Source: an uncultured Methanosarcinales archaeon (GTDB lineage: Archaea; Halobacteriota; Methanosarcinia; Methanotrichales; Methanotrichaceae). Taken from it: a DNA stretch of 64,000 nucleotides. Below, in pieces: positions 1 to 64,000 of the stretch (position 1 is its first letter; each line of letters begins with the position of its first letter). Under the pieces are notes generated by a model. That model made no database searches. It was not told where the DNA came from and saw only the letters and a list, made by a program, of their open reading frames with translations. The DNA is taken from positions 1 through 64,000 of the forward strand of contig CAWJKV010000018.1 of NCBI GenBank assembly GCA_963843555.1. The letters run 5' to 3'. The translations under genes and the position numbers were made by a program.

Positions 1-101
1 ATGCCGCACAACTGTCTGAAGATGGACCCGGCTTCGCGCTCACCGCCAAGGTGAAGGACGCGATCCGCTCGCACCAGCCGACCTGGTGACCGGATCGAGC
101 C

Positions 102-1527
102 ATGGCGCGCCGCACACGCGCTCGATCTTCAGACCCTGTTCAGTGCCCAGCAACGGGCCTTCGCGGCCCAGAGCTTTCCCGGCGCGGCCGTGCGGCTGGA
201 GCGGCTGCAGCGGTTGAGACGGTGGTGGAAGACAACGAGGACCCGATGGCCGGAGGCGATTTCCGCCGACTTCGGTAACCGCTCGCGCCAGGAAACCGCC
301 GTCGCCGAGGTGTTCTTCGTGCTTGCGGTGATCGCGCACGCGCGCGGCCATCTGCGCCGCTGGATGAAAAGGCGGCGCGTCGCCACCTCCTTCCATTCGC
401 TGCCCGGGTCGAGCTGGATCATGCCGCAGCCGCTCGGGGTGGTGGGCATTGTGGAGTCCCTGGAACTACCCGCTGCAACGGGCGCTGGCGCCGGCGGTCG
501 CGGCGCTGGCCGCCGGCAATCGGGTGATGATCAAGCCCAGCGAGACCACGCCGCGGTTCTCGGAGCTGCTGGCCCAGTTGATCGGCCAGCGCTTCGGCGC
601 GGACGAGTGCGCGGTCGTGACCGGCGATGCCGAAACCGGGCGCGATTTCGTGCGCCTGCCCTTCAACCACCTGTTCTTCACGGGTTCCACGGAAGTGGGA
701 CGGAAAGTCGGGGGCTGGCGGCCGCTGCCAACCTGACGCCGGTCACGCTGGAGCTGGGCGGCAAGTCGCCCGTGATCGTGGACGCCAGCGCGAACTTGCC
801 CGACAGCGCCCGCAGGATCGCTGCCGGCAAGCTGTTCAACGCCGGCCAGACCTGCATCGCCCCGGACGTACGTTCGGTGCCCGCCGCGCAGCAGCAGGCG
901 TTCGCGGAGGCCTTCACACGGGCCGTGACCGAGCTGTACCCGACGCTGGAGAACAACCCCGACTACACCAGCATCGTCGACGAACGCCACTACGCCCGGC
1001 TCCAGGGCTTGGAGCAGGACGCGCGCCTGGCCGGTGCCCGGGTCCTGCCCATCAATCCGGGGGGTGATGCCGAAGAACCCGGCGCGCGCAAGATGCGGCC
1101 GACGCTGTTGCTCGACGTCACCGGCGGCATGCGGGTGATGCAGGAAGAAGTGTTCGGGCCGCTGCTGCCGGTGATCGGCTACGAAACGCTGGACGAGGCC
1201 ATTGCCTTCGTCAATGCCAGGCCCCGGCCGCTCGCCCTGTACTGGTTCGGCCGGGACCGGGCGCGCCGGGACCAGGTCCTGCGCCAGACCATCTCGGGCG
1301 GGGTCACGGTCAACGATGTGCTGCTGCACATCGCCCAGGAGAACCTTCCTTTCGGCGGCGTGGGCGACAGTGGCAGCGGCGCGTACCACGGTGAACACGG
1401 CTTCCGGCTGTTCTCGAAGGAGAAGCCCGTGTTCGTGCAATCGCGGCTGGCGGGCACCTGGCTGTTGCGGCCGCCTTACGGCAAGCTCGCCGCCTCGGTG
1501 GTCCGCAATCTCCGGCGCATGGTCTGA
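102..1527 (+). CDS. Coniferyl-aldehyde dehydrogenase-like aldehyde dehydrogenase (several frameshifts)
   Basis: ALDH motifs spread over two frames: PWNYP and KPSE (449-736 frame), FTGST, LELGGKSP, NAGQTCIAPD, EEVFGP, PFGGVGDSGSGAYHG. Start is approximate. Confidence 0.85.
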
Positions 1528-1680
1528 GGCCCGGGAGCGGCGCGCCGTCGCGGGCCTGAATCCCGGCCAACGTAGGACTGGTCGTACAGGGCCAGGGGCG
1601 GTCGTCCTAGCAACTTTCGTAGCTGAGCCTTTTAACATCGCGTCTCCGCTACAAAGTGAGTCCCCCCGGGGACGTGTTGC

Positions 1681-2424
1681 ATGGCCCACGTTGCTTTTCG
1701 AGCGCGCATCCCGTTGCGACACATGCTGGACGCGATCCGGCAACCCTGGAGCCGCCTGCTGCACGGCGCATCACGGCGGACCGCGGACGGCAAGCTCTAC
1801 GTCGGCCAAGGCCAGCCCGTCATGGTCTTTCCGGTGTTCGGGGGCGGGCCCGGGAGCACCGCCAGGCTGCGCAACGTGCTCGACCAGGCCGGATTCACGA
1901 GCTACGACTGGGGCCAGGGCGTCGACAAGGGGCCCGGCGCACTCGGCCTGAACCACTGCCTGGGCCTGCTGGAAGAGCAGGTCATCGATGCGTTCGAGAT
2001 CGAACGCAGGCCCGTCACGCTGGTGGGCTGGGGACTGTCGGGCATCTACGCCCGTGAAGTGGCGAAGCGAACCACGCCGCTGGTGCGCCAGGTGATCACG
2101 CTCAGCACGCCCTTCAACCTGGCGGTGCCGGGCCGGCAGCCGTGTTCCATGCTCCGTGCCTTGCACGACAAACAGGGAAGAATGGACTCGGCCGTTGCGC
2201 TGCGCCTGCGCCAGAGGCCTCCGGTTCCGTGCACCTCCGTCTACAGCATGAGCGACCGGGCGGTTCCCTGGCAGATGTGCCTGGAGACCGAGTCGCTGAT
2301 GTCCGAGAACATCCTGGTTCCCGCTGTCAACCATACCCATCTGGGCAACCATCCCAAGGTCCTGGAAGTCATCACGCACCGGCTGGCGCAGCCCGAAGCG
2401 GCGTGGCGGCCGTTCGACGCCTAG
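1681..2424 (+). CDS. Alpha/beta hydrolase-fold protein (nucleophile elbow atypical)
   Basis: VTLVGWGLSG elbow-like motif (Gly in place of Ser), VRQVITLSTP, PVPCTSVYS and C-terminal His. Confidence 0.7.
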   Translation: MAHVAFRARIPLRHMLDAIRQPWSRLLHGASRRTADGKLYVGQGQPVMVFPVFGGGPGSTARLRNVLDQAGFTSYDWGQGVDKGPGALGLNHCLGLLEEQVIDAFEIERRPVTLVGWGLSGIYAREVAKRTTPLVRQVITLSTPFNLAVPGRQPCSMLRALHDKQGRMDSAVALRLRQRPPVPCTSVYSMSDRAVPWQMCLETESLMSENILVPAVNHTHLGNHPKVLEVITHRLAQPEAAWRPFDA

Positions 2425-2445
2425 CGCCTCGCATCAAGGCGGGCC

Positions 2446-2513
2446 GGCGCCGATCGTTCATGGACACCACCAGCAGCCGTCCGTCCGGCAGCCAGCCCAG
2501 CCCCGACGGTTGA
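2446..2513 (-). pseudogene. Short remnant of an SMP-30/gluconolactonase-family gene
   Basis: Translates to QPSGLGWLPDGRLLVVSMNDRR, a recognisable beta-propeller motif, with no rest of gene. Confidence 0.55.
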
Positions 2514-2660
2514 CACGGCGAGCATAGAAATCCGAGAACCAGAGCGCACCGTCGTGCCAGCGCGGGCTTTCCGGGAATGCAAGTCCCTTGACCCAAAGGT
2601 GGAGAACAGGCGGCAGGGTCATGGTAAGTTCAGCTCTTCCGTTCTTGCTGTGAGCATCCT

Positions 2661-3410
2661 ATGTCATCGAGCCGCCTGAAGAATAAAGTTTGCATCGTCA
2701 CTGGGGCCGCTCAGGGCATCGGCCTGGCCACCGTCCTCAAGTTCGCTCGCGAAGGCGGTCACATCGCCATCTGGGACCTGCAGCAGGCCGGCATCGACGA
2801 GGCGGTGCGCCAGTGCCGGGAATTGGGTGTCGAAGCGATCGGCCATGTGGTCGACGTGACGCAGCGCCCCATGGTGGACGCGGCGGTCGGCCTGGTAAAG
2901 GAGCGGTTCGGCCGCATCGACGTGCTGGTCAACAACGCCGGCATCACCCAGGATGCCCGGCTGCAGAAAATGACGCTGGAGCAGTTCGACCGCGTGATCG
3001 ACGTCAACCTGCGCGGCGTGTTCCATTGCGCGCAGGCGGTGGCGGACACGATGGTGGCACAGGGCAGCGGCGTGATCCTCAACGCCAGCTCGGTGGTCGG
3101 CCTGTACGGCAACTTCGGCCAGACCAACTATGCCGCCACCAAGTTCGGCGTGCTGGGCTTCACCAAGACCTGGAGCCGCGAACTGGGCCCCAAGGGGGTG
3201 CGGGTGAACGCGGTGGCGCCCGGCTTCATCAAGACGCACATCCTGGACAGCATTCCGGAGAAGGTGCTGGAGGACATGAAGCATCGCGTGCCCCTGCACC
3301 GCCTGGGCACGCCGGAAGAGATCGCCAATGTCTACTGCTTCCTGGCCAGCGACGAGGCCAGCTACATCAACGGCGCGGTGATCGAGGTGTCGGGCGGCAT
3401 GACGGTCTGA
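2661..3410 (+). CDS. fabG: 3-oxoacyl-ACP reductase-like SDR
   Basis: [17 protein letters not shown] and NAVAPGFI motifs. Confidence 0.8.
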
Positions 3411-3446
3411 GAGGCCGGCGAGAGATGCTTGACGCAGGCAAGCAAT

Positions 3447-3465
3447 TGCCTGACCATGTCAGGCA
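3447..3465. promoter_or_regulatory. Probable MarR-type operator
   Basis: Perfect palindrome TGCCTGAC-CAT-GTCAGGCA overlapping the start of the MarR-GNAT gene, with TTGACG (-35-like) at 3429. Confidence 0.65.
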
Positions 3466-4405
3466 TGAAGACCACCACCTCCACGGTCGCGCCGGCCCAG
3501 GTCAAGGCCGTCCGCGGCTTCAACCGCTTCTATACCCAGCGCATCGGGGTGCTGGACCCCTACCTCGGCAGCGAGCTGTCGCTGACCGAGGTGCGCGTGC
3601 TGTACGAGCTGGCGCACCGTGACCAGCCCACGGCGAGCGAACTGGGACGCGACCTGGCGCTGGACGCAGGCTACCTGAGCCGCATCCTGCGCCGTTTCGA
3701 GGGGCGCGGCTGGCTGGCGCGCTCACCCTCGCCCGCCGACGCGAGGCAAAGCCTGTTGCGACTGGCCGAAGCCGGCCACAAGGCTTTCGCACCCCTGCAG
3801 CAGAAGTCGCGCGATGAAGCGGCGGCGCTGCTGGCCGGGCTGTCGGTCCCGGCGCGCGACCGGCTGATCGGCGCGATGGCCACGGTGCAGCAACTCCTGG
3901 CTCCCGCCGACGCCGCTGCCGCACGCCCCGACGTGGTGCTGCGCGACCCGGGTCCCGGCGACATGGGCTGGGTGGTGCAGCAGCACGGCGAATCTACTGG
4001 CGCGAGTACCGCTTCAACAGCGAGTTCGAGGGCCTGGTGGCCGAGATCGCGGCGAAGTACATCCTGAACTTCGACCCGCAGCGTGAGAAAGGCTGGATCG
4101 CCCAGATCGAGGGCGAGCGGGTGGGTTCGGTGTTCGTGGTGCGCCGTTCGACGACCATTGCGCAACTGCGCCTGCTGATCCTCACGCCCGGTGCGCGCGG
4201 CCATGGATTGGGCGGCCGTCTCGTCGACGAATGCATCGCCTTCGCCCGGAGCAAGGGCTACCGCAAGCTGATGCTGTGGACCCAAAGCAACCTGCTGGCG
4301 GCGCGCACGATCTACCGGTCGCGCGGGTTCAAGTGCGTCAAGAGCGAGCCCTACCCCGCCTATGGCCAGAAACTGGTCAGCGAAGTGTGGGAGTTGAAGC
4401 TATAA
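3465..4405 (+). CDS. MarR-family HTH plus GNAT acetyltransferase fusion (frameshift near 3990)
   Basis: VRGFNRFYT..SLTEVRVLYEL..LDAGYLSRIL MarR domain, then RLLILTPGARGHGLGGRLV GNAT motif A in the next frame. Confidence 0.85.
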
Positions 4406-4431
4406 ATCCTGCCTTCACCCCCGGGAAGACG

Positions 4432-5340
4432 GTGAACTGGCCGCTGGTCGCCGCCGCGGGCACCGGGGTGCAGGTGGGCGCGGCCATCGTGGCCTCGCGC
4501 TTCGCGGTGGGCGAAGTGCCGCCGCTGACGCTGGCCATGCTGCGCTACGCGATCGGTTTTTGTTGCCTGCTGCCCTTCGCGTGGCGCGGGATGCGGGACT
4601 TTCCTGGCTCCCCCGACGCTGCACCCGTCAACGCGAGCCGGGCCCGCGACCTGCTGGCGATGGCGGCATTGGGCATCGGTCAGTTCGGCGTGCTGATCGC
4701 CCTGCTGAACTTCGGGCTGCAGCACATAGCGGCGGCGCAGGCCGCGCTGATCTTCAGCCTGTTTCCCCTGCTCACCCTGCTGCTCGCGGCAGCGCTCGGT
4801 CGCGAGCGAATCACCTGGCAGTTGCTGCTGGGCGTCGTGCTCACGATCGCGGGCGTGGCACTGACCCTGGCACCCAAGCTGGGGGCCCCGCGGGCCGGCC
4901 ACTGGTGGGGCGAACTCGCGGTGGCGGCGGCCGCGGCCACCGGGGCCCTGTGCAGCGTGCTGTATCGACCTTATCTGCGGCGTTATCCGACGGTGCCGGT
5001 GTCTGCCTTCGCCATGCTGGCCTCGGTGCTGTTCCTGGCCGTGCTCGCCACCGGCGAGCACTGGCCGGCACGCCTCGCGAGCTTCAGCACCTCCGCATGG
5101 GCCGCCATTGCTTTCATCGGTGTGTCCAGCGGCATCGGTTATTTCTGGTGGCTGTATGCCCTCAAGCACGAATCGCCGACCCGAGTGACGGTGTTCCTGG
5201 GCCTCAACCCGGTGACGGCGGCGCTGCTGGGGTGGGCGCTGCTGGGAGAAACGCTGCCGCCCGCGGCGTTGGCGGCGCTGGCATTGACCGTGGCGGGCCT
5301 CTGGCTCGCAACCCGCGGTCCGAGATCGACCGCGTCGTGA
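4432..5340 (+). CDS. EamA/DMT family transporter
   Basis: About ten hydrophobic segments, PPLTLAMLRY, ALGRERIT, LNPVTAALLGWALLGE. Confidence 0.85.
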   Translation: MNWPLVAAAGTGVQVGAAIVASRFAVGEVPPLTLAMLRYAIGFCCLLPFAWRGMRDFPGSPDAAPVNASRARDLLAMAALGIGQFGVLIALLNFGLQHIAAAQAALIFSLFPLLTLLLAAALGRERITWQLLLGVVLTIAGVALTLAPKLGAPRAGHWWGELAVAAAAATGALCSVLYRPYLRRYPTVPVSAFAMLASVLFLAVLATGEHWPARLASFSTSAWAAIAFIGVSSGIGYFWWLYALKHESPTRVTVFLGLNPVTAALLGWALLGETLPPAALAALALTVAGLWLATRGPRSTAS

Positions 5341-5378
5341 CGCCGGCTGCTTGACGCAGGGACGCCATAATCCCCGGG

Positions 5379-5975
5379 ATGATGTCATCGCCCGAGGCGC
5401 CGATCGCAGCGCCAACCCCGCCTCGCTCGCAGCCACAGTCGCTCACCGATCTGTTCGTCTCCTTCACCGTGCTGGCCCTGCAGGGCTTTGGCGGCGTGCT
5501 GGCCGTCGCGCAGCGCGAACTGGTGGAGCGCAAACGCTGGATGACGAACGAGGAATTCGTCGAGGAATGGGCCGTGGCGCAGATCATGCCCGGCCCCAAC
5601 ATCATCAACCTGTGCATCATGATCGGCGGGCGCTATTTCGGCCTGCGCGGTGCGCTGGCCGCCCTGGCCGGCATGCTGCGGTGCCGCTGTCTGGTGCTGC
5701 TGCTGGCGCCCTGCTCTACGCCCAGTACGCCAATCATCCGGGCGTGATCGGCGCGTTGCGTGGCATGGGGGCCGTGGCCGCCGGCCTGATCGTGGCCACC
5801 GGTCTCAAGCTGTTTCCGGCCCTGAAGAAGAACGCCCTCGGCATGGGCGTGTGTATCGCGCTGGCGTCCTTGCGTTTCGTTGCCGTGGCCATCCTGCGCT
5901 GGCCGCTGGCCTACGTGCTGCTCGGCCTGGGCGTTGTCGCCTGCACCCTCGCCTACCGGAAGACTCAAGGCATGA
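5379..5975 (+). CDS. Short-chain chromate transporter (CHR family) subunit 1, frameshifted
   Basis: GFGG, ELVERKRW and AQIMPGP motifs; continues in another frame after ~5680. Confidence 0.8.
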
Positions 5976-6552
5976 ACATCGTCCTGCACTTCGGCTGGAA
6001 CGACTGGCTGTCATGTTCTGCACCCACTTCCTCTCGCTCTCGCTGCTCGCCGTCGGCGGCGCCATCACCACCGCACCGGACATGCACCGTTATCTGGTGG
6101 ACCAGCAGGGCTGGCTGACGGACCGCCAGTTCAATGCCTCGATTGCCATCGCCCAGGCCGCGCCCGGCCCCAATGTCCTCTTCGTCGCGCTGATGGGCTG
6201 GAACGTCGGCCTCAATGCCGGCGGCCTGTGGCATGCGCTGCTGGGCGTGCTGCTCTCCATGCTGGGCATCATGCTGCCCAGCTCCGCCCTGACCTACTTC
6301 GCTTCGCGCTGGGGCCATGAGAACCGCGAGCTGCGCGCCGTGCGCGCCTTCAAGCAGGGCATGGCGCCCATCGTCATCGCGCTGCTGATCGCCACCGGCT
6401 GGATCCTGGCCAGCGCGCAGCGCGACCCGGCGCACGACTGGCCGCTGTGGCTGATGACCGTGGTCAGCGCGCTCATCGTCTGGCGCACCCGGCTGCACCT
6501 GCTGTGGCTGCTGGGTGCCGGCGCCCTGCTGGGCTGGTTCGGCTGGATTTGA
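5972..6552 (+). CDS. Short-chain chromate transporter (CHR family) subunit 2, frameshift near 5' end
   Basis: AVGGA, IAQAAPGPN and MLPSS motifs; ATGA overlap with the previous gene. Confidence 0.8.
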
Positions 6553-6570
6553 GTCCGGCCGGGCCGGGCT

Positions 6571-6972
6571 TCAATCCAGGATCAGCTGAGTCTGCGTGAC
6601 CACCGCACAGAGCTTGCCTTCGGCCGACCGGATCGCCGTCTGCCAGACCATCGTCGTCCTGCCGCGGTGCAGCGCGATGCACTCCCCCACCACCGTGGTG
6701 TCCAGTTTCGCCGCGCCGATGAACTTGGTGCTGGAATCGGTCGTCGTGGTTCGCTTGCCCTTGGGCAGGTTCAGCACCGTCCCGATTGCGCCCAAGGTGT
6801 CGGCAAAAGCCATGTAGGCGCCGCCGTGCAGGATGTGCCCGGCGGTGCAGAGGTTAGCGCGGACCCGCAGCTCGCCCACCACCCGCTCGGGCGCCAGATC
6901 GACAAGACGCACGCCCATCAGGCCGGGAAAGAGCGGCTCCAGCAGCTGCTGGATGGACGCTATCGAATGCAT
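6571..6972 (-). CDS. PaaI family thioesterase
   Basis: HGGAYMAFADTLG hot-dog fold motif and HRGRTTMVWQ. Confidence 0.85.
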   Translation of the reverse strand: MHSIASIQQLLEPLFPGLMGVRLVDLAPERVVGELRVRANLCTAGHILHGGAYMAFADTLGAIGTVLNLPKGKRTTTTDSSTKFIGAAKLDTTVVGECIALHRGRTTMVWQTAIRSAEGKLCAVVTQTQLILD

Positions 6973-6985
6973 GGGGTCTCCTTGA

Positions 6986-7759
6986 TCAGTTGCCGGCGGG
7001 GCTCGTACGCCGCAGCGCTTGCCAATAATCCGGACTTTCCGAAATCGTATTGTGGCCGGCCCCGGCAATCACTTTCATGATGGCGACGCCGCTCGGAAAC
7101 CGTGCATACAGCTGTTCGGTGCTCCACCGCGGAATCACTTCGTCGCGCTCAGCTGCGATGATCAGCGTGGGGGCTGTGACGCGAGGCGCCCAGCCGCCGG
7201 ATTCGTACTTGTCGACGAGCAGCCACCGCACCGGGAAATACGGGAAGAGTGTTGCGGCCAGGCCCGACAGACTCTCAAAAGGCGTCACGAGAATCAGGCG
7301 CCGGACCGGACGCACAACAGCCAGCCGGACCGCCAGTGCGCTGCCCAGGCTTCTCCCCATCACCGTGACCTGGGGCTGTTCGGCGCTGACCTTGTCGAAC
7401 AGCAGCAGCGCATCCTGCTGCAAGGCCTTCTCCGAAGGCGTACCCGTACTGCCGCCATACCCGCGGTAATTCATCAAGTAGATCGCGTGGTCGGGAAAGG
7501 CCGCGGGCAGCGACGCGAGGTTCGCGGACACGTCCTCGGCATTGCCGCCGAAATAGACCAATGCCTTGGGCCCGTTGTGGCGCCGCATCGAAACGACAAG
7601 CTCGGCACCATCGACAGCCAATGTCATCCGCTCCGCCGACGTGCCGTTCGCGCTCGGCTGTGGGTAGTAGATCATCGCCCGCTGCCGGAAAAATATCGCT
7701 GCGCAGGCGGCCAGGTACAGGACGGCAAGGATCGCGAGGAGCGTGAGGAGGATGCGCAT
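6986..7759 (-). CDS. Membrane-anchored alpha/beta hydrolase
   Basis: N-terminal TM segment, YFGGNAE, YRGYGGS, GRSLG nucleophile, DEVIP and GAGHN. Confidence 0.85.
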   Translation of the reverse strand: MRILLTLLAILAVLYLAACAAIFFRQRAMIYYPQPSANGTSAERMTLAVDGAELVVSMRRHNGPKALVYFGGNAEDVSANLASLPAAFPDHAIYLMNYRGYGGSTGTPSEKALQQDALLLFDKVSAEQPQVTVMGRSLGSALAVRLAVVRPVRRLILVTPFESLSGLAATLFPYFPVRWLLVDKYESGGWAPRVTAPTLIIAAERDEVIPRWSTEQLYARFPSGVAIMKVIAGAGHNTISESPDYWQALRRTSPAGN

Positions 7760-7778
7760 CAGCGACGGACGGCGACGT

Positions 7779-8195
7779 TCAGGCATCGCGCCGATAGCGA
7801 CCACGGTGCCACGCCGGTGGGAAGTACCACCATGTGGCCGCCACCAGCAACCCGAACAGCGAATAGCCGGCGACGAACACCCATGGTGGGGCATCGTAGT
7901 AAAGCACCCGCCCGAGCCAGTGCTCGATGAAGCTGCCACTGTAGGTCGGGGCGCGGGCCTTCGCGCGAAGCCACATTTCGAACGTCGTGAGCGGGCAAGT
8001 CACGCCGATCCAGACCTCGCTGACCACGACACCGATGGCGGCCAGATGCGCGAGCCGGAACCCGAAGTTGTTGACCCAATGCCAGCGCCGCAGGTTGCCA
8101 ACGACGACGAGCACCAAGCCGGCGACCACGAATACGACAATGGCGACGTGCAGCGCGAGCACGGTGTCGGCGAGAAGCTGGTACGGCAGGGACAC
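7779..8195 (-). CDS. DUF2784-type membrane protein
   Basis: LADTVLALH...RLAHL...CPLTTFEMWLR...FIEHWL..LYY pattern. Confidence 0.75.
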   Translation of the reverse strand: MSLPYQLLADTVLALHVAIVVFVVAGLVLVVVGNLRRWHWVNNFGFRLAHLAAIGVVVSEVWIGVTCPLTTFEMWLRAKARAPTYSGSFIEHWLGRVLYYDAPPWVFVAGYSLFGLLVAATWWYFPPAWHRGRYRRDA

Positions 8196-8214
8196 CCGGG
8201 CACCTCCGAAGGCT

Positions 8215-8505
8215 TCACTTCGGGCTTCGCCCCAACCAGCAATACACGCCGCCGACCACGATGACCGTGGCCAATGAACTCCCGGCCATGGCCATCGCCG
8301 ATGGCGGCGCCGGCATGCTTTGCCACAGCCCCAGATCGACTTTGGTGGAATCTGCGCCCAACAGCGGCAGTTCGGGCACATGGACGAGCGCGTCAAGAAG
8401 CCAATGCGAGAAGACGGCGGCCCCGACAAGTGCGGCGGCGCGGAAGCGGCCGATTTTCTCGACTCGCCCGATCGCGAGCGCGGCTCCCATGTGACCGGCG
8501 AACAT
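8215..8505 (-). pseudogene. Internally deleted membrane metal-dependent hydrolase-like gene
   Basis: MFAGH start and SHWLLDALVH..ELPL..GLW motifs are present, but the product is only 96 aa with intervening segments apparently missing. Confidence 0.5.
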
Positions 8506-8550
8506 GCTGCAGCTTTCTTCGTCCCAGCGTCGCGCGTTGCCCGTCTGTGG

Positions 8551-8772
8551 CTAGCCCTTCTTGCCACCCAACAGAAGCAGCGCGCCGCCTATCACAATCG
8601 CGCCGATACCCGCCCACACCGGCACGTTCACCGTCTCTTTCTCCTTGACGGACAGCTCGAGCGGGCCGATCTTCAGCTGCTGGGTGTCCTTGGTGTAGCT
8701 GAACCCCCCGTACATCAATGCGAGGGCCCCACCCACGATCAGGACGATCCCCACCATCTTGGCTGCGTTCAT
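8551..8772 (-). CDS. Small two-TM membrane protein (DUF3185-like)
   Basis: TM-GGFSYTK..KIGPLELSVKEKETVNVPVWAG-TM; purine-rich RBS upstream. Confidence 0.7.
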   Translation of the reverse strand: MNAAKMVGIVLIVGGALALMYGGFSYTKDTQQLKIGPLELSVKEKETVNVPVWAGIGAIVIGGALLLLGGKKG

Positions 8773-8830
8773 TCTGTGTTCCTTTTCCTTGGAGGCGAAC
8801 CTCGTGACGAAAACCGTACTTTCCGCACGT

Positions 8831-8902
8831 TGGCGCCGACGGCGCTCGTCCGATTGTGATACGAGTCGGCGCCAGACGGGGCGATCTCCAGGAGATCGCC
8901 CC
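8831..8902. repeat. Two adjacent inverted repeats
   Basis: TGGCGCCGAC(8831)/GTCGGCGCCA(8865) and GGGGCGATCTCC-A-GGAGATCGCCCC (8878-8902). Confidence 0.7.
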
Positions 8903-8945
8903 CAGTCGCGGAGTCGTGCCTCGCAAGGCGCGCCGTCGCGGCACC

Positions 8946-9893
8946 CTAGTGCTGATCCGTGAAACGTGGGACCTCGCGCCCGTCCAGGTATGCCAGGAGC
9001 ACATCCGCCGCAGCGTCGGCGAACTGCTCGTACTTGCTGTCGGTGGGCCAGCCCACATGGGGCGTGAGAATGACATTCGGCAAAGTCGTCAATGGGTGTC
9101 CGGGCGGCAACGGCTCGCTGTCGAAGACGTCAAGCCCCGCTCCCGCGAGCCGTCGGTTCGCCAGCGCGTCCACCAATGCGGCTTCATCGACGATGGGGCC
9201 GCGTGCAGTATTGATCAGGTAGGCCGTCGGCTTCATCAATGCCAGCCGACGGGCGTCGAGCAGTCCCCGCGTTTGCGGCGCCAGGGTTGCGTGTACGGAA
9301 ACGACATCGGAGGCCCGCAACAGATCATCCAGTTCAGTCGGTACGGCACCCACCGACGCCGCTGAGCCGTCGTCCGGACGCCGGCTCCAGGACAGAACGC
9401 GCATGCCAAAGACATTCGCGATCCTGGCGACGTGGCGGCCGACATGCCCCAGACCGACGATCCCCATGGTCTTGCCATTCAGTTCATGGCCCATCGGGGT
9501 CGGCCACTCGCCTGACTTTACCGCGGCATCCATGGCCGGAATCTGGCGCATCAGCGCGATCGCCAGGCCGATAGCGAGCTCCCCTGCCCCGGTAGAAAAA
9601 CCTGAATTTCCCTTTGCCACGACGATCCCACGCTCCTGCGCGGCGGCCAGATCGATGTGGTACGCGTGGCCTCCGGTCTGCGCCAGGATCCGCAGGTCCG
9701 GCAGTTGCTCGAACAGGGCGCGTGTGAACCGCGTGCGTTCGCGATTGGCGATCAGTGCATCGAACCCGCGCAACATCAGCGGCGAACCGAATGGCGCAGT
9801 GAATATCCGGACATCGGCTCGCTCCCGTAGCCGGCGCACACCGGCCGTGTGCTCATAGGCCTGGTGAATGTCATCGAGAATCGCGACTCGCAT
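8946..9893 (-). CDS. D-2-hydroxyacid dehydrogenase family protein
   Basis: GIVGLGHVG, INTARGPIVDE, GAGLDVF and TPHVG. Confidence 0.9.
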   Translation of the reverse strand: MRVAILDDIHQAYEHTAGVRRLRERADVRIFTAPFGSPLMLRGFDALIANRERTRFTRALFEQLPDLRILAQTGGHAYHIDLAAAQERGIVVAKGNSGFSTGAGELAIGLAIALMRQIPAMDAAVKSGEWPTPMGHELNGKTMGIVGLGHVGRHVARIANVFGMRVLSWSRRPDDGSAASVGAVPTELDDLLRASDVVSVHATLAPQTRGLLDARRLALMKPTAYLINTARGPIVDEAALVDALANRRLAGAGLDVFDSEPLPPGHPLTTLPNVILTPHVGWPTDSKYEQFADAAADVLLAYLDGREVPRFTDQH

Positions 9894-9907
9894 CTGTGCC
9901 TTTGACT

Positions 9908-10126
9908 TCAGCCTGGCCGTGAGCAGCAACCGGACGACTGCTGGATGGGCGGGCATTTGACGCTGCCGAACGAGCAGAACACACAGCAATCGCCGGCATT
10001 GGGGCTAAGCAGGTCGCCGCAGCCGGTGCACTGGTAAAAGTAGAGACATGCATCCACCGGCATTTCTTCTTCCGCGGCGGTGCCGCATTTCGGGCAGGTG
10101 ATCACGGAGCGAGTCAATATTTCCAT
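9908..10126 (-). CDS. GDCCVxC domain small Cys-rich protein
   Basis: ITCPKCG...GDCCVFCSFGSVKCPPIQ; all positions are Cys with no in-frame TGA. Confidence 0.85.
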   Translation of the reverse strand: MEILTRSVITCPKCGTAAEEEMPVDACLYFYQCTGCGDLLSPNAGDCCVFCSFGSVKCPPIQQSSGCCSRPG

Positions 10127-10167
10127 GGTGATGCGCACTGAGGCGACCTAAGGCGAGAACGGGTGGT

Positions 10168-10623
10168 TTAGAGGGACCTGGTCATGAAGACACTGTTTGG
10201 GTCCAGCAGGTAATCAGCGAACGGCCCACAGTACGCAAAGCCAAAGCTCTCGTAGAGCTTCTGAGCCGGCTGGAAGGCCGACATCGAGCCCGTTTCAAGA
10301 CTCAGGCGCTCATATCGGCGCCTCCTGGCCTCTTGCATGATGTGGTTGAGCATCGCCTGCGCCACGCCTCTTCTGCGATGGGCAACGGAAGTCCGCATGG
10401 ACTTGATCTCTCCATGCAGTGGACTCAGCTCCTTGAGCGCGCCGCAGCCAAGCAATTCGCTATTCGACCAAGCCGTCCAGAAGCTGATTCCAGGCCCGCG
10501 CAAGGCATCGATATCGAGGGCGTGCACGCTCTCAGGCGGCGAGAGCAGCGCCATGTCCCGCAGGTGCTCGTCAAGCAGCGCGTGGATCTCCGGCCCGGAG
10601 AGATCGTCAAGTCCTATTTGCAC
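10168..10623 (-). CDS. GNAT N-acetyltransferase
   Basis: SPPESVHALD, GEIKSMRT, RRRGVA and LSLETG. Confidence 0.85.
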   Translation of the reverse strand: MQIGLDDLSGPEIHALLDEHLRDMALLSPPESVHALDIDALRGPGISFWTAWSNSELLGCGALKELSPLHGEIKSMRTSVAHRRRGVAQAMLNHIMQEARRRRYERLSLETGSMSAFQPAQKLYESFGFAYCGPFADYLLDPNSVFMTRSL

Positions 10624-10631
10624 GACGCGCT

Positions 10632-10919
10632 TCACTTGTCCGTGATGGGCTTCTTGGTAAAGAGATATTCCTTCAATTGCTTCGAGAAGGCAGGATCCTT
10701 GCGGCGAATCCACTCGAGCACCATGGCCGCATGCTCTTTCTCCTCGTCCCGGTTGTGCGCAAGGATAGCTTTCAGCTCCTCGTCTTTGCACGCATCGACC
10801 CGCTGGTTGTACCAATCGACGGCCTCCAGCTCTTCCATCAGCGACACGATGGCCCTGTGCATTTCGCGGGTCTCGGCCGACAATTCCTCGACCGGTTCGT
10901 GATAACCAACGCTGGACAT
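10632..10919 (-). CDS. Encapsulated-ferritin-like (EncFtn/Flp) protein
   Basis: HRAIVSLMEELEAVDWYNQR...HNRDEEKEHAAMVLEWIRR ferroxidase pattern; AGGAG RBS. Confidence 0.85.
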   Translation of the reverse strand: MSSVGYHEPVEELSAETREMHRAIVSLMEELEAVDWYNQRVDACKDEELKAILAHNRDEEKEHAAMVLEWIRRKDPAFSKQLKEYLFTKKPITDK

Positions 10920-11013
10920 GTTTCTCTCCTGAGTTGTTGACGGATGAGGGCAGCATCGATCTTAACGTCAGCGGCCGGGCGCTGCCCCGGCCTATCACCC
11001 CCGGGCCGACCCG

Positions 11014-11367
11014 CTAGACCGGCAAATGGAAGAGCTTGAACACCTGCCAGGTTCCCCACGTGACGGCGCCAACCACCAGCAGAAACGCCCACTCCTGGCC
11101 TGAGATCATGCCGCGGTCCAGCGACCCTGCAAACCAGAGGACGGGGACGCTAAGACACAGATAGCGCATAACCTCGAACCCTCGCGCCGGCAACTTGCCC
11201 AAGCGCGCCATCAACAGGAGCGCCAGCGCTCCCCCCAATGCAAGAGCGATGACTGCTGCAACGGCGCGGCCCATGGCCGATACCTCCACCGTCACAGCCG
11301 CCATAGCCGCTACGGCCAGAAACACCGCGTTCAACAGCACAGCGCACAACAGAGCGAGGGTCTTCAC
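11014..11367 (-). CDS. Hypothetical four-TM membrane protein
   Basis: Hydrophobic ORF; GTG start lies just after an attC-like remnant. Confidence 0.55.
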   Translation of the reverse strand: MKTLALLCAVLLNAVFLAVAAMAAVTVEVSAMGRAVAAVIALALGGALALLLMARLGKLPARGFEVMRYLCLSVPVLWFAGSLDRGMISGQEWAFLLVVGAVTWGTWQVFKLFHLPV

Positions 11368-11439
11368 GTGAGTCTTAACGGAAGGGTTGGGCGTCACTCT
11401 GCCTGCCGGAGCAACCATTCGGCAGGGAGAACACAACGG

Positions 11440-11757
11440 TCACGGTGGAGACTCAATCGTTTGCCCCAGGGCGTTGTCCACGACAAGCGGCGTGTCGAAA
11501 TACTTGATGACGGGCTCGCTGCCGTAGGTGTCCAGCACCCGCTGACGCCACGCCTCATCGTGGGCCCGCTCAGCAGCTTCACGGTTCGGCCAAAGGTAGA
11601 AGGCGCCAGTCTGGTTTGCTGCCGCATCGTAGACGAATGTCTTTCGAATCAGCTCGGCGTTGGCTCGCCATCGCGGTGCGACATCACGCATTCCCTGAAC
11701 GACCTCGTCGCGGGTGATGGCGGTCGGCAGGTTGAAAAGAACGTACTCGGTGATCAT
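11440..11757 (-). CDS. YdhR-like dimeric alpha/beta-barrel (putative monooxygenase)
   Basis: LIRKTF..GAFYLW..REAA...YFDTPLVVDN pattern. Confidence 0.7.
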   Translation of the reverse strand: MITEYVLFNLPTAITRDEVVQGMRDVAPRWRANAELIRKTFVYDAAANQTGAFYLWPNREAAERAHDEAWRQRVLDTYGSEPVIKYFDTPLVVDNALGQTIESPP

Positions 11758-11816
11758 GCGCAACTCCAGTGAAGCGTTCCGAGCATAGCCGGATGGTTCG
11801 CGCCACGGCAATTGGC

Positions 11817-12224
11817 TCAAGCCACGACCAGGCGAACAGCCCAGTACACACCAATGCCCATTTGCACGGCAAACGCCGAGAACCGAAGGGTGACAGCCAA
11901 CGCAGACAGTGAACCAAGGTGAATGACTGACTGCAGGATGCGCGTAGCGAGAAAAACGTACGCAAGCGGATCGGTGACCGCGGACCTGCCGGATACCACG
12001 GCAATGAGCATGAGGCCACCGAAGATGGGCAAACCCTCGACGCAGTTGGCGTGAGCCCGCGCGAGGCGTTGCATGAATGGGGAGAGATTGGAGTTGTCTG
12101 GCTTGAATCCGTTCGCCGCGATGGCCTTCGTAACCACGAGTTTGGAGCGTATGAGCTCCATGAGCACCAAGAGAAACAACGACCAGGCAACGAATCCAGT
12201 GAGGGCGGTGAGAGTGGGGTTCAT
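11817..12224 (-). CDS. MAPEG family membrane protein
   Basis: RLARAHANCVEGLPIF and RILQSVIH. Confidence 0.85.
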   Translation of the reverse strand: MNPTLTALTGFVAWSLFLLVLMELIRSKLVVTKAIAANGFKPDNSNLSPFMQRLARAHANCVEGLPIFGGLMLIAVVSGRSAVTDPLAYVFLATRILQSVIHLGSLSALAVTLRFSAFAVQMGIGVYWAVRLVVA

Positions 12225-12283
12225 TCAGCTATACCGTGGTGTTGTTTGTCTGTGACGGGATTCGCAAGATGTCTTCGGATGAG

Positions 12284-12342
12284 GCCCAACGTTCGACATG
12301 AGCGGCACCTGCTGGCCGCAGGCCGGCAGCTGTCCGCTCGAT
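12284..12342 (-). other. Integron attC site (R', L', L'' portion), interrupted by the IS
   Basis: Minus strand reads ATCGAGCGGACAGCTGCCGGCCTGCGGCCAGCAGGTGCCGCTCATGTCGAAC-GTTGGGC: an imperfect hairpin with an extrahelical base and a GTTRRRY core. Candidate R'' (AAGTAAC) lies beyond the IS at 13799-13805. Confidence 0.75.
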
Positions 12343-12438
12343 TGATGGGATGGACTCCCCCCGTTTTTCGCGCCACATTGGCGCACTGGTCTTCATTGGC
12401 GTGCGGATCAGGTCTTCATCAAACGAAAGGAGTCCGAC

Positions 12439-13525
12439 ATGAATGCTACAACCGTTGCCGTCGATTTGGCAAAGTCCGTCTTCCAGCTGGCCGTGGCCGA
12501 TGCGTCCTGGCGCGTGATCGAAACCCAGCGCCTGACGCGCACCCAGTTCGAGCGCTGGTTTGCCAATCGCGATGTTCGCCTGGTCATCATGGAGTCGTGC
12601 GGCTCGGCCCACCACTGGGCGCGCTGGCTGACGGCCTGGGCATCGAAGTGCAACCTGCTGCCGGCCCAGTACGTGCGCGCCTATGTCCGGCGCAACAAGA
12701 CCGATGCGGCCGATGCCACTGCCCTGCTGGAAGCCGCTCGTGCATCCGACATTCGCCCGGTGCGCATCAAATCGATCGAGCAGCAAGCCCTGCAGGGTCT
12801 GCACCGCATCCGCAGCCTGTGGATGGGCACGCGCACTTCGCGCATCAACGCCTTGCGCGGCTTTTGCCGTGAGTTCGGCATCGCCATCCCGGTGGGTGCT
12901 CGCACCGGCATCGAGGTCGATCTCCCGGGTGCTGGCCGATCCGCACACCGCCGTGCCCGACCTGATCCGCGGCAACCGCTCGCCTGCTGGTCGAGGAAAT
13001 CCGCCTGCTGGAAGCGCGCATCGCCCAGGTGGAGCGCGAGCTGGCCCAGGCGGCCGCCTGAGCCCGGCGTGCACCACGCTGCTGTCGGTTCCCGGGCATC
13101 GGCCTGCTGACGGCCACCGCGATGGTTGCGGCGACCTCCGGCGACGTGAGCCACTTCAAGGATGCACGCCACTTCGCCAGCTGGTTTGGCCTGACGCCCA
13201 AGGAATACAGCTCGGGCAACTCGCGCTACCTGGGCCACATCTCCAAGCGCGGCGATCGCTACCTGCGCATGCTGCTCACCCACGGCGCCAGAAGCGTGCT
13301 GCGCGCCGCCGCCGTGGCGCGCACCAAAGGGCATGAACCTCAGGGCGTGCGCCACTGGGCGCTGGACGTGCAGGGCCGCACCAATCACAACAAGGCCACC
13401 TGCGCGCTGGCCAACAAGATCGCGCGCATCTGCTACGCCACGCTGCGCGACAAGGCAGCCGTTCGACGACCGAACAGCCGTTGACCAAGAAGATGAATCG
13501 CCAGGCCTTTGCGATGCCGGCCTGA
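12439..13525 (+). CDS. IS110/IS1111 transposase (recombinase), multiple frameshifts
   Basis: DEDD RuvC motifs VAVDLAK, MESC and KTDAADA; C-terminal domain FASWFGLTPKEYSSG, ISKRGDRYLR and ALANK. Probable end is ...KKMNRQAFAMPA*. Confidence 0.9.
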
Positions 13526-13776
13526 CTGAACACTGAGTTCTCCCCGCCTCGCCTTGCGACGAGATTGATCGACCATCATGGCAAACAGGGTCCACCCCGC
13601 ACCGACTGACGCCGATAACACTTCCGGCTCCACAGCAGCCGCTTGTAACGATTGGCGCGCCGGTGACGCAGATTCCATGTCGGCACGGGCCACACCAGAG
13701 CCCACAACTGATGCCGGATATACGACTGCAGGCGCTTCCCTCAAGCCAAAACCATCGATCAGTTTCTTGCCGTTGA
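13526..13776 (+). ncRNA. Candidate bridge RNA/seekRNA region of the IS1111 element
   Basis: About 250 nt non-coding between the transposase stop and the right IR, the position where IS1111-group elements encode their guide RNA. Not folded or searched. Confidence 0.55.
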
Positions 13777-13919
13777 GGGGGAGTCCATATAGGTAATAGT
13801 TACTTGCCTCCAAGCCAGCGGTTTCTCTGATGATTTGCCAAGTAACACCTTTGCCCGCGGTGAGGCCGTGGTAACCACAAGCGCTGGCACAACATACCAA
13901 TAGTCGCTAGTATGAACGT

Positions 13920-14573
13920 ATGAACGCAATGAAAAGGCATCTGTACGAGCAAGTCGCCCGAATCGGCAAGGCCCTCGCCAGCCCGAAGCGGCTGGAGCTT
14001 ATCGAGTTGCTGTGTCAGGGCGAGAAGACCGTCGAGGCGCTTGGTGCGCAAGCGGAGATCAGCGTCAAGCTCGCCAGCGCCCATTTGAAGGAACTGCGCC
14101 TCGCACGGCTCGTCGAGACCCGCAAAGACGGTAAATACGTCCTGTACCGCCTGGCCGGCGCCAGCGTGGCTGACCTGTGGGTGACGCTGCGGTCGCAAGC
14201 CGAAGAGCGGCTCGTCGAATTGCAGATGGCACTGGCGTCACTCGTCGAACATCGCGACGACCTCGAAGGCCTCGACCGCAAGGCCATCCTGAAGAAAGCT
14301 GCGAGGGGCGAGGTGCTGGTGCTGGACGTGCGCCCAGCCGATGAGTACGCCGCGGCTCACCTTCCGCATGCACGGTCGCTGCCGGTGGACGAACTGAAGA
14401 AGCGCCTGGCCGAATTGCCGAAAAACACGCCCGTGGTCGCCTACTGTCGCGGCCCGTTCTGCCTGATGGCCAAGGAGGCGGTCGAACTGCTGCGCAAGAA
14501 GGGCTATAGCGCTTTCCATCTGACCGATGGCGTGGCCGAGTGGCGCGCCCGTGGCCTGCCTATTGAAGCATGA
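13920..14573 (+). CDS. ArsR-family regulator fused to a rhodanese domain
   Basis: KALASPKRLELIELLCQGE ArsR HTH; LDVRP..EY..HLP.A and YCRGPFC rhodanese loop. Confidence 0.9.
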   Translation: MNAMKRHLYEQVARIGKALASPKRLELIELLCQGEKTVEALGAQAEISVKLASAHLKELRLARLVETRKDGKYVLYRLAGASVADLWVTLRSQAEERLVELQMALASLVEHRDDLEGLDRKAILKKAARGEVLVLDVRPADEYAAAHLPHARSLPVDELKKRLAELPKNTPVVAYCRGPFCLMAKEAVELLRKKGYSAFHLTDGVAEWRARGLPIEA

Positions 14574-14580
14574 ACTCACC

Positions 14581-14931
14581 ATGAAAACCCTCTTGATCCT
14601 GAACGACGCGCCCTATGGCAGCGAACGCACTTACAACGGCGCAAGACTGGCCGGCGCCCTTGCCAAGCAGGCCGATAGCGAGGTTCGGGTCTTCCTCATC
14701 GGCGACGCCGCGGCAGCGGCTCATGGAAACCAGAAAGTCCCCACTGGCTTCTACAACCTCGAGCTGATGCTGGGTTCGGTGGTGCGGCACCACGGCGTCA
14801 TCGGTGTCTGCGGCACCTGCATGGATGCGAGAGGCATCGCTGCGCAGGACCTGATCGAAGGGTCGCACCGCAGCACCATGGACGAGCTGGCCGGGTGGAC
14901 GAGCTGGGCCGAAAAGGTCCTTGTGTTCTGA
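14581..14931 (+). CDS. DsrE/YchN family sulfur-relay protein
   Basis: NDAPYGSERTYN, FLIGDA and CGTCMDARG. Confidence 0.85.
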   Translation: MKTLLILNDAPYGSERTYNGARLAGALAKQADSEVRVFLIGDAAAAAHGNQKVPTGFYNLELMLGSVVRHHGVIGVCGTCMDARGIAAQDLIEGSHRSTMDELAGWTSWAEKVLVF

Positions 14932-15006
14932 GTGAAGGAGACCATCATGTTTTCTCGACAACGCGCGGCCGAGAACGCGAACCCTGTCCTACTGGCAGGC
15001 TGATCG

Positions 15007-16251
15007 ATGCACACGGCGTCCATCCGGCTCGGGCTGCGCGAGAACCTCGGCCAGTTCTCGCTGCTGCTGCTCGTCAATGCCTTCGTCGGGGCCATGGTGG
15101 GGTTGGAGCGCAGCATTCTTCCGGCCATCGCCGAGCAGGAGTTCCACGTCGCTGCGCGGGCCGCGATCCTGTCGTTCATCGTCGTCTTCGGCGTCACGAA
15201 GGCGCTGACCAACTACGGCGCCGGGCGTCTGTCCGACCGCTTCGGGCGCAAACATGTATTGGTGGCCGGATGGCTGGTGGCGATTCCGGTGCCCTTCGTG
15301 CTGATGTGGGCGCCCGCCTGGCACTGGGTGGTCGCCGCCAACGTGCTGCTGGGTGTGAGCCAGGGCCTGACGTGGTCCACGACCGTGATCATGAAGATCG
15401 ACCTTGTGGGTCCGAAACGCCGCGGCCTCGCGATGGGGCTCAACGAGTTCTCGGGCTACATCGCCGTGGCGGGCAGCGCGCTGGCCACCGGATGGATCGC
15501 CGCGCGTTACGGGCTTCGGCCCCTTCCCTTCTCTCTGGGCGTCGTCTATGTCGCAGCCGGTCTGCTGCTGTCGGCTCTGGCTGTTCGAGAGACCCGGCAC
15601 CATGTGACGCACGAGGTGCGGGCACATCATCCGGCGACGCAAGGCGATGGACTCACCCAGGGCGAGATCTTCCGGCGCACCTCGTTGACCGACCGCAACC
15701 TCTCCAGCATCAGCCAGGCAGGACTCGTCAACAACCTGAACGATGGCATGGCCTGGGGTCTGTTCCCGCTGGTGTTCGCCGCGGCCGGGATGAGCCTGGC
15801 ACAGGTCGGCATGCTCGCGGCGATCTATCCGGCCGTGTGGGGCGTCGCGCAGATTGTCACCGGCGCGCTGTCGGATCGTGTCGGCCGCAAGTGGCTGATT
15901 GCTTCGGGCATGTGGCTGCAGGCGGTGGGTATCGCCGTCACGGCGCTGGCGGCCGATTTCGCCGCCTTCGGCCTGGGAGCGGTTCTTCTCGGCCTCGGAA
16001 CCGCGATGGTCTATCCCACCTTGCTGGCCGCCATCGGCGACGTCGCACATCCGTCGTGGCGGGCTTCCGCCGTGGGCGTGTACCGGCTGTGGCGCGACCT
16101 CGGCTATGCCGTCGGCGCGCTACTGGCCGGCATCACCGCCGACCTGTTCGGGCTGGCGGCTGCCGTATGGCTGGTCGCCGGCCTGACCCTGCTGTCCGGT
16201 GTGATTGCGGCCGTGCGCATGAGCGAAACCCTGGCGGCACGGAACGCCTGA
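15007..16251 (+). CDS. MFS transporter
   Basis: About 12 TM segments; motif A GRLSDRFGRK and GALSDRVGRK. Confidence 0.9.
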   Translation: MHTASIRLGLRENLGQFSLLLLVNAFVGAMVGLERSILPAIAEQEFHVAARAAILSFIVVFGVTKALTNYGAGRLSDRFGRKHVLVAGWLVAIPVPFVLMWAPAWHWVVAANVLLGVSQGLTWSTTVIMKIDLVGPKRRGLAMGLNEFSGYIAVAGSALATGWIAARYGLRPLPFSLGVVYVAAGLLLSALAVRETRHHVTHEVRAHHPATQGDGLTQGEIFRRTSLTDRNLSSISQAGLVNNLNDGMAWGLFPLVFAAAGMSLAQVGMLAAIYPAVWGVAQIVTGALSDRVGRKWLIASGMWLQAVGIAVTALAADFAAFGLGAVLLGLGTAMVYPTLLAAIGDVAHPSWRASAVGVYRLWRDLGYAVGALLAGITADLFGLAAAVWLVAGLTLLSGVIAAVRMSETLAARNA

Positions 16252-16290
16252 CCGAGACAGAACCGGCCTGAGGCCGACAAGGCTCGCTAC

Positions 16291-17433
16291 ATGAACCACC
16301 CCATCTACCTCGACTACAACGCCACCACCCCGATCGCGCCGGAAGTGTTCGAAGCAATGCTGCCTTGGCTGCGCGGGGAGTTCGGCAATCCGTCCAGCAC
16401 GCATCCCTTCGGGCGGCGCGCCGCGCAGGCCGTTGCCACGGCGCGGCTTCAGGTGGCCGAACTGATCGGCGCGCAAGCGCAGGAGATCGTCTTCACCGGC
16501 TGTGCGACCGAGGCCAACAACCTGGCCCTGCTAGGCACTGCGCGGGCGTCCGGTACCCGGCAGCGCCACCTGGTGGTCAGCGCGGTCGAACATCCCGCAG
16601 TCATGGCGCCGGCGCTTCACTTGCGCGACCGGGGATGGGCACTCACGGTGCTCCCCGTCGATGAGTTCGGCCGGATCTCGCCCCAACAGCTGGCGCAGGC
16701 GCTCAGACCCGACACGGCCCTGGTTTCGGTGATGCATGCCAATAACGAAGTCGGCACGCTGCAGCCGATCCGCGAGATCGCGCGCATGACCCGCGAACGA
16801 GGCATCCTGCTGCATACCGACGCCGCCCAATCCGCCGGCAAGCTGCCTCTGAACGTCGTCAAACTGGGCGTCGACCTGCTGACGCTGGCCGGCCACAAGT
16901 TCTACGCGCCCAAGGGCGTTGGCGCGCTGTATGTGCGCGCCGGAACGCCGATTCGATCGGTGATGCATGGCGCCGAGCAGGAGCACGGCCTGCGGCCCGG
17001 CACCGAAAACGTGGCGGCCATCGTCGGGCTCGGTGCAGCGGCCGCCCTGGCCAGGGCTTCGCTGCCCGCCGTGTCGGAGCACCTGCGCGCACTGCGTGAC
17101 CAATTGCATGAACAACTGACGACCGCCGTCCCCCACCTGCGGCTCAACGGTCATTCGGAACACCGGCTGCCCAACACGCTCCACGTGTCCTTCCCGGGCG
17201 TGAGCGGGCGCGCGTTGCTGGCCCAGGCAGCCGATGTTGTCGCGGCATCGGTCGGATCGGCGTGTCATTCCGAGCACGACGCCGTCAGCGGCGTGCTGGC
17301 CGCGATGGGCGCGGACGCCGCGAGGGCGGCAGGTGCCGTGCGCCTGTCGGTGGGGCGCATGACCACGCCCGAAGAAGTCGAGCGCGCCGCGGCAGGGCTG
17401 ATTGCCGCGTGGCAGCGGCTGCGCGCGCGATGA
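16291..17433 (+). CDS. Cysteine desulfurase (IscS/NifS type)
   Basis: YLDYNATTP, GNPSS, HTDAAQ, GHKFYAPKG, RPGTEN and SVGSACH. Confidence 0.9.
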   Translation: MNHPIYLDYNATTPIAPEVFEAMLPWLRGEFGNPSSTHPFGRRAAQAVATARLQVAELIGAQAQEIVFTGCATEANNLALLGTARASGTRQRHLVVSAVEHPAVMAPALHLRDRGWALTVLPVDEFGRISPQQLAQALRPDTALVSVMHANNEVGTLQPIREIARMTRERGILLHTDAAQSAGKLPLNVVKLGVDLLTLAGHKFYAPKGVGALYVRAGTPIRSVMHGAEQEHGLRPGTENVAAIVGLGAAAALARASLPAVSEHLRALRDQLHEQLTTAVPHLRLNGHSEHRLPNTLHVSFPGVSGRALLAQAADVVAASVGSACHSEHDAVSGVLAAMGADAARAAGAVRLSVGRMTTPEEVERAAAGLIAAWQRLRAR

Positions 17434-18074
17434 CGCCCGCGCAGTACGACGCCTGGTACGACACGCCGCGCGGCCGATGGATCGGCGACACGGAGTACCG
17501 ATTGGTCCGCAACCTGCTGGGCCTGCAACCGGGCGACACCGTGCTCGATGTCGGCTGCGGCACGGGCTGGTTCACGCGGCGTGTGGTGGCCGACGGTGCA
17601 CAAGCGGTCGGGCTCGACCGCGATGCCGGGGCTTTGGCGTTCGCGCGAGAACGCTGCGCCGGGAACACGAGCTACGTGCATGGCGACGCGACCGCGCTGC
17701 CGTTCGCTGACGCGTCCTTCGACGCGGTGCTGTCGGTCACTGCGCTGTGTTTCGTCGAGCAATGGCCGCGGGCGCTTGCAGAGATCGTGCGCGTCAGCCG
17801 CCGCCGTTTCGTGCTGGGTTTGCTCAACCGCCACAGCCTGCTCTGGCTGGACAAGGGCCGCCAGGGTGGCAGCGGGGCCTACCGTGGGGCGCATTGGCAC
17901 ACCCGCGCCGAGATCGACGGCGCGCTGCGGGTGCTGCCGGTTCGCGGGGTGCGGTACCGAGATGGCGTGTTTCTGCCGTCGGGCTCCTGTATCGCGCGTG
18001 AGCTGGAGCGCGCACTGCCTTCGCGTCTGCCGCTCGGGTCCTTCCTGGCTGTGGCGGGGGATGTCGTGCGCTGA
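17430..18074 (+). CDS. Class I SAM-dependent methyltransferase
   Basis: VLDVGCGTG and GDATALPFADASFD; ATGA overlap with the desulfurase gene. Confidence 0.9.
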   Translation: MTPAQYDAWYDTPRGRWIGDTEYRLVRNLLGLQPGDTVLDVGCGTGWFTRRVVADGAQAVGLDRDAGALAFARERCAGNTSYVHGDATALPFADASFDAVLSVTALCFVEQWPRALAEIVRVSRRRFVLGLLNRHSLLWLDKGRQGGSGAYRGAHWHTRAEIDGALRVLPVRGVRYRDGVFLPSGSCIARELERALPSRLPLGSFLAVAGDVVR

Positions 18075-18250
18075 GCGGCCCCCGCCGAACGTGAACGACC
18101 GGGCTACGGTCCCGGCTGCACATGGCCCGATTTTGACGGCGGCTGAGGAAACGGCCGGGCTGGCCCCGGACCCGACCCCGCAATAACGGGGTTGTCGAAA
18201 GCAGATCTTGCGAGTAATGTCCCAATCCCGGTTTTCCGGGAAGCGGGGAG

Positions 18251-19252
18251 ATGACTATGAACAGACTGCTGTCTCTCGTATTGCTCATCGTCGGCTGCGC
18301 GATCACAGGCTCGGCCATTGCAGATCCGCTGCTCGCGTCGGTCGATGAAGCGTTGAAGGAACCCATCCGCCTGGTGGCGGAATGGGAAAGCGACAGGACC
18401 ATCGCTTTCAGCATGGTCGCCATCGTGTTCTTCCTGGGCGCCATCATCGCGATCATCCAGGCCTTGCCGACCAATGCGAGCAAGATCTGCGCGGTGGTAC
18501 TGGGCAGCGCGGTAACCCTGCTCACGGCCCTGAGCAACGCCTACTTCGATTTCGATCATCGCCAGTACAAGGCGATGGCGAGCCTGGGCCGGCAATTGCT
18601 CACCGAAATCAACATCAAGAAGATCCAGCTGCAGGAGTTTCCGGTCGACCAGAAACAGGCGCGCGAGGCGATCTTCGAGGACATCCGCCGCAATGCCAAC
18701 GCCATCGTCGGATTGCCCGCGAGCTTCAAGGAAAGGGCCGTGCAGAGCTCGGCGGCAACGAGCGCGGACCGCCTGGCCGGCATGTTGATATCCCCCGCGC
18801 TGGCCCAGCAGTCGCCCATCCCCGCCTGGGTCAACAGGCTCCCGGTGGACGACGACAACCTCTACTTCCTGGGCAGTGCCGATGGCCGCGACTATCTGGC
18901 GGTGCAGCAGGCTTCCAGGCAGAACGCTTACGACGAGGCGCGGAGTTATCTTGCCGGCCGGCTGCAAGCGTCCGGGAAAAATAGCGGTGTCGACAGCGCT
19001 TCGGCCGCGAAATACCTGCTTGACTCCGCCCGTGTTGCCAGCACCTACTCGCATTACGACAAGAGCCGCAATACCATCCGTTCCTATACCCTGCTTTCGC
19101 TCAGCAAGAAGATCGCAGAGTCCGACCTGCGGTGGTACGGCGCCAAGAACAGCCAGGCGGTGTCGCCGGTTCAGCAGCAATCGCTGAGAAGTGCAGTCCG
19201 CACACAGGACGCCTATATCTCGAATCGCAAGGAAGTCATGCGAAGCCAATAA
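18251..19252 (+). CDS. Hypothetical membrane protein: signal peptide, 2-TM segment, LPP20-like C-terminal domain
   Basis: Long ORF with RBS, two hydrophobic helices and IPAWVNRLP..LYFLGSA..A...A. Confidence 0.6.
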   Translation: MTMNRLLSLVLLIVGCAITGSAIADPLLASVDEALKEPIRLVAEWESDRTIAFSMVAIVFFLGAIIAIIQALPTNASKICAVVLGSAVTLLTALSNAYFDFDHRQYKAMASLGRQLLTEINIKKIQLQEFPVDQKQAREAIFEDIRRNANAIVGLPASFKERAVQSSAATSADRLAGMLISPALAQQSPIPAWVNRLPVDDDNLYFLGSADGRDYLAVQQASRQNAYDEARSYLAGRLQASGKNSGVDSASAAKYLLDSARVASTYSHYDKSRNTIRSYTLLSLSKKIAESDLRWYGAKNSQAVSPVQQQSLRSAVRTQDAYISNRKEVMRSQ

Positions 19253-19261
19253 GCGCGAGGC

Positions 19262-19750
19262 TCAGTCGTTGATCGTGTTGTCGATGGTGAACGTGCCAGG
19301 GCCTGTGGATCGGGCCACCGAACTGAAGGTCTTGCCTGCCAGAGTCGCAGCCAAGCCCGTGGCCAACCTGTATGACCCCAGGCTGGTGGATTCCCACGAA
19401 ACCGAGGAGCCCGTGCTCGTCTGAACCTTCCTCGCGCCCTGATTCACTTCATACACGACGGTTGATCCGGCCTTTCGCGCAAAGGCGAGAGAACCCAGCA
19501 GCGTTCGTCCTCCTCCTGTATCGGGTTCCCAGATATTGGTCCCAGTTACCACGAACCCGTCGAGCAGCCCGCCCGTGATGCGGCACGTGAAGTGGGTCAT
19601 CTCGGCGGGCTGACCCTCATTCCCGAAGTGTGCAAGCTTCGTGGTGTCGACCACACGGCAGTCGGAGTGGTATCTGGCCCCGGCGGCAGTTGACGGAGGT
19701 GCGCCCAGTGCGACAAGAACAGCTGCCGATGCCACAGCGGTGCGAATGGC
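19262..19750 (-). CDS. Hypothetical secreted beta-rich protein (start uncertain)
   Basis: Signal-like AVASAAVLVALG followed by a beta-strand-rich body. Confidence 0.5.
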   Translation of the reverse strand, partial: AIRTAVASAAVLVALGAPPSTAAGARYHSDCRVVDTTKLAHFGNEGQPAEMTHFTCRITGGLLDGFVVTGTNIWEPDTGGGRTLLGSLAFARKAGSTVVYEVNQGARKVQTSTGSSVSWESTSLGSYRLATGLAATLAGKTFSSVARSTGPGTFTIDNTIND

Positions 19751-19823
19751 GCTTCGTGTTATCGCTTTCGCGGGTCGATGGCAGGAACAAGCGGTGCGGA
19801 GCACGGAAGTCTCCCTCCAGGCC

Positions 19824-20102
19824 TCACGACAGGCTCGTGTCAAACCAGGTCGCGGGAAACTGCGACTCCTGCCCAACGGTCAGTTGCCGCGCGTTGACCG
19901 ATTCGCCCATCCGCACTATCGCCAACTCGAACAGATCATCAGCCAGGCCTCGCAGCGTCCTGACTTCGTCCGTTTCAGCCGGCGAGGGAGGTTCTCCCTT
20001 GCCGTCGAGAGCAAGGACAGCCTTTACAAATGCAGCCTTTGCCGCGAGCATCGCCGCCTGGTTTGCAATGCGCCACTTCTGGAACAAGTCAATCGAACTC
20101 AT
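19824..20102 (-). CDS. Hypothetical small helical protein
   Basis: 92-aa ORF directly downstream of an FNR-type promoter. Confidence 0.55.
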   Translation of the reverse strand: MSSIDLFQKWRIANQAAMLAAKAAFVKAVLALDGKGEPPSPAETDEVRTLRGLADDLFELAIVRMGESVNARQLTVGQESQFPATWFDTSLS

Positions 20103-20149
20103 GGGCTGAGCCTGTCATTGGGAGTTGCCCTCATTATTCGGCCAGCTCA

Positions 20150-20191
20150 ACAGTACGCTTGACCGGCGGGTTCATTCTTGATATTGATCAA
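20150..20191 (-). promoter_or_regulatory. FNR box plus -10 element (class II geometry)
   Basis: TTGAT-ATTG-ATCAA at 20178-20191; minus-strand TACTGT at 20155-20150 places the box centre near -41.5. Confidence 0.7.
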
Positions 20192-20429
20192 GCTGGCCCG
20201 TTGGGCAGGGGCCACGAAGACAGTTCGAAGCCCTCCGCTGGTCGAATCATGAAATGCAAGGCCTCAATCATGTTGAGGTTGAGGCTGAGGAAGCGACAGT
20301 CCGCGCACAGCAACGGTGCGTGCCGGCGACTTTCATACAGAGATTACCTACAACGTCGGCTCTGTAGAAATTGAATACGTGATCCGCCACTATGATCCAC
20401 GCCCCGCTTTTTCTTTGAAGGGTGATGCC

Positions 20430-20813
20430 ATGACTGCGACGTTGGAAAAGAAGGCGTTAGAGAAGAAGTCTTTGGAACAACCGGACGAGGTCCGGCCGTT
20501 CAAGGATGGGAAAGGCAAGATGGCTGTGTTTACGCTCGGCGGCCAGACCATGGGCCGGGGCGAGTTCGAGCCCGGCTGGCGCTGGAGCCTGCACGTGAAG
20601 CCCATCGCAGGAACCGATTCGTGCCAGGCCGCCCACACCGGCATCATGCTGGAAGGCCGGATGGTGGTGAAGATGGATGACGGGCCCGAGGTGGAATACG
20701 GGCCGGGCGACGTCTTCTACATGCCGCCCGGGCACGATGCCTGGGTGGTCGGAAACAAACGTTGTGTTCTCTTCGACGTAACCGGCGTCGCAAAATACGC
20801 CAAACCCCGCTAA
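20430..20813 (+). CDS. Cupin domain protein
   Basis: EPGWRWS.HVKP, CQAAH and MPPGHDAWVVG. Confidence 0.85.
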   Translation: MTATLEKKALEKKSLEQPDEVRPFKDGKGKMAVFTLGGQTMGRGEFEPGWRWSLHVKPIAGTDSCQAAHTGIMLEGRMVVKMDDGPEVEYGPGDVFYMPPGHDAWVVGNKRCVLFDVTGVAKYAKPR

Positions 20814-20871
20814 CAGGCACCCAGCCCGGGATCAGCGGGTCGGCGCGGGGCCGTGCGTCAATCCGCGATTG

Positions 20872-21075
20872 TCACGCCGAGCTGACCGGCAGCTTGGCGT
20901 CGGCCGCGCGCGAAGGCGCGTGCGCCACGTGGGACAGGATCGCGGCCCAGGCCGCGGCGCGATCCGCCGGTGGATTCTCGCGGGTTCCGCGAGCGCGCTC
21001 CGTCGCGAGCTGGCTGCACTGCTCGCCATACCGGGTCACGAGGGCCAGGAGTTCGTCTTGCCAATGTGAGGTCAT
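20872..21075 (-). CDS. Hypothetical small protein
   Basis: 67-aa ORF with ATG and a purine-rich upstream sequence. Confidence 0.35.
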   Translation of the reverse strand: MTSHWQDELLALVTRYGEQCSQLATERARGTRENPPADRAAAWAAILSHVAHAPSRAADAKLPVSSA

Positions 21076-21283
21076 TTCAGGCGCCCTTTCGCAGCTGTTT
21101 CAATGCTCGGCACATCGGTCATCGTCCTCCGGGATTTGGCTGCCGACCATGACTTGGGACAGATTTTGGGCAAAAAACCAGCGCGCTGAGCAGGACTGGG
21201 GCAGCCCATGTCGGGTGTCTCACGGGTGACGGCATTATTCGCTGCACGGCTTACTCTCGACTTTGCCGGATGGAGCGAAATGG

Positions 21284-21517
21284 ATGCGAATCACACTTGA
21301 AATGCATGGTGCGCTTCAACGCTTCAACCAGGGAGGGCAGCGCAGGGCCGAACTGGACGTGGAAGATGGCGTCACGGTGCGCGAGCTGCTGATGGGCCTG
21401 GGCATGGACATGGACGAACCCTGGAACGCGGGGTTGGACGGCACACTGGCCGCCGGCTCCGACAAGTTGCGCGACGGGTCGCTGCTCATCGTCTTTTCGC
21501 CCATCGAGGGGGGATGA
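21284..21517 (+). CDS. MoaD/ThiS family sulfur carrier
   Basis: Ubiquitin-like size with C-terminal PIEGG. Confidence 0.85.
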   Translation: MRITLEMHGALQRFNQGGQRRAELDVEDGVTVRELLMGLGMDMDEPWNAGLDGTLAAGSDKLRDGSLLIVFSPIEGG

Positions 21518-21558
21518 ATCATGCGGGTCTGTTTTCGTTTTTGCCGGGAGTAAGCACC

Positions 21559-23445
21559 ATGGTCAAAGGACTTGCCAACAAGATTCTGCGGGTCGACCTG
21601 TCCACTCGTCGCATATGGACCGAAGAGCAAGACGAGATCTTTTACCGGCGCTACCTGGGCGGTGCCGGAATCGTCGCTTACTACCTGCTGAAAGAACTTC
21701 AGCCCGGCGTGGACCCTCTTTCGCCCGAGAACATCCTCGTCTTCGCGCCCGGCCCGATAACGGGTACTCCTGCGCCGGGAGGCTCACGCCTGTGCGTCGG
21801 CGCGAAATCGCCGCTGAGCGGCGGCATGGCGAAGAGCGAAGCGGGCGGCTTCTTCGGCTATGAGCTCAAGCGCGCCGGTTTCGATGCCCTCGTGGTGCAA
21901 GGCAAGGCCGACCGGCCGGTGTACCTGTGGGTCCACAACGGCGAGGTGGAAATCAGGGACGCGTCGCACCTGTGGGGCCAGACGGTGCTGCAAACCCAGG
22001 ATGCCATCGAGGCAGAGCTGGGCCAGAAGCGCGTTCGCACCGCCACCATCGGTGCCGCCGGTGAGAACCTGGCAGCGATCTCCTGCGTGATCACGGACTT
22101 GCGCAACGCCGCCGGCCGGGGGGGCCTGGGCGCCGTGATGGGGTCCAAGAACCTGAAGTGCATTGCCGTCAAGGGCGCCACCGTCCCGCAAGCCGCGGAT
22201 CCGGAGAAATTCCGTGAGCTGGCCCGCTGGATGAACATGAACTACATGAATCACGGCAACGGCGCGTCCTTCCATGAATTCGGCACCGGCGCGGATATGG
22301 CGGGTTTCAACGCAATCGGCAACCTTCCGGTTCGCAATTGGAGCGACCGGCAGTTCGAAGACGTGGCGATGATCACGGCGAGGGCGTTGCGGGACACCTA
22401 TCGGATTGCCATGGAGGGCTGCCCCGGGTGCCAGATCCGCTGCAAGAAGGTAGTGGCACTGGAAAGCGATTCCTTCAAGGTGGACCCCCGGAACGGCGGC
22501 CCCGAGTACGAAACGCTGGCATCGTTCGGCTCGTTCATGGGCATCAACGATCTGGCGGCCATCTGCCGGGCGAACGAGCTATGCTCCCTCTATTCCCTGG
22601 ACACCATTTCGCTCGGCGGTACCGTCGCCTTCGCGATGGAGTGCTTCGAAAAGGGAATCCTGACCCGCGAGGACACGGGTGGCATCGAGCTGCGCTTCGG
22701 CAATGCCGACGCCCTGCTCCAAATCATCGAACGCATCGCACACCGGCAAGGCATCGGCGACATTCTGGCCGACGGCAGCCGCAAGGCCGCCATGCGCATC
22801 GGCCGCGGCGCCGAGGCGCTCGCCATCCAGGTCAAGGGCGTCGAGTTCGGGATGCACGATCCCCGGGTCAAACAGGGCCTGGGCCTGATCTATGCCATCG
22901 CGGCCAATGGCGCCGACCACATGGCCGGTGCGCACGACACGGCGTTCACCCATGAGGGGCGCGGCATGGAATCCGTCCGCAGCCTGGACAGCCCCACTCC
23001 GCTTGCCGCCAATGACCTGAGCACGGCGAAAGTGGACCGGGTGAAGAACCAGCACTGCTCGAAAAACTTCGGCGATTCGCTGGTGATGTGCCACTTCGTT
23101 CCCTGGACCCTGCGGCAACAGGTGGACCTGCTGCGTGCCGTGACAGGGTGGGATTACACGGACTTCGAGGCTTTGCGGCAGGGCGAGCGTGTGGCGACCA
23201 TGGGCCGGGTCTTCAATCTCAGGGAGGGGCTGAGCGCGGCTGACGACCAGCTGCCCAAGCGGTTCTTCTCACCCGCTCCCCAAGGAGAGTTGAAAGCCAC
23301 CGCCATCGATCCCGAGGCCATGAATCGCGCCAAGCGAACGTTCTACATCCTCATGGGCTGGGATCCGGTCACCGGGGTACCGATGCCAGAGAAGCTGGAA
23401 GAGCTGGGGATTGGGTGGGCCGGCGTGGAAAGAGTTGCTGCTTGA
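21559..23445 (+). CDS. Aldehyde:ferredoxin oxidoreductase (tungstopterin AOR family)
   Basis: YLGGAG, KSPLSG, GRGGLGAVMGSKNLK, CPGCQIRC, GPEYET and LDTIS. Confidence 0.9.
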   Translation: MVKGLANKILRVDLSTRRIWTEEQDEIFYRRYLGGAGIVAYYLLKELQPGVDPLSPENILVFAPGPITGTPAPGGSRLCVGAKSPLSGGMAKSEAGGFFGYELKRAGFDALVVQGKADRPVYLWVHNGEVEIRDASHLWGQTVLQTQDAIEAELGQKRVRTATIGAAGENLAAISCVITDLRNAAGRGGLGAVMGSKNLKCIAVKGATVPQAADPEKFRELARWMNMNYMNHGNGASFHEFGTGADMAGFNAIGNLPVRNWSDRQFEDVAMITARALRDTYRIAMEGCPGCQIRCKKVVALESDSFKVDPRNGGPEYETLASFGSFMGINDLAAICRANELCSLYSLDTISLGGTVAFAMECFEKGILTREDTGGIELRFGNADALLQIIERIAHRQGIGDILADGSRKAAMRIGRGAEALAIQVKGVEFGMHDPRVKQGLGLIYAIAANGADHMAGAHDTAFTHEGRGMESVRSLDSPTPLAANDLSTAKVDRVKNQHCSKNFGDSLVMCHFVPWTLRQQVDLLRAVTGWDYTDFEALRQGERVATMGRVFNLREGLSAADDQLPKRFFSPAPQGELKATAIDPEAMNRAKRTFYILMGWDPVTGVPMPEKLEELGIGWAGVERVAA

Positions 23446-23519
23446 CCGGCAAGGTGATGGTGCGCGGACAGGAAGCTGGAGGGTCATTCAGCAGGGAATG
23501 ACAGAGTGAATGTCGTTCG

Positions 23520-23911
23520 CCCAGATGAGGATTGATATGAGCCAGAGGACGGGCCGCGCAGGCAGCGGGTTTATGATGATCGGTCACAACAGCCACTAGA
23601 CTCCGATCGCAGATCTCCTGGATCATTCCGCTGCCAAGATCCGTGAATATAACCAGATCGGCTCCCTGGTTGACAACTTCATCCAGCGCACCCAGATCGA
23701 GCTGCCGGAAGAAGAGAGGCTTGTAGTCTATATTTAACCTCTCCAGGGCTGTGCATATGATAGCAGCAGCCGTGAGTCCATCGGCATCCACGTGAGAGAC
23801 CACGAGAAGATTTTGCTGCCTGCGGATCTCCTCCGCGGCATCCTGGCAGAGCCCGCAGAGCGTGTCGAACTTCAGAGAGATATCCCGGGCGTCTTGCATA
23901 ACTGACACCAT
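23520..23911 (-). CDS. Archaeal DHH/RecJ-like phosphoesterase, 3' part cut off at the junction
   Basis: SHVDADG, FTDLGSG, TDHH and HINPHL, after which homology stops abruptly. Confidence 0.8.
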
Positions 23912-23951
23912 CTGGTGAGTTTATTTTATAAATCTTTGCTGTGGAGCGAAA

Positions 23952-24356
23952 TTAAAATTTCTCCATGGAGAGATTTATTTTTCCGGCCCAGATCGTTCCC
24001 ATTAGACGAAAATTTCCAGGGCTTTTATTCATCTGAGGATAGTCGCGAATGGTCACTTCATGGGCGATTGGCACTTTAGTGAAAAGGAATTGGTCCGTAA
24101 TGGTAATGTTCTCAGAATTGTTGCTCTGAAAAGTGTATTTGTCCATAACGTCACCTGTTCCGTGCACTTCTCCAATAGCTACAGTATTCTCGGGGGAACC
24201 CATCTTGAAATCGGTCATAACAGTCCCCGTACCTACGACGCTGTGGCTGTAGTCGATATCCACATTCGACAATGCGGCATTCACCCCAATCGCAATTATC
24301 AATAGGGCAATGGCGAGTTTAATCACAGGGCCAGAGAGGCCGTTTATTTTTTTCAT
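23952..24356 (-). CDS. Hypothetical secreted protein
   Basis: MKK start plus hydrophobic signal, then a beta-rich domain. Confidence 0.6.
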   Translation of the reverse strand: MKKINGLSGPVIKLAIALLIIAIGVNAALSNVDIDYSHSVVGTGTVMTDFKMGSPENTVAIGEVHGTGDVMDKYTFQSNNSENITITDQFLFTKVPIAHEVTIRDYPQMNKSPGNFRLMGTIWAGKINLSMEKF

Positions 24357-24422
24357 AATTCCATGCCTGCCTTGTTTCTTTCCTTTATTTAAGTCTGCGG
24401 AAGGATCGATGCCAGCCCAGGA

Positions 24423-24494
24423 GTCCATATAGACGTCCATATCGACATCTATATCGACATCTATATCGAGGTCTATATCGACGTCTATATCGAC
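24423..24494. repeat. Six tandem 12-bp near-palindromic units (consensus GTCTATATCGAC)
   Basis: Units start at 24423, 24435, 24447, 24459, 24471 and 24483. Confidence 0.9.
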
Positions 24495-24573
24495 GGGCTG
24501 CAAATCAAAACAAAGAAGGTGAACCGACCAAAGAGGATTATACGGGCAGAGAGAGAAATGCCTTTAGATACTT

Positions 24574-25374
24574 ATGACGTCTCATAATTCCGTGCGGCCC
24601 TTCAGCCAGCTCGATATAGCACCCACAGTCGCCCGAACCCTGGGCTTTATCCTTCCCAGCAAAGACGGCCAGCCCATAGATTTGGTGCAAGGCTGGGGCT
24701 GCAAAAATGCCGCCATCATCATAATCGACAGCCTGGGCTATGATCTATTCATGTGGCTGCGGCCGGGCCTGGAGAACATGTCGCATCTCGCTGACGAAGG
24801 GCTGCTGCTCAGGGCCGAGGCCGTTTCCAATCATACGACTCCGGCCATAGCCAGCATCCTCTCCGGCCTCTTGCCCGAGCACCACGGAATCTTCGATAAG
24901 GCAGGAGCAAAGGAATCCAGCATACTCAGCCTGCCAGAAATGGCCAATGCTTCAGGCCTGAAGGCAGCGGTCATAATGGAGAAGAATGGAGCCGATGTCT
25001 ATCAGGGCTTGATTGAGATCGTCGAAGGAATACCGGACAGTATCCCCTCAGAGGAGTTCGACCGGGAGTCTTGCCGCAAGACTGTTCAGGCCATCTTGCA
25101 GCGGCCAGGGCTTCTTGTCTCCTACTTCATAGGCATAGATAAGAGCGTTCACCGGGGATTGGGCCTGGAAGGAATCAGAAATGCAGCTATGCTTATTGAT
25201 CGCTGCATAGGTGAGATCGTTTGGAATGCCGATAGAGAGACTTTACTCATCATTTGCGGGGACCATCCCATACACGCCGGGCTTCTCAAGAGGACTAAAG
25301 AGCCTTATTGCGTGGCCCTAATTCTGGCCAGAGGACAGAAGTGCAAAAGTGAGAATCAACAGGGCTTTCGATAG
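24574..25374 (+). CDS. Alkaline phosphatase superfamily protein
   Basis: IIIDSLG, TTPAIASILSGLLPEHHGI, D..H and GDH motifs. Confidence 0.8.
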   Translation: MTSHNSVRPFSQLDIAPTVARTLGFILPSKDGQPIDLVQGWGCKNAAIIIIDSLGYDLFMWLRPGLENMSHLADEGLLLRAEAVSNHTTPAIASILSGLLPEHHGIFDKAGAKESSILSLPEMANASGLKAAVIMEKNGADVYQGLIEIVEGIPDSIPSEEFDRESCRKTVQAILQRPGLLVSYFIGIDKSVHRGLGLEGIRNAAMLIDRCIGEIVWNADRETLLIICGDHPIHAGLLKRTKEPYCVALILARGQKCKSENQQGFR

Positions 25375-25407
25375 GTTTAAATGCCGCAAGAAGATAATTA
25401 AACTCCA

Positions 25408-25530
25408 ATGGATGAAGATCTCTCCGAGGTTTTTCAATTAATAGCCGAAGACGAACGCAGACGCAGATATCTCAAGGAGGTCGGCGACTGGCTTATAGAA
25501 GAATACTTTGAGCTCCACCAGGCATCTTGA
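25408..25530 (+). CDS. Small hypothetical protein, 40 aa (not in the ORF track)
   Basis: MDEDLSEVFQLIAEDERRRRYLKEVGDWLIEEYFELHQAS; TTTAAA TATA-like box about 30 nt upstream. Confidence 0.5.
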   Translation: MDEDLSEVFQLIAEDERRRRYLKEVGDWLIEEYFELHQAS

Positions 25531-26425
25531 AACCTTTGCCAATTTCTTGGCTTTTCATTTGTTGATGAAGGCCCTCTTGTAATGACTGGGCGCAAATACT
25601 ATCCCATCCTGATAATTTCAACCTCAACGTCAGGACCCTTATCGTAACTGTAATACTTAATCTTAGTTATGACGCGCGATCGTGCAACTATTCCACTGAA
25701 GAATCATGATCGCGTTTCAGATTGTAAAAGGATATATTTTGTCCGACTAATTATGGCTACAGAACTGGCTTTCATCTAACCCAGACGCATCACTCATTGC
25801 CCGTCTTGACGGACACTCTCCCGGGCATTTTGAGCGCACATCGCGCGCATAACTTTATAGATTCTTTAGAAATTATAGCGGATTTTCCTGCCATTTACTT
25901 ATATTATCGATGTTGGCAGGCTGATGTGAAATGGTTTCACAAAAGCAGAGTTCGCCGCGCACAACTATGAACTCTACTGATCTCTATTTTCCTAATAGTA
26001 ATCGCCCGAAATTTCTTTTCACAATACGTTATAATGCGATTTCTGAATTGCATACCCGACTTGTGAAATGCAATTCTGACTGCTATTAAGGCTTTATTTC
26101 GGAAAATAATGGCAAATAGAAGTATTAAGCCATTAACCACAACTATCAACTATTGGAAAGTTTTATATACCACAAAAACTAGGTTAATATTGTGCCAGAA
26201 CGGCCAGACAATCTGTCTGATTACATCAAGATGGGATAAGAAAGGAGGGCTTGTTCGTCTGAGGGGATGGATGAACCTTCGCAGCATATCATCGAAGTAG
26301 GGTAGCGTATCGGGTGAGCATATCGGAGTCATAGGCCAGATTCATTCCACATAAAAATTGTGGTGGATTGTTGTCCGGCTGATTCGATTTGTTCACCACT
26401 GTGTAAGCGAAAAAAACCGCACACC

Positions 26426-26840
26426 AAGAAGGGATGGCACGAGGAGTAGCAATGAAGGGGATGTCGATAGCCTCAAAAAAAAGGGTCTTTCGATCCAGTG
26501 CGAAATGCAACACAGTACGCTTCTCACAAAGAATGGCACAAAGGAGTAGCTGAAGGGGATGTGTATCAGATCCGGTATAAACGTCTGTCTAAAGACTGTT
26601 CACTGTCGGAAAGGGACGGCTGTGCACAGATTGAGACGATGATTTCCATACCACGGCCAAAACATGGCCCCCATTGTCGGAAAGGGACGGCAATGAAGGT
26701 CATAGGAGTTGGTATGGTCCTGGATTTGAAATGCACTGTTGTGGACAGGCTGTGAAAGCAAGGGAAAAAGCCAGGGAATTAAGGGGCCCGGGCTAGAAGT
26801 GTCTTTCACAATCTGTACAGAATAGAAAGGGATGGCACGA
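26426..26840 (+). repeat. Five dispersed copies of an AAGGGAYGGC-like motif
   Basis: Copies near 26429, 26529 (degenerate), 26610, 26682 and 26827. Two extend to GGAGTAGC..TGAAGGGGATGT and two share TGTCGGAAAGGGACGGC. Confidence 0.75.
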
Positions 26841-27126
26841 AAAAGGGAGAAAATATGGACCGGATCCGCGGGAAGGGGGATTATCCTTGCTGATCCGGTC
26901 CTGCAAGGTAGCTGATTGAAGTAGGGAATTCGAGGAGAGGAAGACTGTGAGAGGGCATATCAAGTTGTTTACAATACAGATGAACCTGGAGAAGTGCGAG
27001 CGTTTGAAAATCGCCGAGCCAACAGAAGATGTAGGCTATGGGCTCTGTCGGGATGCTCCTTCCTCTATCGAGCGTATATTTCTTCCCATTCCAGAGCTGA
27101 TGTCCGGAAGATAATAGGGGGATACG

Positions 27127-27597
27127 ATGAGGATCCGGATTGAGATAGAAGACGAAGGGCTCAAATCCTCTCACGAATTTGAGTCGCAAAATAAGGGCGG
27201 AGAGGCTTTGAGGGAGAAAATCATAGGCTTTCTGTCAGCTTCCGGTATCTTCGAGGACAAAGAGGAGCGAGCCGCACCGGCTGCGTCTGCTCGTAATTAC
27301 GGCAGCGTTGGGACTCTCATGGACCGTCTAGAGAGTTTCATCAAATTTGAGTTTTCCAATACATGGTTCACAACCCAGGAATTGAGAGAGCGATATGAGA
27401 CAGTGGCGGATGATATCAAGCTCAGCACAGTATCAACCTATCTCTCTCGCATGAATCACGACGGCTTGTTGGACAAGAGGGGGAACAGAAACAACCGGCA
27501 GTACAGATTGATAGAGATGACTGAGCCGGAGATGATACCCCATCAAAATTATCAGCGCCAAAATAGCTATGAAAAACGAAGAGCAGAAGGCAGATAA
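27127..27597 (+). CDS. Putative DNA-binding protein with C-terminal winged HTH
   Basis: FTTQELRERYE..IKLSTVSTYLSRM..GLLDKRGNRNNRQYRL. Confidence 0.7.
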   Translation: MRIRIEIEDEGLKSSHEFESQNKGGEALREKIIGFLSASGIFEDKEERAAPAASARNYGSVGTLMDRLESFIKFEFSNTWFTTQELRERYETVADDIKLSTVSTYLSRMNHDGLLDKRGNRNNRQYRLIEMTEPEMIPHQNYQRQNSYEKRRAEGR

Positions 27598-27739
27598 AGA
27601 ATAGCCTGGCCGGAAAGCCTCCTTTGCCGGATCTTCCCACCACAGCAAACAAGATCAGATTAAATTCCGGTCAGGCCCGTCTGCTCCCGTCTTTGAAAGC
27701 ATTTTGCTAATCTCTTTTCAGATCTCTGGTCTTGCAGAG

Positions 27740-30700
27740 TTACACTGTGCCTTTGAGGCGGTTTTGAGTCAGATTGATGCTGTACGCGGCTGGAGCGTTC
27801 CCCGGATCGATCTCAAGAACCCTTTCGAAGGCGCTGAGGGCTTCTTGAAAACGGCCTGCTGCCACCAGAGCCAGGCCCTTATTATAATGAGCATCTGCAT
27901 TATGGGGCATAAGCTTGATGGTTTTCTCAAAGCTCGAAAGGGCTTCCTCAGATTGGGCGATCTGGTTTTGGGCAAGGCCAAGTCCGAGCCAGGCATAAGC
28001 GTCGTCCGGAGCAAGCATCGTCGCATTCTTGTAAGCCATTACGGATTGGCCGTACTGGCCCAGGAAATAATATACCTGGCCCAGATTGTACCAAACCGCC
28101 TCATTGGACGCGTTGGCTTTGGAGGCCCATTGCAGGCTTTTCAGGGCCTCATCATACCTTCCTGAAGTTGCCTGCAGGCTCCCCAGGTTGGACCAGGCAG
28201 CATAGTTTCCGGGATCGATGGAGACGATCTCCTGGAAGCATATCATAGCGCGAGAGCTATTGCCGAGAGCCGCCAATGCCAGGCCTTTGCCCATCAAGGC
28301 CTCAATATTTGATGGCTCCAAACTCAGGACGCTATCGAAGGACTGCAGAGATTCGTTATACTCTCCATTGAGACAGAGAAGATTCCCCAAACCATTATAG
28401 CCGCGGGTGTCAACTGGGTCGGCGTTTATGGCCTGTTCATAATAGTGGCGAGCAGCACTGAAATTGCCTTTTTCACGAAATACGTTGCCCATTCCAGAAA
28501 GCGCAATAGAGCTACGCGGTTCAATAGCAAGAGCCCTCTCGTAGCTCGGCCTGGCGCGGTCTGGATCATTCTGGCAGAGGAGGGCGTCCCCAGCACCCAC
28601 CCAGGCATCAATGTTGCTGGCATCCAGTGTCAGGACGTCTTCATAGAACTGCAGAGCTCGTCTGCAATTATTCAAAGCATAGTTAGCTCTTGCAGCACCC
28701 AGGAGTCCCTGGACATTCTGCGGGTCAATTTCTAGAAGTCTCTCGTAGAACGACAGGGCGAGCTCTGCGGAGTTATTGCGCAGAAGTGTGTCCCCTATGC
28801 TGAGAAGAGCATATATGTTATCCTCATCCCTGGCGAGGATGCGATCATAAGCCACCAGAGCTCCGGCAAGATCGTTTTGTGCCCTGAGCACATCTCCCTG
28901 GCCCTGCAGAGCCATGGTATTCTCAGGATCCAGCCGGAGGATCTGCTCATAGGATTGCAGTGCCTTATCCGTCTGGCCCTGCAAACGCAGTGCCTCTCCT
29001 TTTCCATAGAGAGCGGAAATGTTTTGAGGGGAGACATTCAGAGCCGCGTTAAAGCTGTCTGCTGCGGAAGGATACCTCTGCAGTGCCAGGAATGAGTCTC
29101 CCTTGCCGAGAAATGCCCGAAGGTCGTCGGGCTTTATTTTCAAGGCCTGATCGAAGGCCTGAAGGGAAGAGTTGAAATCTTGCTGGGCATAAAGAGCCCC
29201 GGCAAAGCCTATCATCGATTCAAGATCGTCAGGGTTCTGCTCCAGTGCCGCTCCAAAAGACTCTGCTGGCCTGATCGTACTCTTTGAGCGCGATCTGTGT
29301 TTCACCCATGCCTCGCAAGGCTTTGGCATTTCCTGGGGAAAGCTGCAGTGCACGGGCAAAGGACTGCAGAGCCTCCTGATACCTTTCCAGTTCAAGGAGC
29401 AGTCTGCCCCGGTTCATGATGATCCCGGTATCATTCTCATCCAGCTGCAATGCCCTGTCATAGCTATTCAGGGCACCCTTGTAGTCTTGCAGCTGCTCGT
29501 GTACATCGGCCGAAATGTTCCACAAAGTTATATTCTTGGGCTCCAACCGCAGGGCAGATTCTAGAGATAGCTTTGCCATTTTATATTTTCCAATCGTTGA
29601 CAGGATCCGGCCCTTTAAGGCCCAGGCTGATGCATTATACTGATCCAGCTCCAGCGCCTTATTCAAAGAATTTATTGCCTCGGATGGACGGCCGAGCCGG
29701 AAGAGGATCTGCCCTTTGAAGAGCCACGCAACAGACTTCTTGCCGTCTGCCTCAATGGACTTATTTATGCTATCCAGGGCTTGAGAATAAGAACCGATTT
29801 TGCTATAATTCTGAGCCTGGAACAAGAAGCGGCTGTAATTGGAGCCGTTGTCTTTCTGCGAGACGACATTTCCAGACCTGTCGCCAGACCAGTCCCTAGA
29901 CCAGTTCCCGGTCCTGTTCCCGGACATGGATGATTCGGACACGGAAACTTCCGACCTATCGACAATTTCAGCCGAAGCCTTCTCTTTCCCGGCCAGGGAT
30001 GCCCTGTCCGGGGGAGAAATAGCTGGAACTGTTTCATTGCTCTCCAAAGCGTCCGAGAAGAGCCCTTTGTCCAGCTGCCGGTCCCCTTGAGCCTTCAGAG
30101 CCTGGGCCAGGCCTTGCTTTGCCTCTCCATTCTTGGGATCGAGCAGGTTCGCTTCTTCGAAGATCGCCCTGGCCTGGGAGGCATTTCCCCTGGCGAGCTG
30201 CAATTGTCCCAGGCCCGCCAGGGCGCGAGACTTGCCTTCTTTTGCTTTCGGATCTGATGAGTTGCCGGCAAGAACCTTATTGAAGCTTTGCAGAGCCTCG
30301 TCATAGCGGCCTGTGGCAATGGATGCATTCCCAATCCCGAGCCGAGCCTCGACCAGGCTGCCGTCTTGGGCCAGAGCGCGGTCGTAACCCTGCAGAGCCC
30401 GGGCCCAATCTTTATCCAGCTCAGCAGCGCGGGCCTCTTCCAGCCAAAGCACGGGATTCTTTGGGTCCTTTCGCAGAGCGAGATCGAAGTAAAGCCCGGC
30501 CATTTTATACCTTCCCAACCTGGATAGAGCCGTGCCTTTGCCAACCCATGCCGATGCGTTCTCGGGATCGATTTTCAGTACGCGGTCAAAGCTTTCGACG
30601 GCCTGCTGAAATGAGCCGTTTAAGAGAGCCACATGGCCCATCTCCAGCCAGCTGGCTGCGCTCTCCTCGGAAGAGGCCGAGACAGGGAGAGATACGAGCA

Positions 30701-30764
30701 GCATGCAAGCTAGCATGACGGATGGCATCAGGTAGGGGGGAGAGGACTTCTGCAAAGCAATCAC
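27740..30764 (-). CDS. Very long secreted TPR protein (~1000 aa; frameshift near 29260)
   Basis: Signal peptide followed by many 34-aa TPR units; the two track ORFs overlap at 29229-29395. Confidence 0.85.
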
Positions 30765-30856
30765 TATTTTCTCCAGATATTTCAGATAGGTTATATTACC
30801 AGCGCCTTCACCAATGCCTAGAGCAAGAATTTATCAATTAGCCGATGTGGTATTCT

Positions 30857-32260
30857 ATGGTTAACATGGCAACACCATTCGCCAAAAGAAATATCCTGAT
30901 GATCTCTGCAGGCGGCTCCTTCCTGGCTCCTTTTATGGTTTCAGCCCTGATCGTGGCCATTCCCACCATCGGCGTTGAATTCTCCATGGATGCGGTCGCC
31001 ATGAGCTGGCTGGCCACGGTCTTTTTTCTGGCAGCATCCATGTTCCTCATTCCTTTCGGGAGATTGGCCGACATCTTTGGCGTTAAGAAGATCTTTTCCA
31101 TCGGCATTGTCATCTGCTTTGTCTCTGCCTCTCTGGCAGCACTGGCACCCAGCGCCCCGGTTCTGATCGCGGCTCGTTTCCTGACGGGAGTTGGCGCTGC
31201 CATGATCTTTGGAACCTCTTTTGCTCTGCTTAGCCTATCGCTTTCGGAGAGCGAGAGGGGAGAGGCACTGGGCATAAACATCGCCTCTAACCTCACTGGA
31301 TTTGCCCTGGGATTTTTCCTGGGAGGGCTTCTGACCAACTACTCGAGCTGGAGGTTCATTTTCGTCATAACTCTTCCCATAAGCACCCTGGTGATGGCAT
31401 TAATTCGACTGAGGCTTCCGGGCGAGTGCGCATTTTCCAAAGGACAGAAGTTCGATGTGATTGGGTCCGCCATGATTGTAGCCCTTTTGTTTCTGGTTAT
31501 TCTGGGGCTATCCGAACTTCCCTCGATTTCGGGAGGCGCCCTCATCTTATGTGGGATAGCGGTGTTTTTGCTGTACAGTTGGCATCAATCCAGTAATAGC
31601 AGTCCAGTGATAGATCTTGCTCTCTTTCGCAACCGTTGTTTCTCATTTTCCAATGCTGCCATATTGATCTACACCACATCCAACCTGGCGGTCATCTTCC
31701 TCTTCAGTTTTTATCTGCAGTATATTAGAGGATTCGATAGCAATCAGTCGGGTCTGATCTTGATGGCATCTACCCTGATAATGGCCATGCTCGTGATTTA
31801 CGCCGGTCGTCTATCGGACCGCATGAATCTTTACCGCCTGGCCTCAATAGGGGTGATTGTATCCCTGGCAGGCCTTTTGCCCATGATCTTCATCTCACCA
31901 GACACGCCTCTCTCCCTGGCTTTCCTGGAGCTAACTCTGGTTTCGGCGGGTGCAGCGCTCTTTTATCCTCCCATGGTAAAGATAATTCTGGGCTCCATAC
32001 ACCGGGATAAGTACGGTGTGGGCTCCAGCCTGGCAGAGACCATGCGTCTTGTAGGAAATGCTGCCAGCATGGCCCTCGTTACGGTTGGTTTCACCTTTTA
32101 TCTGGGGGGATCGGTCATCTTGCCTGAAAATTACCCGGCTTTTCTGCAGAGCATGAGGTTGATACTGGCTGCCTTTTCGGTTCTTTGTATGGCCAGTTTG
32201 CTCCTGATTCAGCTGGCTTCACACACAAGCCGCAAAAAAAAGATGACGGACGAAAGCTGA
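30857..32260 (+). CDS. MFS transporter (14-TM EmrB/QacA-like)
   Basis: GRLADIFGVK, ARFLTGVG, SWRFIF and GRLSDR. Confidence 0.9.
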   Translation: MVNMATPFAKRNILMISAGGSFLAPFMVSALIVAIPTIGVEFSMDAVAMSWLATVFFLAASMFLIPFGRLADIFGVKKIFSIGIVICFVSASLAALAPSAPVLIAARFLTGVGAAMIFGTSFALLSLSLSESERGEALGINIASNLTGFALGFFLGGLLTNYSSWRFIFVITLPISTLVMALIRLRLPGECAFSKGQKFDVIGSAMIVALLFLVILGLSELPSISGGALILCGIAVFLLYSWHQSSNSSPVIDLALFRNRCFSFSNAAILIYTTSNLAVIFLFSFYLQYIRGFDSNQSGLILMASTLIMAMLVIYAGRLSDRMNLYRLASIGVIVSLAGLLPMIFISPDTPLSLAFLELTLVSAGAALFYPPMVKIILGSIHRDKYGVGSSLAETMRLVGNAASMALVTVGFTFYLGGSVILPENYPAFLQSMRLILAAFSVLCMASLLLIQLASHTSRKKKMTDES

Positions 32261-32371
32261 GGATCTCAACCTGATGAAATCCGGCGTTGAAATCATGATC
32301 GGATTCTCAAATTCCGTCAAAATGCTTAAGTTGGTTGGAGTCAATAGAGTCAAGCTGATCAGGATCAATCT

Positions 32372-33970
32372 ATGAACGATAAATATCCCGGCTGTGATGT
32401 CCTTCTTACGGGCTATGAAGATCATGAAAACCTGGGGCTGCGCTACATCGCCGCGTACCTCAGGGCGCATGGCATCAGAGCAGGGATGGAGCCCATGACC
32501 AGGTCCTCGAACGACGACCTGATGGAGAGGATAAAAAGGGACAGTCCAAAGATAGTAGGGTTTTCCCTCATATTCCAGGGGATGTTCACCCAGTTCAAAG
32601 ACCTCATCGGGCGGTTAAGAGATGAGGGCATTCGAGCCCACTTCACAATGGGAGGCCACTTCCCGACGCTGGACTACGAGAGAACTCTCGTACTGATGCC
32701 TGGACTCGACACAGTTGTGCGTCATGAGGGCGAGGAGACGCTCCTCGAGCTTTACGAGAAGATCGACCGACCGGACCTCTGGCCGCAGATAAAAGGGCTG
32801 GCATGGAGGCGTGGTGGAAAGATAGAGGCATCAGAGCCACGACCACTCATAGAGAACCTGGATCTGTTGCCTTTTCCGGTTAGAGATGCCGAGATGAAAA
32901 CTCATATAGGAATGCCTGCAGCATCTATCCTATCGAGCCGGGGATGCAATTTTGACTGCAGCTTCTGCAGCATCCGCAGGTTCTATGGAAGCGCACCTGG
33001 CCCTCTCCGGCGCTCCCGATCTGCCAAGAACGTGGCAGACGAGATGGAGACCCTCTACGAAAATGGGGCCCGCATCTTCGACTTCAAGGATGACGACTTC
33101 GCTATGAAGGGCCGGTCGAGGAGCCGATGGATAGAGGACCTTGCGGGGGAGCTGGAGAGAAGGTCCCTTTCTGATGACATAATCCTGAAGGTAAGCTGCC
33201 GGATAGATGAGATCGAGAGCGAAGCGCTGCAGAGAATGAAAGAGATAGGCCTTGGTATGGTCTACCTGGGTATAGAGTCAGGCTCGGAGGGTGGTCTGAA
33301 GAGCTTTAACAAGCATTACGGCGTCGGCGAGATCCGCGAGACACTGCAGATCCTCCAGGCTATCCAGATGGGTTTTGAGTACGGCTTCATGATCATCGAG
33401 CCCTCTTCGAGCTTTGATTCCATCAGGGAGAACATCTCTTTTCTCCAGGAGCTGTGCAGGGGCGGTAGGGTCGTCGCCCATTTCGCCAGGACCTATCCCT
33501 ATGTCGGGACGGCTGTGGCTGCACGCCTCAAAGCGGAGGGAAGGCTTAAGGGAACTATAGACTACCCCGACTACAGCTACCTCGACGGCAGGATCGACCT
33601 CTTCGAGAGGTTCTTGAATAGGGCCTTTGGCCGATTTCTCTTCGAGACGCAAGGGCTCGTGAACCAGATACAAAACTCCTTCTGGAATGCTCTGCTCCTG
33701 CAGAGATTCGGCAGAGATTCCTACGATGTGGAGGGCTACACGAAGTACCTGATGATGCTCACGGAGAGGTGCAACAATTCTACACTGCTGGCTCTCTCGA
33801 GGGCAGTGGGCTACATGGAGGAGAGAAGCGAGGTCGAGATCCTGCGAGACTGGAAGGAGATGGAACTTGTCATCCAGGAAGTGCTGTTGGCCCAGTCCGG
33901 AATTGAGAAGCAACTGGACGTTCTGAACAGCACATATCACACCATGCCGGAGTTCTGGAAAGGGGTATAG
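32372..33970 (+). CDS. Cobalamin-binding radical SAM enzyme 1
   Basis: B12 domain ENLGLRYIAAYL...MGGHFPT; SSRGCNFDCSFC cluster motif; DDDF and GIESG. Confidence 0.9.
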   Translation: MNDKYPGCDVLLTGYEDHENLGLRYIAAYLRAHGIRAGMEPMTRSSNDDLMERIKRDSPKIVGFSLIFQGMFTQFKDLIGRLRDEGIRAHFTMGGHFPTLDYERTLVLMPGLDTVVRHEGEETLLELYEKIDRPDLWPQIKGLAWRRGGKIEASEPRPLIENLDLLPFPVRDAEMKTHIGMPAASILSSRGCNFDCSFCSIRRFYGSAPGPLRRSRSAKNVADEMETLYENGARIFDFKDDDFAMKGRSRSRWIEDLAGELERRSLSDDIILKVSCRIDEIESEALQRMKEIGLGMVYLGIESGSEGGLKSFNKHYGVGEIRETLQILQAIQMGFEYGFMIIEPSSSFDSIRENISFLQELCRGGRVVAHFARTYPYVGTAVAARLKAEGRLKGTIDYPDYSYLDGRIDLFERFLNRAFGRFLFETQGLVNQIQNSFWNALLLQRFGRDSYDVEGYTKYLMMLTERCNNSTLLALSRAVGYMEERSEVEILRDWKEMELVIQEVLLAQSGIEKQLDVLNSTYHTMPEFWKGV

Positions 33971-33981
33971 AGATCTAGATT

Positions 33982-35335
33982 TTAAGGTCCTGGGATCTGA
34001 GGTTTAAGAGTCCAGGTCGGACAGCCTTCGATTACTACCTTTGGAGGAACGACCCTGAACAGCTCGCCTGTCTTCTGGCTGAGGGAGTAGAACCTGTAGA
34101 GCATCTCGACCTGAGCCTGGACGATATCTGTAAATGGTATGCCCACCCCATCCGGGAAGTAGTCTGCTCTCTTCTCATACAGCTCCGTTCCTGGCAGAAT
34201 GTCCAGGACATTGGGAAGCACTCTCGCCGAGGGCCTGGCCTCGTCTATGAACTGGAGGATCTGCCCGAGGGATTCGACAGTCTCACCCGGAAGCCCGAGG
34301 ATGAAGGAGCAGTGGGTCTTTATCCCCATCTCCTCGACCATGCGCACGATCTGCTTTGCCTGTTCTATGGAGAAGTCCTTTCGAATAGTGTCGAGGACCT
34401 TCTGGGAGGCGGATTCTATCCCGAAGAAGATCTCCTCGCACCCGGCATCCTTCATCGTCCCGACGAGGTCTTTGGAGAGGAGGTCTATTCTCGTGCTGCA
34501 CCCCCACTTAACGGGCACCTGCCTTCTCTTCATCTCGCTGCAGAGCCCCTCGACGCGATCCTTGCGCATGGTGAAGTTGTCATCCACGAAGGAGACGTTG
34601 TTTATCTTATACTTCTCCACGAGGTATTCAATCTCGTCCACGACCCTTGAGTTATCTCTGACCCGGTACTTCCTGCCGTGCAGGGATGCAGTCGAGCAGA
34701 AGATGCAGTTGAAGGGACAGCCCCTGGTGGTGATGACGGGCATGCACCTCACAGCGCCATTGCCGATGTAGGCCTCGGGCGTTGGATCGAGAAGGTGGTA
34801 CGCAGGAAAGGGGAGGCTGTCCAGATCTTCCATCCTCTCCCGCAGAGGCGTCGATACTATCCGGCTGCCGTCTCTGTAGGATATGCCGAGCACGTCTGTG
34901 GGAGTCCGGCCGCCTTCGAGGCTTTCTGCAATCTCAGTGAGGGCGTGCTCACCTTCATACCGGACAACAATATCGACTTCCGGCACTGATTTGAGGATCT
35001 CCTCGTGGGTGAATGTGGCATGCACGCCGCCCATGACGATTTTTATGCCGGGATCGTATGACTTTACTGCCTTCGCCACATCGACTGCATTTTTGTAGTT
35101 GGAAGAAAAGGATGTGATGCCGACGATATCCGGTTGGAACTGGGCAAGCCTCTTATTGAGGTCTCCGGGATGAAGGTTGAGCATGTCCATGTCCAGGATC
35201 CGGGCTAGAGAAGCCAGCCTCATCGAGGTATGCCGCAATGTAGCCCAGTCCTAAAGGAATACTTGCGATCTTCATGTAGCCTAAAGGTATCCTGCCGCCG
35301 GTCCAGTAATGTGGGTTGATGAGGAGGATCTTCAA
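33982..35335 (-). CDS. Cobalamin-binding radical SAM enzyme 2 (frameshift near 35205)
   Basis: MKILLINP..PLGLGYIAAYL in one frame, then MGGVHAT, TTRGCPFNCIFC, DDNF and GIESA in the next. Confidence 0.9.
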
Positions 35336-35339
35336 AAAA

Positions 35340-35813
35340 TCACCCGGTTATATCCACGAGGTCGAGCTCCTCCAGGAGGAGAAGAAAGGAGAAGAGATCC
35401 CTTGTGAGAACGCTGCTCTGGACATTCGGCCAGAGGGTCTCAAGATCCGAGATGATGGTGCTTACACTCTTCTCGCCATCGCAGAGCCTGCAGACCTCGG
35501 ATCCCGTGCTGTTGATGAAGAAAGGAATGTAGGTGTCCGGGTGTATGCCCACGACCTGGCTGCCGCCGTCGATCCAGTACTTTCCGTGCCTTCTCACAGG
35601 ATGCTTGCCTGCGAACTCATCAAATCTGATGGTGATCCCCACACCGTCATCGGGGAAAGAGACCTGACAGTCGATCATCTTCTCCTGAGCAAGGACCTCG
35701 CCAATTCTCACCGCAAGCTCAGTCTTGATGTCTCCGGCATTCTTCGATCTTAAGGGAAAGATGGTTGCCACTGCAGGAGGGTCGTACTCAACGTCTGGGA
35801 GCACTCTTTTCAC
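35340..35813 (-). CDS. PqqD-family/RRE domain protein with N-terminal extension
   Basis: C-terminal FINSTGSEVCRLCDGEKSVSTIISDL...DLFSFLLLLEELDLV matches the PqqD/RRE LNxTxxxxWxxxDG..three-helix pattern. Confidence 0.75.
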   Translation of the reverse strand: MKRVLPDVEYDPPAVATIFPLRSKNAGDIKTELAVRIGEVLAQEKMIDCQVSFPDDGVGITIRFDEFAGKHPVRRHGKYWIDGGSQVVGIHPDTYIPFFINSTGSEVCRLCDGEKSVSTIISDLETLWPNVQSSVLTRDLFSFLLLLEELDLVDITG

Positions 35814-35829
35814 TCCGCCGCTCTACTGC

Positions 35830-36222
35830 TCAGAAGGTCGTTTCGCGGAAGCAAGGCGCCGGGTCTACGATCACCGTCGTCCAGGGCTTTATTCTGATGG
35901 GTGCAATGATCGGGTTGATGACGATGCTCGACCACTGCGGGTAGTATCTGTCTATATCCTCGGCCGGGATATTCTTCAGGCTCTCTGTGACGAGGGCCGT
36001 GACCTTCTCCTTCAAGTCTATGGCTGCGTTCAGCCTTTCTTCAGGGTCGCTGTTTGCGGCCTTGACGTAAAGCTTTGCAACTTTCTGCATGAGCTCTTTG
36101 TTATCGGCCATCATGTTCATGATAGCTGACATCGTCTTGAGCTGGCGGACCTGCTCGCTTGTGACCTTGAAGTCGGGCAGCTTTCGCGCCGCCATCTTTT
36201 CAGGGGCATCTTCTTTTGGCAT
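35830..36222 (-). CDS. Putative RiPP precursor peptide (long helical leader plus Ile/Val/Pro-rich core)
   Basis: First gene of the operon, with a charged helical N-terminus; the tail carries WSSIVINP and WTTVIVDP. Confidence 0.6.
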   Translation of the reverse strand: MPKEDAPEKMAARKLPDFKVTSEQVRQLKTMSAIMNMMADNKELMQKVAKLYVKAANSDPEERLNAAIDLKEKVTALVTESLKNIPAEDIDRYYPQWSSIVINPIIAPIRIKPWTTVIVDPAPCFRETTF

Positions 36223-36244
36223 AGAAGTATAATAGGCGGCGATA

Positions 36245-36298
36245 ACTTAAATTGTTTCTTGTATTTGAAATATGTATTTGAAATACGTAATTGAGATT
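36245..36298 (-). promoter_or_regulatory. Archaeal BRE/TATA-like promoter with upstream 13-bp tandem repeats
   Basis: Minus strand GAAACAA-TTTAAGT about 25 nt from the ATG; TGTATTTGAAATA twice (36260-36285) plus a degenerate third copy. Confidence 0.55.
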
Positions 36299-36333
36299 AG
36301 GTCGTGTGTGTAATGGTTTCCAATTAGCCTCGA

Positions 36334-36696
36334 TCACAAGAAAGTTATCTCAACAGGATCGCCTTCTTTCAGACCCAAAGCCCGGCGAAGTTGCACGGGC
36401 GCTATGACCTCCACCAAATCCGCTGGATAGCGGCTCCGCTCGGGCCGGACCACGGCGGCCTCGATGCCGTTCAGTCTGATGCGATAGCATTTGCACTCGC
36501 CAAAGCTCCGGCCCTCTTCCTGGAAGCCCTCGATCCGAATCGCCTGCAGCTCCGCCGGGAAAGGCTCCTCCAGCAGCACGTTCAGGGTGCCTGGGAAGGG
36601 GACAAAGCCCAGGTGCTGCAAGAACTGGCGGCTGTAGCCCTCACGGGATATGAAGTACTGGCCCTGACCCAGGCCCGCTGCAATTTTTCCGCGCAT
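36334..36696 (-). CDS. ribK: CTP-dependent riboflavin kinase
   Basis: GLGQGQYFI, PFPGTLN and EVIAPVQLR. Confidence 0.85.
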   Translation of the reverse strand: MRGKIAAGLGQGQYFISREGYSRQFLQHLGFVPFPGTLNVLLEEPFPAELQAIRIEGFQEEGRSFGECKCYRIRLNGIEAAVVRPERSRYPADLVEVIAPVQLRRALGLKEGDPVEITFL

Positions 36697-36715
36697 GATA
36701 TCATATCATTCAGCA

Positions 36716-36940
36716 TTAGATGAGATCTTGTAGTTCATCTCGACTTATATCCGCTTCTTTAAGAATTTTGCATAAGAGTTTTTTAGGTATATCATAACCG
36801 TGAAATGGAACTACCGTTACTAATTCTTTCTTATTATTATAGTATGTGTGATGGCTTCCAAGAATTCTTATTAAAGCAAATCCATCCTTTTCCAGGGCCT
36901 TTGCAAGTTCCTGAGGGGAGACGGATGGCAACTTAGGCAT
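36716..36940 (-). CDS. hicA: HicA family toxin
   Basis: LEKDGF..GSH..VVPFH..ILKEA. Confidence 0.85.
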   Translation of the reverse strand: MPKLPSVSPQELAKALEKDGFALIRILGSHHTYYNNKKELVTVVPFHGYDIPKKLLCKILKEADISRDELQDLI

Positions 36941-37166
36941 GAGCTTCAACTACTACTGTGTATTCGAATGTTCCTTCTTCCGTTGGAATTTCTTTTCCCA
37001 GGTCATGCAAGGTTTCAATATATACTTCTATGGCCTCTTTTGCCATCTCTACGGCTTCTTCCACAGTTTTTCCGAAGGTATTGCATCCTGGAAGGGTAGG
37101 TACCGAAGCGATATAAACACCTTCTTCCGGATCTTTTTTTATTATTACACGGTATTTCAGGGACAT
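36933..37166 (-). CDS. hicB: HicB family antitoxin (short, no DNA-binding domain)
   Basis: VPTLPGCNTFGKTVEEAVEMAKEAI..IP. Confidence 0.85.
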   Translation of the reverse strand: MSLKYRVIIKKDPEEGVYIASVPTLPGCNTFGKTVEEAVEMAKEAIEVYIETLHDLGKEIPTEEGTFEYTVVVEAHA

Positions 37167-37206
37167 AATCAATCCATCTATTGATCGATCTTGTATATCT
37201 ACATCT

Positions 37207-37470
37207 CTAATGTGGTGTTGGAAATGGCCATCATCGGCAGCACAACATCCAGCATCTTAAGATCCTTTCTTCGCATCATCTGCTGTGTAGTCCAGAGGGA
37301 CACACTTTCGCTGAGTAGCATCAGCATCTCTCATTTGCTCTTGACCCCGGCTAGCTCTGCTGCCTTGCCCAGGGAGAGCCTGCCTTCACGGTAGAGCTCC
37401 ACTGCCAGAGAGCGCTTTATGAAAGGGCCTAGCTGGTCTTTAATGAGAGCCAGAATTGAGCCCAGAAGAT
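37207..37470 (-). pseudogene. UPF0175 antitoxin pseudogene plus 5' stub of a DUF3368-like PIN gene
   Basis: LAVELYREGRLSLGKAAELAGVKSK*EMLMLL, frameshift, PLDYTADDAKK; then MMAISNTT from 37234. Confidence 0.65.
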
Positions 37471-37641
37471 CCACAACAGCGCGAACCGTTTTCATCACCA
37501 GATGATAGTTTGGGAGTCAAACTTCTGACCACGTCATGTTTATCATCAGTATAGATCATAGATTCTATTGTCTGTAATTGTATGACGCAAAAATGGAGGT
37601 AGTCACACATCCTCGCGAAAATTCGTGCCATTCTCGATCTT

Positions 37642-38454
37642 GTGAGAATAGATCTCGTATTCGGCGCTGGGATATTTGTCGTGGCCGGCGAGATTTTGGG
37701 TCTTGGTGGATTGCCCCCTTTGAACAAGGCGTTTTTAGGATTTCTGACCGGATTCTTCATCTCCGGTTCTGCAAATATTTCCAATGATTATTTTGACCGG
37801 GCCGTAGACCGGATCAATCAGCCAAAACGACCCCTTCCCTCTGGCCGGATTTCTGTTGCTGAACTGTGGACCCTGTTTCTCTTTTTCACTGCCGCGGGTC
37901 TGGCAACCGCAACCCTCCTCGGATCGCCCGTGCTGGTTTTGTCAACAGCAGCCTGGGGGATCGCTCTTCTCTACAATATAAAATTTAAGGAGATGGGCCT
38001 CTTCGGGAACCTGACCGTAGCCTTTTGCGTTGCAATGACGGTTATCATCGGTGGAGTGACCGTGGGGGTGATAAACGGGATTGTGTTGACGTTTGCTGCT
38101 TTGGCATTCCTTTTCGATCTTGGCGAGGAGATCGCAGCGGATGCGATGGACGTCATTGGCGATGAGTTGCGATCATCAAAAAGCATCGCAAAGAGAAAGG
38201 ACAGAACATATGCTCTCAGGCTGTCTGGTGTGATATTCATTATTTTTATCATATTGTCCTTTCTTCCGTTCCTGATGGGTTGGCTTGGATACTTCTATCT
38301 GCTGCTCGTTGTAGCAACTGATCTATGCATATCGTATTTTTCCTCCCGGCTTATTCTGAGCAATACGATAGAAGAAGGGCGGATTCAGATTCGCAGGCTG
38401 TACTTGACCTGGGGCATGTTTGTTACTGTATTCATATTTACCAACCTCATTTGA
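37642..38454 (+). CDS. UbiA family prenyltransferase (DGGGP synthase-like); start uncertain
   Basis: NDYFDRAVDRINQPKRPLPSG and EIAADAMDVIGD. Confidence 0.85.
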   Translation: MRIDLVFGAGIFVVAGEILGLGGLPPLNKAFLGFLTGFFISGSANISNDYFDRAVDRINQPKRPLPSGRISVAELWTLFLFFTAAGLATATLLGSPVLVLSTAAWGIALLYNIKFKEMGLFGNLTVAFCVAMTVIIGGVTVGVINGIVLTFAALAFLFDLGEEIAADAMDVIGDELRSSKSIAKRKDRTYALRLSGVIFIIFIILSFLPFLMGWLGYFYLLLVVATDLCISYFSSRLILSNTIEEGRIQIRRLYLTWGMFVTVFIFTNLI

Positions 38455-38490
38455 CAGGCAATCTGTATAGTTTGCAGATAATTGGGCAAA

Positions 38491-38600
38491 GCTTCAGCTC
38501 TTTGATGATCTTGCGTGCTTTATTGGACTACTTAGGGTGTTATGATCGGTTATAGAGAGGCCCGCGAGGCCCGGCGGGCGGCAGCCTTGAGGATCGTCTT
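38491..38600. repeat. Diverged ~110-bp copy of the 5' part of the PHP gene (39440-39551)
   Basis: Shared blocks GCTTCAGCTCTTTGATGA, ATGATCGGTTATAGAGAGGCC and GCGGCAGCCTTGAGGATCGTCTT. Confidence 0.85.
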
Positions 38601-38939
38601 GCTCCATCATAATCCCTGGATCAGGACCAAATGGAGATTGCCTTAAATACTGCTCAACTATCTGTCCACTATCAGAGGTTCGGTCCCATCCGATTGATAA
38701 ACGAGGCGTTAGAATGAAGATCAAATCCTCTTTGTGGCGATTTCGATATCCTGGAATGGATTGTGCAGTTGATCTGAGATTTGCGTGGGCCGCTTCGGAA
38801 AAAGAGGCGAGGTCCGCGCTCACGAAAAAATTAAAAATCAGGAAATTGCCAGAAGGAACCGAGCTCTGGCCTGAGGACGGTAATTAATTACCTTTCTAAC
38901 GCCCTTGCTTTTTGTGAGCCTTTGCCTAATCCCTGCGGG

Positions 38940-39605
38940 CTACACTATCCGCCTTCCCCGCACACCCTTCCTCACAATCATGTAGATCGATTGAAAAGTA
39001 TTCCCAATGAAGAACCGCGGCGACGTCCTCTTGCCTATTATCCTGGTCTGCCCGGCACGGATGGCCTCTATCGCCTCCTCTGCATCCGAGGCATCAATAT
39101 CCGTGACGCCCAGGCCAACTGTCGCAGCAAAGTGCGAGTCGCTTCCTGCCACCGTAGGAAGACCGCGCCTCCGCGCCTCTCTGCGGGCCCGGGCATTGGC
39201 AATGCCGAAGAGGTGCTTGGAGTTGTATACCTCCACCGCATCGCAGTCCGGCACCCGCCCGATGGCGTGCCGGAAGGGATGATAAGGATGGGGAACAATG
39301 GTGATGCCTCCCTGCTCGTGCACCAGATCGGTCGTCTCCTCAGGGCTGAGCCCTCGGGGCGGGATCTCCTTTACACCCAGAACCAGCAGATGGCCTTCGG
39401 CAGTCGTGACCTCCGCACCGGGAATGAGGATCAGGTCGAGCTTCAGCTCTTTGATGACCTTGCGGGCTTTATCAGACCCCCTCAGGGTGTCATGATCGGT
39501 TATAGAGAGGCCGGCGAGCTTGCGCCGCGCGGCAGCCTTGAGGATCGTCTTTACCTCATCGCGGCCATCAGAACAGTTGGAATGAATATGCAGATCAAAT
39601 TTCAT
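38940..39605 (-). CDS. PHP domain phosphoesterase
   Basis: DLHIHS..SDG, ITDHD, HPY and GSDSH. Confidence 0.9.
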   Translation of the reverse strand: MKFDLHIHSNCSDGRDEVKTILKAAARRKLAGLSITDHDTLRGSDKARKVIKELKLDLILIPGAEVTTAEGHLLVLGVKEIPPRGLSPEETTDLVHEQGGITIVPHPYHPFRHAIGRVPDCDAVEVYNSKHLFGIANARARREARRRGLPTVAGSDSHFAATVGLGVTDIDASDAEEAIEAIRAGQTRIIGKRTSPRFFIGNTFQSIYMIVRKGVRGRRIV

Positions 39606-39607
39606 TT

Positions 39608-40849
39608 TCAAACTCCTGGCACAGCCAGGCAACCCTGCAGAGCCGACGCAGCGGCGGTGGCCGGGCTCGCCAGATAAACCAGTCCGCCTTTGCCCATCCT
39701 TCCCGGGAAGTTCCGATTAGAGGTAGAGACGCAGACCTCCCCCTCACTCAAAACACCCATATGCGCTCCCAGACACGGCCCGCATCCCGGAGGACCGACC
39801 ATAGCCCCTGCTTCCACCAGCGTCTGGATGATTCCGCATTGCAAGGCCTCCAGCAGAACCTCTCGCGAGGCGGGAATGACCAGGGTTCTGGCTTTGACCT
39901 GTTTTCCCTTCAGGACCCTGGCCGCCACCTCCAGGTCTTCCAATCTCCCGTTGGTGCAGGTGCCGATGAATACCTGGTCGACTTCAAGGCCCGCCAGCTC
40001 TGAAACGGGCCGAACATTGTCCACCCGAAAGGGCACCGCCACCTGGGGCTCAAGATCGGTTATGTCATAATCGTATTCATAATCGTATGAACCAGGATCG
40101 GAGTGCACGGGCGTATAAGGCTGGCGCGCCCGGCCCGCGAGCCACTCTTCAGTCTTCTCGTCGGGCGGAACCATTGTTGCCTTGGCCCCCATCTCCACGC
40201 CCAGATTGCAGAGCGTCATCCTTCCCGAAATGCTCAGGGCCTCGACTGCAGGGCCGAGATACTCCACGGCTTTGTAGGTCGCCCCGTCTGCGCCCAGATC
40301 TCCAATCACCATGAGAGCTATATCCTTAGCAGAGACAAATGGCGCAAGCCGTCCGGCTACTCGCACGGCTATCGTCTCCGGCACCTTGAACCAGAGCCGG
40401 CCGCACGAATAGATCTCGGCCATATCCGTTGCCCCCACTCCCGTGCCGAAAGCCCCAAAGGCGCCATAGGTGCAGGAATGCGAATCGGCACCAACTACCA
40501 GCAAGCCCGGCAGTGCAAATCCCTGCTCCGGGAAGACCTGATGACATACCCCCCAGCCACAGTCGAAGAAGTTCGAGATCTTCTGCTCCTTTGCCCAGGC
40601 TCGCACCTCTTCTTGCAACTCAGCTGTGGTCTCATTGTTGGCGGGAACAATGTGGTCGAAGGGTACCACCAACCTTTCCGGGTCCCAAACCTCGACCGAT
40701 CCCATCTCCCGGAAGGCTTTGATGGCCAGTACTGAAGTCCCATCATGGGACATGGCATAATCTACGCCTGCCTCAACGATCTCCCCCGGCTCCACCATCC
40801 TGGCAGAGCCGGAGGCCCGCGAAAAAATTTTCTGGCTTATTGTCGCCAC
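39608..40849 (-). CDS. 3-isopropylmalate dehydratase/homoaconitase large subunit family
   Basis: [32 protein letters not shown] and [12 protein letters not shown]. Confidence 0.9.
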
Positions 40850-40892
40850 ATTCGTCAGCCTCAGCGATATCACGAAATGGCGATTCTCTCTC

Positions 40893-42762
40893 TTAAGTTC
40901 GACGCTTGCACTGGATATCTTCATCGGACGGCATCATATAAGCTATGTCGTCTGCTGGATGGCGGTACAGCCTGGAGCCAAGCCTCTTTTGGTCCAGGAT
41001 ATGCCCGATCAGGCCGATGCTGCGACCGAGCGCAAATAGCCCATTCAGATAACCCAACCGCACGACCTCATCGATCTCCTCTTTGGTGAAAGCACCGCAT
41101 GAGGTCATCAGATCAATAAAGAGAATGCCGATGCAGCCGTCTACATTCAGGATCAGATTCCCCTTCTTGGCTGTGGTTAGCTCTTCCACCTGCAGGGCAT
41201 AGTTGAGAAGCTCCGTGCTGGGGAAATTCGCCCGGGCATAACTTATGAGCAGTTGGACCCGCTTGTCGGGGTTCTTGACGCTCTTGATCTTGTGGCCGAT
41301 GCCAGGAATGTTGATGCCCTTCTTCTTCATCTCTTTCACGAACTGCTCGGGAGCAAGATCAGTCTCGCGAGCGTGCTTGAACTCGCGGGCTGCATCATCG
41401 ATGGCCCCGCCAAAACGCGGACCTATGGTCAATAGGCCGCTGCATAGTGACGAGATGAGATCCTTTCCGGCACACGAGGCCACAATGGCATTATGAGCCC
41501 CGGATACGGCCGGACCGTGGTCCGCCACGATCTGAAGGACCAGTTCGATGAAATGAGAGGCATAGTCCGGCAGCTCCTTCTTGAACCAGAGCAGGCCAAC
41601 AACCCCTCCGATGCCCATCTTCTGGCCCAGAACATCGGAGAGCTTCTTGCCCGCATAGAGCACCTCTTCGCCGCTGTCATCGGAGACGGTGCAGATGAAG
41701 GTGGTGGGCTTGCGAATATCGCCCGATGCAAGCGCTTTGCTGTAGTCGCTGGGAATTTTGGGAACCTCGGGCTCTTCAAATTGCAGAACCACGCCTTTGG
41801 CCAGCAGCATCTCGTATACACGGCGCACAGTCTCGCCATAGTCATCGAATGATGTCAGGCACATAAGCTCCCGCCTCGCGGAAAGCATCGTTCTTGGCCT
41901 GAGCGGTCTCCTTGTGAGAATCGGCCTTGGCACCGGCATGGCCGAACTGAACGCTGGCCGGCAGGAACGGCGAGCAGGTACCTGTTACCCATGCTACCAG
42001 CGGCTTTTTGATCTTTCCCTCTTTCAGGGCCTGAATGATCTTATACTCGTCTTCGCCGCCCAGTTCGCCAAGACAGGCAATCATCTTGATGGCAGGGTTT
42101 TGTTCGTAACGCAGGATGTGGTCGAGCAAGGTCGATCCTGGATAGCGATCTCCTCCGATGGCCACTCCTTCGTAAATGCCGTCCGAATTTCTGGAGATGA
42201 TGTTGAAGGCCTCGTTGAGCATGCCTCCCGATTTGGAGACGAAACCTACACATCCCGGCCGGTAGAGCTTGGAGGCGATGATATTCTCGATGGTCCCTGC
42301 AGTATTGCCGATACGGAAGGCCCCCGCGGTCATGCCGCCCACTGTGGCCGGACCGATGACGATCTTATGGAGCTCTCTGGCTGTGGCACTCATGACACGA
42401 GACTGCCTCTCCGGCACGCCCTCCGCAATTACGGCCACGGTTCGAATGGTCTTCTCCTGCAATGCCTCCATGGTGGTCTCGAAGGCGGAACGGTGACTGG
42501 CAAAGTTCACCATTACATCGGCTTCTGGATAAGCCTTGGCCGCCAGCGAGATGGTCTTATACATGGGCAGAATGATCTCTTTAGTTCCCCAGAATGCCTT
42601 ATGAATGCCGGCTCTGCTGGGATTGATTATGGCAGAGATGCTAGGCGATTCACGTTTGCAGATGTAGTCGAAGTCCAGCATGCGCTGGATGGCATTGGTC
42701 TGATAGCCGTAGACGAATGCTTTGGTGTCTTTATCAAAGAGAACGTATTCTTTCCTGCTCAT
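40893..42762 (-). CDS. aclA: ATP-citrate lyase alpha subunit (frameshift near 41850)
   Basis: [22 protein letters not shown] phospho-His; citryl-CoA lyase part [16 protein letters not shown] and LNVDG. Confidence 0.9.
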
Positions 42763-44027
42763 TGAGATGCACCTTCCAGGGCCAGGGGAACAATTCTCGT
42801 CATATGGGTCTCGGGTCCATGAACTTCAATGGGCACGCCAAGCCTTCGGCCCAGGTCGCGCATGAGCCTCAAGCCCTGCTCATAATTGGGGCCGCCTCTG
42901 CGCACGTAGATCTTGATACCAGCTTCTTGGAGCAATTCCTTGTACTCCTCCAGGGCCATTGTTACGCCCTTGAAAGTCTTGGCGACATCAGTGAAGTTGG
43001 CAATAGCGCCTCCAATGAGCAGCACCTTTCCTCTGGGGTCCTTTTGGCGCGTCATCAAATCCAGAATTGTCCTGGTGTAGTAGTAAGTCTCCTCGGTGTT
43101 GGGGTCTCCGCTGTATTCGCCATAGTTGGCCATTTCTTTTGCGAATCCCAGATCACAGATCGTATCGGCATAGATCACGCTCGCGCCACCACCTGCAACC
43201 ATAGTCCAGACCCTCCCTTCCGGATTGAGAATGGTCAACTTCAAAGAGGCACCTGTCTTGGAGTCGAGATCCTTGATGAACAATTCCTCTTTGGAGAGAC
43301 TCCTTCCGAAGGGCTCGGGGAAAGCAAGATCGTGCCATCGTTTCCTCTGCCAGTACTCCTCAGCGTCGTCAAGCTTGGCCACCATATCCAGAGGCACAAT
43401 AGCACCGTTATGGAATGTGAAGGGATTGATCTCCAGGTAAGCGAAACCCGTCTCTTTGTAAAACTGCCAGAGAGCTCGGATGAAATTTTCCACGGCAAGT
43501 TTTTTCTCCCCGAGGCTCGCCGGCAGCTTTGACTTGATATCTAAGTCCTCTATTCCTGCCAGGACATCTGCATGCACCCGAACGACCTTGTCCCAATTCT
43601 CCTCCACAGAGACGCCGCCTTGCGTAGAGAAGAATACATTATCGCCATCATAGTCAGAGCTGATAGCTACATAGAACTCCTCGTCATGGGGTATGAAAGG
43701 TTCAATCAGAAAATGAGAGAGCCTTCCGGTGATGCCCCCTAAGACCACCTCAGAACCCATGTTCTCTTTAAGGTACTTCTTCGCCCGATTCCAGTCTGAG
43801 TCCAGCAGAACCAGCCCGTGTTTGCCTCTCTTTCCAAAGAGCTGGTCCGGCTTGACCACAAGCCTTGACGTCTTCAGCCATGGATTAAGAGATACGAGCT
43901 CCTCCAGATCCGTCTCCGGTCCCACCAGGGCGAGATTCCCTTTGTAGGAGAATTCATTGAGGTACTCGGGAAGGTATCTGGCCAACAAACGTTTTGCATC
44001 GTACTCCCTAATGCCTCTCTGTGCCAT
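42759..44027 (-). CDS. aclB: ATP-citrate lyase beta subunit
   Basis: IREYDAK, VVKPDQLFGKRGK, MVAGGGASV, NYGEYSG and RRGGPNY. Confidence 0.9.
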   Translation of the reverse strand: MAQRGIREYDAKRLLARYLPEYLNEFSYKGNLALVGPETDLEELVSLNPWLKTSRLVVKPDQLFGKRGKHGLVLLDSDWNRAKKYLKENMGSEVVLGGITGRLSHFLIEPFIPHDEEFYVAISSDYDGDNVFFSTQGGVSVEENWDKVVRVHADVLAGIEDLDIKSKLPASLGEKKLAVENFIRALWQFYKETGFAYLEINPFTFHNGAIVPLDMVAKLDDAEEYWQRKRWHDLAFPEPFGRSLSKEELFIKDLDSKTGASLKLTILNPEGRVWTMVAGGGASVIYADTICDLGFAKEMANYGEYSGDPNTEETYYYTRTILDLMTRQKDPRGKVLLIGGAIANFTDVAKTFKGVTMALEEYKELLQEAGIKIYVRRGGPNYEQGLRLMRDLGRRLGVPIEVHGPETHMTRIVPLALEGASQ

Positions 44028-44140
44028 GTCCAAAACCACCTTCGCCGCCTTAATGTTTTTCTTATTTACAAACCTTTCTAGAGGCCGAGGTGCCGGATAG
44101 TTGGGCAAATGTTGAAGTACTCAAGTGAGACTGGGATCAT

Positions 44141-45140
44141 ATGAAGTGTCCTGCTTGCGGTATGACCTGTGTTGAGCCGGCAGAGGAAGTCCTGGCGGGG
44201 ATTGAGCAAAGGTATCTTGCCTGCTGCAATTGCCCGCCTGAGCCGAATTTGCACAAAACTCTGTCCCTGAAGAATCTACCCGAAAAGATAGAACGGTGCC
44301 AGTCGTGCGGCAGAGCAACGCTGGATGCCGTAATGCTCGATGCGTTGAGAGTTCTGAAAGAGTTTGGTCTGCGCGACGATATGGATAACCTGCGAAGCGT
44401 TGGCTCGCCGCTTATAGGGGTGGGCTATCCCCTGGCCTATTCGCCCCGCCTTGGCCAGAGGAGCCTGATGATCTCCGGTGAACGGCTCTCTGTTGAGGCT
44501 GCCGAGGCGATGCTGGAGAGAATTCCGGAGATCAAAGGAGTAATACTCTCCAGGGGGGTTCCGGGCATATGCCAATCAGGGACAGAGCCCCTGGAGAACG
44601 TTCTTCTGGCGGGCTGCGACCTGCGCGCCGACATCTGCCAGAGCCTCTTTGGGGAGCTGGTCATCTACAAGAGCCAGTCAAAAATCCATATCGAGTTTTC
44701 CAGGCAGAGCGCCCCCAAGATGAGGATCATTGAGGAGCTAAGCCTGGCCGGCAAGGCTTGCGAGGTAGTGGATGGGCTCTCAGGCCCCGGAACTCTGGGG
44801 CTGATGTGCGCCCTGGCGGGAGCCAAGCGTGTGGTTCTGAATGACGCCTGGCTTCCTGCAGTGCAAAATGTCCTCCTCAATCTGGAAGCCAACCGCAGCC
44901 TGCTCGGAATAGAGGAGATAGAGTATCTGGAAATGCCCGACGGGACTGGTGGGGAATGCTCCGGTGCTCGCAGGCCGCGCCAGCGGCCCGTGCGCGATAG
45001 AGGTCTATCATGGGGATCTGACAAGGCTATTTGAGCGAGCGCGACCTGCCGGCCTCTGCCTTATCGATCACTTCCCGGGCCAGGAGACAAAAGTTCTGGA
45101 GAAGGCCTGCAGCTGCTGCAAAGATGTAGTAATAGTATAG
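44141..45140 (+). CDS. Conserved methanogen protein with Cys-rich N-terminus and methyltransferase-like C-terminus (frameshift near 44950)
   Basis: CPACG and CQSCG; VVDGLSGPGTLG; VVLND. Confidence 0.6.
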
Positions 45141-45164
45141 ACAAAGCATACATAAAAAGAATAG

Positions 45165-45239
45165 TGGGACAGCGCGGATTCGAACCGCGGTCCAAGAGTC
45201 CCAAACCCTCGAGGATAGACCAGGCTACCCCACTGTCCC
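45165..45239 (-). tRNA. tRNA-Pro(UGG)
   Basis: GGGACAG acceptor stem, D arm TAGCCTGGTCTA, anticodon loop TTTGGGA and T arm GGTTCGAATCC. Confidence 0.95.
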
Positions 45240-45270
45240 AAAGACAAGTGCACCTACTGGACACGGGTAT

Positions 45271-46345
45271 TTAAAAGCCTTTTGCTAATTGTTTCTCAGT
45301 TACAGCCGTCGGGGAAGTATGATTTATCTTCTTCACGAGATACGCCGTCGCCAGGCCGCCGATGGCGGTGAGCATCCAGAGCTGGACGAGTCTGATGAGG
45401 ATGGTCGCTGCCACTGCGATGTGCATGGGCAGACCGATGGCGGCAAAGAGGGTGCTCATCACTAATGTCCACCAATCCGACTCCACCCGGCAAGAATATG
45501 GGCAGCATCTGCAAGAATATCATAACCGCATATACCGCAAATACAGCTTGAAGCGGCACGGAAATGCCCATAGAACGGAAGACGACGACGGCCACCATGG
45601 TCATGGAGAGCCAGCCTACCAATGCCCAGAAGGTGCTGATGAAAAGGGTTCTCTTGTGCTCGACCAGCATCTTCATGGACTGATGGAATCGGTTCATTAT
45701 GCCGCTGCATTGCATCCGATCCACATTGATATGGAAGATCTTTTCGACATAGTCGATCAACTTGAAGATGATTCGCTCCAGCCAGTCGTCTGCAAAGCAG
45801 ATGCCGATGAATGTGGCATTGAGTAACAGCATGATGAGAGCAATGATGCTGCAGGTAGCCAGAACCCAGGGTGGGGCGTCGGTGGCCAGGTACAGGTAAA
45901 CCAGGCCAATCGCTGTACCCAGAAAGAAGGGTATTGCTGTGATGATTCTTGTGGCGGCAACTGTAGCTGAAGACTGATCGATTCGCGAACCTCCGTCCAG
46001 CTTTTCCAGGAAGTAGATGCGAGCCGTCTCTCCTGCGAAGGAGCCAGATGGTATGAGGTTGTTCATGAAACCGCAGGACAGGTAGATGAGAAAGAGATCC
46101 CAGATGGGCACCTTGTAATTGAACTTGAGGACAACTGCCCTCCAGGCCAGGGCATCGCAGAACACACCGAAGAGTGCCAGAATTACAGCCATGGAAAAAA
46201 GGGCAAGATCGACATTTCTGAGGCTGTCAATCACATCCTGGAAGCCCACCTGATATAGATAAAATAGATAGACGCCCATGCCTAATGCAATCAAAGCTAT
46301 TGATTTTCCTGGGCGGATCGTGGGAAGCTCTATCTCGTCGCTCAC
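45271..46345 (-). CDS. Lysylphosphatidylglycerol synthase-like (UPF0104) flippase-type membrane protein, frameshift near 45465
   Basis: FMNNLIPSG..GE..R and LPGGVGLVD; many TM segments. Confidence 0.8.
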
Positions 46346-46421
46346 AAAGGGGTCAAGGCAACGATGGTTAAAAATATTCCCATCACAACCTTTTTAAATC
46401 CTGCTTTAATAGGGTCATCTC

Positions 46422-46601
46422 ATGGGAAAGACAGGAAGCATAGAATGGGTCAAGATCAAAGGAAGAAAGGGTCAGGTCAGGCAGGTAACCAAGGCCGAGG
46501 CCACCCATAAGAAGCCCGGTCCAATGCAGAGATATACAGCCTCAGGTTCCAGAGTCAAGAAGATAAAGAGATCCGCGAAGGCTACTCAGATCAGAGCATG
46601 A
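46422..46601 (+). CDS. Small basic protein, 59 aa (DUF5350-like; not in the ORF track)
   Basis: MGKTGSIEWVKIKGRKGQVR...KKPGPMQRY; ATGA overlap with thiI. Confidence 0.65.
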   Translation: MGKTGSIEWVKIKGRKGQVRQVTKAEATHKKPGPMQRYTASGSRVKKIKRSAKATQIRA

Positions 46602-47737
46602 TCTTCCAGGACGTAGTTCTGGTACGTTACGGGGAGATCACTCTAAAGGATAGCTGGACCAGGCAGAACTGGGAACGCATTTTAGCGAGCAATATAGCTT
46701 TTTCCCTGCACAGGGCAGGTGTGGAGCATAAGGTTATCAGGGGCGAGGGCAGGATCTTCGTCCACACCCCCGACGTCAGGGCCAGCGAGATCGCAGCACG
46801 GGTTTTTGGCGTTGTCTCTACAAGTCCTGCCAGGACTGTTTCCTCCGATTTGGAGGAGATGAGCCGACTGGCAGTAGAGATTGCCCTGCAATCAAAGCCG
46901 GCCACTTTTGCCATACGGCCCAGGCGCACAGGGGTCTCGATTTCCAGCGAACAGATCGGCCGGGTCGTGGGAGAGGCAGTTCGACAGGCTACTGGCGCCT
47001 CAGTGGATCTGGATGAGCCGGAGCTGGAGATATTTGTCGAGGCCAGAAGGGACAGGACCTACGTCTTTACCGAGGTCGTGAAGGGTCTGGGGGGCCTGCC
47101 CCTGGGCTCACAGGGAAAGATGTTGGTGCTCATCTCCGGGGGCATTGATTCGCCTGTGGCCGCCTGGATGATGATGAAGAGAGGCTGCCCCGTCACGCTC
47201 CTGCACTTCGACTCCCGGCCTTATGCCGATGCTATAAACCAGTCCATCAGATGCGCCGAGGTTCTGTCGGAATGGACCTCGGGCCGTAAGATCGATTTTA
47301 TCACCATTCCCATCCAGAAGGGAATTGAGAAGATCCAGGCTCACTATCCCCGCGCCACCTGCATTCTTTGCCGGCGCTTGATGTACAGAATAGCGGCAGA
47401 GGTCATGGAGAAAGAAGAAGCTCTGGGTATTGTCACGGGATACTCCATGGGCCAGGTGGCTTCGCAGACGGCGGAGAATATACTGGCCGAGCAGGCCTCA
47501 ATTGGAGTGCCGGTCTTCCATCCGCTCATTGCCATGGATAAGTCCGAGATAATCGACCTGGCCCGGAAGATTGGGACGTACGAGGTGACCGAGGAGACCA
47601 AGTCCTGCACAGCCGTGCCCAACAAGCCCATGACCAGAGCCAAAAAGGACGAGATCCTCCTTGCAGAAGAGGATCTGGGTCTGAGAGATATAGCCAGCGC
47701 TCTGGTCAGAGAGATGAAAGTGACCAGAATCGGGTAG
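46598..47737 (+). CDS. thiI: tRNA 4-thiouridine synthase
   Basis: VRYGEITLK, THUMP domain, SGGIDSPVA, CILC and GQVASQT. Confidence 0.9.
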   Translation: MIFQDVVLVRYGEITLKDSWTRQNWERILASNIAFSLHRAGVEHKVIRGEGRIFVHTPDVRASEIAARVFGVVSTSPARTVSSDLEEMSRLAVEIALQSKPATFAIRPRRTGVSISSEQIGRVVGEAVRQATGASVDLDEPELEIFVEARRDRTYVFTEVVKGLGGLPLGSQGKMLVLISGGIDSPVAAWMMMKRGCPVTLLHFDSRPYADAINQSIRCAEVLSEWTSGRKIDFITIPIQKGIEKIQAHYPRATCILCRRLMYRIAAEVMEKEEALGIVTGYSMGQVASQTAENILAEQASIGVPVFHPLIAMDKSEIIDLARKIGTYEVTEETKSCTAVPNKPMTRAKKDEILLAEEDLGLRDIASALVREMKVTRIG

Positions 47738-48017
47738 AAATTCTATTAGATCAATTCAACATCTTCAAATTTTTAATAAATTATTTTGAATCATATGACC
47801 AAAATTTTCGTGATTTCCACTACCAATGCTAATCTTTTTCAAAAAAATGAATTAAGCACAAAACATAAATATTTAAAGAAGATCTAACAGAATAGTAGTA
47901 GTCTGGAATAATTGAAGAATTGAGAAGAAAAAAGGCCAGAATTCTCTCGAGTCCCAGAAGTTTTCAGCCAGATGAGATGATAACAAAATCCATCAAGACG
48001 TGGGAGGGAAAGGAAAA

Positions 48018-48218
48018 ATGGCAGAAGAGAAAAAGACATCGGGAAAAGAAGGAAAGGGTAAGATGACTGTGCAGGAGGCAGGCAAGAAAGGCGGCATGAA
48101 GACTGCCCAGACGCACGGCAGGGAGTTTTATGAGAAGATCGGCCAAAAAGGCGGCCAGAAGATCAAGGAGCTTATCGAAGAAGGAAAGAAGGCCAGGAGC
48201 CTGTCTGAAGGGAAGTAA
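48018..48218 (+). CDS. Em/GsiB-like KGG-repeat stress protein
   Basis: MTVQEAGKKGG..THGREFYEKIGQKGG. Confidence 0.85.
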   Translation: MAEEKKTSGKEGKGKMTVQEAGKKGGMKTAQTHGREFYEKIGQKGGQKIKELIEEGKKARSLSEGK

Positions 48219-48458
48219 GGCAATTTTTTTGTTGCCAAGGAGGTCCTGGCAGAATGTCGATCAATTGCCGTGGTCGATTCTTGCCATTTGCCGGGATTTG
48301 AATGAACGGACGTGGAGAGGAAAATGGACACCATGGGCCCACTTTTCCCGACCTTTTTACACTACCACAATTTAGTCCCGCTATCGAGAAACATGATCGT
48401 CACGTTCAACGCGGCCACAATCAGCCTTGATCACCCAGAACCGCAGCAGTACCGCTGG

Positions 48459-49040
48459 CTAGAGCACCGATCCCGGGCTCTCCTCAAGGATATCGTGCGA
48501 AGAATCCGCCTTTTCGTCTCTCATCTTTACCAGTATCCATCCTCGCTGCGTTTTGGTGAGAGCATAACCGCCTGACAGCTTCTTGCCCTCCAACCAGAAT
48601 GCTGCATGTCCGTTCTCCAGGGCCTGAGCGAGAGTGATATCCTGTCCATCCTTCCTGGACATGTTTATGTAGGGACCTTTATCCCAAACGATCACTGTGC
48701 CGGCTCCGTACTGCCCTTCTGGAATTGTGCCCTGGAATGAGGCGTATTCCAGAGGATGGTCCTCTGTCTGTATCGCCAGGCGCTTGACCTTGGGATCCGT
48801 GGAAGGCCCTTTCGGAACCGCAAAAGACTTGAGAACGCCATCTACCTCCAGGCGCAGATCGTAGTGCAGGCTGCGTGAACTGTGCTTTTGCACCACAAAG
48901 ATCTGGCTGTGAGAACGGGCCCCGCTGCCCAAGGGCTCTGCTGTGATCTCAAAGTTCCTCTTCTCCCTGTAGGATTTTAGCGAATCAGAATTCACGGGAT
49001 CTGATTTTGATGAGTTTGAATTTTTCGAGCCTTCCTCCAT
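48459..49040 (-). CDS. Stand-alone LigD 3'-phosphoesterase (PE) domain protein
   Basis: YREKRNF, FVVQKH..LHYDLRLE, AVPKGPS, TEDHPLEY and YGAG.V.VWD.G. Confidence 0.9.
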   Translation of the reverse strand: MEEGSKNSNSSKSDPVNSDSLKSYREKRNFEITAEPLGSGARSHSQIFVVQKHSSRSLHYDLRLEVDGVLKSFAVPKGPSTDPKVKRLAIQTEDHPLEYASFQGTIPEGQYGAGTVIVWDKGPYINMSRKDGQDITLAQALENGHAAFWLEGKKLSGGYALTKTQRGWILVKMRDEKADSSHDILEESPGSVL

Positions 49041-49186
49041 TCTGAACACCTGCACTATTATTCCTTCTGCAATCTAAATAAGCCTTCACCCGGGATGTTG
49101 AACTTGTGGCGGTGGCCAACCTGCATTATGAGAAGGACCGATCAAGTGGAAAAATCTATACGTTCCAAAAGCGAATTAGAGTCTTT

Positions 49187-49747
49187 ATGAGAAATATAAT
49201 TGTTTCAAACTATGTTACCCTTGATGGCTTCTTTGCAGGACCGAATGGAGAAATTGACTGGTTTGTCTGGGATGAAGAGATCGAACAATTCTCAAAAGAT
49301 TTTTTGGCAGGTTCGATAGACACCATCCTTTTTGGACGGGTGACTTATGAGCTGATGGCCGGCTACTGGCCTGTTACTACAGCGGAAGATCCAATCATCA
49401 CCGAAAAAATGAATAATTTACCTAAGATTGTCTTTTCAAAAACCCTGGAAAAGGCTGATTGGAGGAATACAAGGTTAATAAGAGAAATTAACAAGGATGA
49501 TATTCTAAGAATGAAAGGGCAGCCGGGTAAGGATATGGTGATTTATGGCAGTGGCAGCATTGTATCAGCTCTTACGAAATTAGGATTGATCGATGAATAT
49601 TTGATCTATGTCAATCCCATCATCCTGGGCAATGGAAAACAGCAATTCAAAGATATCACGGATAGGATAAATCTCAGGTTGATAAATAGCAAGATATTCA
49701 AATCAGGTGTCGTCTTGCTTCATTATGGTGCGATAGAGAAAGGGTAA
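49187..49747 (+). CDS. Dihydrofolate reductase/RibD C-terminal family protein
   Basis: TLDGF, LFGRVTYE, GSGS and LIDEY..PIILGNG. Confidence 0.85.
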   Translation: MRNIIVSNYVTLDGFFAGPNGEIDWFVWDEEIEQFSKDFLAGSIDTILFGRVTYELMAGYWPVTTAEDPIITEKMNNLPKIVFSKTLEKADWRNTRLIREINKDDILRMKGQPGKDMVIYGSGSIVSALTKLGLIDEYLIYVNPIILGNGKQQFKDITDRINLRLINSKIFKSGVVLLHYGAIEKG

Positions 49748-49803
49748 GAAACAATTTGACCAGGTAGAATGGTTTTCCGGCAATTGTCCGATCTCAATTC
49801 TCA

Positions 49804-50586
49804 TCACTTCATCTTCTGATGTTCAGGGCAGTAGTAGCTGGTTCTCCCTCCGATCTTCTCATGCTGAAGAAGAGCGCCGTCCCTGGGGCAGGTTCCGCCC
49901 GCATAGCGATACGGCAGGAGATAGGAATCGGGCAGATTGGCAAGATTTGCCCCGGTGGAAAGGGCTGTCTTAATAACCTCCTGAATTGACGCAAAGAGGG
50001 CTTCAAGTTGCACCTCATTCAGACAGCGAGACTTGGGACAGATTCCAGCCTGAAAGAGGGCTTCGTCTGCGTAGAGGTTGCCAAGGCCCGCAAGAAGTCT
50101 CTGGTTGAGCAGTGCTGCCTTGATCAAGCCCCGTCTGCCGCTCATAATCTCTATAAAGCCATCCCGGTTGAGCTGCAGGGCGTCGGGGCCGATCTTTCGC
50201 TCTGCCAGGAAAAGGGCAGGACTTGTTGTCAATCCCACCTCGCCGAAGATCCTAGGATCATCGAAGGCCAGCCGGCGGCCGTTCTGAAAAGAGACCAGCA
50301 GGCGGGTGTGACGGGGCTTTGCCGCATGGGCCTGGAGATATACAAGCCTCCCGGTCAGGCCGAGGTGAAGCGTGAGCCAGAGATCGTCCTGCAGCATCAG
50401 AAAGAGCCTTTTTCCATGCCTTTGCACGGATAAAAACTGCTTTCCCGCCAGACTGAGCTCCAATGCCTCTGGAGAGACCCCGGAGAGGATGCGGTTGTCC
50501 AAAACTTTAGCCGCTCTGATGGGCTGGAGCAGTATTGTAGCCTCCAAATACATTCGAGCCGCCTCTACTTCAGGAAGTTCAGGCAT
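49804..50586 (-). CDS. Fpg/Nei family DNA glycosylase
   Basis: MPELPEVE, RHGK, HLGLTG, GLGNLYADEALF and a C-terminal CP..R..YYCP.HQ zinc finger. Confidence 0.9.
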   Translation of the reverse strand: MPELPEVEAARMYLEATILLQPIRAAKVLDNRILSGVSPEALELSLAGKQFLSVQRHGKRLFLMLQDDLWLTLHLGLTGRLVYLQAHAAKPRHTRLLVSFQNGRRLAFDDPRIFGEVGLTTSPALFLAERKIGPDALQLNRDGFIEIMSGRRGLIKAALLNQRLLAGLGNLYADEALFQAGICPKSRCLNEVQLEALFASIQEVIKTALSTGANLANLPDSYLLPYRYAGGTCPRDGALLQHEKIGGRTSYYCPEHQKMK

Positions 50587-50702
50587 ATTTTCATGCACCA
50601 TCCAGTCAGTCGATCAGAGTTGGTTCATTACAGCAGTTTAAGGTATACTTGAGGAAACGCCTTATCATATATACCTGGGTTTCCGTTGTATACCATACAA
50701 TT

Positions 50703-51539
50703 ATGACTGAGGCATTTGTATTCACAGAGACGGACAGAACCAAGTCCAGATGGGTGGCAAAGGCCTATCATGATTTTGTAAAAGAGACCGGCAGATCAAG
50801 GACCACGCTGAGAGGGCTTTTCTACTATGCGTTGCAGAGGAAGGCATCAGACTATCCCCTTTGTGGTGGGTTCGTGGGCGAGATCAGGATCACGAGACCT
50901 TACCATGAGAGCGACGGCGCGAAGCTCTCCAAGTGGATGAGCAAAGCAAGAACGCTGCGATTCATTCCGGCTGACGCCATACTCGACGAGATTCCTGGGG
51001 AGAACGTCTTCTTGCCGGATGAGAGGCAGGCAAAGACCACCCCGGTCGAGGTCTGGTTGAATAAGTCTGCATTGAATCCCTTATTGTATCCCGTCTGCCA
51101 GAAACACGGCGCAACACTTGTCTCCGTCAATGGCAGGGCTTCCGAGGAGGCCGTCAAGGCTCTGTACAAGCGTTGCTGCTCCCCAACCATCATCCTGTGC
51201 CTCTCGGACCTCCGCCCGGACAGTGTATTCTTTGCCAGAGACCTGGAGGCAAAGATCGCAGAACTGAGGCACAGGGCTGCTGCAAATATCAGACTGAAAA
51301 GCATTGGCCTATTGCCCGAGCAGATTTTGGAGCTGAAGGTACCCATGGTCCAGGGCAGTAAGGAAAAGAATGAGGGACAGGAGAAGTATAAAAATTTTCT
51401 AAAACCTTATGCTCTGGATGCAAAAAGGATGGCTGAACTCGATGCACTGGAGGTTTATTTTCCGGGAGGTATAGCCGGTTTCCTGGAAGATGCCCTCTCC
51501 AAATGGGCTAGAAGACGCGAAAACCCAAAAGTATTATAA
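50703..51539 (+). CDS. Topo VI-A/Toprim-like protein with degenerate acidic motifs
   Basis: TLRGLFY, AR...IP...D, VEVWLNK, ILCLSDLRPDS and ELDAL. Confidence 0.55.
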   Translation: MTEAFVFTETDRTKSRWVAKAYHDFVKETGRSRTTLRGLFYYALQRKASDYPLCGGFVGEIRITRPYHESDGAKLSKWMSKARTLRFIPADAILDEIPGENVFLPDERQAKTTPVEVWLNKSALNPLLYPVCQKHGATLVSVNGRASEEAVKALYKRCCSPTIILCLSDLRPDSVFFARDLEAKIAELRHRAAANIRLKSIGLLPEQILELKVPMVQGSKEKNEGQEKYKNFLKPYALDAKRMAELDALEVYFPGGIAGFLEDALSKWARRRENPKVL

Positions 51540-51564
51540 TGCCCGTCTGCATTGCCGAAACGGT

Positions 51565-52032
51565 ATGACAGAAGTACCTGATATTCCCCTGGAGCAGATC
51601 CAGCAGCGCGTGGTGGCCATGTGGATGGGAAGCTTCTACGGCAGCAGCGGCTACGTAGCTCGAAAGCTTGGCAAGAAAGGCCTGCGGGAGTTTCAGGATA
51701 TTGGAGCCCGACAGGTAGCGGCCACCTTCAAGCAGCTCGGCCTGGCGGAGCCCGAGGCAGTGGCCCTGGCCATAGCTGCCAATGATAAGAACCTATTCGG
51801 AAGCGAGGTCGAGGTGATAGAAGGAGATGGCTTTGTGGAGATCAAACGCAAACGCTGCGGATTGATGGAAGGCGCCAAATCCTTCGCCCGCGTGGGAGCC
51901 AGCCTGATTGCCAAGGAGCACTGCAGGACCTGCGTGGAAAGCCATTGGAAAAAAGTCTTCTCGGATCTGAAGTTGAAGATGGAAGTGGATCATACGGAAG
52001 ATGGATGCACTATGAGAATTTCGAAGCTTTAG
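51565..52032 (+). CDS. Hypothetical protein (V4R-like ligand-binding fold possible)
   Basis: ORF with spaced Cys residues (RCG, HCRTC, GC). Confidence 0.55.
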   Translation: MTEVPDIPLEQIQQRVVAMWMGSFYGSSGYVARKLGKKGLREFQDIGARQVAATFKQLGLAEPEAVALAIAANDKNLFGSEVEVIEGDGFVEIKRKRCGLMEGAKSFARVGASLIAKEHCRTCVESHWKKVFSDLKLKMEVDHTEDGCTMRISKL

Positions 52033-52269
52033 CCGGAAACCAACTATCCCCGGGATAGCATGCGGTGAAAGGAAAACCTCCAATGTCGGCCCATCAACGT
52101 TAAAATCAGCCTGGATTATTCCATTTTTTAAATAAGACTAATACTTATGAGAGATTTGAAGGATAAATTTATATAATATTAAAGTAAGATATTCATTTTG
52201 AGCATAATTCGCTTATTTTGCGAAATTAGCTCAAATTAAAGGTTTAAAAAATAGGGGGCGAAAAAGAAA

Positions 52270-53068
52270 ATGAAGGGAGTAGTAATAGTAGTACTTATGT
52301 TAGCGATTGCCCTGATGGGTGGTTGCGGCATTGTGCTAGCTAATCCACCACTGGTACCACCAGTGCAGTATGAACAGTTTTGTGAGAATCAAAAGGTATC
52401 CGGATCGGGAATCATCGACGTCAGCACATCAATAGTCGACAAGAAGATCGCTCTCGAGTACTACAACACCATGGCAGGTGACGGCGACCTCGAGCTTGAC
52501 TCTGAACATGCCTACTCGCAAGATCCGGAAAAGCTCCAGAGGAATGTAAGCTCTGTCAATGGCGGCGACAAGTCGGCCTTCAATCTCTTCGAGACCACAA
52601 AGCTGACCTATCAAGGCGCTACGCCTCTGACCGGTGGCAAATATTTGAACTCCAAGGCGTTTTATGGCGGCATCGGCGCTGATGTTCAGGAGATGTTCTC
52701 CGTAAATGAGATGGAAAAGGATGAGACTGCCTTCTTTGTCTCCACAACGCCTTACGAACCGAATAACACAAGCCCGGAGAACCTGATCAACAAACTCAAG
52801 GATGCCGGCAGGGATACAGCAACGGTCGAGGAGCTCATGACGGCCAGCAATGGTATCTATGATCCAGCGCATCTTATTGGAATCGAGACCAAGAACTCCT
52901 TCAATGGTACCTGGGGCACGGATGCCAACGTGGCACAAGATATTCTACAAGGATATCAAGGCCCACGAGATGTTCACAGGAACATTCGAGGCCGAGAAGA
53001 CCATCAAGTTCCATGAGAATCCTGTGCCGGAAGAGACCCAAGCGGTCTGCGATGGCATAGACTGCTAG
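52270..53068 (+). CDS. Secreted hypothetical protein (frameshift near 52930)
   Basis: Signal peptide and AT-rich promoter; the second frame continues WHKIFYKD...CDGIDC; T-tract follows the stop. Confidence 0.65.
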
Positions 53069-53184
53069 GGAAACCTGGCAGCCAACCTTTTTTTTTGATT
53101 ATTTCAAATTCATTCTCCCAGAGTACCTATTTATCCGTCAAAGATGTATTACCTTTACAGTATCATCTTGTAGCCGGTGATTTT

Positions 53185-53460
53185 ATGAATTCCGAACACG
53201 TATCTGGAAATGATAAGGGCAAGATCATTCTCTATGCGTTGAGCACTTGCATCTGGTGCAAGAAGACTAGAGAACTCTTACAATCGTCTGGAGTGGCCTT
53301 CGACTACATTTATGTGGATCTCTTAAAAGGGGAAGAGAGGGCCCAGGCCATGGATGAGATAAAGAAATACAATCCCAGCACTTCTTTTCCGACGCTTGTG
53401 ATCAAAGAGAAGGTCATTATCGGCTTCAGAGAGAAAGAGATCAAGGAGGCCCTGGTCTGA
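53185..53460 (+). CDS. Glutaredoxin/NrdH-like protein
   Basis: [13 protein letters not shown] and IIGF. Confidence 0.85.
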
Positions 53461-54005
53461 TGAATGAAGACTACCAAGAGCCTTCCCAAGAAGAGATCGA
53501 CAGACTGTACTCACGCCTGGATAAGGAAGCAAAGCAGGGTGGATACAACCTCAATCCTGACGGAGAGTTTGTCCGAGGCCTGGTGAAGGGCCTGCTCGTA
53601 AACGAGAGGCGGTACGGTTACCAGGCCTGCCCCTGCCGCCTGGCAGCAGATGACAAATCTCAGGATCTTGACATCATCTGTCCCTGCTATTACAGAGATG
53701 CAGATGTCACTGAATTCGGGGCTTGCTATTGCGCGCTTTATGTCTCGAAAGCTGTCCTCAAAGGGGAGCAGGAGCTAGGGTCCATTCCGGAAAGAAGACC
53801 TCCCCAGGAAGAGAGGCAAAGACTACTGCCACAGGCACAGCCATTAGCAAACGGAGCAGAGCCGGGGGCCTGCAATGGGAATCTGAAGCTTTCCGTTCCC
53901 GTCTGGAGGTGTCTGGTCTGCGGCTACCTCTGCGGCCGGGACGGATCTCCGGAGATCTGCCCCATCTGCAAAGCCGGGAAAGAGAGATTTGAGAGGTTCA
54001 TCTAG
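53460..54005 (+). CDS. Ferredoxin:disulfide reductase (FTR catalytic subunit plus rubredoxin domain)
   Basis: CPC, ICPC and CYC motifs; C-terminal WRCLVCGY...CPIC. Confidence 0.9.
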
Positions 54006-54037
54006 AGAAGTAGGGTAATAGAGCAATAGAGCGATCC

Positions 54038-56507
54038 ATGGCGGAAGATAAGCGAGCTGAGCTGAAGGTAACGGGCATGGTTTGTGCAGCCTGCACTGCA
54101 ACAATCGAGAAGGCCCTCAAGAAGCTGGATGGAGTCTCCCGGGCAGAGATCAATCTGGGAACAGAGATCGCCTCTGTAGAATACGATCCAGAGAAGCTCA
54201 AGCTCGTCGACATCGAAAAGGCGATCCGGGAGGTCGGCTACGATGTAATCGACCAGAAGGTCGTCTTGAAGATAGGCGGCATGGTCTGCGCCATGTGTGT
54301 GGGAGCACTGGAGATCGCCCTCAAAAAGCTGGACGGGGTCGTGGACGTGCGCGTCAACCTGGCAGCTGAAAAAGCCTATGTCACCTTCAATCCCAGGATG
54401 GTAGGCCTGGAGGATATGAAGAAGGCCGTTGAGGAATCGGGCTATCAATTCCAGGGGATAGCAGGAGATGAAGCCGCAGCCGAGAGAGAAAGGGAGGCTC
54501 GAGAGCTGGATCTGCGGGACAAGAAACGGCGCATCATCATCGGCTTTGCCACCAGCCTCTTTCTGATGGCTGTGATGTATCTGCCGGTGCATCAGATCAT
54601 CCCCATGGACATCTTCATGAGAGTCCCCAATTTCATGAATCTGTTCATGCTGGTCGTGTCCGCCCCGGTATTCGTCTATGTGAGCTATCCCATCTTCAAA
54701 GCCGCAGTAAGGGCGCTGAAGAACAGGAGCCTGGACATGGACGTCATGTACGCCATGGGCATTGGCGTCGCCTATGGCTCCAGCATTCTTGGTACCTTTG
54801 GAATTGTGCTCACTCCGGACTTCATGTTCTATGAGACGGCAGTTATGCTTGCCTCTTTCCTGACGCTGGGCCGCTATCTGGAGGCCAACGCCAAAGGCCG
54901 CACGTCTGAGGCCATAAAAAAGCTGGTGGGTTTGCAGCCCAAGAGGGCCACCATTCTGAAGGACGGACGGGAGATCGATGTGGCCGCGGAAGAAGTGCAG
55001 GTGGACGACCTGATCCTGGTGAAGCCGGGTGAGAAGGTTCCGGCCGATGGCATCGTCGTCGACGGACAGAGCTACGTGGATGAGTCCATGATCACCGGGG
55101 AGCCGGTTCCGGCTTTGAAGGAATTGGGCCAGAAGGTAGTGGGCGGCACCCTCAACAAAAACGGGTCCCTCACTTTCAAAGCCACCCGGGTGGGCAAAGA
55201 CACTGTCCTGGCAGAGATCATAACCCTGGTCGAGGAGGCGCAGGGGTCGAGGCCGCCTGTGCAGAGGATTGCCGACAGAGCGGTTACATATTTCATCCCC
55301 ACTATCCTTGCCATCGCCGCTGCGGCATTTGTTTACTGGTATTTTGTGGCCCATAACACTCTGCTCTTCGCCTTGACGGCTCTGATATCGGTATTAGTAG
55401 TGGCCTGCCCCTGTGCCCTGGGCCTTGGCTTCGCCTACCGCCATCACAGTCGGCATCGGCAGGGGAGCGGAGCTAGGGATTCTCATCAAGAGCGGTGAGG
55501 CTCTGGAGGCGTCTGACAAACTTAATGTGGTGGCCTTTGACAAGACGGGCACCCTGACTGTAGGCCGGCCGGATGTTACAGACCTTGCGGCCTATGGCGA
55601 GGATGAGAAGGAGCTTTTGCGGCTGGCAGCGTCTGCTGAGAAGCCGTCCGAGCATCCCCTGGCCGAGGCCGTGGTGCGCAAGGCAGAAGCGGAAGGAATC
55701 GATCTTGCGCGCGCCGATCAATTCGAGGCCCGGCCAGGAAAAGGCGTGCTGGCCCAGGTTGGTGCGAGAAGCGTGGTGGCCGGAAACAGGATGCTCTTCA
55801 AAGAGATGAAGATCGATCTCGACGACGCGATGCTCAGCAAGGCATCAGCCTATGAGGAGCAGGGAAAGACGGCCATGCTGGTGGCCCTGGATGGAAAGCC
55901 CAGCGGAGTTCTGGCCATCTCCGACCAGCTCAAGAGCTCAGCCGCGCCGGCGGTGGCCGAGCTGAAGGGCATGGGCCTGCAGGTAGCGATGATCACCGGC
56001 GACAATGCCCGCAGTGCTGCGGCGGTGGCGGGCGAGCTGGGCATCGACACTGTCCTTTCGGAGGTTCTGCCCGAAGAAAAAGCTATGGAGATCAAGAGAT
56101 TGCGCCAGGCCGGGAACCGGGTGGCCTTTGTGGGCGACGGCATCAACGATGCTCCCGCTCTTGCGGAATCGAATGTAGGCATCGCCATCGGCAGCGGCAC
56201 GGACGTGGCCATTGAGACCGGCGATATCGTATTGATGACCGGCGACCTGCGAGACGCTGTCGCTGCCATCCAGCTCAGCCGCAAGGTCTTATCCAGAATC
56301 AAGCTGAATATCTTCTGGGCCTTTGCCTATAACGCGGCGCTGGTTCCCGTAGCCGCAGGCGTGCTCTATCCACGTTTTGGCATAACCTTCCGGCCGGAGC
56401 TGGCGGGTCTCGCTATGGCCCTGAGCTCTGTGACTGTAATCTCATTCTCGCTGCTGCTCAAAAAGTATATACCGCCAGCGACCAAGAATAAGAGCATTGG
56501 AGGATAA
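54038..56507 (+). CDS. copA: Cu(I) P1B-type ATPase (frameshift near 55430)
   Basis: Two GMVCxxC domains, TGE, CPC, DKTGT, SEHP, GDGIND, YN and MALSS. Confidence 0.9.
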
Positions 56508-56513
56508 AAGAAA

Positions 56514-56693
56514 ATGGCTATAGATCCAGTATGCAAAATGACCGTCGATGAGAAGACGGCGAAAATCAAGAGCGACTACAAGGACAAGACCTACTACTTC
56601 TGCGCCCCAGGATGCAAGAAGGCCTTTGACGAGAATCCGGCCAAGTATCTGGGCAATGAGACTCCGAAAGGATGCGGGTGCGGGTGTAGGTAA
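56514..56693 (+). CDS. YHS/TRASH metal-binding protein with GCGCGC tail (not in the ORF track)
   Basis: MAIDPVCKMTV...YYFCAPGCKKAF..NPAKY...GCGCGCR. Confidence 0.85.
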   Translation: MAIDPVCKMTVDEKTAKIKSDYKDKTYYFCAPGCKKAFDENPAKYLGNETPKGCGCGCR

Positions 56694-56759
56694 TGAAGTG
56701 TTAAATAGTTGCAGAATATTCACTTTTTCTTGATTTGAAATAGATCAGAGGGATGACCG

Positions 56760-56966
56760 ATGGGCAAGAAGGCGGCTGCGATACTATCCATGCTAATAAT
56801 GGGTCTGGGACAGTTTTATGCAGGGCATCTCTGGAGGGCGCTGGCATGGTTCTTTGGCAGCATTCTGGTCCTGGGAACTTTAGCTATGGCAGGAATCGGG
56901 GGTCTCATCGTTGCACCGATAATCTGGGTAGCCTGCGCATGGGATGCATACAGTATAGCAAAATAA
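56760..56966 (+). CDS. Small TM2-like membrane protein
   Basis: AAILS...GLGQFYAG...WDAY. Confidence 0.7.
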   Translation: MGKKAAAILSMLIMGLGQFYAGHLWRALAWFFGSILVLGTLAMAGIGGLIVAPIIWVACAWDAYSIAK

Positions 56967-57122
56967 CAGAGCCAGCTCTTGAATAAGATCATGCCAGCGC
57001 TACCTCTTTGTCAGATTAGCGAAGCCAAAACCTATTCCACTTTTCTTAGGTTTTTCCTGAGCAGTCCAAGTTAGCATAAAGTTATTAATATTATCGGCTA
57101 TTTGTCCTAACTGATCTAATCC

Positions 57123-59830
57123 ATGCAAATTAGAACGGTGTTTCTAAGCTCCACGGCCAGAGATTTACACGAGTATCGTGAGGCTGCCTATCACGCTATC
57201 GAAGGTCTGGATGGATATCATTGTGTTCGAATGGAAGACTTTGGTGCACGTGATCAGGAAGCTGACGAATTCTGTGCCGCCAAAGTCGCCGAATGCGACC
57301 TATTTGTGGGGATAGTGGGTCACTTATACGGGAGCTGTCCAAAAGGAAGCGAGACATCGTATACGGAAATGGAGTATAATACAGCAGTTGACGCCAGTAT
57401 ACCAAGACTTAATTTTCGTCGCGCCTGAAGACTTTCCTATCCCTGCTAAACTAAGGGAGTCAGATGATAAAAGGGAAAAACAAGAATCATTCCGTGAATC
57501 GTGTAAACAAAGAGAGAATCATCGCAGATTTTAGTTCCCCTGATAATCTGGCTTTAAAAGTAACACAAGCGATCCAAAACGAGATCACGAATACTAAAAA
57601 AGAGAGAACTTCGGTATCTCTGCAAAGGCCACTCCGTCCTAAACTCGACTGTCTTAATCCCTAACCAAATTCCCCGACCACCAGATGACTTCAAAGGTCG
57701 TGAGGATGAAATCAGTGAGATCCTATCAAACTTCGATAAGGGAGCAACCATTACCGGTCTGCGTGGCATGGCTGGCGTCGGCAAGACAGCACTGGCACTT
57801 GTCTTGGCCGAGAGGCTAAAAGACCGCTTTCCTGATGGGAATCTAATTCTAAACCTGAAAGGAACGACCAAGAATCCTCTGAGCGCCTGCTGAAGCCATG
57901 GCCCAGGTCATCCATTCATATTACCCAACTGACCGCCTGCCAGAGAACGAAAACGAGTTGCATGGATTGTATCTCTCAGTTCTGTCTGGCAAACGTGCTC
58001 TGCTATTATTAGACAATGCAGCTGACAAAGAGCAGGTCGAGCCGCTGTTACCTCCATCAAGATTGCGCCGTTTTAATCACTTCAAGAAATAAATTTACTC
58101 TGCCGGGCTTAAAGGAGCGAGATCTGGATGTTTTGCCTCCTGACCGAAGCATGTGAACTGCTTCTCGAAATCGCTGGACGGATTGGCGATCGAGCGGACT
58201 CATTGGCAAAGTCTATGCGGATATCTTCCTCTGGCCCTTCGAAATGCAGCAAGCGCCTTGGCCGAGAGGAAAGACATAGGTGTAGCTGATTACGAACGTC
58301 GCCTGAGTGACAAAAAGGTGAGGCTAGAACTGGTTGATGCATCATTCAGCTTGAGTTACGATCTGCTGCGTCCATTAAGAAGGAAGCATTGGTGTCGTCT
58401 TTCGGTCTTTCCAGAAGACTTTGACCTAAATGGTGGGACAGCAGTTTTGAAGATGGCTCGAGATGCATCTGCAGAGGCATTGAGCGATTTAGTCAAATGG
58501 AGTCTTGTGGATTTTATTCGCCCAGTTGATTCTGGAGAGGGGCGTTACAGGCTGCATGACCTGGCCCGTCTTTTCGCAGAATCACGTCTGGAATCCAAGG
58601 AGCATGACGACGCGAAGCAGCGCCTCACTAAGCATTACTTGAAAGTCCTCTCTGATGCTGAAAAGCTCTACGATAAAGGCGGGGAAAATATCCTGGAAGG
58701 GCTAATGCTCTTCGACCGTGAGTGGGCGAACATTAAGGAAGGACAGGCTTGGGCAGAGGTTATGATGCGAAACGTTAAGAAACCTAAAGCAGAAGTCAGA
58801 CCTGAAGTTCGCTTTGCAGATGGCCAATTCTTATCCGAATGATGGGAGTCAACGTACTGGATTTGCGTCAGCATCCTCAGGAGAGGATTCGATGGCTTGA
58901 GACTGCCCTAACGGCAGCCCGGCTGATTGAAGAACCTCGAGTTCTGAAGGGGCTCACTTGGGCAACCTGGGCAATGCCTACTTGAATCTGGGCGAGGCGC
59001 GCAAGGCCATCGAGTACTACGATCAGGCGCTGGCAATCAGCTCGCGAGATCGGAGACAGAAGGGGCGAAGGAGCCGACCTGGGCAACCTGGGCAATGCTT
59101 ACTCCTATCTGGGCGAGGTGCGCAAGGCCATCGAGTACTACGATCAGGCGCTGACAATCAGCCGTGAGATCGGAGACAGACGGGGCGAAGGAAGCCATCC
59201 TGGGCAACCTGGGCAATGCCTACACGGATCTGGGCGAGGTGCGCAAGGCCATCGAGTACTACGATCAGGCGCTGGACATATCCGCGAGATTGGGGACAGA
59301 AGGGGCGAAGGAGCCAATCTGGGCAACCTGGGCCTAGCCTACGCCGATCTGGGCGAGACGCGCAAGGCAATCGAGTACTACGATCAGGCGCTCAGCAATC
59401 AGCCGAGAGATCGGGGACCCATCGATTGAAGGAGAAAATCTAGTGCAATTTCGGAAAAGCCTATGCTGCACCTAGGAGAGACACGACAAGGCAATCGAAT
59501 ACTATGAGCAGTCGCTTGAGATATCTCGCAAGATCGAGGATCGAAAGAATGAGAGCGAAGCTCTGTGCAACCTGGGCAAAGCCTATGCCGACCTGGACGA
59601 AGTCCGCAAAGCCATCGACTACTTATGAGCAATCGTTAGAGATCGCCCGCAAGATCGAATACCGCCGAGGAGAAGGCGATGCCCTATTCAACATGAGCCT
59701 GGCGCTCGACAAGCTCGGCCAGCGGCCGGAGGCGATCGATCGTGCAAAGGCGGCACTTGTGATTTTCGAGCAGATCGAAAGCCCGGATGCGGAGAAGGCG
59801 CGGCAGAAATTGTCGGAGTGGCAAGGATAA
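57123..59830 (+). CDS. DUF4062 + NB-ARC/STAND ATPase + TPR protein, heavily frameshifted (sequencing error or pseudogene)
   Basis: VFLSST..DL..R and CDLFVGIVG..YGS..SYTEMEY; P-loop GLRGMAGVGKT at ~57756; LLLLDNA; GYLPLAL; LHDL; 40-aa TPR repeats. Confidence 0.8.
58960..59440 (+). repeat. Four near-identical ~120-bp TPR-coding repeats
   Basis: GGGCAACCTGGGC...GCGCAAGGCCATCGAGTACTACGATCAGGCGCT units at 58960, 59081, 59202 and 59321. Confidence 0.9.
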
Positions 59831-60336
59831 GAAAAAGACATTCTACCATCAATAAGTCTGCAGCTTAACCGCCGTCGCTCGGCCGGCCGCGGCCTGGAGC
59901 GGCGCCCCAACCATAGCGCGGGAGGCCCGCAGGCCGACTCGCGGCACCCCGGAAGAATGTGCGGATGTTCTGTCCTTGCTTGCATCTACGAAGTCCAGTC
60001 TGCAATTGAATATGACATTAGCATATCTTACAATTAAGCACAAAAGATCCAACAGCGTCTTCCGGGTCCCGCGCGGTGTTACGCGCTGGGGTGACGGGGC
60101 AAACTGGGCCTGGCCTACTCCCATTAATCCCACGATTTCGAGACTAATCATTGGCTAAATATCACTTATGTAATTGTCGCACCCCGCTGGGGTGGTGGAT
60201 ATTATGGGGTCTAATGCTAATTGATTTATATTGGTTATTTTTTAAAAAACCGCGATTGTTATTCTTTAAATTGTTATGGATGAGGGAAATCGGGCCTGAT
60301 GATCTTCCGGCCCAGCCTTGCCATTCCTCACATTCC

Positions 60337-61554
60337 TCAAATGTACTGCTGAATGAGCCCTTCCGGCTCGCTCATCCGGTTTCTTTCTTTGTTAAGGATC
60401 TTTGCAGCCGCGTTTTCGAAATCGCTCTGGTAGATCATGGTTCTCTCTTCTCTGATCGCATACATGCCGGCCTCAGTAGATAGTGCCTTCAAATCCGCGC
60501 CGCTCGAGCCATCCGCGAGTTCGGCAATCAGCTTGAGGTTAACATCCGGATCCAGGCTCATGCCTGCAGTATGGATCCTTAAAATGGATTCGCATGCCTC
60601 TTTATTTGGCAGTGGAATCTCAATGACCCTATCGAAACGGCCCGGCCGCAGCAATGCAGGGTCCAGCATATCCAGACGGTTGGTGGCAGCGATGAGCTTC
60701 ACCTCGCCGCGAGCATCGAAGCCGTCCATCTCCGCCAGAATCTGCATCAGCGTCCTCTGCACTTCGCGGTCTCCACTGGTGGCTCCATCCATGCGGCGCG
60801 CGCCGATGGCATCCAGCTCGTCTATGAATATTATTGCCGGGGACTTGCTCTTGGCCAGCTCAAAGAGCTCGCGCACGAGGCGCGCTCCCTCTCCAATGTA
60901 TTTTTGCACGAACTCCGAACCCACCACCCGCAGGAAAGTAGCTTCAGTGCTCTGGGCTACTGCCTTGGCCAGTATGGTCTTGCCTGTGCCCGGCGGCCCG
61001 TGAAGCAAGACACCTTTGGGCGGCTCAATGCCAACGGCCGTGAAAAGGTCCGGACGCTTCAGGGGCAGCTCCACAATCTCCCTGATCTCGGAGATCTGAG
61101 TGTCCAGCCCTCCGATCTGAGAGAAGCGCACATCAGGAGCCTCTTCGATCTCCATGCCAAAGACGGCCGGATCACGTGGCGACGGCAGGACGCACATCAC
61201 AGCAAAGGACTGCTGGTTCAGGCCAACCTGAGCTCCGGGTTTGATCTCTTCCTCTATAAATTGGGAGAGATTTACGACGAATCTGGGACCTGTGCTGCTC
61301 TTGACGATGACCCTGTTCTCATCCAGAACATCAACTATTGTACCTACTATCATGGGACCGACGCGCAAGCGCTCCAGCTCGCTGCGGAGCTTGCGAGCTT
61401 CTCGCTCAAACTTGAGCTTCTGATTCTCAATGAGCCTCTTCTCGCCTTCCACGCGGTCTTTCTGCTCACGCAGCGCCAGGTTGCGCTCTTCGAGCTGGCG
61501 CATACGGTCCAGGATGTAGCGCGAAAAGTCCGCGCCGGCCTGTGACTCATTCAT
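60337..61554 (-). CDS. pan: Proteasome-activating nucleotidase
   Basis: Coiled coil, OB domain, [24 protein letters not shown] and C-terminal QYI (HbYX-like). Confidence 0.95.
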
Positions 61555-61617
61555 GCCTTCTCCACTATCCATAATTACAAAGATTATTAAACTCCGACCC
61601 CTATAAAGGTTTCCGAA

Positions 61618-62106
61618 ATGACAGAGAAGCAATGCGAGATTTGCGGCGCCGAGATCTCAGGTTTGCCCCAGAGGATTGTGATCGACCGCTCAACGCTGGA
61701 CGTATGCAAGAGCTGTGCGCACTTCGGAAAACCGGAAGACAAATGGACACCAGTCCCGAGGAAGATGGTTCCTGTGGAGAGGGCATTCACGGTAAAACGG
61801 CCCAGACCTCGCGACCATTTCAAGGATTTGGTGGAGTTGGTCCCGGAGTTCGGGCGCAAGATCAGGGAGGCACGGGAAGGCCTGGGTTTATCGCTGGAAG
61901 AGTTGGGCGCGAGAATCAAAGAGAAAGCGACCCTTTTGAAGAAGATCGAGAGGGAAGATATCTCTCCTGAGGACGAGGTTAGAAAGAAGCTCGAGAGGGA
62001 ATTGAAGATCAAGCTAACCGATGAGGCGAGCGAATCCCGGGTCAAGTCCGGGAGCGTAGGCAGAGGATTGACCCTGGGGGACATTGCCAGCATCAAACGG
62101 AAATAA
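61618..62106 (+). CDS. Archaeal multiprotein bridging factor aMBF1
   Basis: CEICG..CKSC zinc ribbon, HTH and TLGD tail. Confidence 0.9.
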
Positions 62107-62109
62107 GAA

Positions 62110-62682
62110 ATGTTCGCCAGTGCAGCTCGTTTTATCATCGGCGGGGGAGTGATAGTCTACCCCACCGAGACCGTTTACGGCCTGGGCGCAAATGCTCTGG
62201 ATGAGCAGGCGGTGATGAGGGTTTTTCAGATCAAAAAGAGGCCTCTTTCCATGCCCATTTTTTTGGCTGTCTCAAACTTCGATATGCTGAGGAATGTAGC
62301 AGAAGTAACCAGAGAAGACATGGATCTTCTAGAGCAGCTCTTGCCAGGGCCGGTTTCAGTTCTTGTGCGGCGAAAGAGCGTAGTTCCAGATATCCTCACC
62401 GCAGGCTCGCCAATGGTTGGCATCAGATACCCAGATCATGAATTAGCTCTGAGGATCATCGATCTGGCTGGACCGATCACATCTACCAGCGCCAACCGCA
62501 CCGGTTCGCCTGCACCGACAAGTGCGGCCTCAGTCTCTCGCGAGATCGAGGATCGAGTTGATACGGTGGTAGACGGAGGAAAATGCAGTTACAGCGAGCC
62601 ATCCACCCTCTTAGATCTGGAGAAGAGAGAGATCATCCGGCCTGGCGCAGGCCTGGATAGAGTAATGAAGGCGATAAAGTGA
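62110..62682 (+). CDS. L-threonylcarbamoyladenylate synthase (TsaC/Sua5 family, short form)
   Basis: YPTETVYGLG, KKRP, PGP and TSTSAN. Confidence 0.9.
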   Translation: MFASAARFIIGGGVIVYPTETVYGLGANALDEQAVMRVFQIKKRPLSMPIFLAVSNFDMLRNVAEVTREDMDLLEQLLPGPVSVLVRRKSVVPDILTAGSPMVGIRYPDHELALRIIDLAGPITSTSANRTGSPAPTSAASVSREIEDRVDTVVDGGKCSYSEPSTLLDLEKREIIRPGAGLDRVMKAIK

Positions 62683-63605
62683 AGGCCCGCATCAGAGACT
62701 TCTTTGAGACCAAAGACGGCTGGTTTTTTGCAGTCTCTGATTACAGCCACCCGGATGGCCTTCGCTCTTTGCTGAGGTATGTGCCTGATCCTGCAGGTGA
62801 ACGCCTGTGCGGAGACATACGCTATCGAAAGATGGACTTCGATCAGGCTTTCGAGTTTCTAAAGCGCGTCCGGCCTGATTATGTTCGCGACCTCCATGTT
62901 GTTCCAGAATCGGATGTGATCAGATGTTATCGACCGTCTGTTGGCTTGAGATCCGCGGCCGGGAAAGATACAAGAGTCATGAAGATTGCCACCATTCTAA
63001 ATGCTGGGGGCGTTCCCTGGGAAGAGATGGGCATCACCGGCTCCATGCTGTTGGGGCTAAATAGTCCTAGCTCAGATATCGATTTTGTTGTGTATGGGCC
63101 TATGTGGTGGAAAGCCAGGGATATAGTGGCCCGGGCAAAGGCCAAAGGCTTGATTGAGGATCTGAATGAAGCCACCTGGAAGAAGATTTATCTCAAGAGA
63201 AAGCCGGAAATCAGCTTTGAAGAGTTCATGAAGCATGAGAAGAGAAAAGGAAATCGAGGTATGATCGAGGGCACCTACTTCGACCTGCTCTTCACCCGGG
63301 ACTGGAGCCAGATCAGCCAGCAGTCTGCTGGCAAGGCAAGAGGCCCGGGCCTAATTGAGGCCAAAGTAATTGACGCTGAGTTTGCCTTCGACAGTCCCGC
63401 TATCTTCCGTCTGGATCATCCGGAGGTGAAAGAGATATTCTGCTTCACTCATACCTATGCAGGCCAGGCCCTGCCCGGCGAGACGATAGAGGCGAAAGGC
63501 GTCCTGGAAGAGACGGCCCAGGGCCAAAGGCTGGTGGTGGGAACCACGCGCGAGGCACGAGGCGAATGGATTCGATCGCTTTCGCTCATGGAAGGCACAA
63601 TTTGA
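62679..63605 (+). CDS. Pol-beta-like nucleotidyltransferase domain protein
   Basis: GITGS..G....SDIDFVVYG; C-terminal VVGTTREA.GE. Confidence 0.8.
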   Translation: MKARIRDFFETKDGWFFAVSDYSHPDGLRSLLRYVPDPAGERLCGDIRYRKMDFDQAFEFLKRVRPDYVRDLHVVPESDVIRCYRPSVGLRSAAGKDTRVMKIATILNAGGVPWEEMGITGSMLLGLNSPSSDIDFVVYGPMWWKARDIVARAKAKGLIEDLNEATWKKIYLKRKPEISFEEFMKHEKRKGNRGMIEGTYFDLLFTRDWSQISQQSAGKARGPGLIEAKVIDAEFAFDSPAIFRLDHPEVKEIFCFTHTYAGQALPGETIEAKGVLEETAQGQRLVVGTTREARGEWIRSLSLMEGTI

Positions 63606-63642
63606 TAGTGTTGATAAAAAAATCGCTTAAGAGGTCTTTTAA

Positions 63643-64000
63643 ATGCTGCAAGTTCGTCCCTTTGATATTGATATAGGTCAGCACAAGGTCATGCTTAACG
63701 TTGTGGATGCCAGAGAGAGAGGGCTCAATGCGGGGGACCGCGTCAGGGTCAGAACAAAAGGTGCCGGGACCACGGCCATACTAGACACCACCCTGGAGAT
63801 GGTCAAGGTGGGCGAGATTGGCATATTCACTGAGGCACTTAAGGAACTGAAGAATCCCGTCACAGTGGAAGTGCTACCGGCACCCAAGCCCGCCTCCCTT
63901 TGCTACATAAAGAACATAATGGACAAGAAAAAGCTCAATGAGGACCAGATCAGAACTATTGTGCAGGATATTGTGGACAACAACCTCAGCGAGATTGAGC
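63643..64000 (+). CDS. AMP phosphorylase (archaeal DeoA-type), 5' part
   Basis: MLQVRPFDIDIG...GDRVRV...PKPASL.YIK..MD..KL...I..IV.DIV.N.LSEIE; runs off the window. Confidence 0.8.
   Translation, partial: MLQVRPFDIDIGQHKVMLNVVDARERGLNAGDRVRVRTKGAGTTAILDTTLEMVKVGEIGIFTEALKELKNPVTVEVLPAPKPASLCYIKNIMDKKKLNEDQIRTIVQDIVDNNLSEIE

What the first reader, a model, noticed from the sequence alone, without database searches (positions are those of the whole stretch)
30857..36298. Candidate archaeal RiPP cluster: precursor, RRE protein, two B12-radical SAM enzymes and MFS exporter in a methanogen
Seen: a minus-strand operon of 130-aa ORF, PqqD/RRE-like protein and B12-rSAM, converging on MFS plus a second B12-rSAM. 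Established: RRE/PqqD domains bind leader peptides and deliver them to modifying enzymes, and B12-dependent radical SAM enzymes C-methylate unactivated carbons in RiPPs (e.g. PoyB/PoyC on polytheonamide). Inference: this is a peptide-methylating pathway. I do not recognise it as a described family, and RiPP clusters are little characterised in methanogens. No protease, SPASM enzyme or YcaO is present, so the product could instead be a modified protein that is never cleaved.
Basis: partly seen in the sequence, partly recalled or inferred. Interest (0 to 1): 0.88.

Follow-up and report, generated by a model that had tools for sequence, protein, structure and literature searches.

The report
Archaeal two-enzyme B12 peptide-modification cassette
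A methane-producing archaeon carries a rare, apparently undescribed gene set in which a small protein with a variable tail is most likely modified (probably methylated) by two vitamin-B12 radical enzymes, one of them borrowed from a different peptide system.

Summary
Real and apparently undescribed. The 130-aa ORF belongs to a small archaeal family with a conserved ~95-aa helical leader, an invariant Trp and a hypervariable Trp/Tyr/Pro/Ile-rich tail. It lies directly upstream of every RRE homologue whose upstream DNA was held (5 of 392 class genomes, 6 of 6 metagenome loci). The RRE fold is confirmed. New here: (1) the second enzyme (rSAM-B) nests in a clade whose other members follow small Asp-Pro-motif peptides; the four precursors linked to rSAM-B carry DPAP/DPGP, while G005 lacks both motif and enzyme; (2) the RRE protein carries a lasso-type YxxPxV recognition motif at its own N-terminus, and the leaders carry none. 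Corrections: rSAM-A is frameshifted in this assembly (probably an error; intact in relatives), and the MFS is probably a bystander. C-methylation is inferred from family, not shown; no dedicated protease was found. The scan had not noted this system; it did note the sister EPAH-repeat system, and possibly the Asp-Pro peptide family, on other DNA.

The parts
35830..36222 (-). Precursor-like protein, 130 aa: conserved helical leader (about residues 1-96), invariant Trp97, hypervariable 34-aa tail ending in a DPAP motif
   Evidence: family, leader/core contrast; helices 22-105, tail pLDDT <50; dN/dS 0.06 leader, 0.095 core vs G054; motif
35340..35813 (-). Stand-alone RRE (PqqD-like domain, residues ~70-156) with a conserved N-terminal extension bearing its own [YF]xxPx[VI] motif
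   Evidence: PqqD over cut-off; 3 strands + 3 helices; strand at 15-17; TbiB1 rmsd 1.4-1.9 A, Z 10.7; motif; only PqqD match in the genome
33982..35335 (-). rSAM-A: B12-binding radical SAM enzyme (CX3CX2C), split in this assembly by one extra base near 35205-35207; 456 aa in G054
   Evidence: own clade always next to RRE and precursor
32372..33970 (+). rSAM-B: B12-binding radical SAM enzyme, 532 aa, convergent; member of a clade otherwise encoded behind Asp-Pro-motif peptides
30845..32260 (+). DHA2/EmrB-like MFS transporter; neighbour, probably not part of the system
   Evidence: family; not linked elsewhere, background divergence
36240..36288 (-). Putative promoter: TATA-like box about 25 nt before the start codon, preceded by two copies of an 11-bp palindrome (possible regulator site)
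   Evidence: Read from the sequence; nearly the same in G054. Function inferred, not tested

Best explanation
A RiPP-type post-translational modification system in two layers. Core module (gene linkage shown): precursor + RRE + rSAM-A. The folded helical leader is the handle, the stand-alone RRE is the adaptor, and rSAM-A modifies the flexible aromatic/Pro/Ile-rich tail that begins at the invariant Trp (inferred). Accessory module (linkage shown, target inferred): rSAM-B, recruited from a family that works on Asp-Pro-small-residue motifs, modifies the DPAP/DPGP motif found in the tails of the precursors that travel with it. The most likely chemistry is cobalamin-dependent C-methylation of unactivated carbons, possibly iterative for rSAM-A (inferred from class B rSAM precedent: ApyD, MpcB, PoyB/C). 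With no conserved protease or transporter, the product either stays a modified small protein or is cut by a housekeeping protease. My odds for the steps: precursor is the substrate of rSAM-A 0.8; rSAM-B acts at or next to DP[AG]P 0.6; reaction is methylation 0.65; MFS is a dedicated exporter 0.15; the frameshift is an assembly error 0.75.
For: Linkage: the RRE family occurs in 5 of 392 class genomes, each with the precursor directly upstream. All 6 of 6 metagenome loci with the RRE have a precursor-leader HMM hit directly upstream, and 5 of the 6 show rSAM-A directly downstream; L020 ends too soon. The 8 rSAM-A rows form one clade with 100% SH-aLRT in a quick tree. Architecture: leader mean pairwise identity is 37% vs 20% shuffled, tail 26% vs 20%; tails are 9.9% W, 8.5% Y, 13.6% P against 0.1% W in leaders (16 sequences). 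W97 is invariant in 22 of 22 rows. Some tails hold internal repeats (P0014, L019). Purifying selection on all four genes, dN/dS 0.06-0.16. rSAM-B: 12 of 392 genomes hold an orthologue. Four have our precursor, with DPAP, DPAP, DPGP, DPGP. Seven have a small upstream peptide with DP[AV]. The twelfth (G684) has a broken enzyme near a contig end. The four linked genomes hold no such small peptide (0 of 5 handles; the control rang in 3 of 5). G005 (99% complete) has the core module but no DP motif and no orthologue (best match 29% identity). DP[AG]P occurs by chance in 0.06-0.1% of 34-mers. Between G000 and G054 the block rSAM-B to precursor is 88-96% identical, against 78-84% for the MFS and 70-80% for the TPR gene.
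Against: No biochemistry. Neither enzyme reaches any NCBIfam cut-off, so the reaction is unassigned, and the nearest solved relatives include non-methylating enzymes (AprD4, OxsB). The tails share no motif beyond the first Trp, so the target of rSAM-A is undefined. None of 26 dereplicated leaders has the canonical [WYFL]xxP recognition motif. The motif-enzyme correlation rests on few related lineages: G000/G054 are near relatives, L018 equals G567, and the negative side is mainly G005 and L021. For the other precursors the neighbourhood is unknown. DP[AGV] appears by chance in 5% of 75-mers. The tree is the quick version. rSAM-A is frameshifted in this assembly, and no reads of this strain were available.
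Confidence: 0.62

Rival explanations
1. Same genes and substrate, but the chemistry is not simple methylation: rSAM-A cross-links or rearranges the aromatic residues (Trp/Tyr) of the tail, or methylates the indole of the invariant Trp as TsrM does on free Trp.
For: The only shared tail features are the invariant Trp and aromatic richness of 8-48%. The ApyD paper notes that B12-rSAMs also form C-S and C-P bonds, contract rings and cyclise (PMC10635010, passage). The best PDB sequence hit is AprD4.
Against: No SPASM domain was found in either enzyme. The best NCBIfam hit of rSAM-A is the peptide C-beta methyltransferase ApyD, though far below cut-off (232 vs 750 bits). TsrM scores much lower (48 bits NCBIfam, 34 bits PDB).
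Confidence: 0.15
2. The 130-aa protein is a structural partner or regulator, and the real rSAM-A substrate is the N-terminal extension of the RRE protein itself, presented in cis by its own YxxPxV motif.
For: The motif is in 18 of 19 RRE homologues; the exception is an N-terminally truncated fragment. Residues 9-24 are as conserved as the RRE sheet (0.63 vs 0.62). The leaders lack the motif.
Against: A hypervariable, disordered, repeat-bearing tail on a conserved leader is the precursor pattern. The DP motif that tracks rSAM-B is in that tail, not in the RRE protein.
Confidence: 0.1
3. One reading: modified peptide released and exported by the adjacent MFS.
For: The MFS lies 111 bp upstream of rSAM-B on the same strand here and is also adjacent in G054. 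It is a DHA2/EmrB-like efflux type.
Against: No MFS is adjacent in G005, G567, G576 or L021. G005 and G567 have only 27-31% homologues, while cassette-free G019 and G022 have 37-43% ones. dS is 0.65 against 0.15-0.29 for the four cassette genes. No conserved protease.
Confidence: 0.1
4. The system is real in relatives but disabled in this strain: the frameshift in rSAM-A is genuine.
For: The assembly has the extra base. No run of the same strain was found (best share of words 0.35).
Against: All 3 of the 4 laid runs that cover the place lack the base. 3 of 8 neighbouring genes compared with G054 are split in this assembly. The 3' part of rSAM-A still shows dN/dS 0.13.
Confidence: 0.2

Closest known systems
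Aminopyruvatides, ApyD (PMC10635010; passages read)
   Same: RRE-dependent pathway with a class B B12-rSAM acting on a ribosomal peptide; ApyD methylates the C-beta of Tyr; best NCBIfam hit of rSAM-A.
   Different: ApyD has a fused RRE (model length 645); score 232 vs cut-off 750; no MNIO, P450 or methyltransferase here; bacterial; here a long folded leader and a variable tail.
Clavusporins, MpcB/MpcC (PMC10849626; first of six parts read)
   Same: Iterative beta-methylation of Pro, Val, Ile and Thr by a B12-rSAM; the window's tail is 56% I/V/T/P.
   Different: MpcB has CX7CX2C and needs DUF5825, with an S9 peptidase and transporter in the operon and a 39-mer precursor. Here both enzymes have CX3CX2C, an RRE stands in the operon and there is no peptidase.
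Polytheonamide/proteusin PoyB and PoyC (PMC11285071; passages)
   Same: Two B12-rSAMs acting on one long-leader precursor, dividing the work.
   Different: PoyB and PoyC are close paralogues and PoyC has CX7CX2C. Here the two enzymes are about 30% identical and from separate clades, TIGR03975 is not reached, the leader has no Pfam/NCBIfam match, and there is no epimerase.
Crp system of Methanococcus voltae (PMC13692751; first of nine parts read)
   Same: RiPP-like radical SAM modification of a protein-sized substrate in a methanogen.
   Different: SPASM enzyme, Cys-rich substrate, thioether cross-links. Here B12 enzymes and tails with 0-2 Cys.
Lasso-peptide stand-alone RREs TbiB1 (5v1u) and B1 of 6jx3
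   Same: Best structural matches to the RRE domain; their leaders carry YxxP (PMC12710340 section 7).
   Different: Here the YxxP motif is on the RRE polypeptide and not on the precursor; no lasso cyclase or peptidase.
MCR C-methyltransferase QCMT/MgmA (TIGR04014, PDB 9ccb)
   Same: Methanogen B12-rSAM acting on a protein; best PDB sequence hit of rSAM-B.
   Different: Scores 115 and 64 vs cut-off 360; no RRE or dedicated precursor in that system (recalled).

Membership tests
RRE / PqqD domain | Pfam PqqD above gathering score | tested here: met
   28.2 vs 23.4 bits; NCBIfam PqqD equivalogs not reached
RRE / PqqD domain | Three-stranded sheet plus three helices | tested here: met
   Model strands 80-82, 87-90, 97-100 and helices 102-110, 117-127, 133-149; TbiB1 rmsd 1.4 A, prob 1.00, E 0.008; Z 10.7 over 84 residues
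RRE / PqqD domain | Cognate leader carries a W/Y/LxxP-type recognition sequence | tested here: not met
   0 of 26 dereplicated leaders; the motif is instead in 18 of 19 RRE N-termini. Other RRE motif types were not tested
RRE / PqqD domain | Binds the precursor as fourth strand | not testable with these tools
   Needs a binding assay or structure
RiPP pathway (general) | Conserved leader plus variable core, co-encoded with modifying enzymes | tested here: met
RiPP pathway (general) | Core is enzymatically modified | not testable with these tools
   Needs MS
RiPP pathway (general) | Leader removed and product exported by linked genes | tested here: inconclusive
   No conserved protease or transporter in the loci; housekeeping enzymes not excluded
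Class B (cobalamin-dependent) radical SAM enzymes | N-terminal B12-binding domain plus rSAM domain with Cys triad | tested here: met
   Both enzymes; CX3CX2C
Class B (cobalamin-dependent) radical SAM enzymes | Methyltransferase activity | not testable with these tools
   Inferred only
PoyB/PoyC/MpcB-type RiPP C-methyltransferases (TIGR03975) | CX7CX2C motif and model cut-off 281.85 | tested here: not met
   CX3CX2C; 129 and 52 bits
Proteusins | NHLP or Nif11 leader (recalled definition) | tested here: not met
   No such Pfam or NCBIfam match at E<=0.1
Clavusporins | DUF5825 partner and S9 peptidase in the operon | tested here: not met
   Operon genes are precursor, RRE and rSAM only
Aminopyruvatides | ApyD over cut-off, with MNIO and P450 | tested here: not met
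   232 vs 750 bits; no such genes in the loci
Crp / ranthipeptide type | SPASM enzyme and Cys-rich substrate | tested here: not met
   No SPASM in either enzyme; 0-2 Cys per tail
MCR glutamine C-methyltransferase (TIGR04014) | Model cut-off 360 | tested here: not met
   115 and 64 bits

The most novel reading that the evidence does not exclude
A new archaeal class of multiply C-methylated, aromatic/Pro-rich peptides or small proteins with inverted recognition logic. The RRE groove is filled by the RRE protein's own YxxPxV tail (self-liganded or auto-inhibited adaptor), and the precursor is read through a folded helical bundle. The pathway was extended by grafting an Asp-Pro motif into the tail and recruiting a second B12 enzyme from a follower-peptide system, a natural case of combinatorial RiPP evolution. 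The precursor family reaches at least Ca. Thorarchaeota.
Probability: 0.3. Interest if true: 0.85.

Novelty: new variant of a known kind. Interest (0 to 1): 0.66.

Why it matters
Characterised archaeal RiPP chemistry is thin: the papers I saw cover haloarchaeal lanthipeptides and one SPASM thioether system in a methanogen. This cassette offers two unassigned B12-rSAM clades with named candidate substrates and a sharp prediction (rSAM-B needs Asp-Pro-Ala/Gly). An enzyme that tolerates a hypervariable tail would be a useful peptide C-methylation tool. An RRE carrying its own recognition motif would revise how RRE-based genome mining assigns precursors. The limits are its rarity (5 of 392 class genomes for the RRE family), unknown chemistry and unknown biological role.

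Tried and rejected
Co-folding RRE with precursor: no answer, score 0.00 in two runs; no evidence either way. Fold search of the precursor model: nothing above the helical-bundle background (Foldseek best E 0.74; VIA best Z 5.6). ESM Atlas: no usable hit for the precursor or for a DP-motif peptide. Homology of the leader to the follower helix of the DP peptides: none. Idea that the RRE extension copies a leader helix: hhalign probability 1.3%, PSSM tail fractions 0.01-0.29 with shifting registers; dropped. Phylum-wide precursor search: 2 of 401 rang, the own genome and G475 (E 4e-4 inside an 820-aa frame), which I dropped as spurious. Viral contigs: no relative of RRE or rSAM-B. Plasmids: only ~30% rSAM-B homologues; two were opened and gave nothing usable. 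Sigma-70 promoter/terminator scan at chance level and not apt for archaea. Predicting radical vs SN2 chemistry from the lower axial residue: the TokK alignment was seen but the paper searched held no such passage; left open. RNA runs X15 and X17 have contigs on all four cassette genes, but contigs cannot show transcription, level or strand, and missing cover of the MFS proves nothing. The careful tree did not finish; the quick tree was used. Literature searches showed no description of this system, and no listed paper held the term DPAP. Subscription papers and supplements, such as RRE-Finder tables, were not seen and could list this RRE.
Full report
Observation. Pfam gives PqqD over cut-off for the 157-aa protein, B12-binding plus Radical_SAM for both enzymes, MFS_1 for the transporter and nothing significant for the 130-aa ORF. 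No NCBIfam model reaches its cut-off. The window is G000:C18, in a 2.68-Mb, 82% complete genome with McrA. The nearest titled record is an uncultured Methanosarcinales archaeon. The minus-strand enzyme (rSAM-A) is split by one extra base near 35205-35207 and is a single 456-aa ORF in L001/G054. Three of the four laid runs cover the place and all three lack the base; they are relatives, not this strain. Three of eight neighbouring genes compared with G054 are split in this assembly, and the 3' part of rSAM-A is under purifying selection. An assembly error is the likelier cause.

The precursor family. Searches gave 6 close homologues, 15 representatives at 50% clustering and 16 hits with a profile, 7 of them new. 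One is labelled Ca. Thorarchaeota by NCBI; the other 19 of 20 looked up have no informative name. Over 16 sequences the region before Trp97 has 37% mean pairwise identity (shuffled 20%) and the region after it 26% (shuffled 20%). Tails are rich in W, Y, P, I and R, and leaders almost free of W. Trp97 is invariant in 22 of 22 rows. The model has confident helices over residues 22-95 and a disordered tail. dN/dS is 0.06-0.19 in three pairs, so the gene is real. The family is rare: 4 of 105 genomes of the family (in G021 the gene lies at a contig end), and only the own genome convincingly among 401 drawn from the phylum.

Linkage of the core module. The RRE family occurs in 5 of 392 class genomes. 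In all five the precursor is directly upstream. rSAM-A is directly downstream in four; in G576 it starts at the end of another contig. All 6 of 6 metagenome loci show the precursor upstream, and 5 show rSAM-A downstream. L018 duplicates G567, L001 duplicates G054, and L021/L022 are close to each other, so independent cases are fewer than rows. rSAM-A orthologues are 51-81% identical among the five compared and form one clade (quick tree, 35 rows). Other family matches are 33-38% identical and fall outside it.

The RRE. The model has the three-strand, three-helix fold, and its best matches are lasso-peptide RREs and PqqD. It is the only PqqD match in the genome. Its N-terminal extension carries [YF]xxPx[VI] in 18 of 19 homologues, against a 1% background per 20-mer (homologues are not independent). 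It is as conserved as the sheet and forms a short strand at residues 15-17 in the model. YxxP is the lasso recognition sequence and W/Y/LxxP a broad RRE motif (PMC12710340, section 7). None of 26 dereplicated leaders has such a motif. I infer that the RRE may fill its own groove; I had no coordinates to confirm what the strand pairs with.

The second enzyme. At E<=1e-60, 18 of 392 genomes match rSAM-B. Twelve hold orthologues of about 48-53% identity or more (the one in G076 is in two pieces), five hold only the sister clade that sits beside EPAH-repeat proteins, and one is an outgroup. Among the twelve, four (G000, G054, G567, G576) have it convergent with rSAM-A, and their tails carry DPAP, DPAP, DPGP, DPGP. 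Seven (G486, G062, G076, G555, G557, G584, G593) lack our RRE family and have a 70-130-aa gene directly upstream with DP[AV] motifs and a C-terminal helix; G486 has five such genes, four with DPAP. G684 has a broken enzyme and only the helix part visible. The four linked enzymes form a group (94% SH-aLRT, below the tool's 95 mark) nested among the DP-peptide enzymes. No DP-peptide gene was found in the four linked genomes or G005 (controls), so the precursor is the only candidate substrate seen. G005, 99% complete, has the core module without motif or orthologue, and L021 has neither motif nor adjacent enzyme. Only 3 of 26 dereplicated tails have DP[AG]P, and they are the ones from rSAM-B genomes. 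Between G000 and G054 the four genes stand out as one high-identity block, although a TPR gene is inserted between the two enzymes in G054.

The MFS. It is adjacent only in G000 and G054, follows background divergence, and has better homologues in genomes without the cassette. I treat it as a neighbour.

Mechanism. Shown: gene linkage, domain content, fold, selection and motif distribution. Inferred: leader recognition through the RRE/rSAM-A pair, modification of the tail, a DP-directed second modification and C-methylation as the reaction. The precedents are ApyD, MpcB and PoyB/C. The window's tail is 56% I/V/T/P, the residue set that MpcB methylates. A hydrophobic, possibly surface-active or membrane-binding product is a guess by analogy only.

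Comparison and novelty. It works like an RRE-dependent class B rSAM RiPP pathway but fails membership in proteusins, clavusporins, aminopyruvatides, Crp and QCMT (see Membership tests). Seven literature searches and a term search of an archaeal RiPP survey (PMC12144867, passages, no B12 or cobalamin mention) showed no description; subscription papers and supplements were not seen. The scan's notes hold nothing on this precursor or this rSAM-B sequence, but do hold the sister EPAH system and a possibly related small-protein system.

Verdict. A real, rare, apparently undescribed variant of a known kind, with two features a specialist would find unusual and a direct test for each.

Noticed in passing
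window 1-~23,500: GC 0.60-0.70 and tetranucleotide distance 0.026-0.053 against a genome mean of 0.015; synteny with G054 stops at ~23,520 inside a RecJ-family gene. Probably a chimeric join with foreign, bacterial-looking DNA; findings in this part may not belong to the archaeon.
   Followed up: partly
L006:8236-11437 (G000:C5): Paralogue of rSAM-B followed by a 463-aa protein with 12 EP[AV]H motifs and 4 matches to a PQPxP-type motif. EPAH-repeat neighbours were found in 6 of 6 loci of that clade. Sister clade to the DP-motif enzymes, suggesting a superfamily aimed at acidic-Pro-Ala/Val motifs.
   Followed up: partly
L041:5744-9236 (G486); L067-L070 (G557, G555, G584, G593); L042, L043 (G062, G076): A separate two-gene system: small DP[AV]-motif peptides with a C-terminal helix (five tandem paralogues in G486) directly upstream of a B12-rSAM, without this RRE family. 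No NCBIfam family for the G486 peptides. Worth its own study.
   Followed up: partly
window 27740-30764: TPR gene split by a frameshift; one 1047-aa ORF in G054. The citrate-lyase-like ORFs at 40893-42762 also look split.
   Followed up: partly
window 36260-36288: Two tandem copies of an 11-bp palindrome just upstream of a TATA-like box of the precursor gene, kept in G054; possible regulator site.
   Followed up: no
window 36716-37172: HicA/HicB toxin-antitoxin pair next to riboflavin kinase at the cassette edge.
   Followed up: no
L071:1053-6591 (G695): Two or three rSAM-like ORFs converging on a 76-aa ORF that reads like a leader peptide with a short Cys-containing tail (my reading, not scanned); another possible methanogen RiPP locus.
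   Followed up: no
L063:4313-5488 (G567): Phage-integrase gene directly beside the cassette, in line with patchy, mobile distribution.
   Followed up: no
L001:352-1710 and 4850-6796 (G054); L009:142-1969 (G005): An rSAM-SPASM gene and an oligopeptidase-like ORF (my reading; no Pfam hit at 1e-6) lie upstream in G054, and TfuA/YcaO-like ORFs (my reading) ~8 kb upstream in G005. None is conserved in the other loci.
   Followed up: partly
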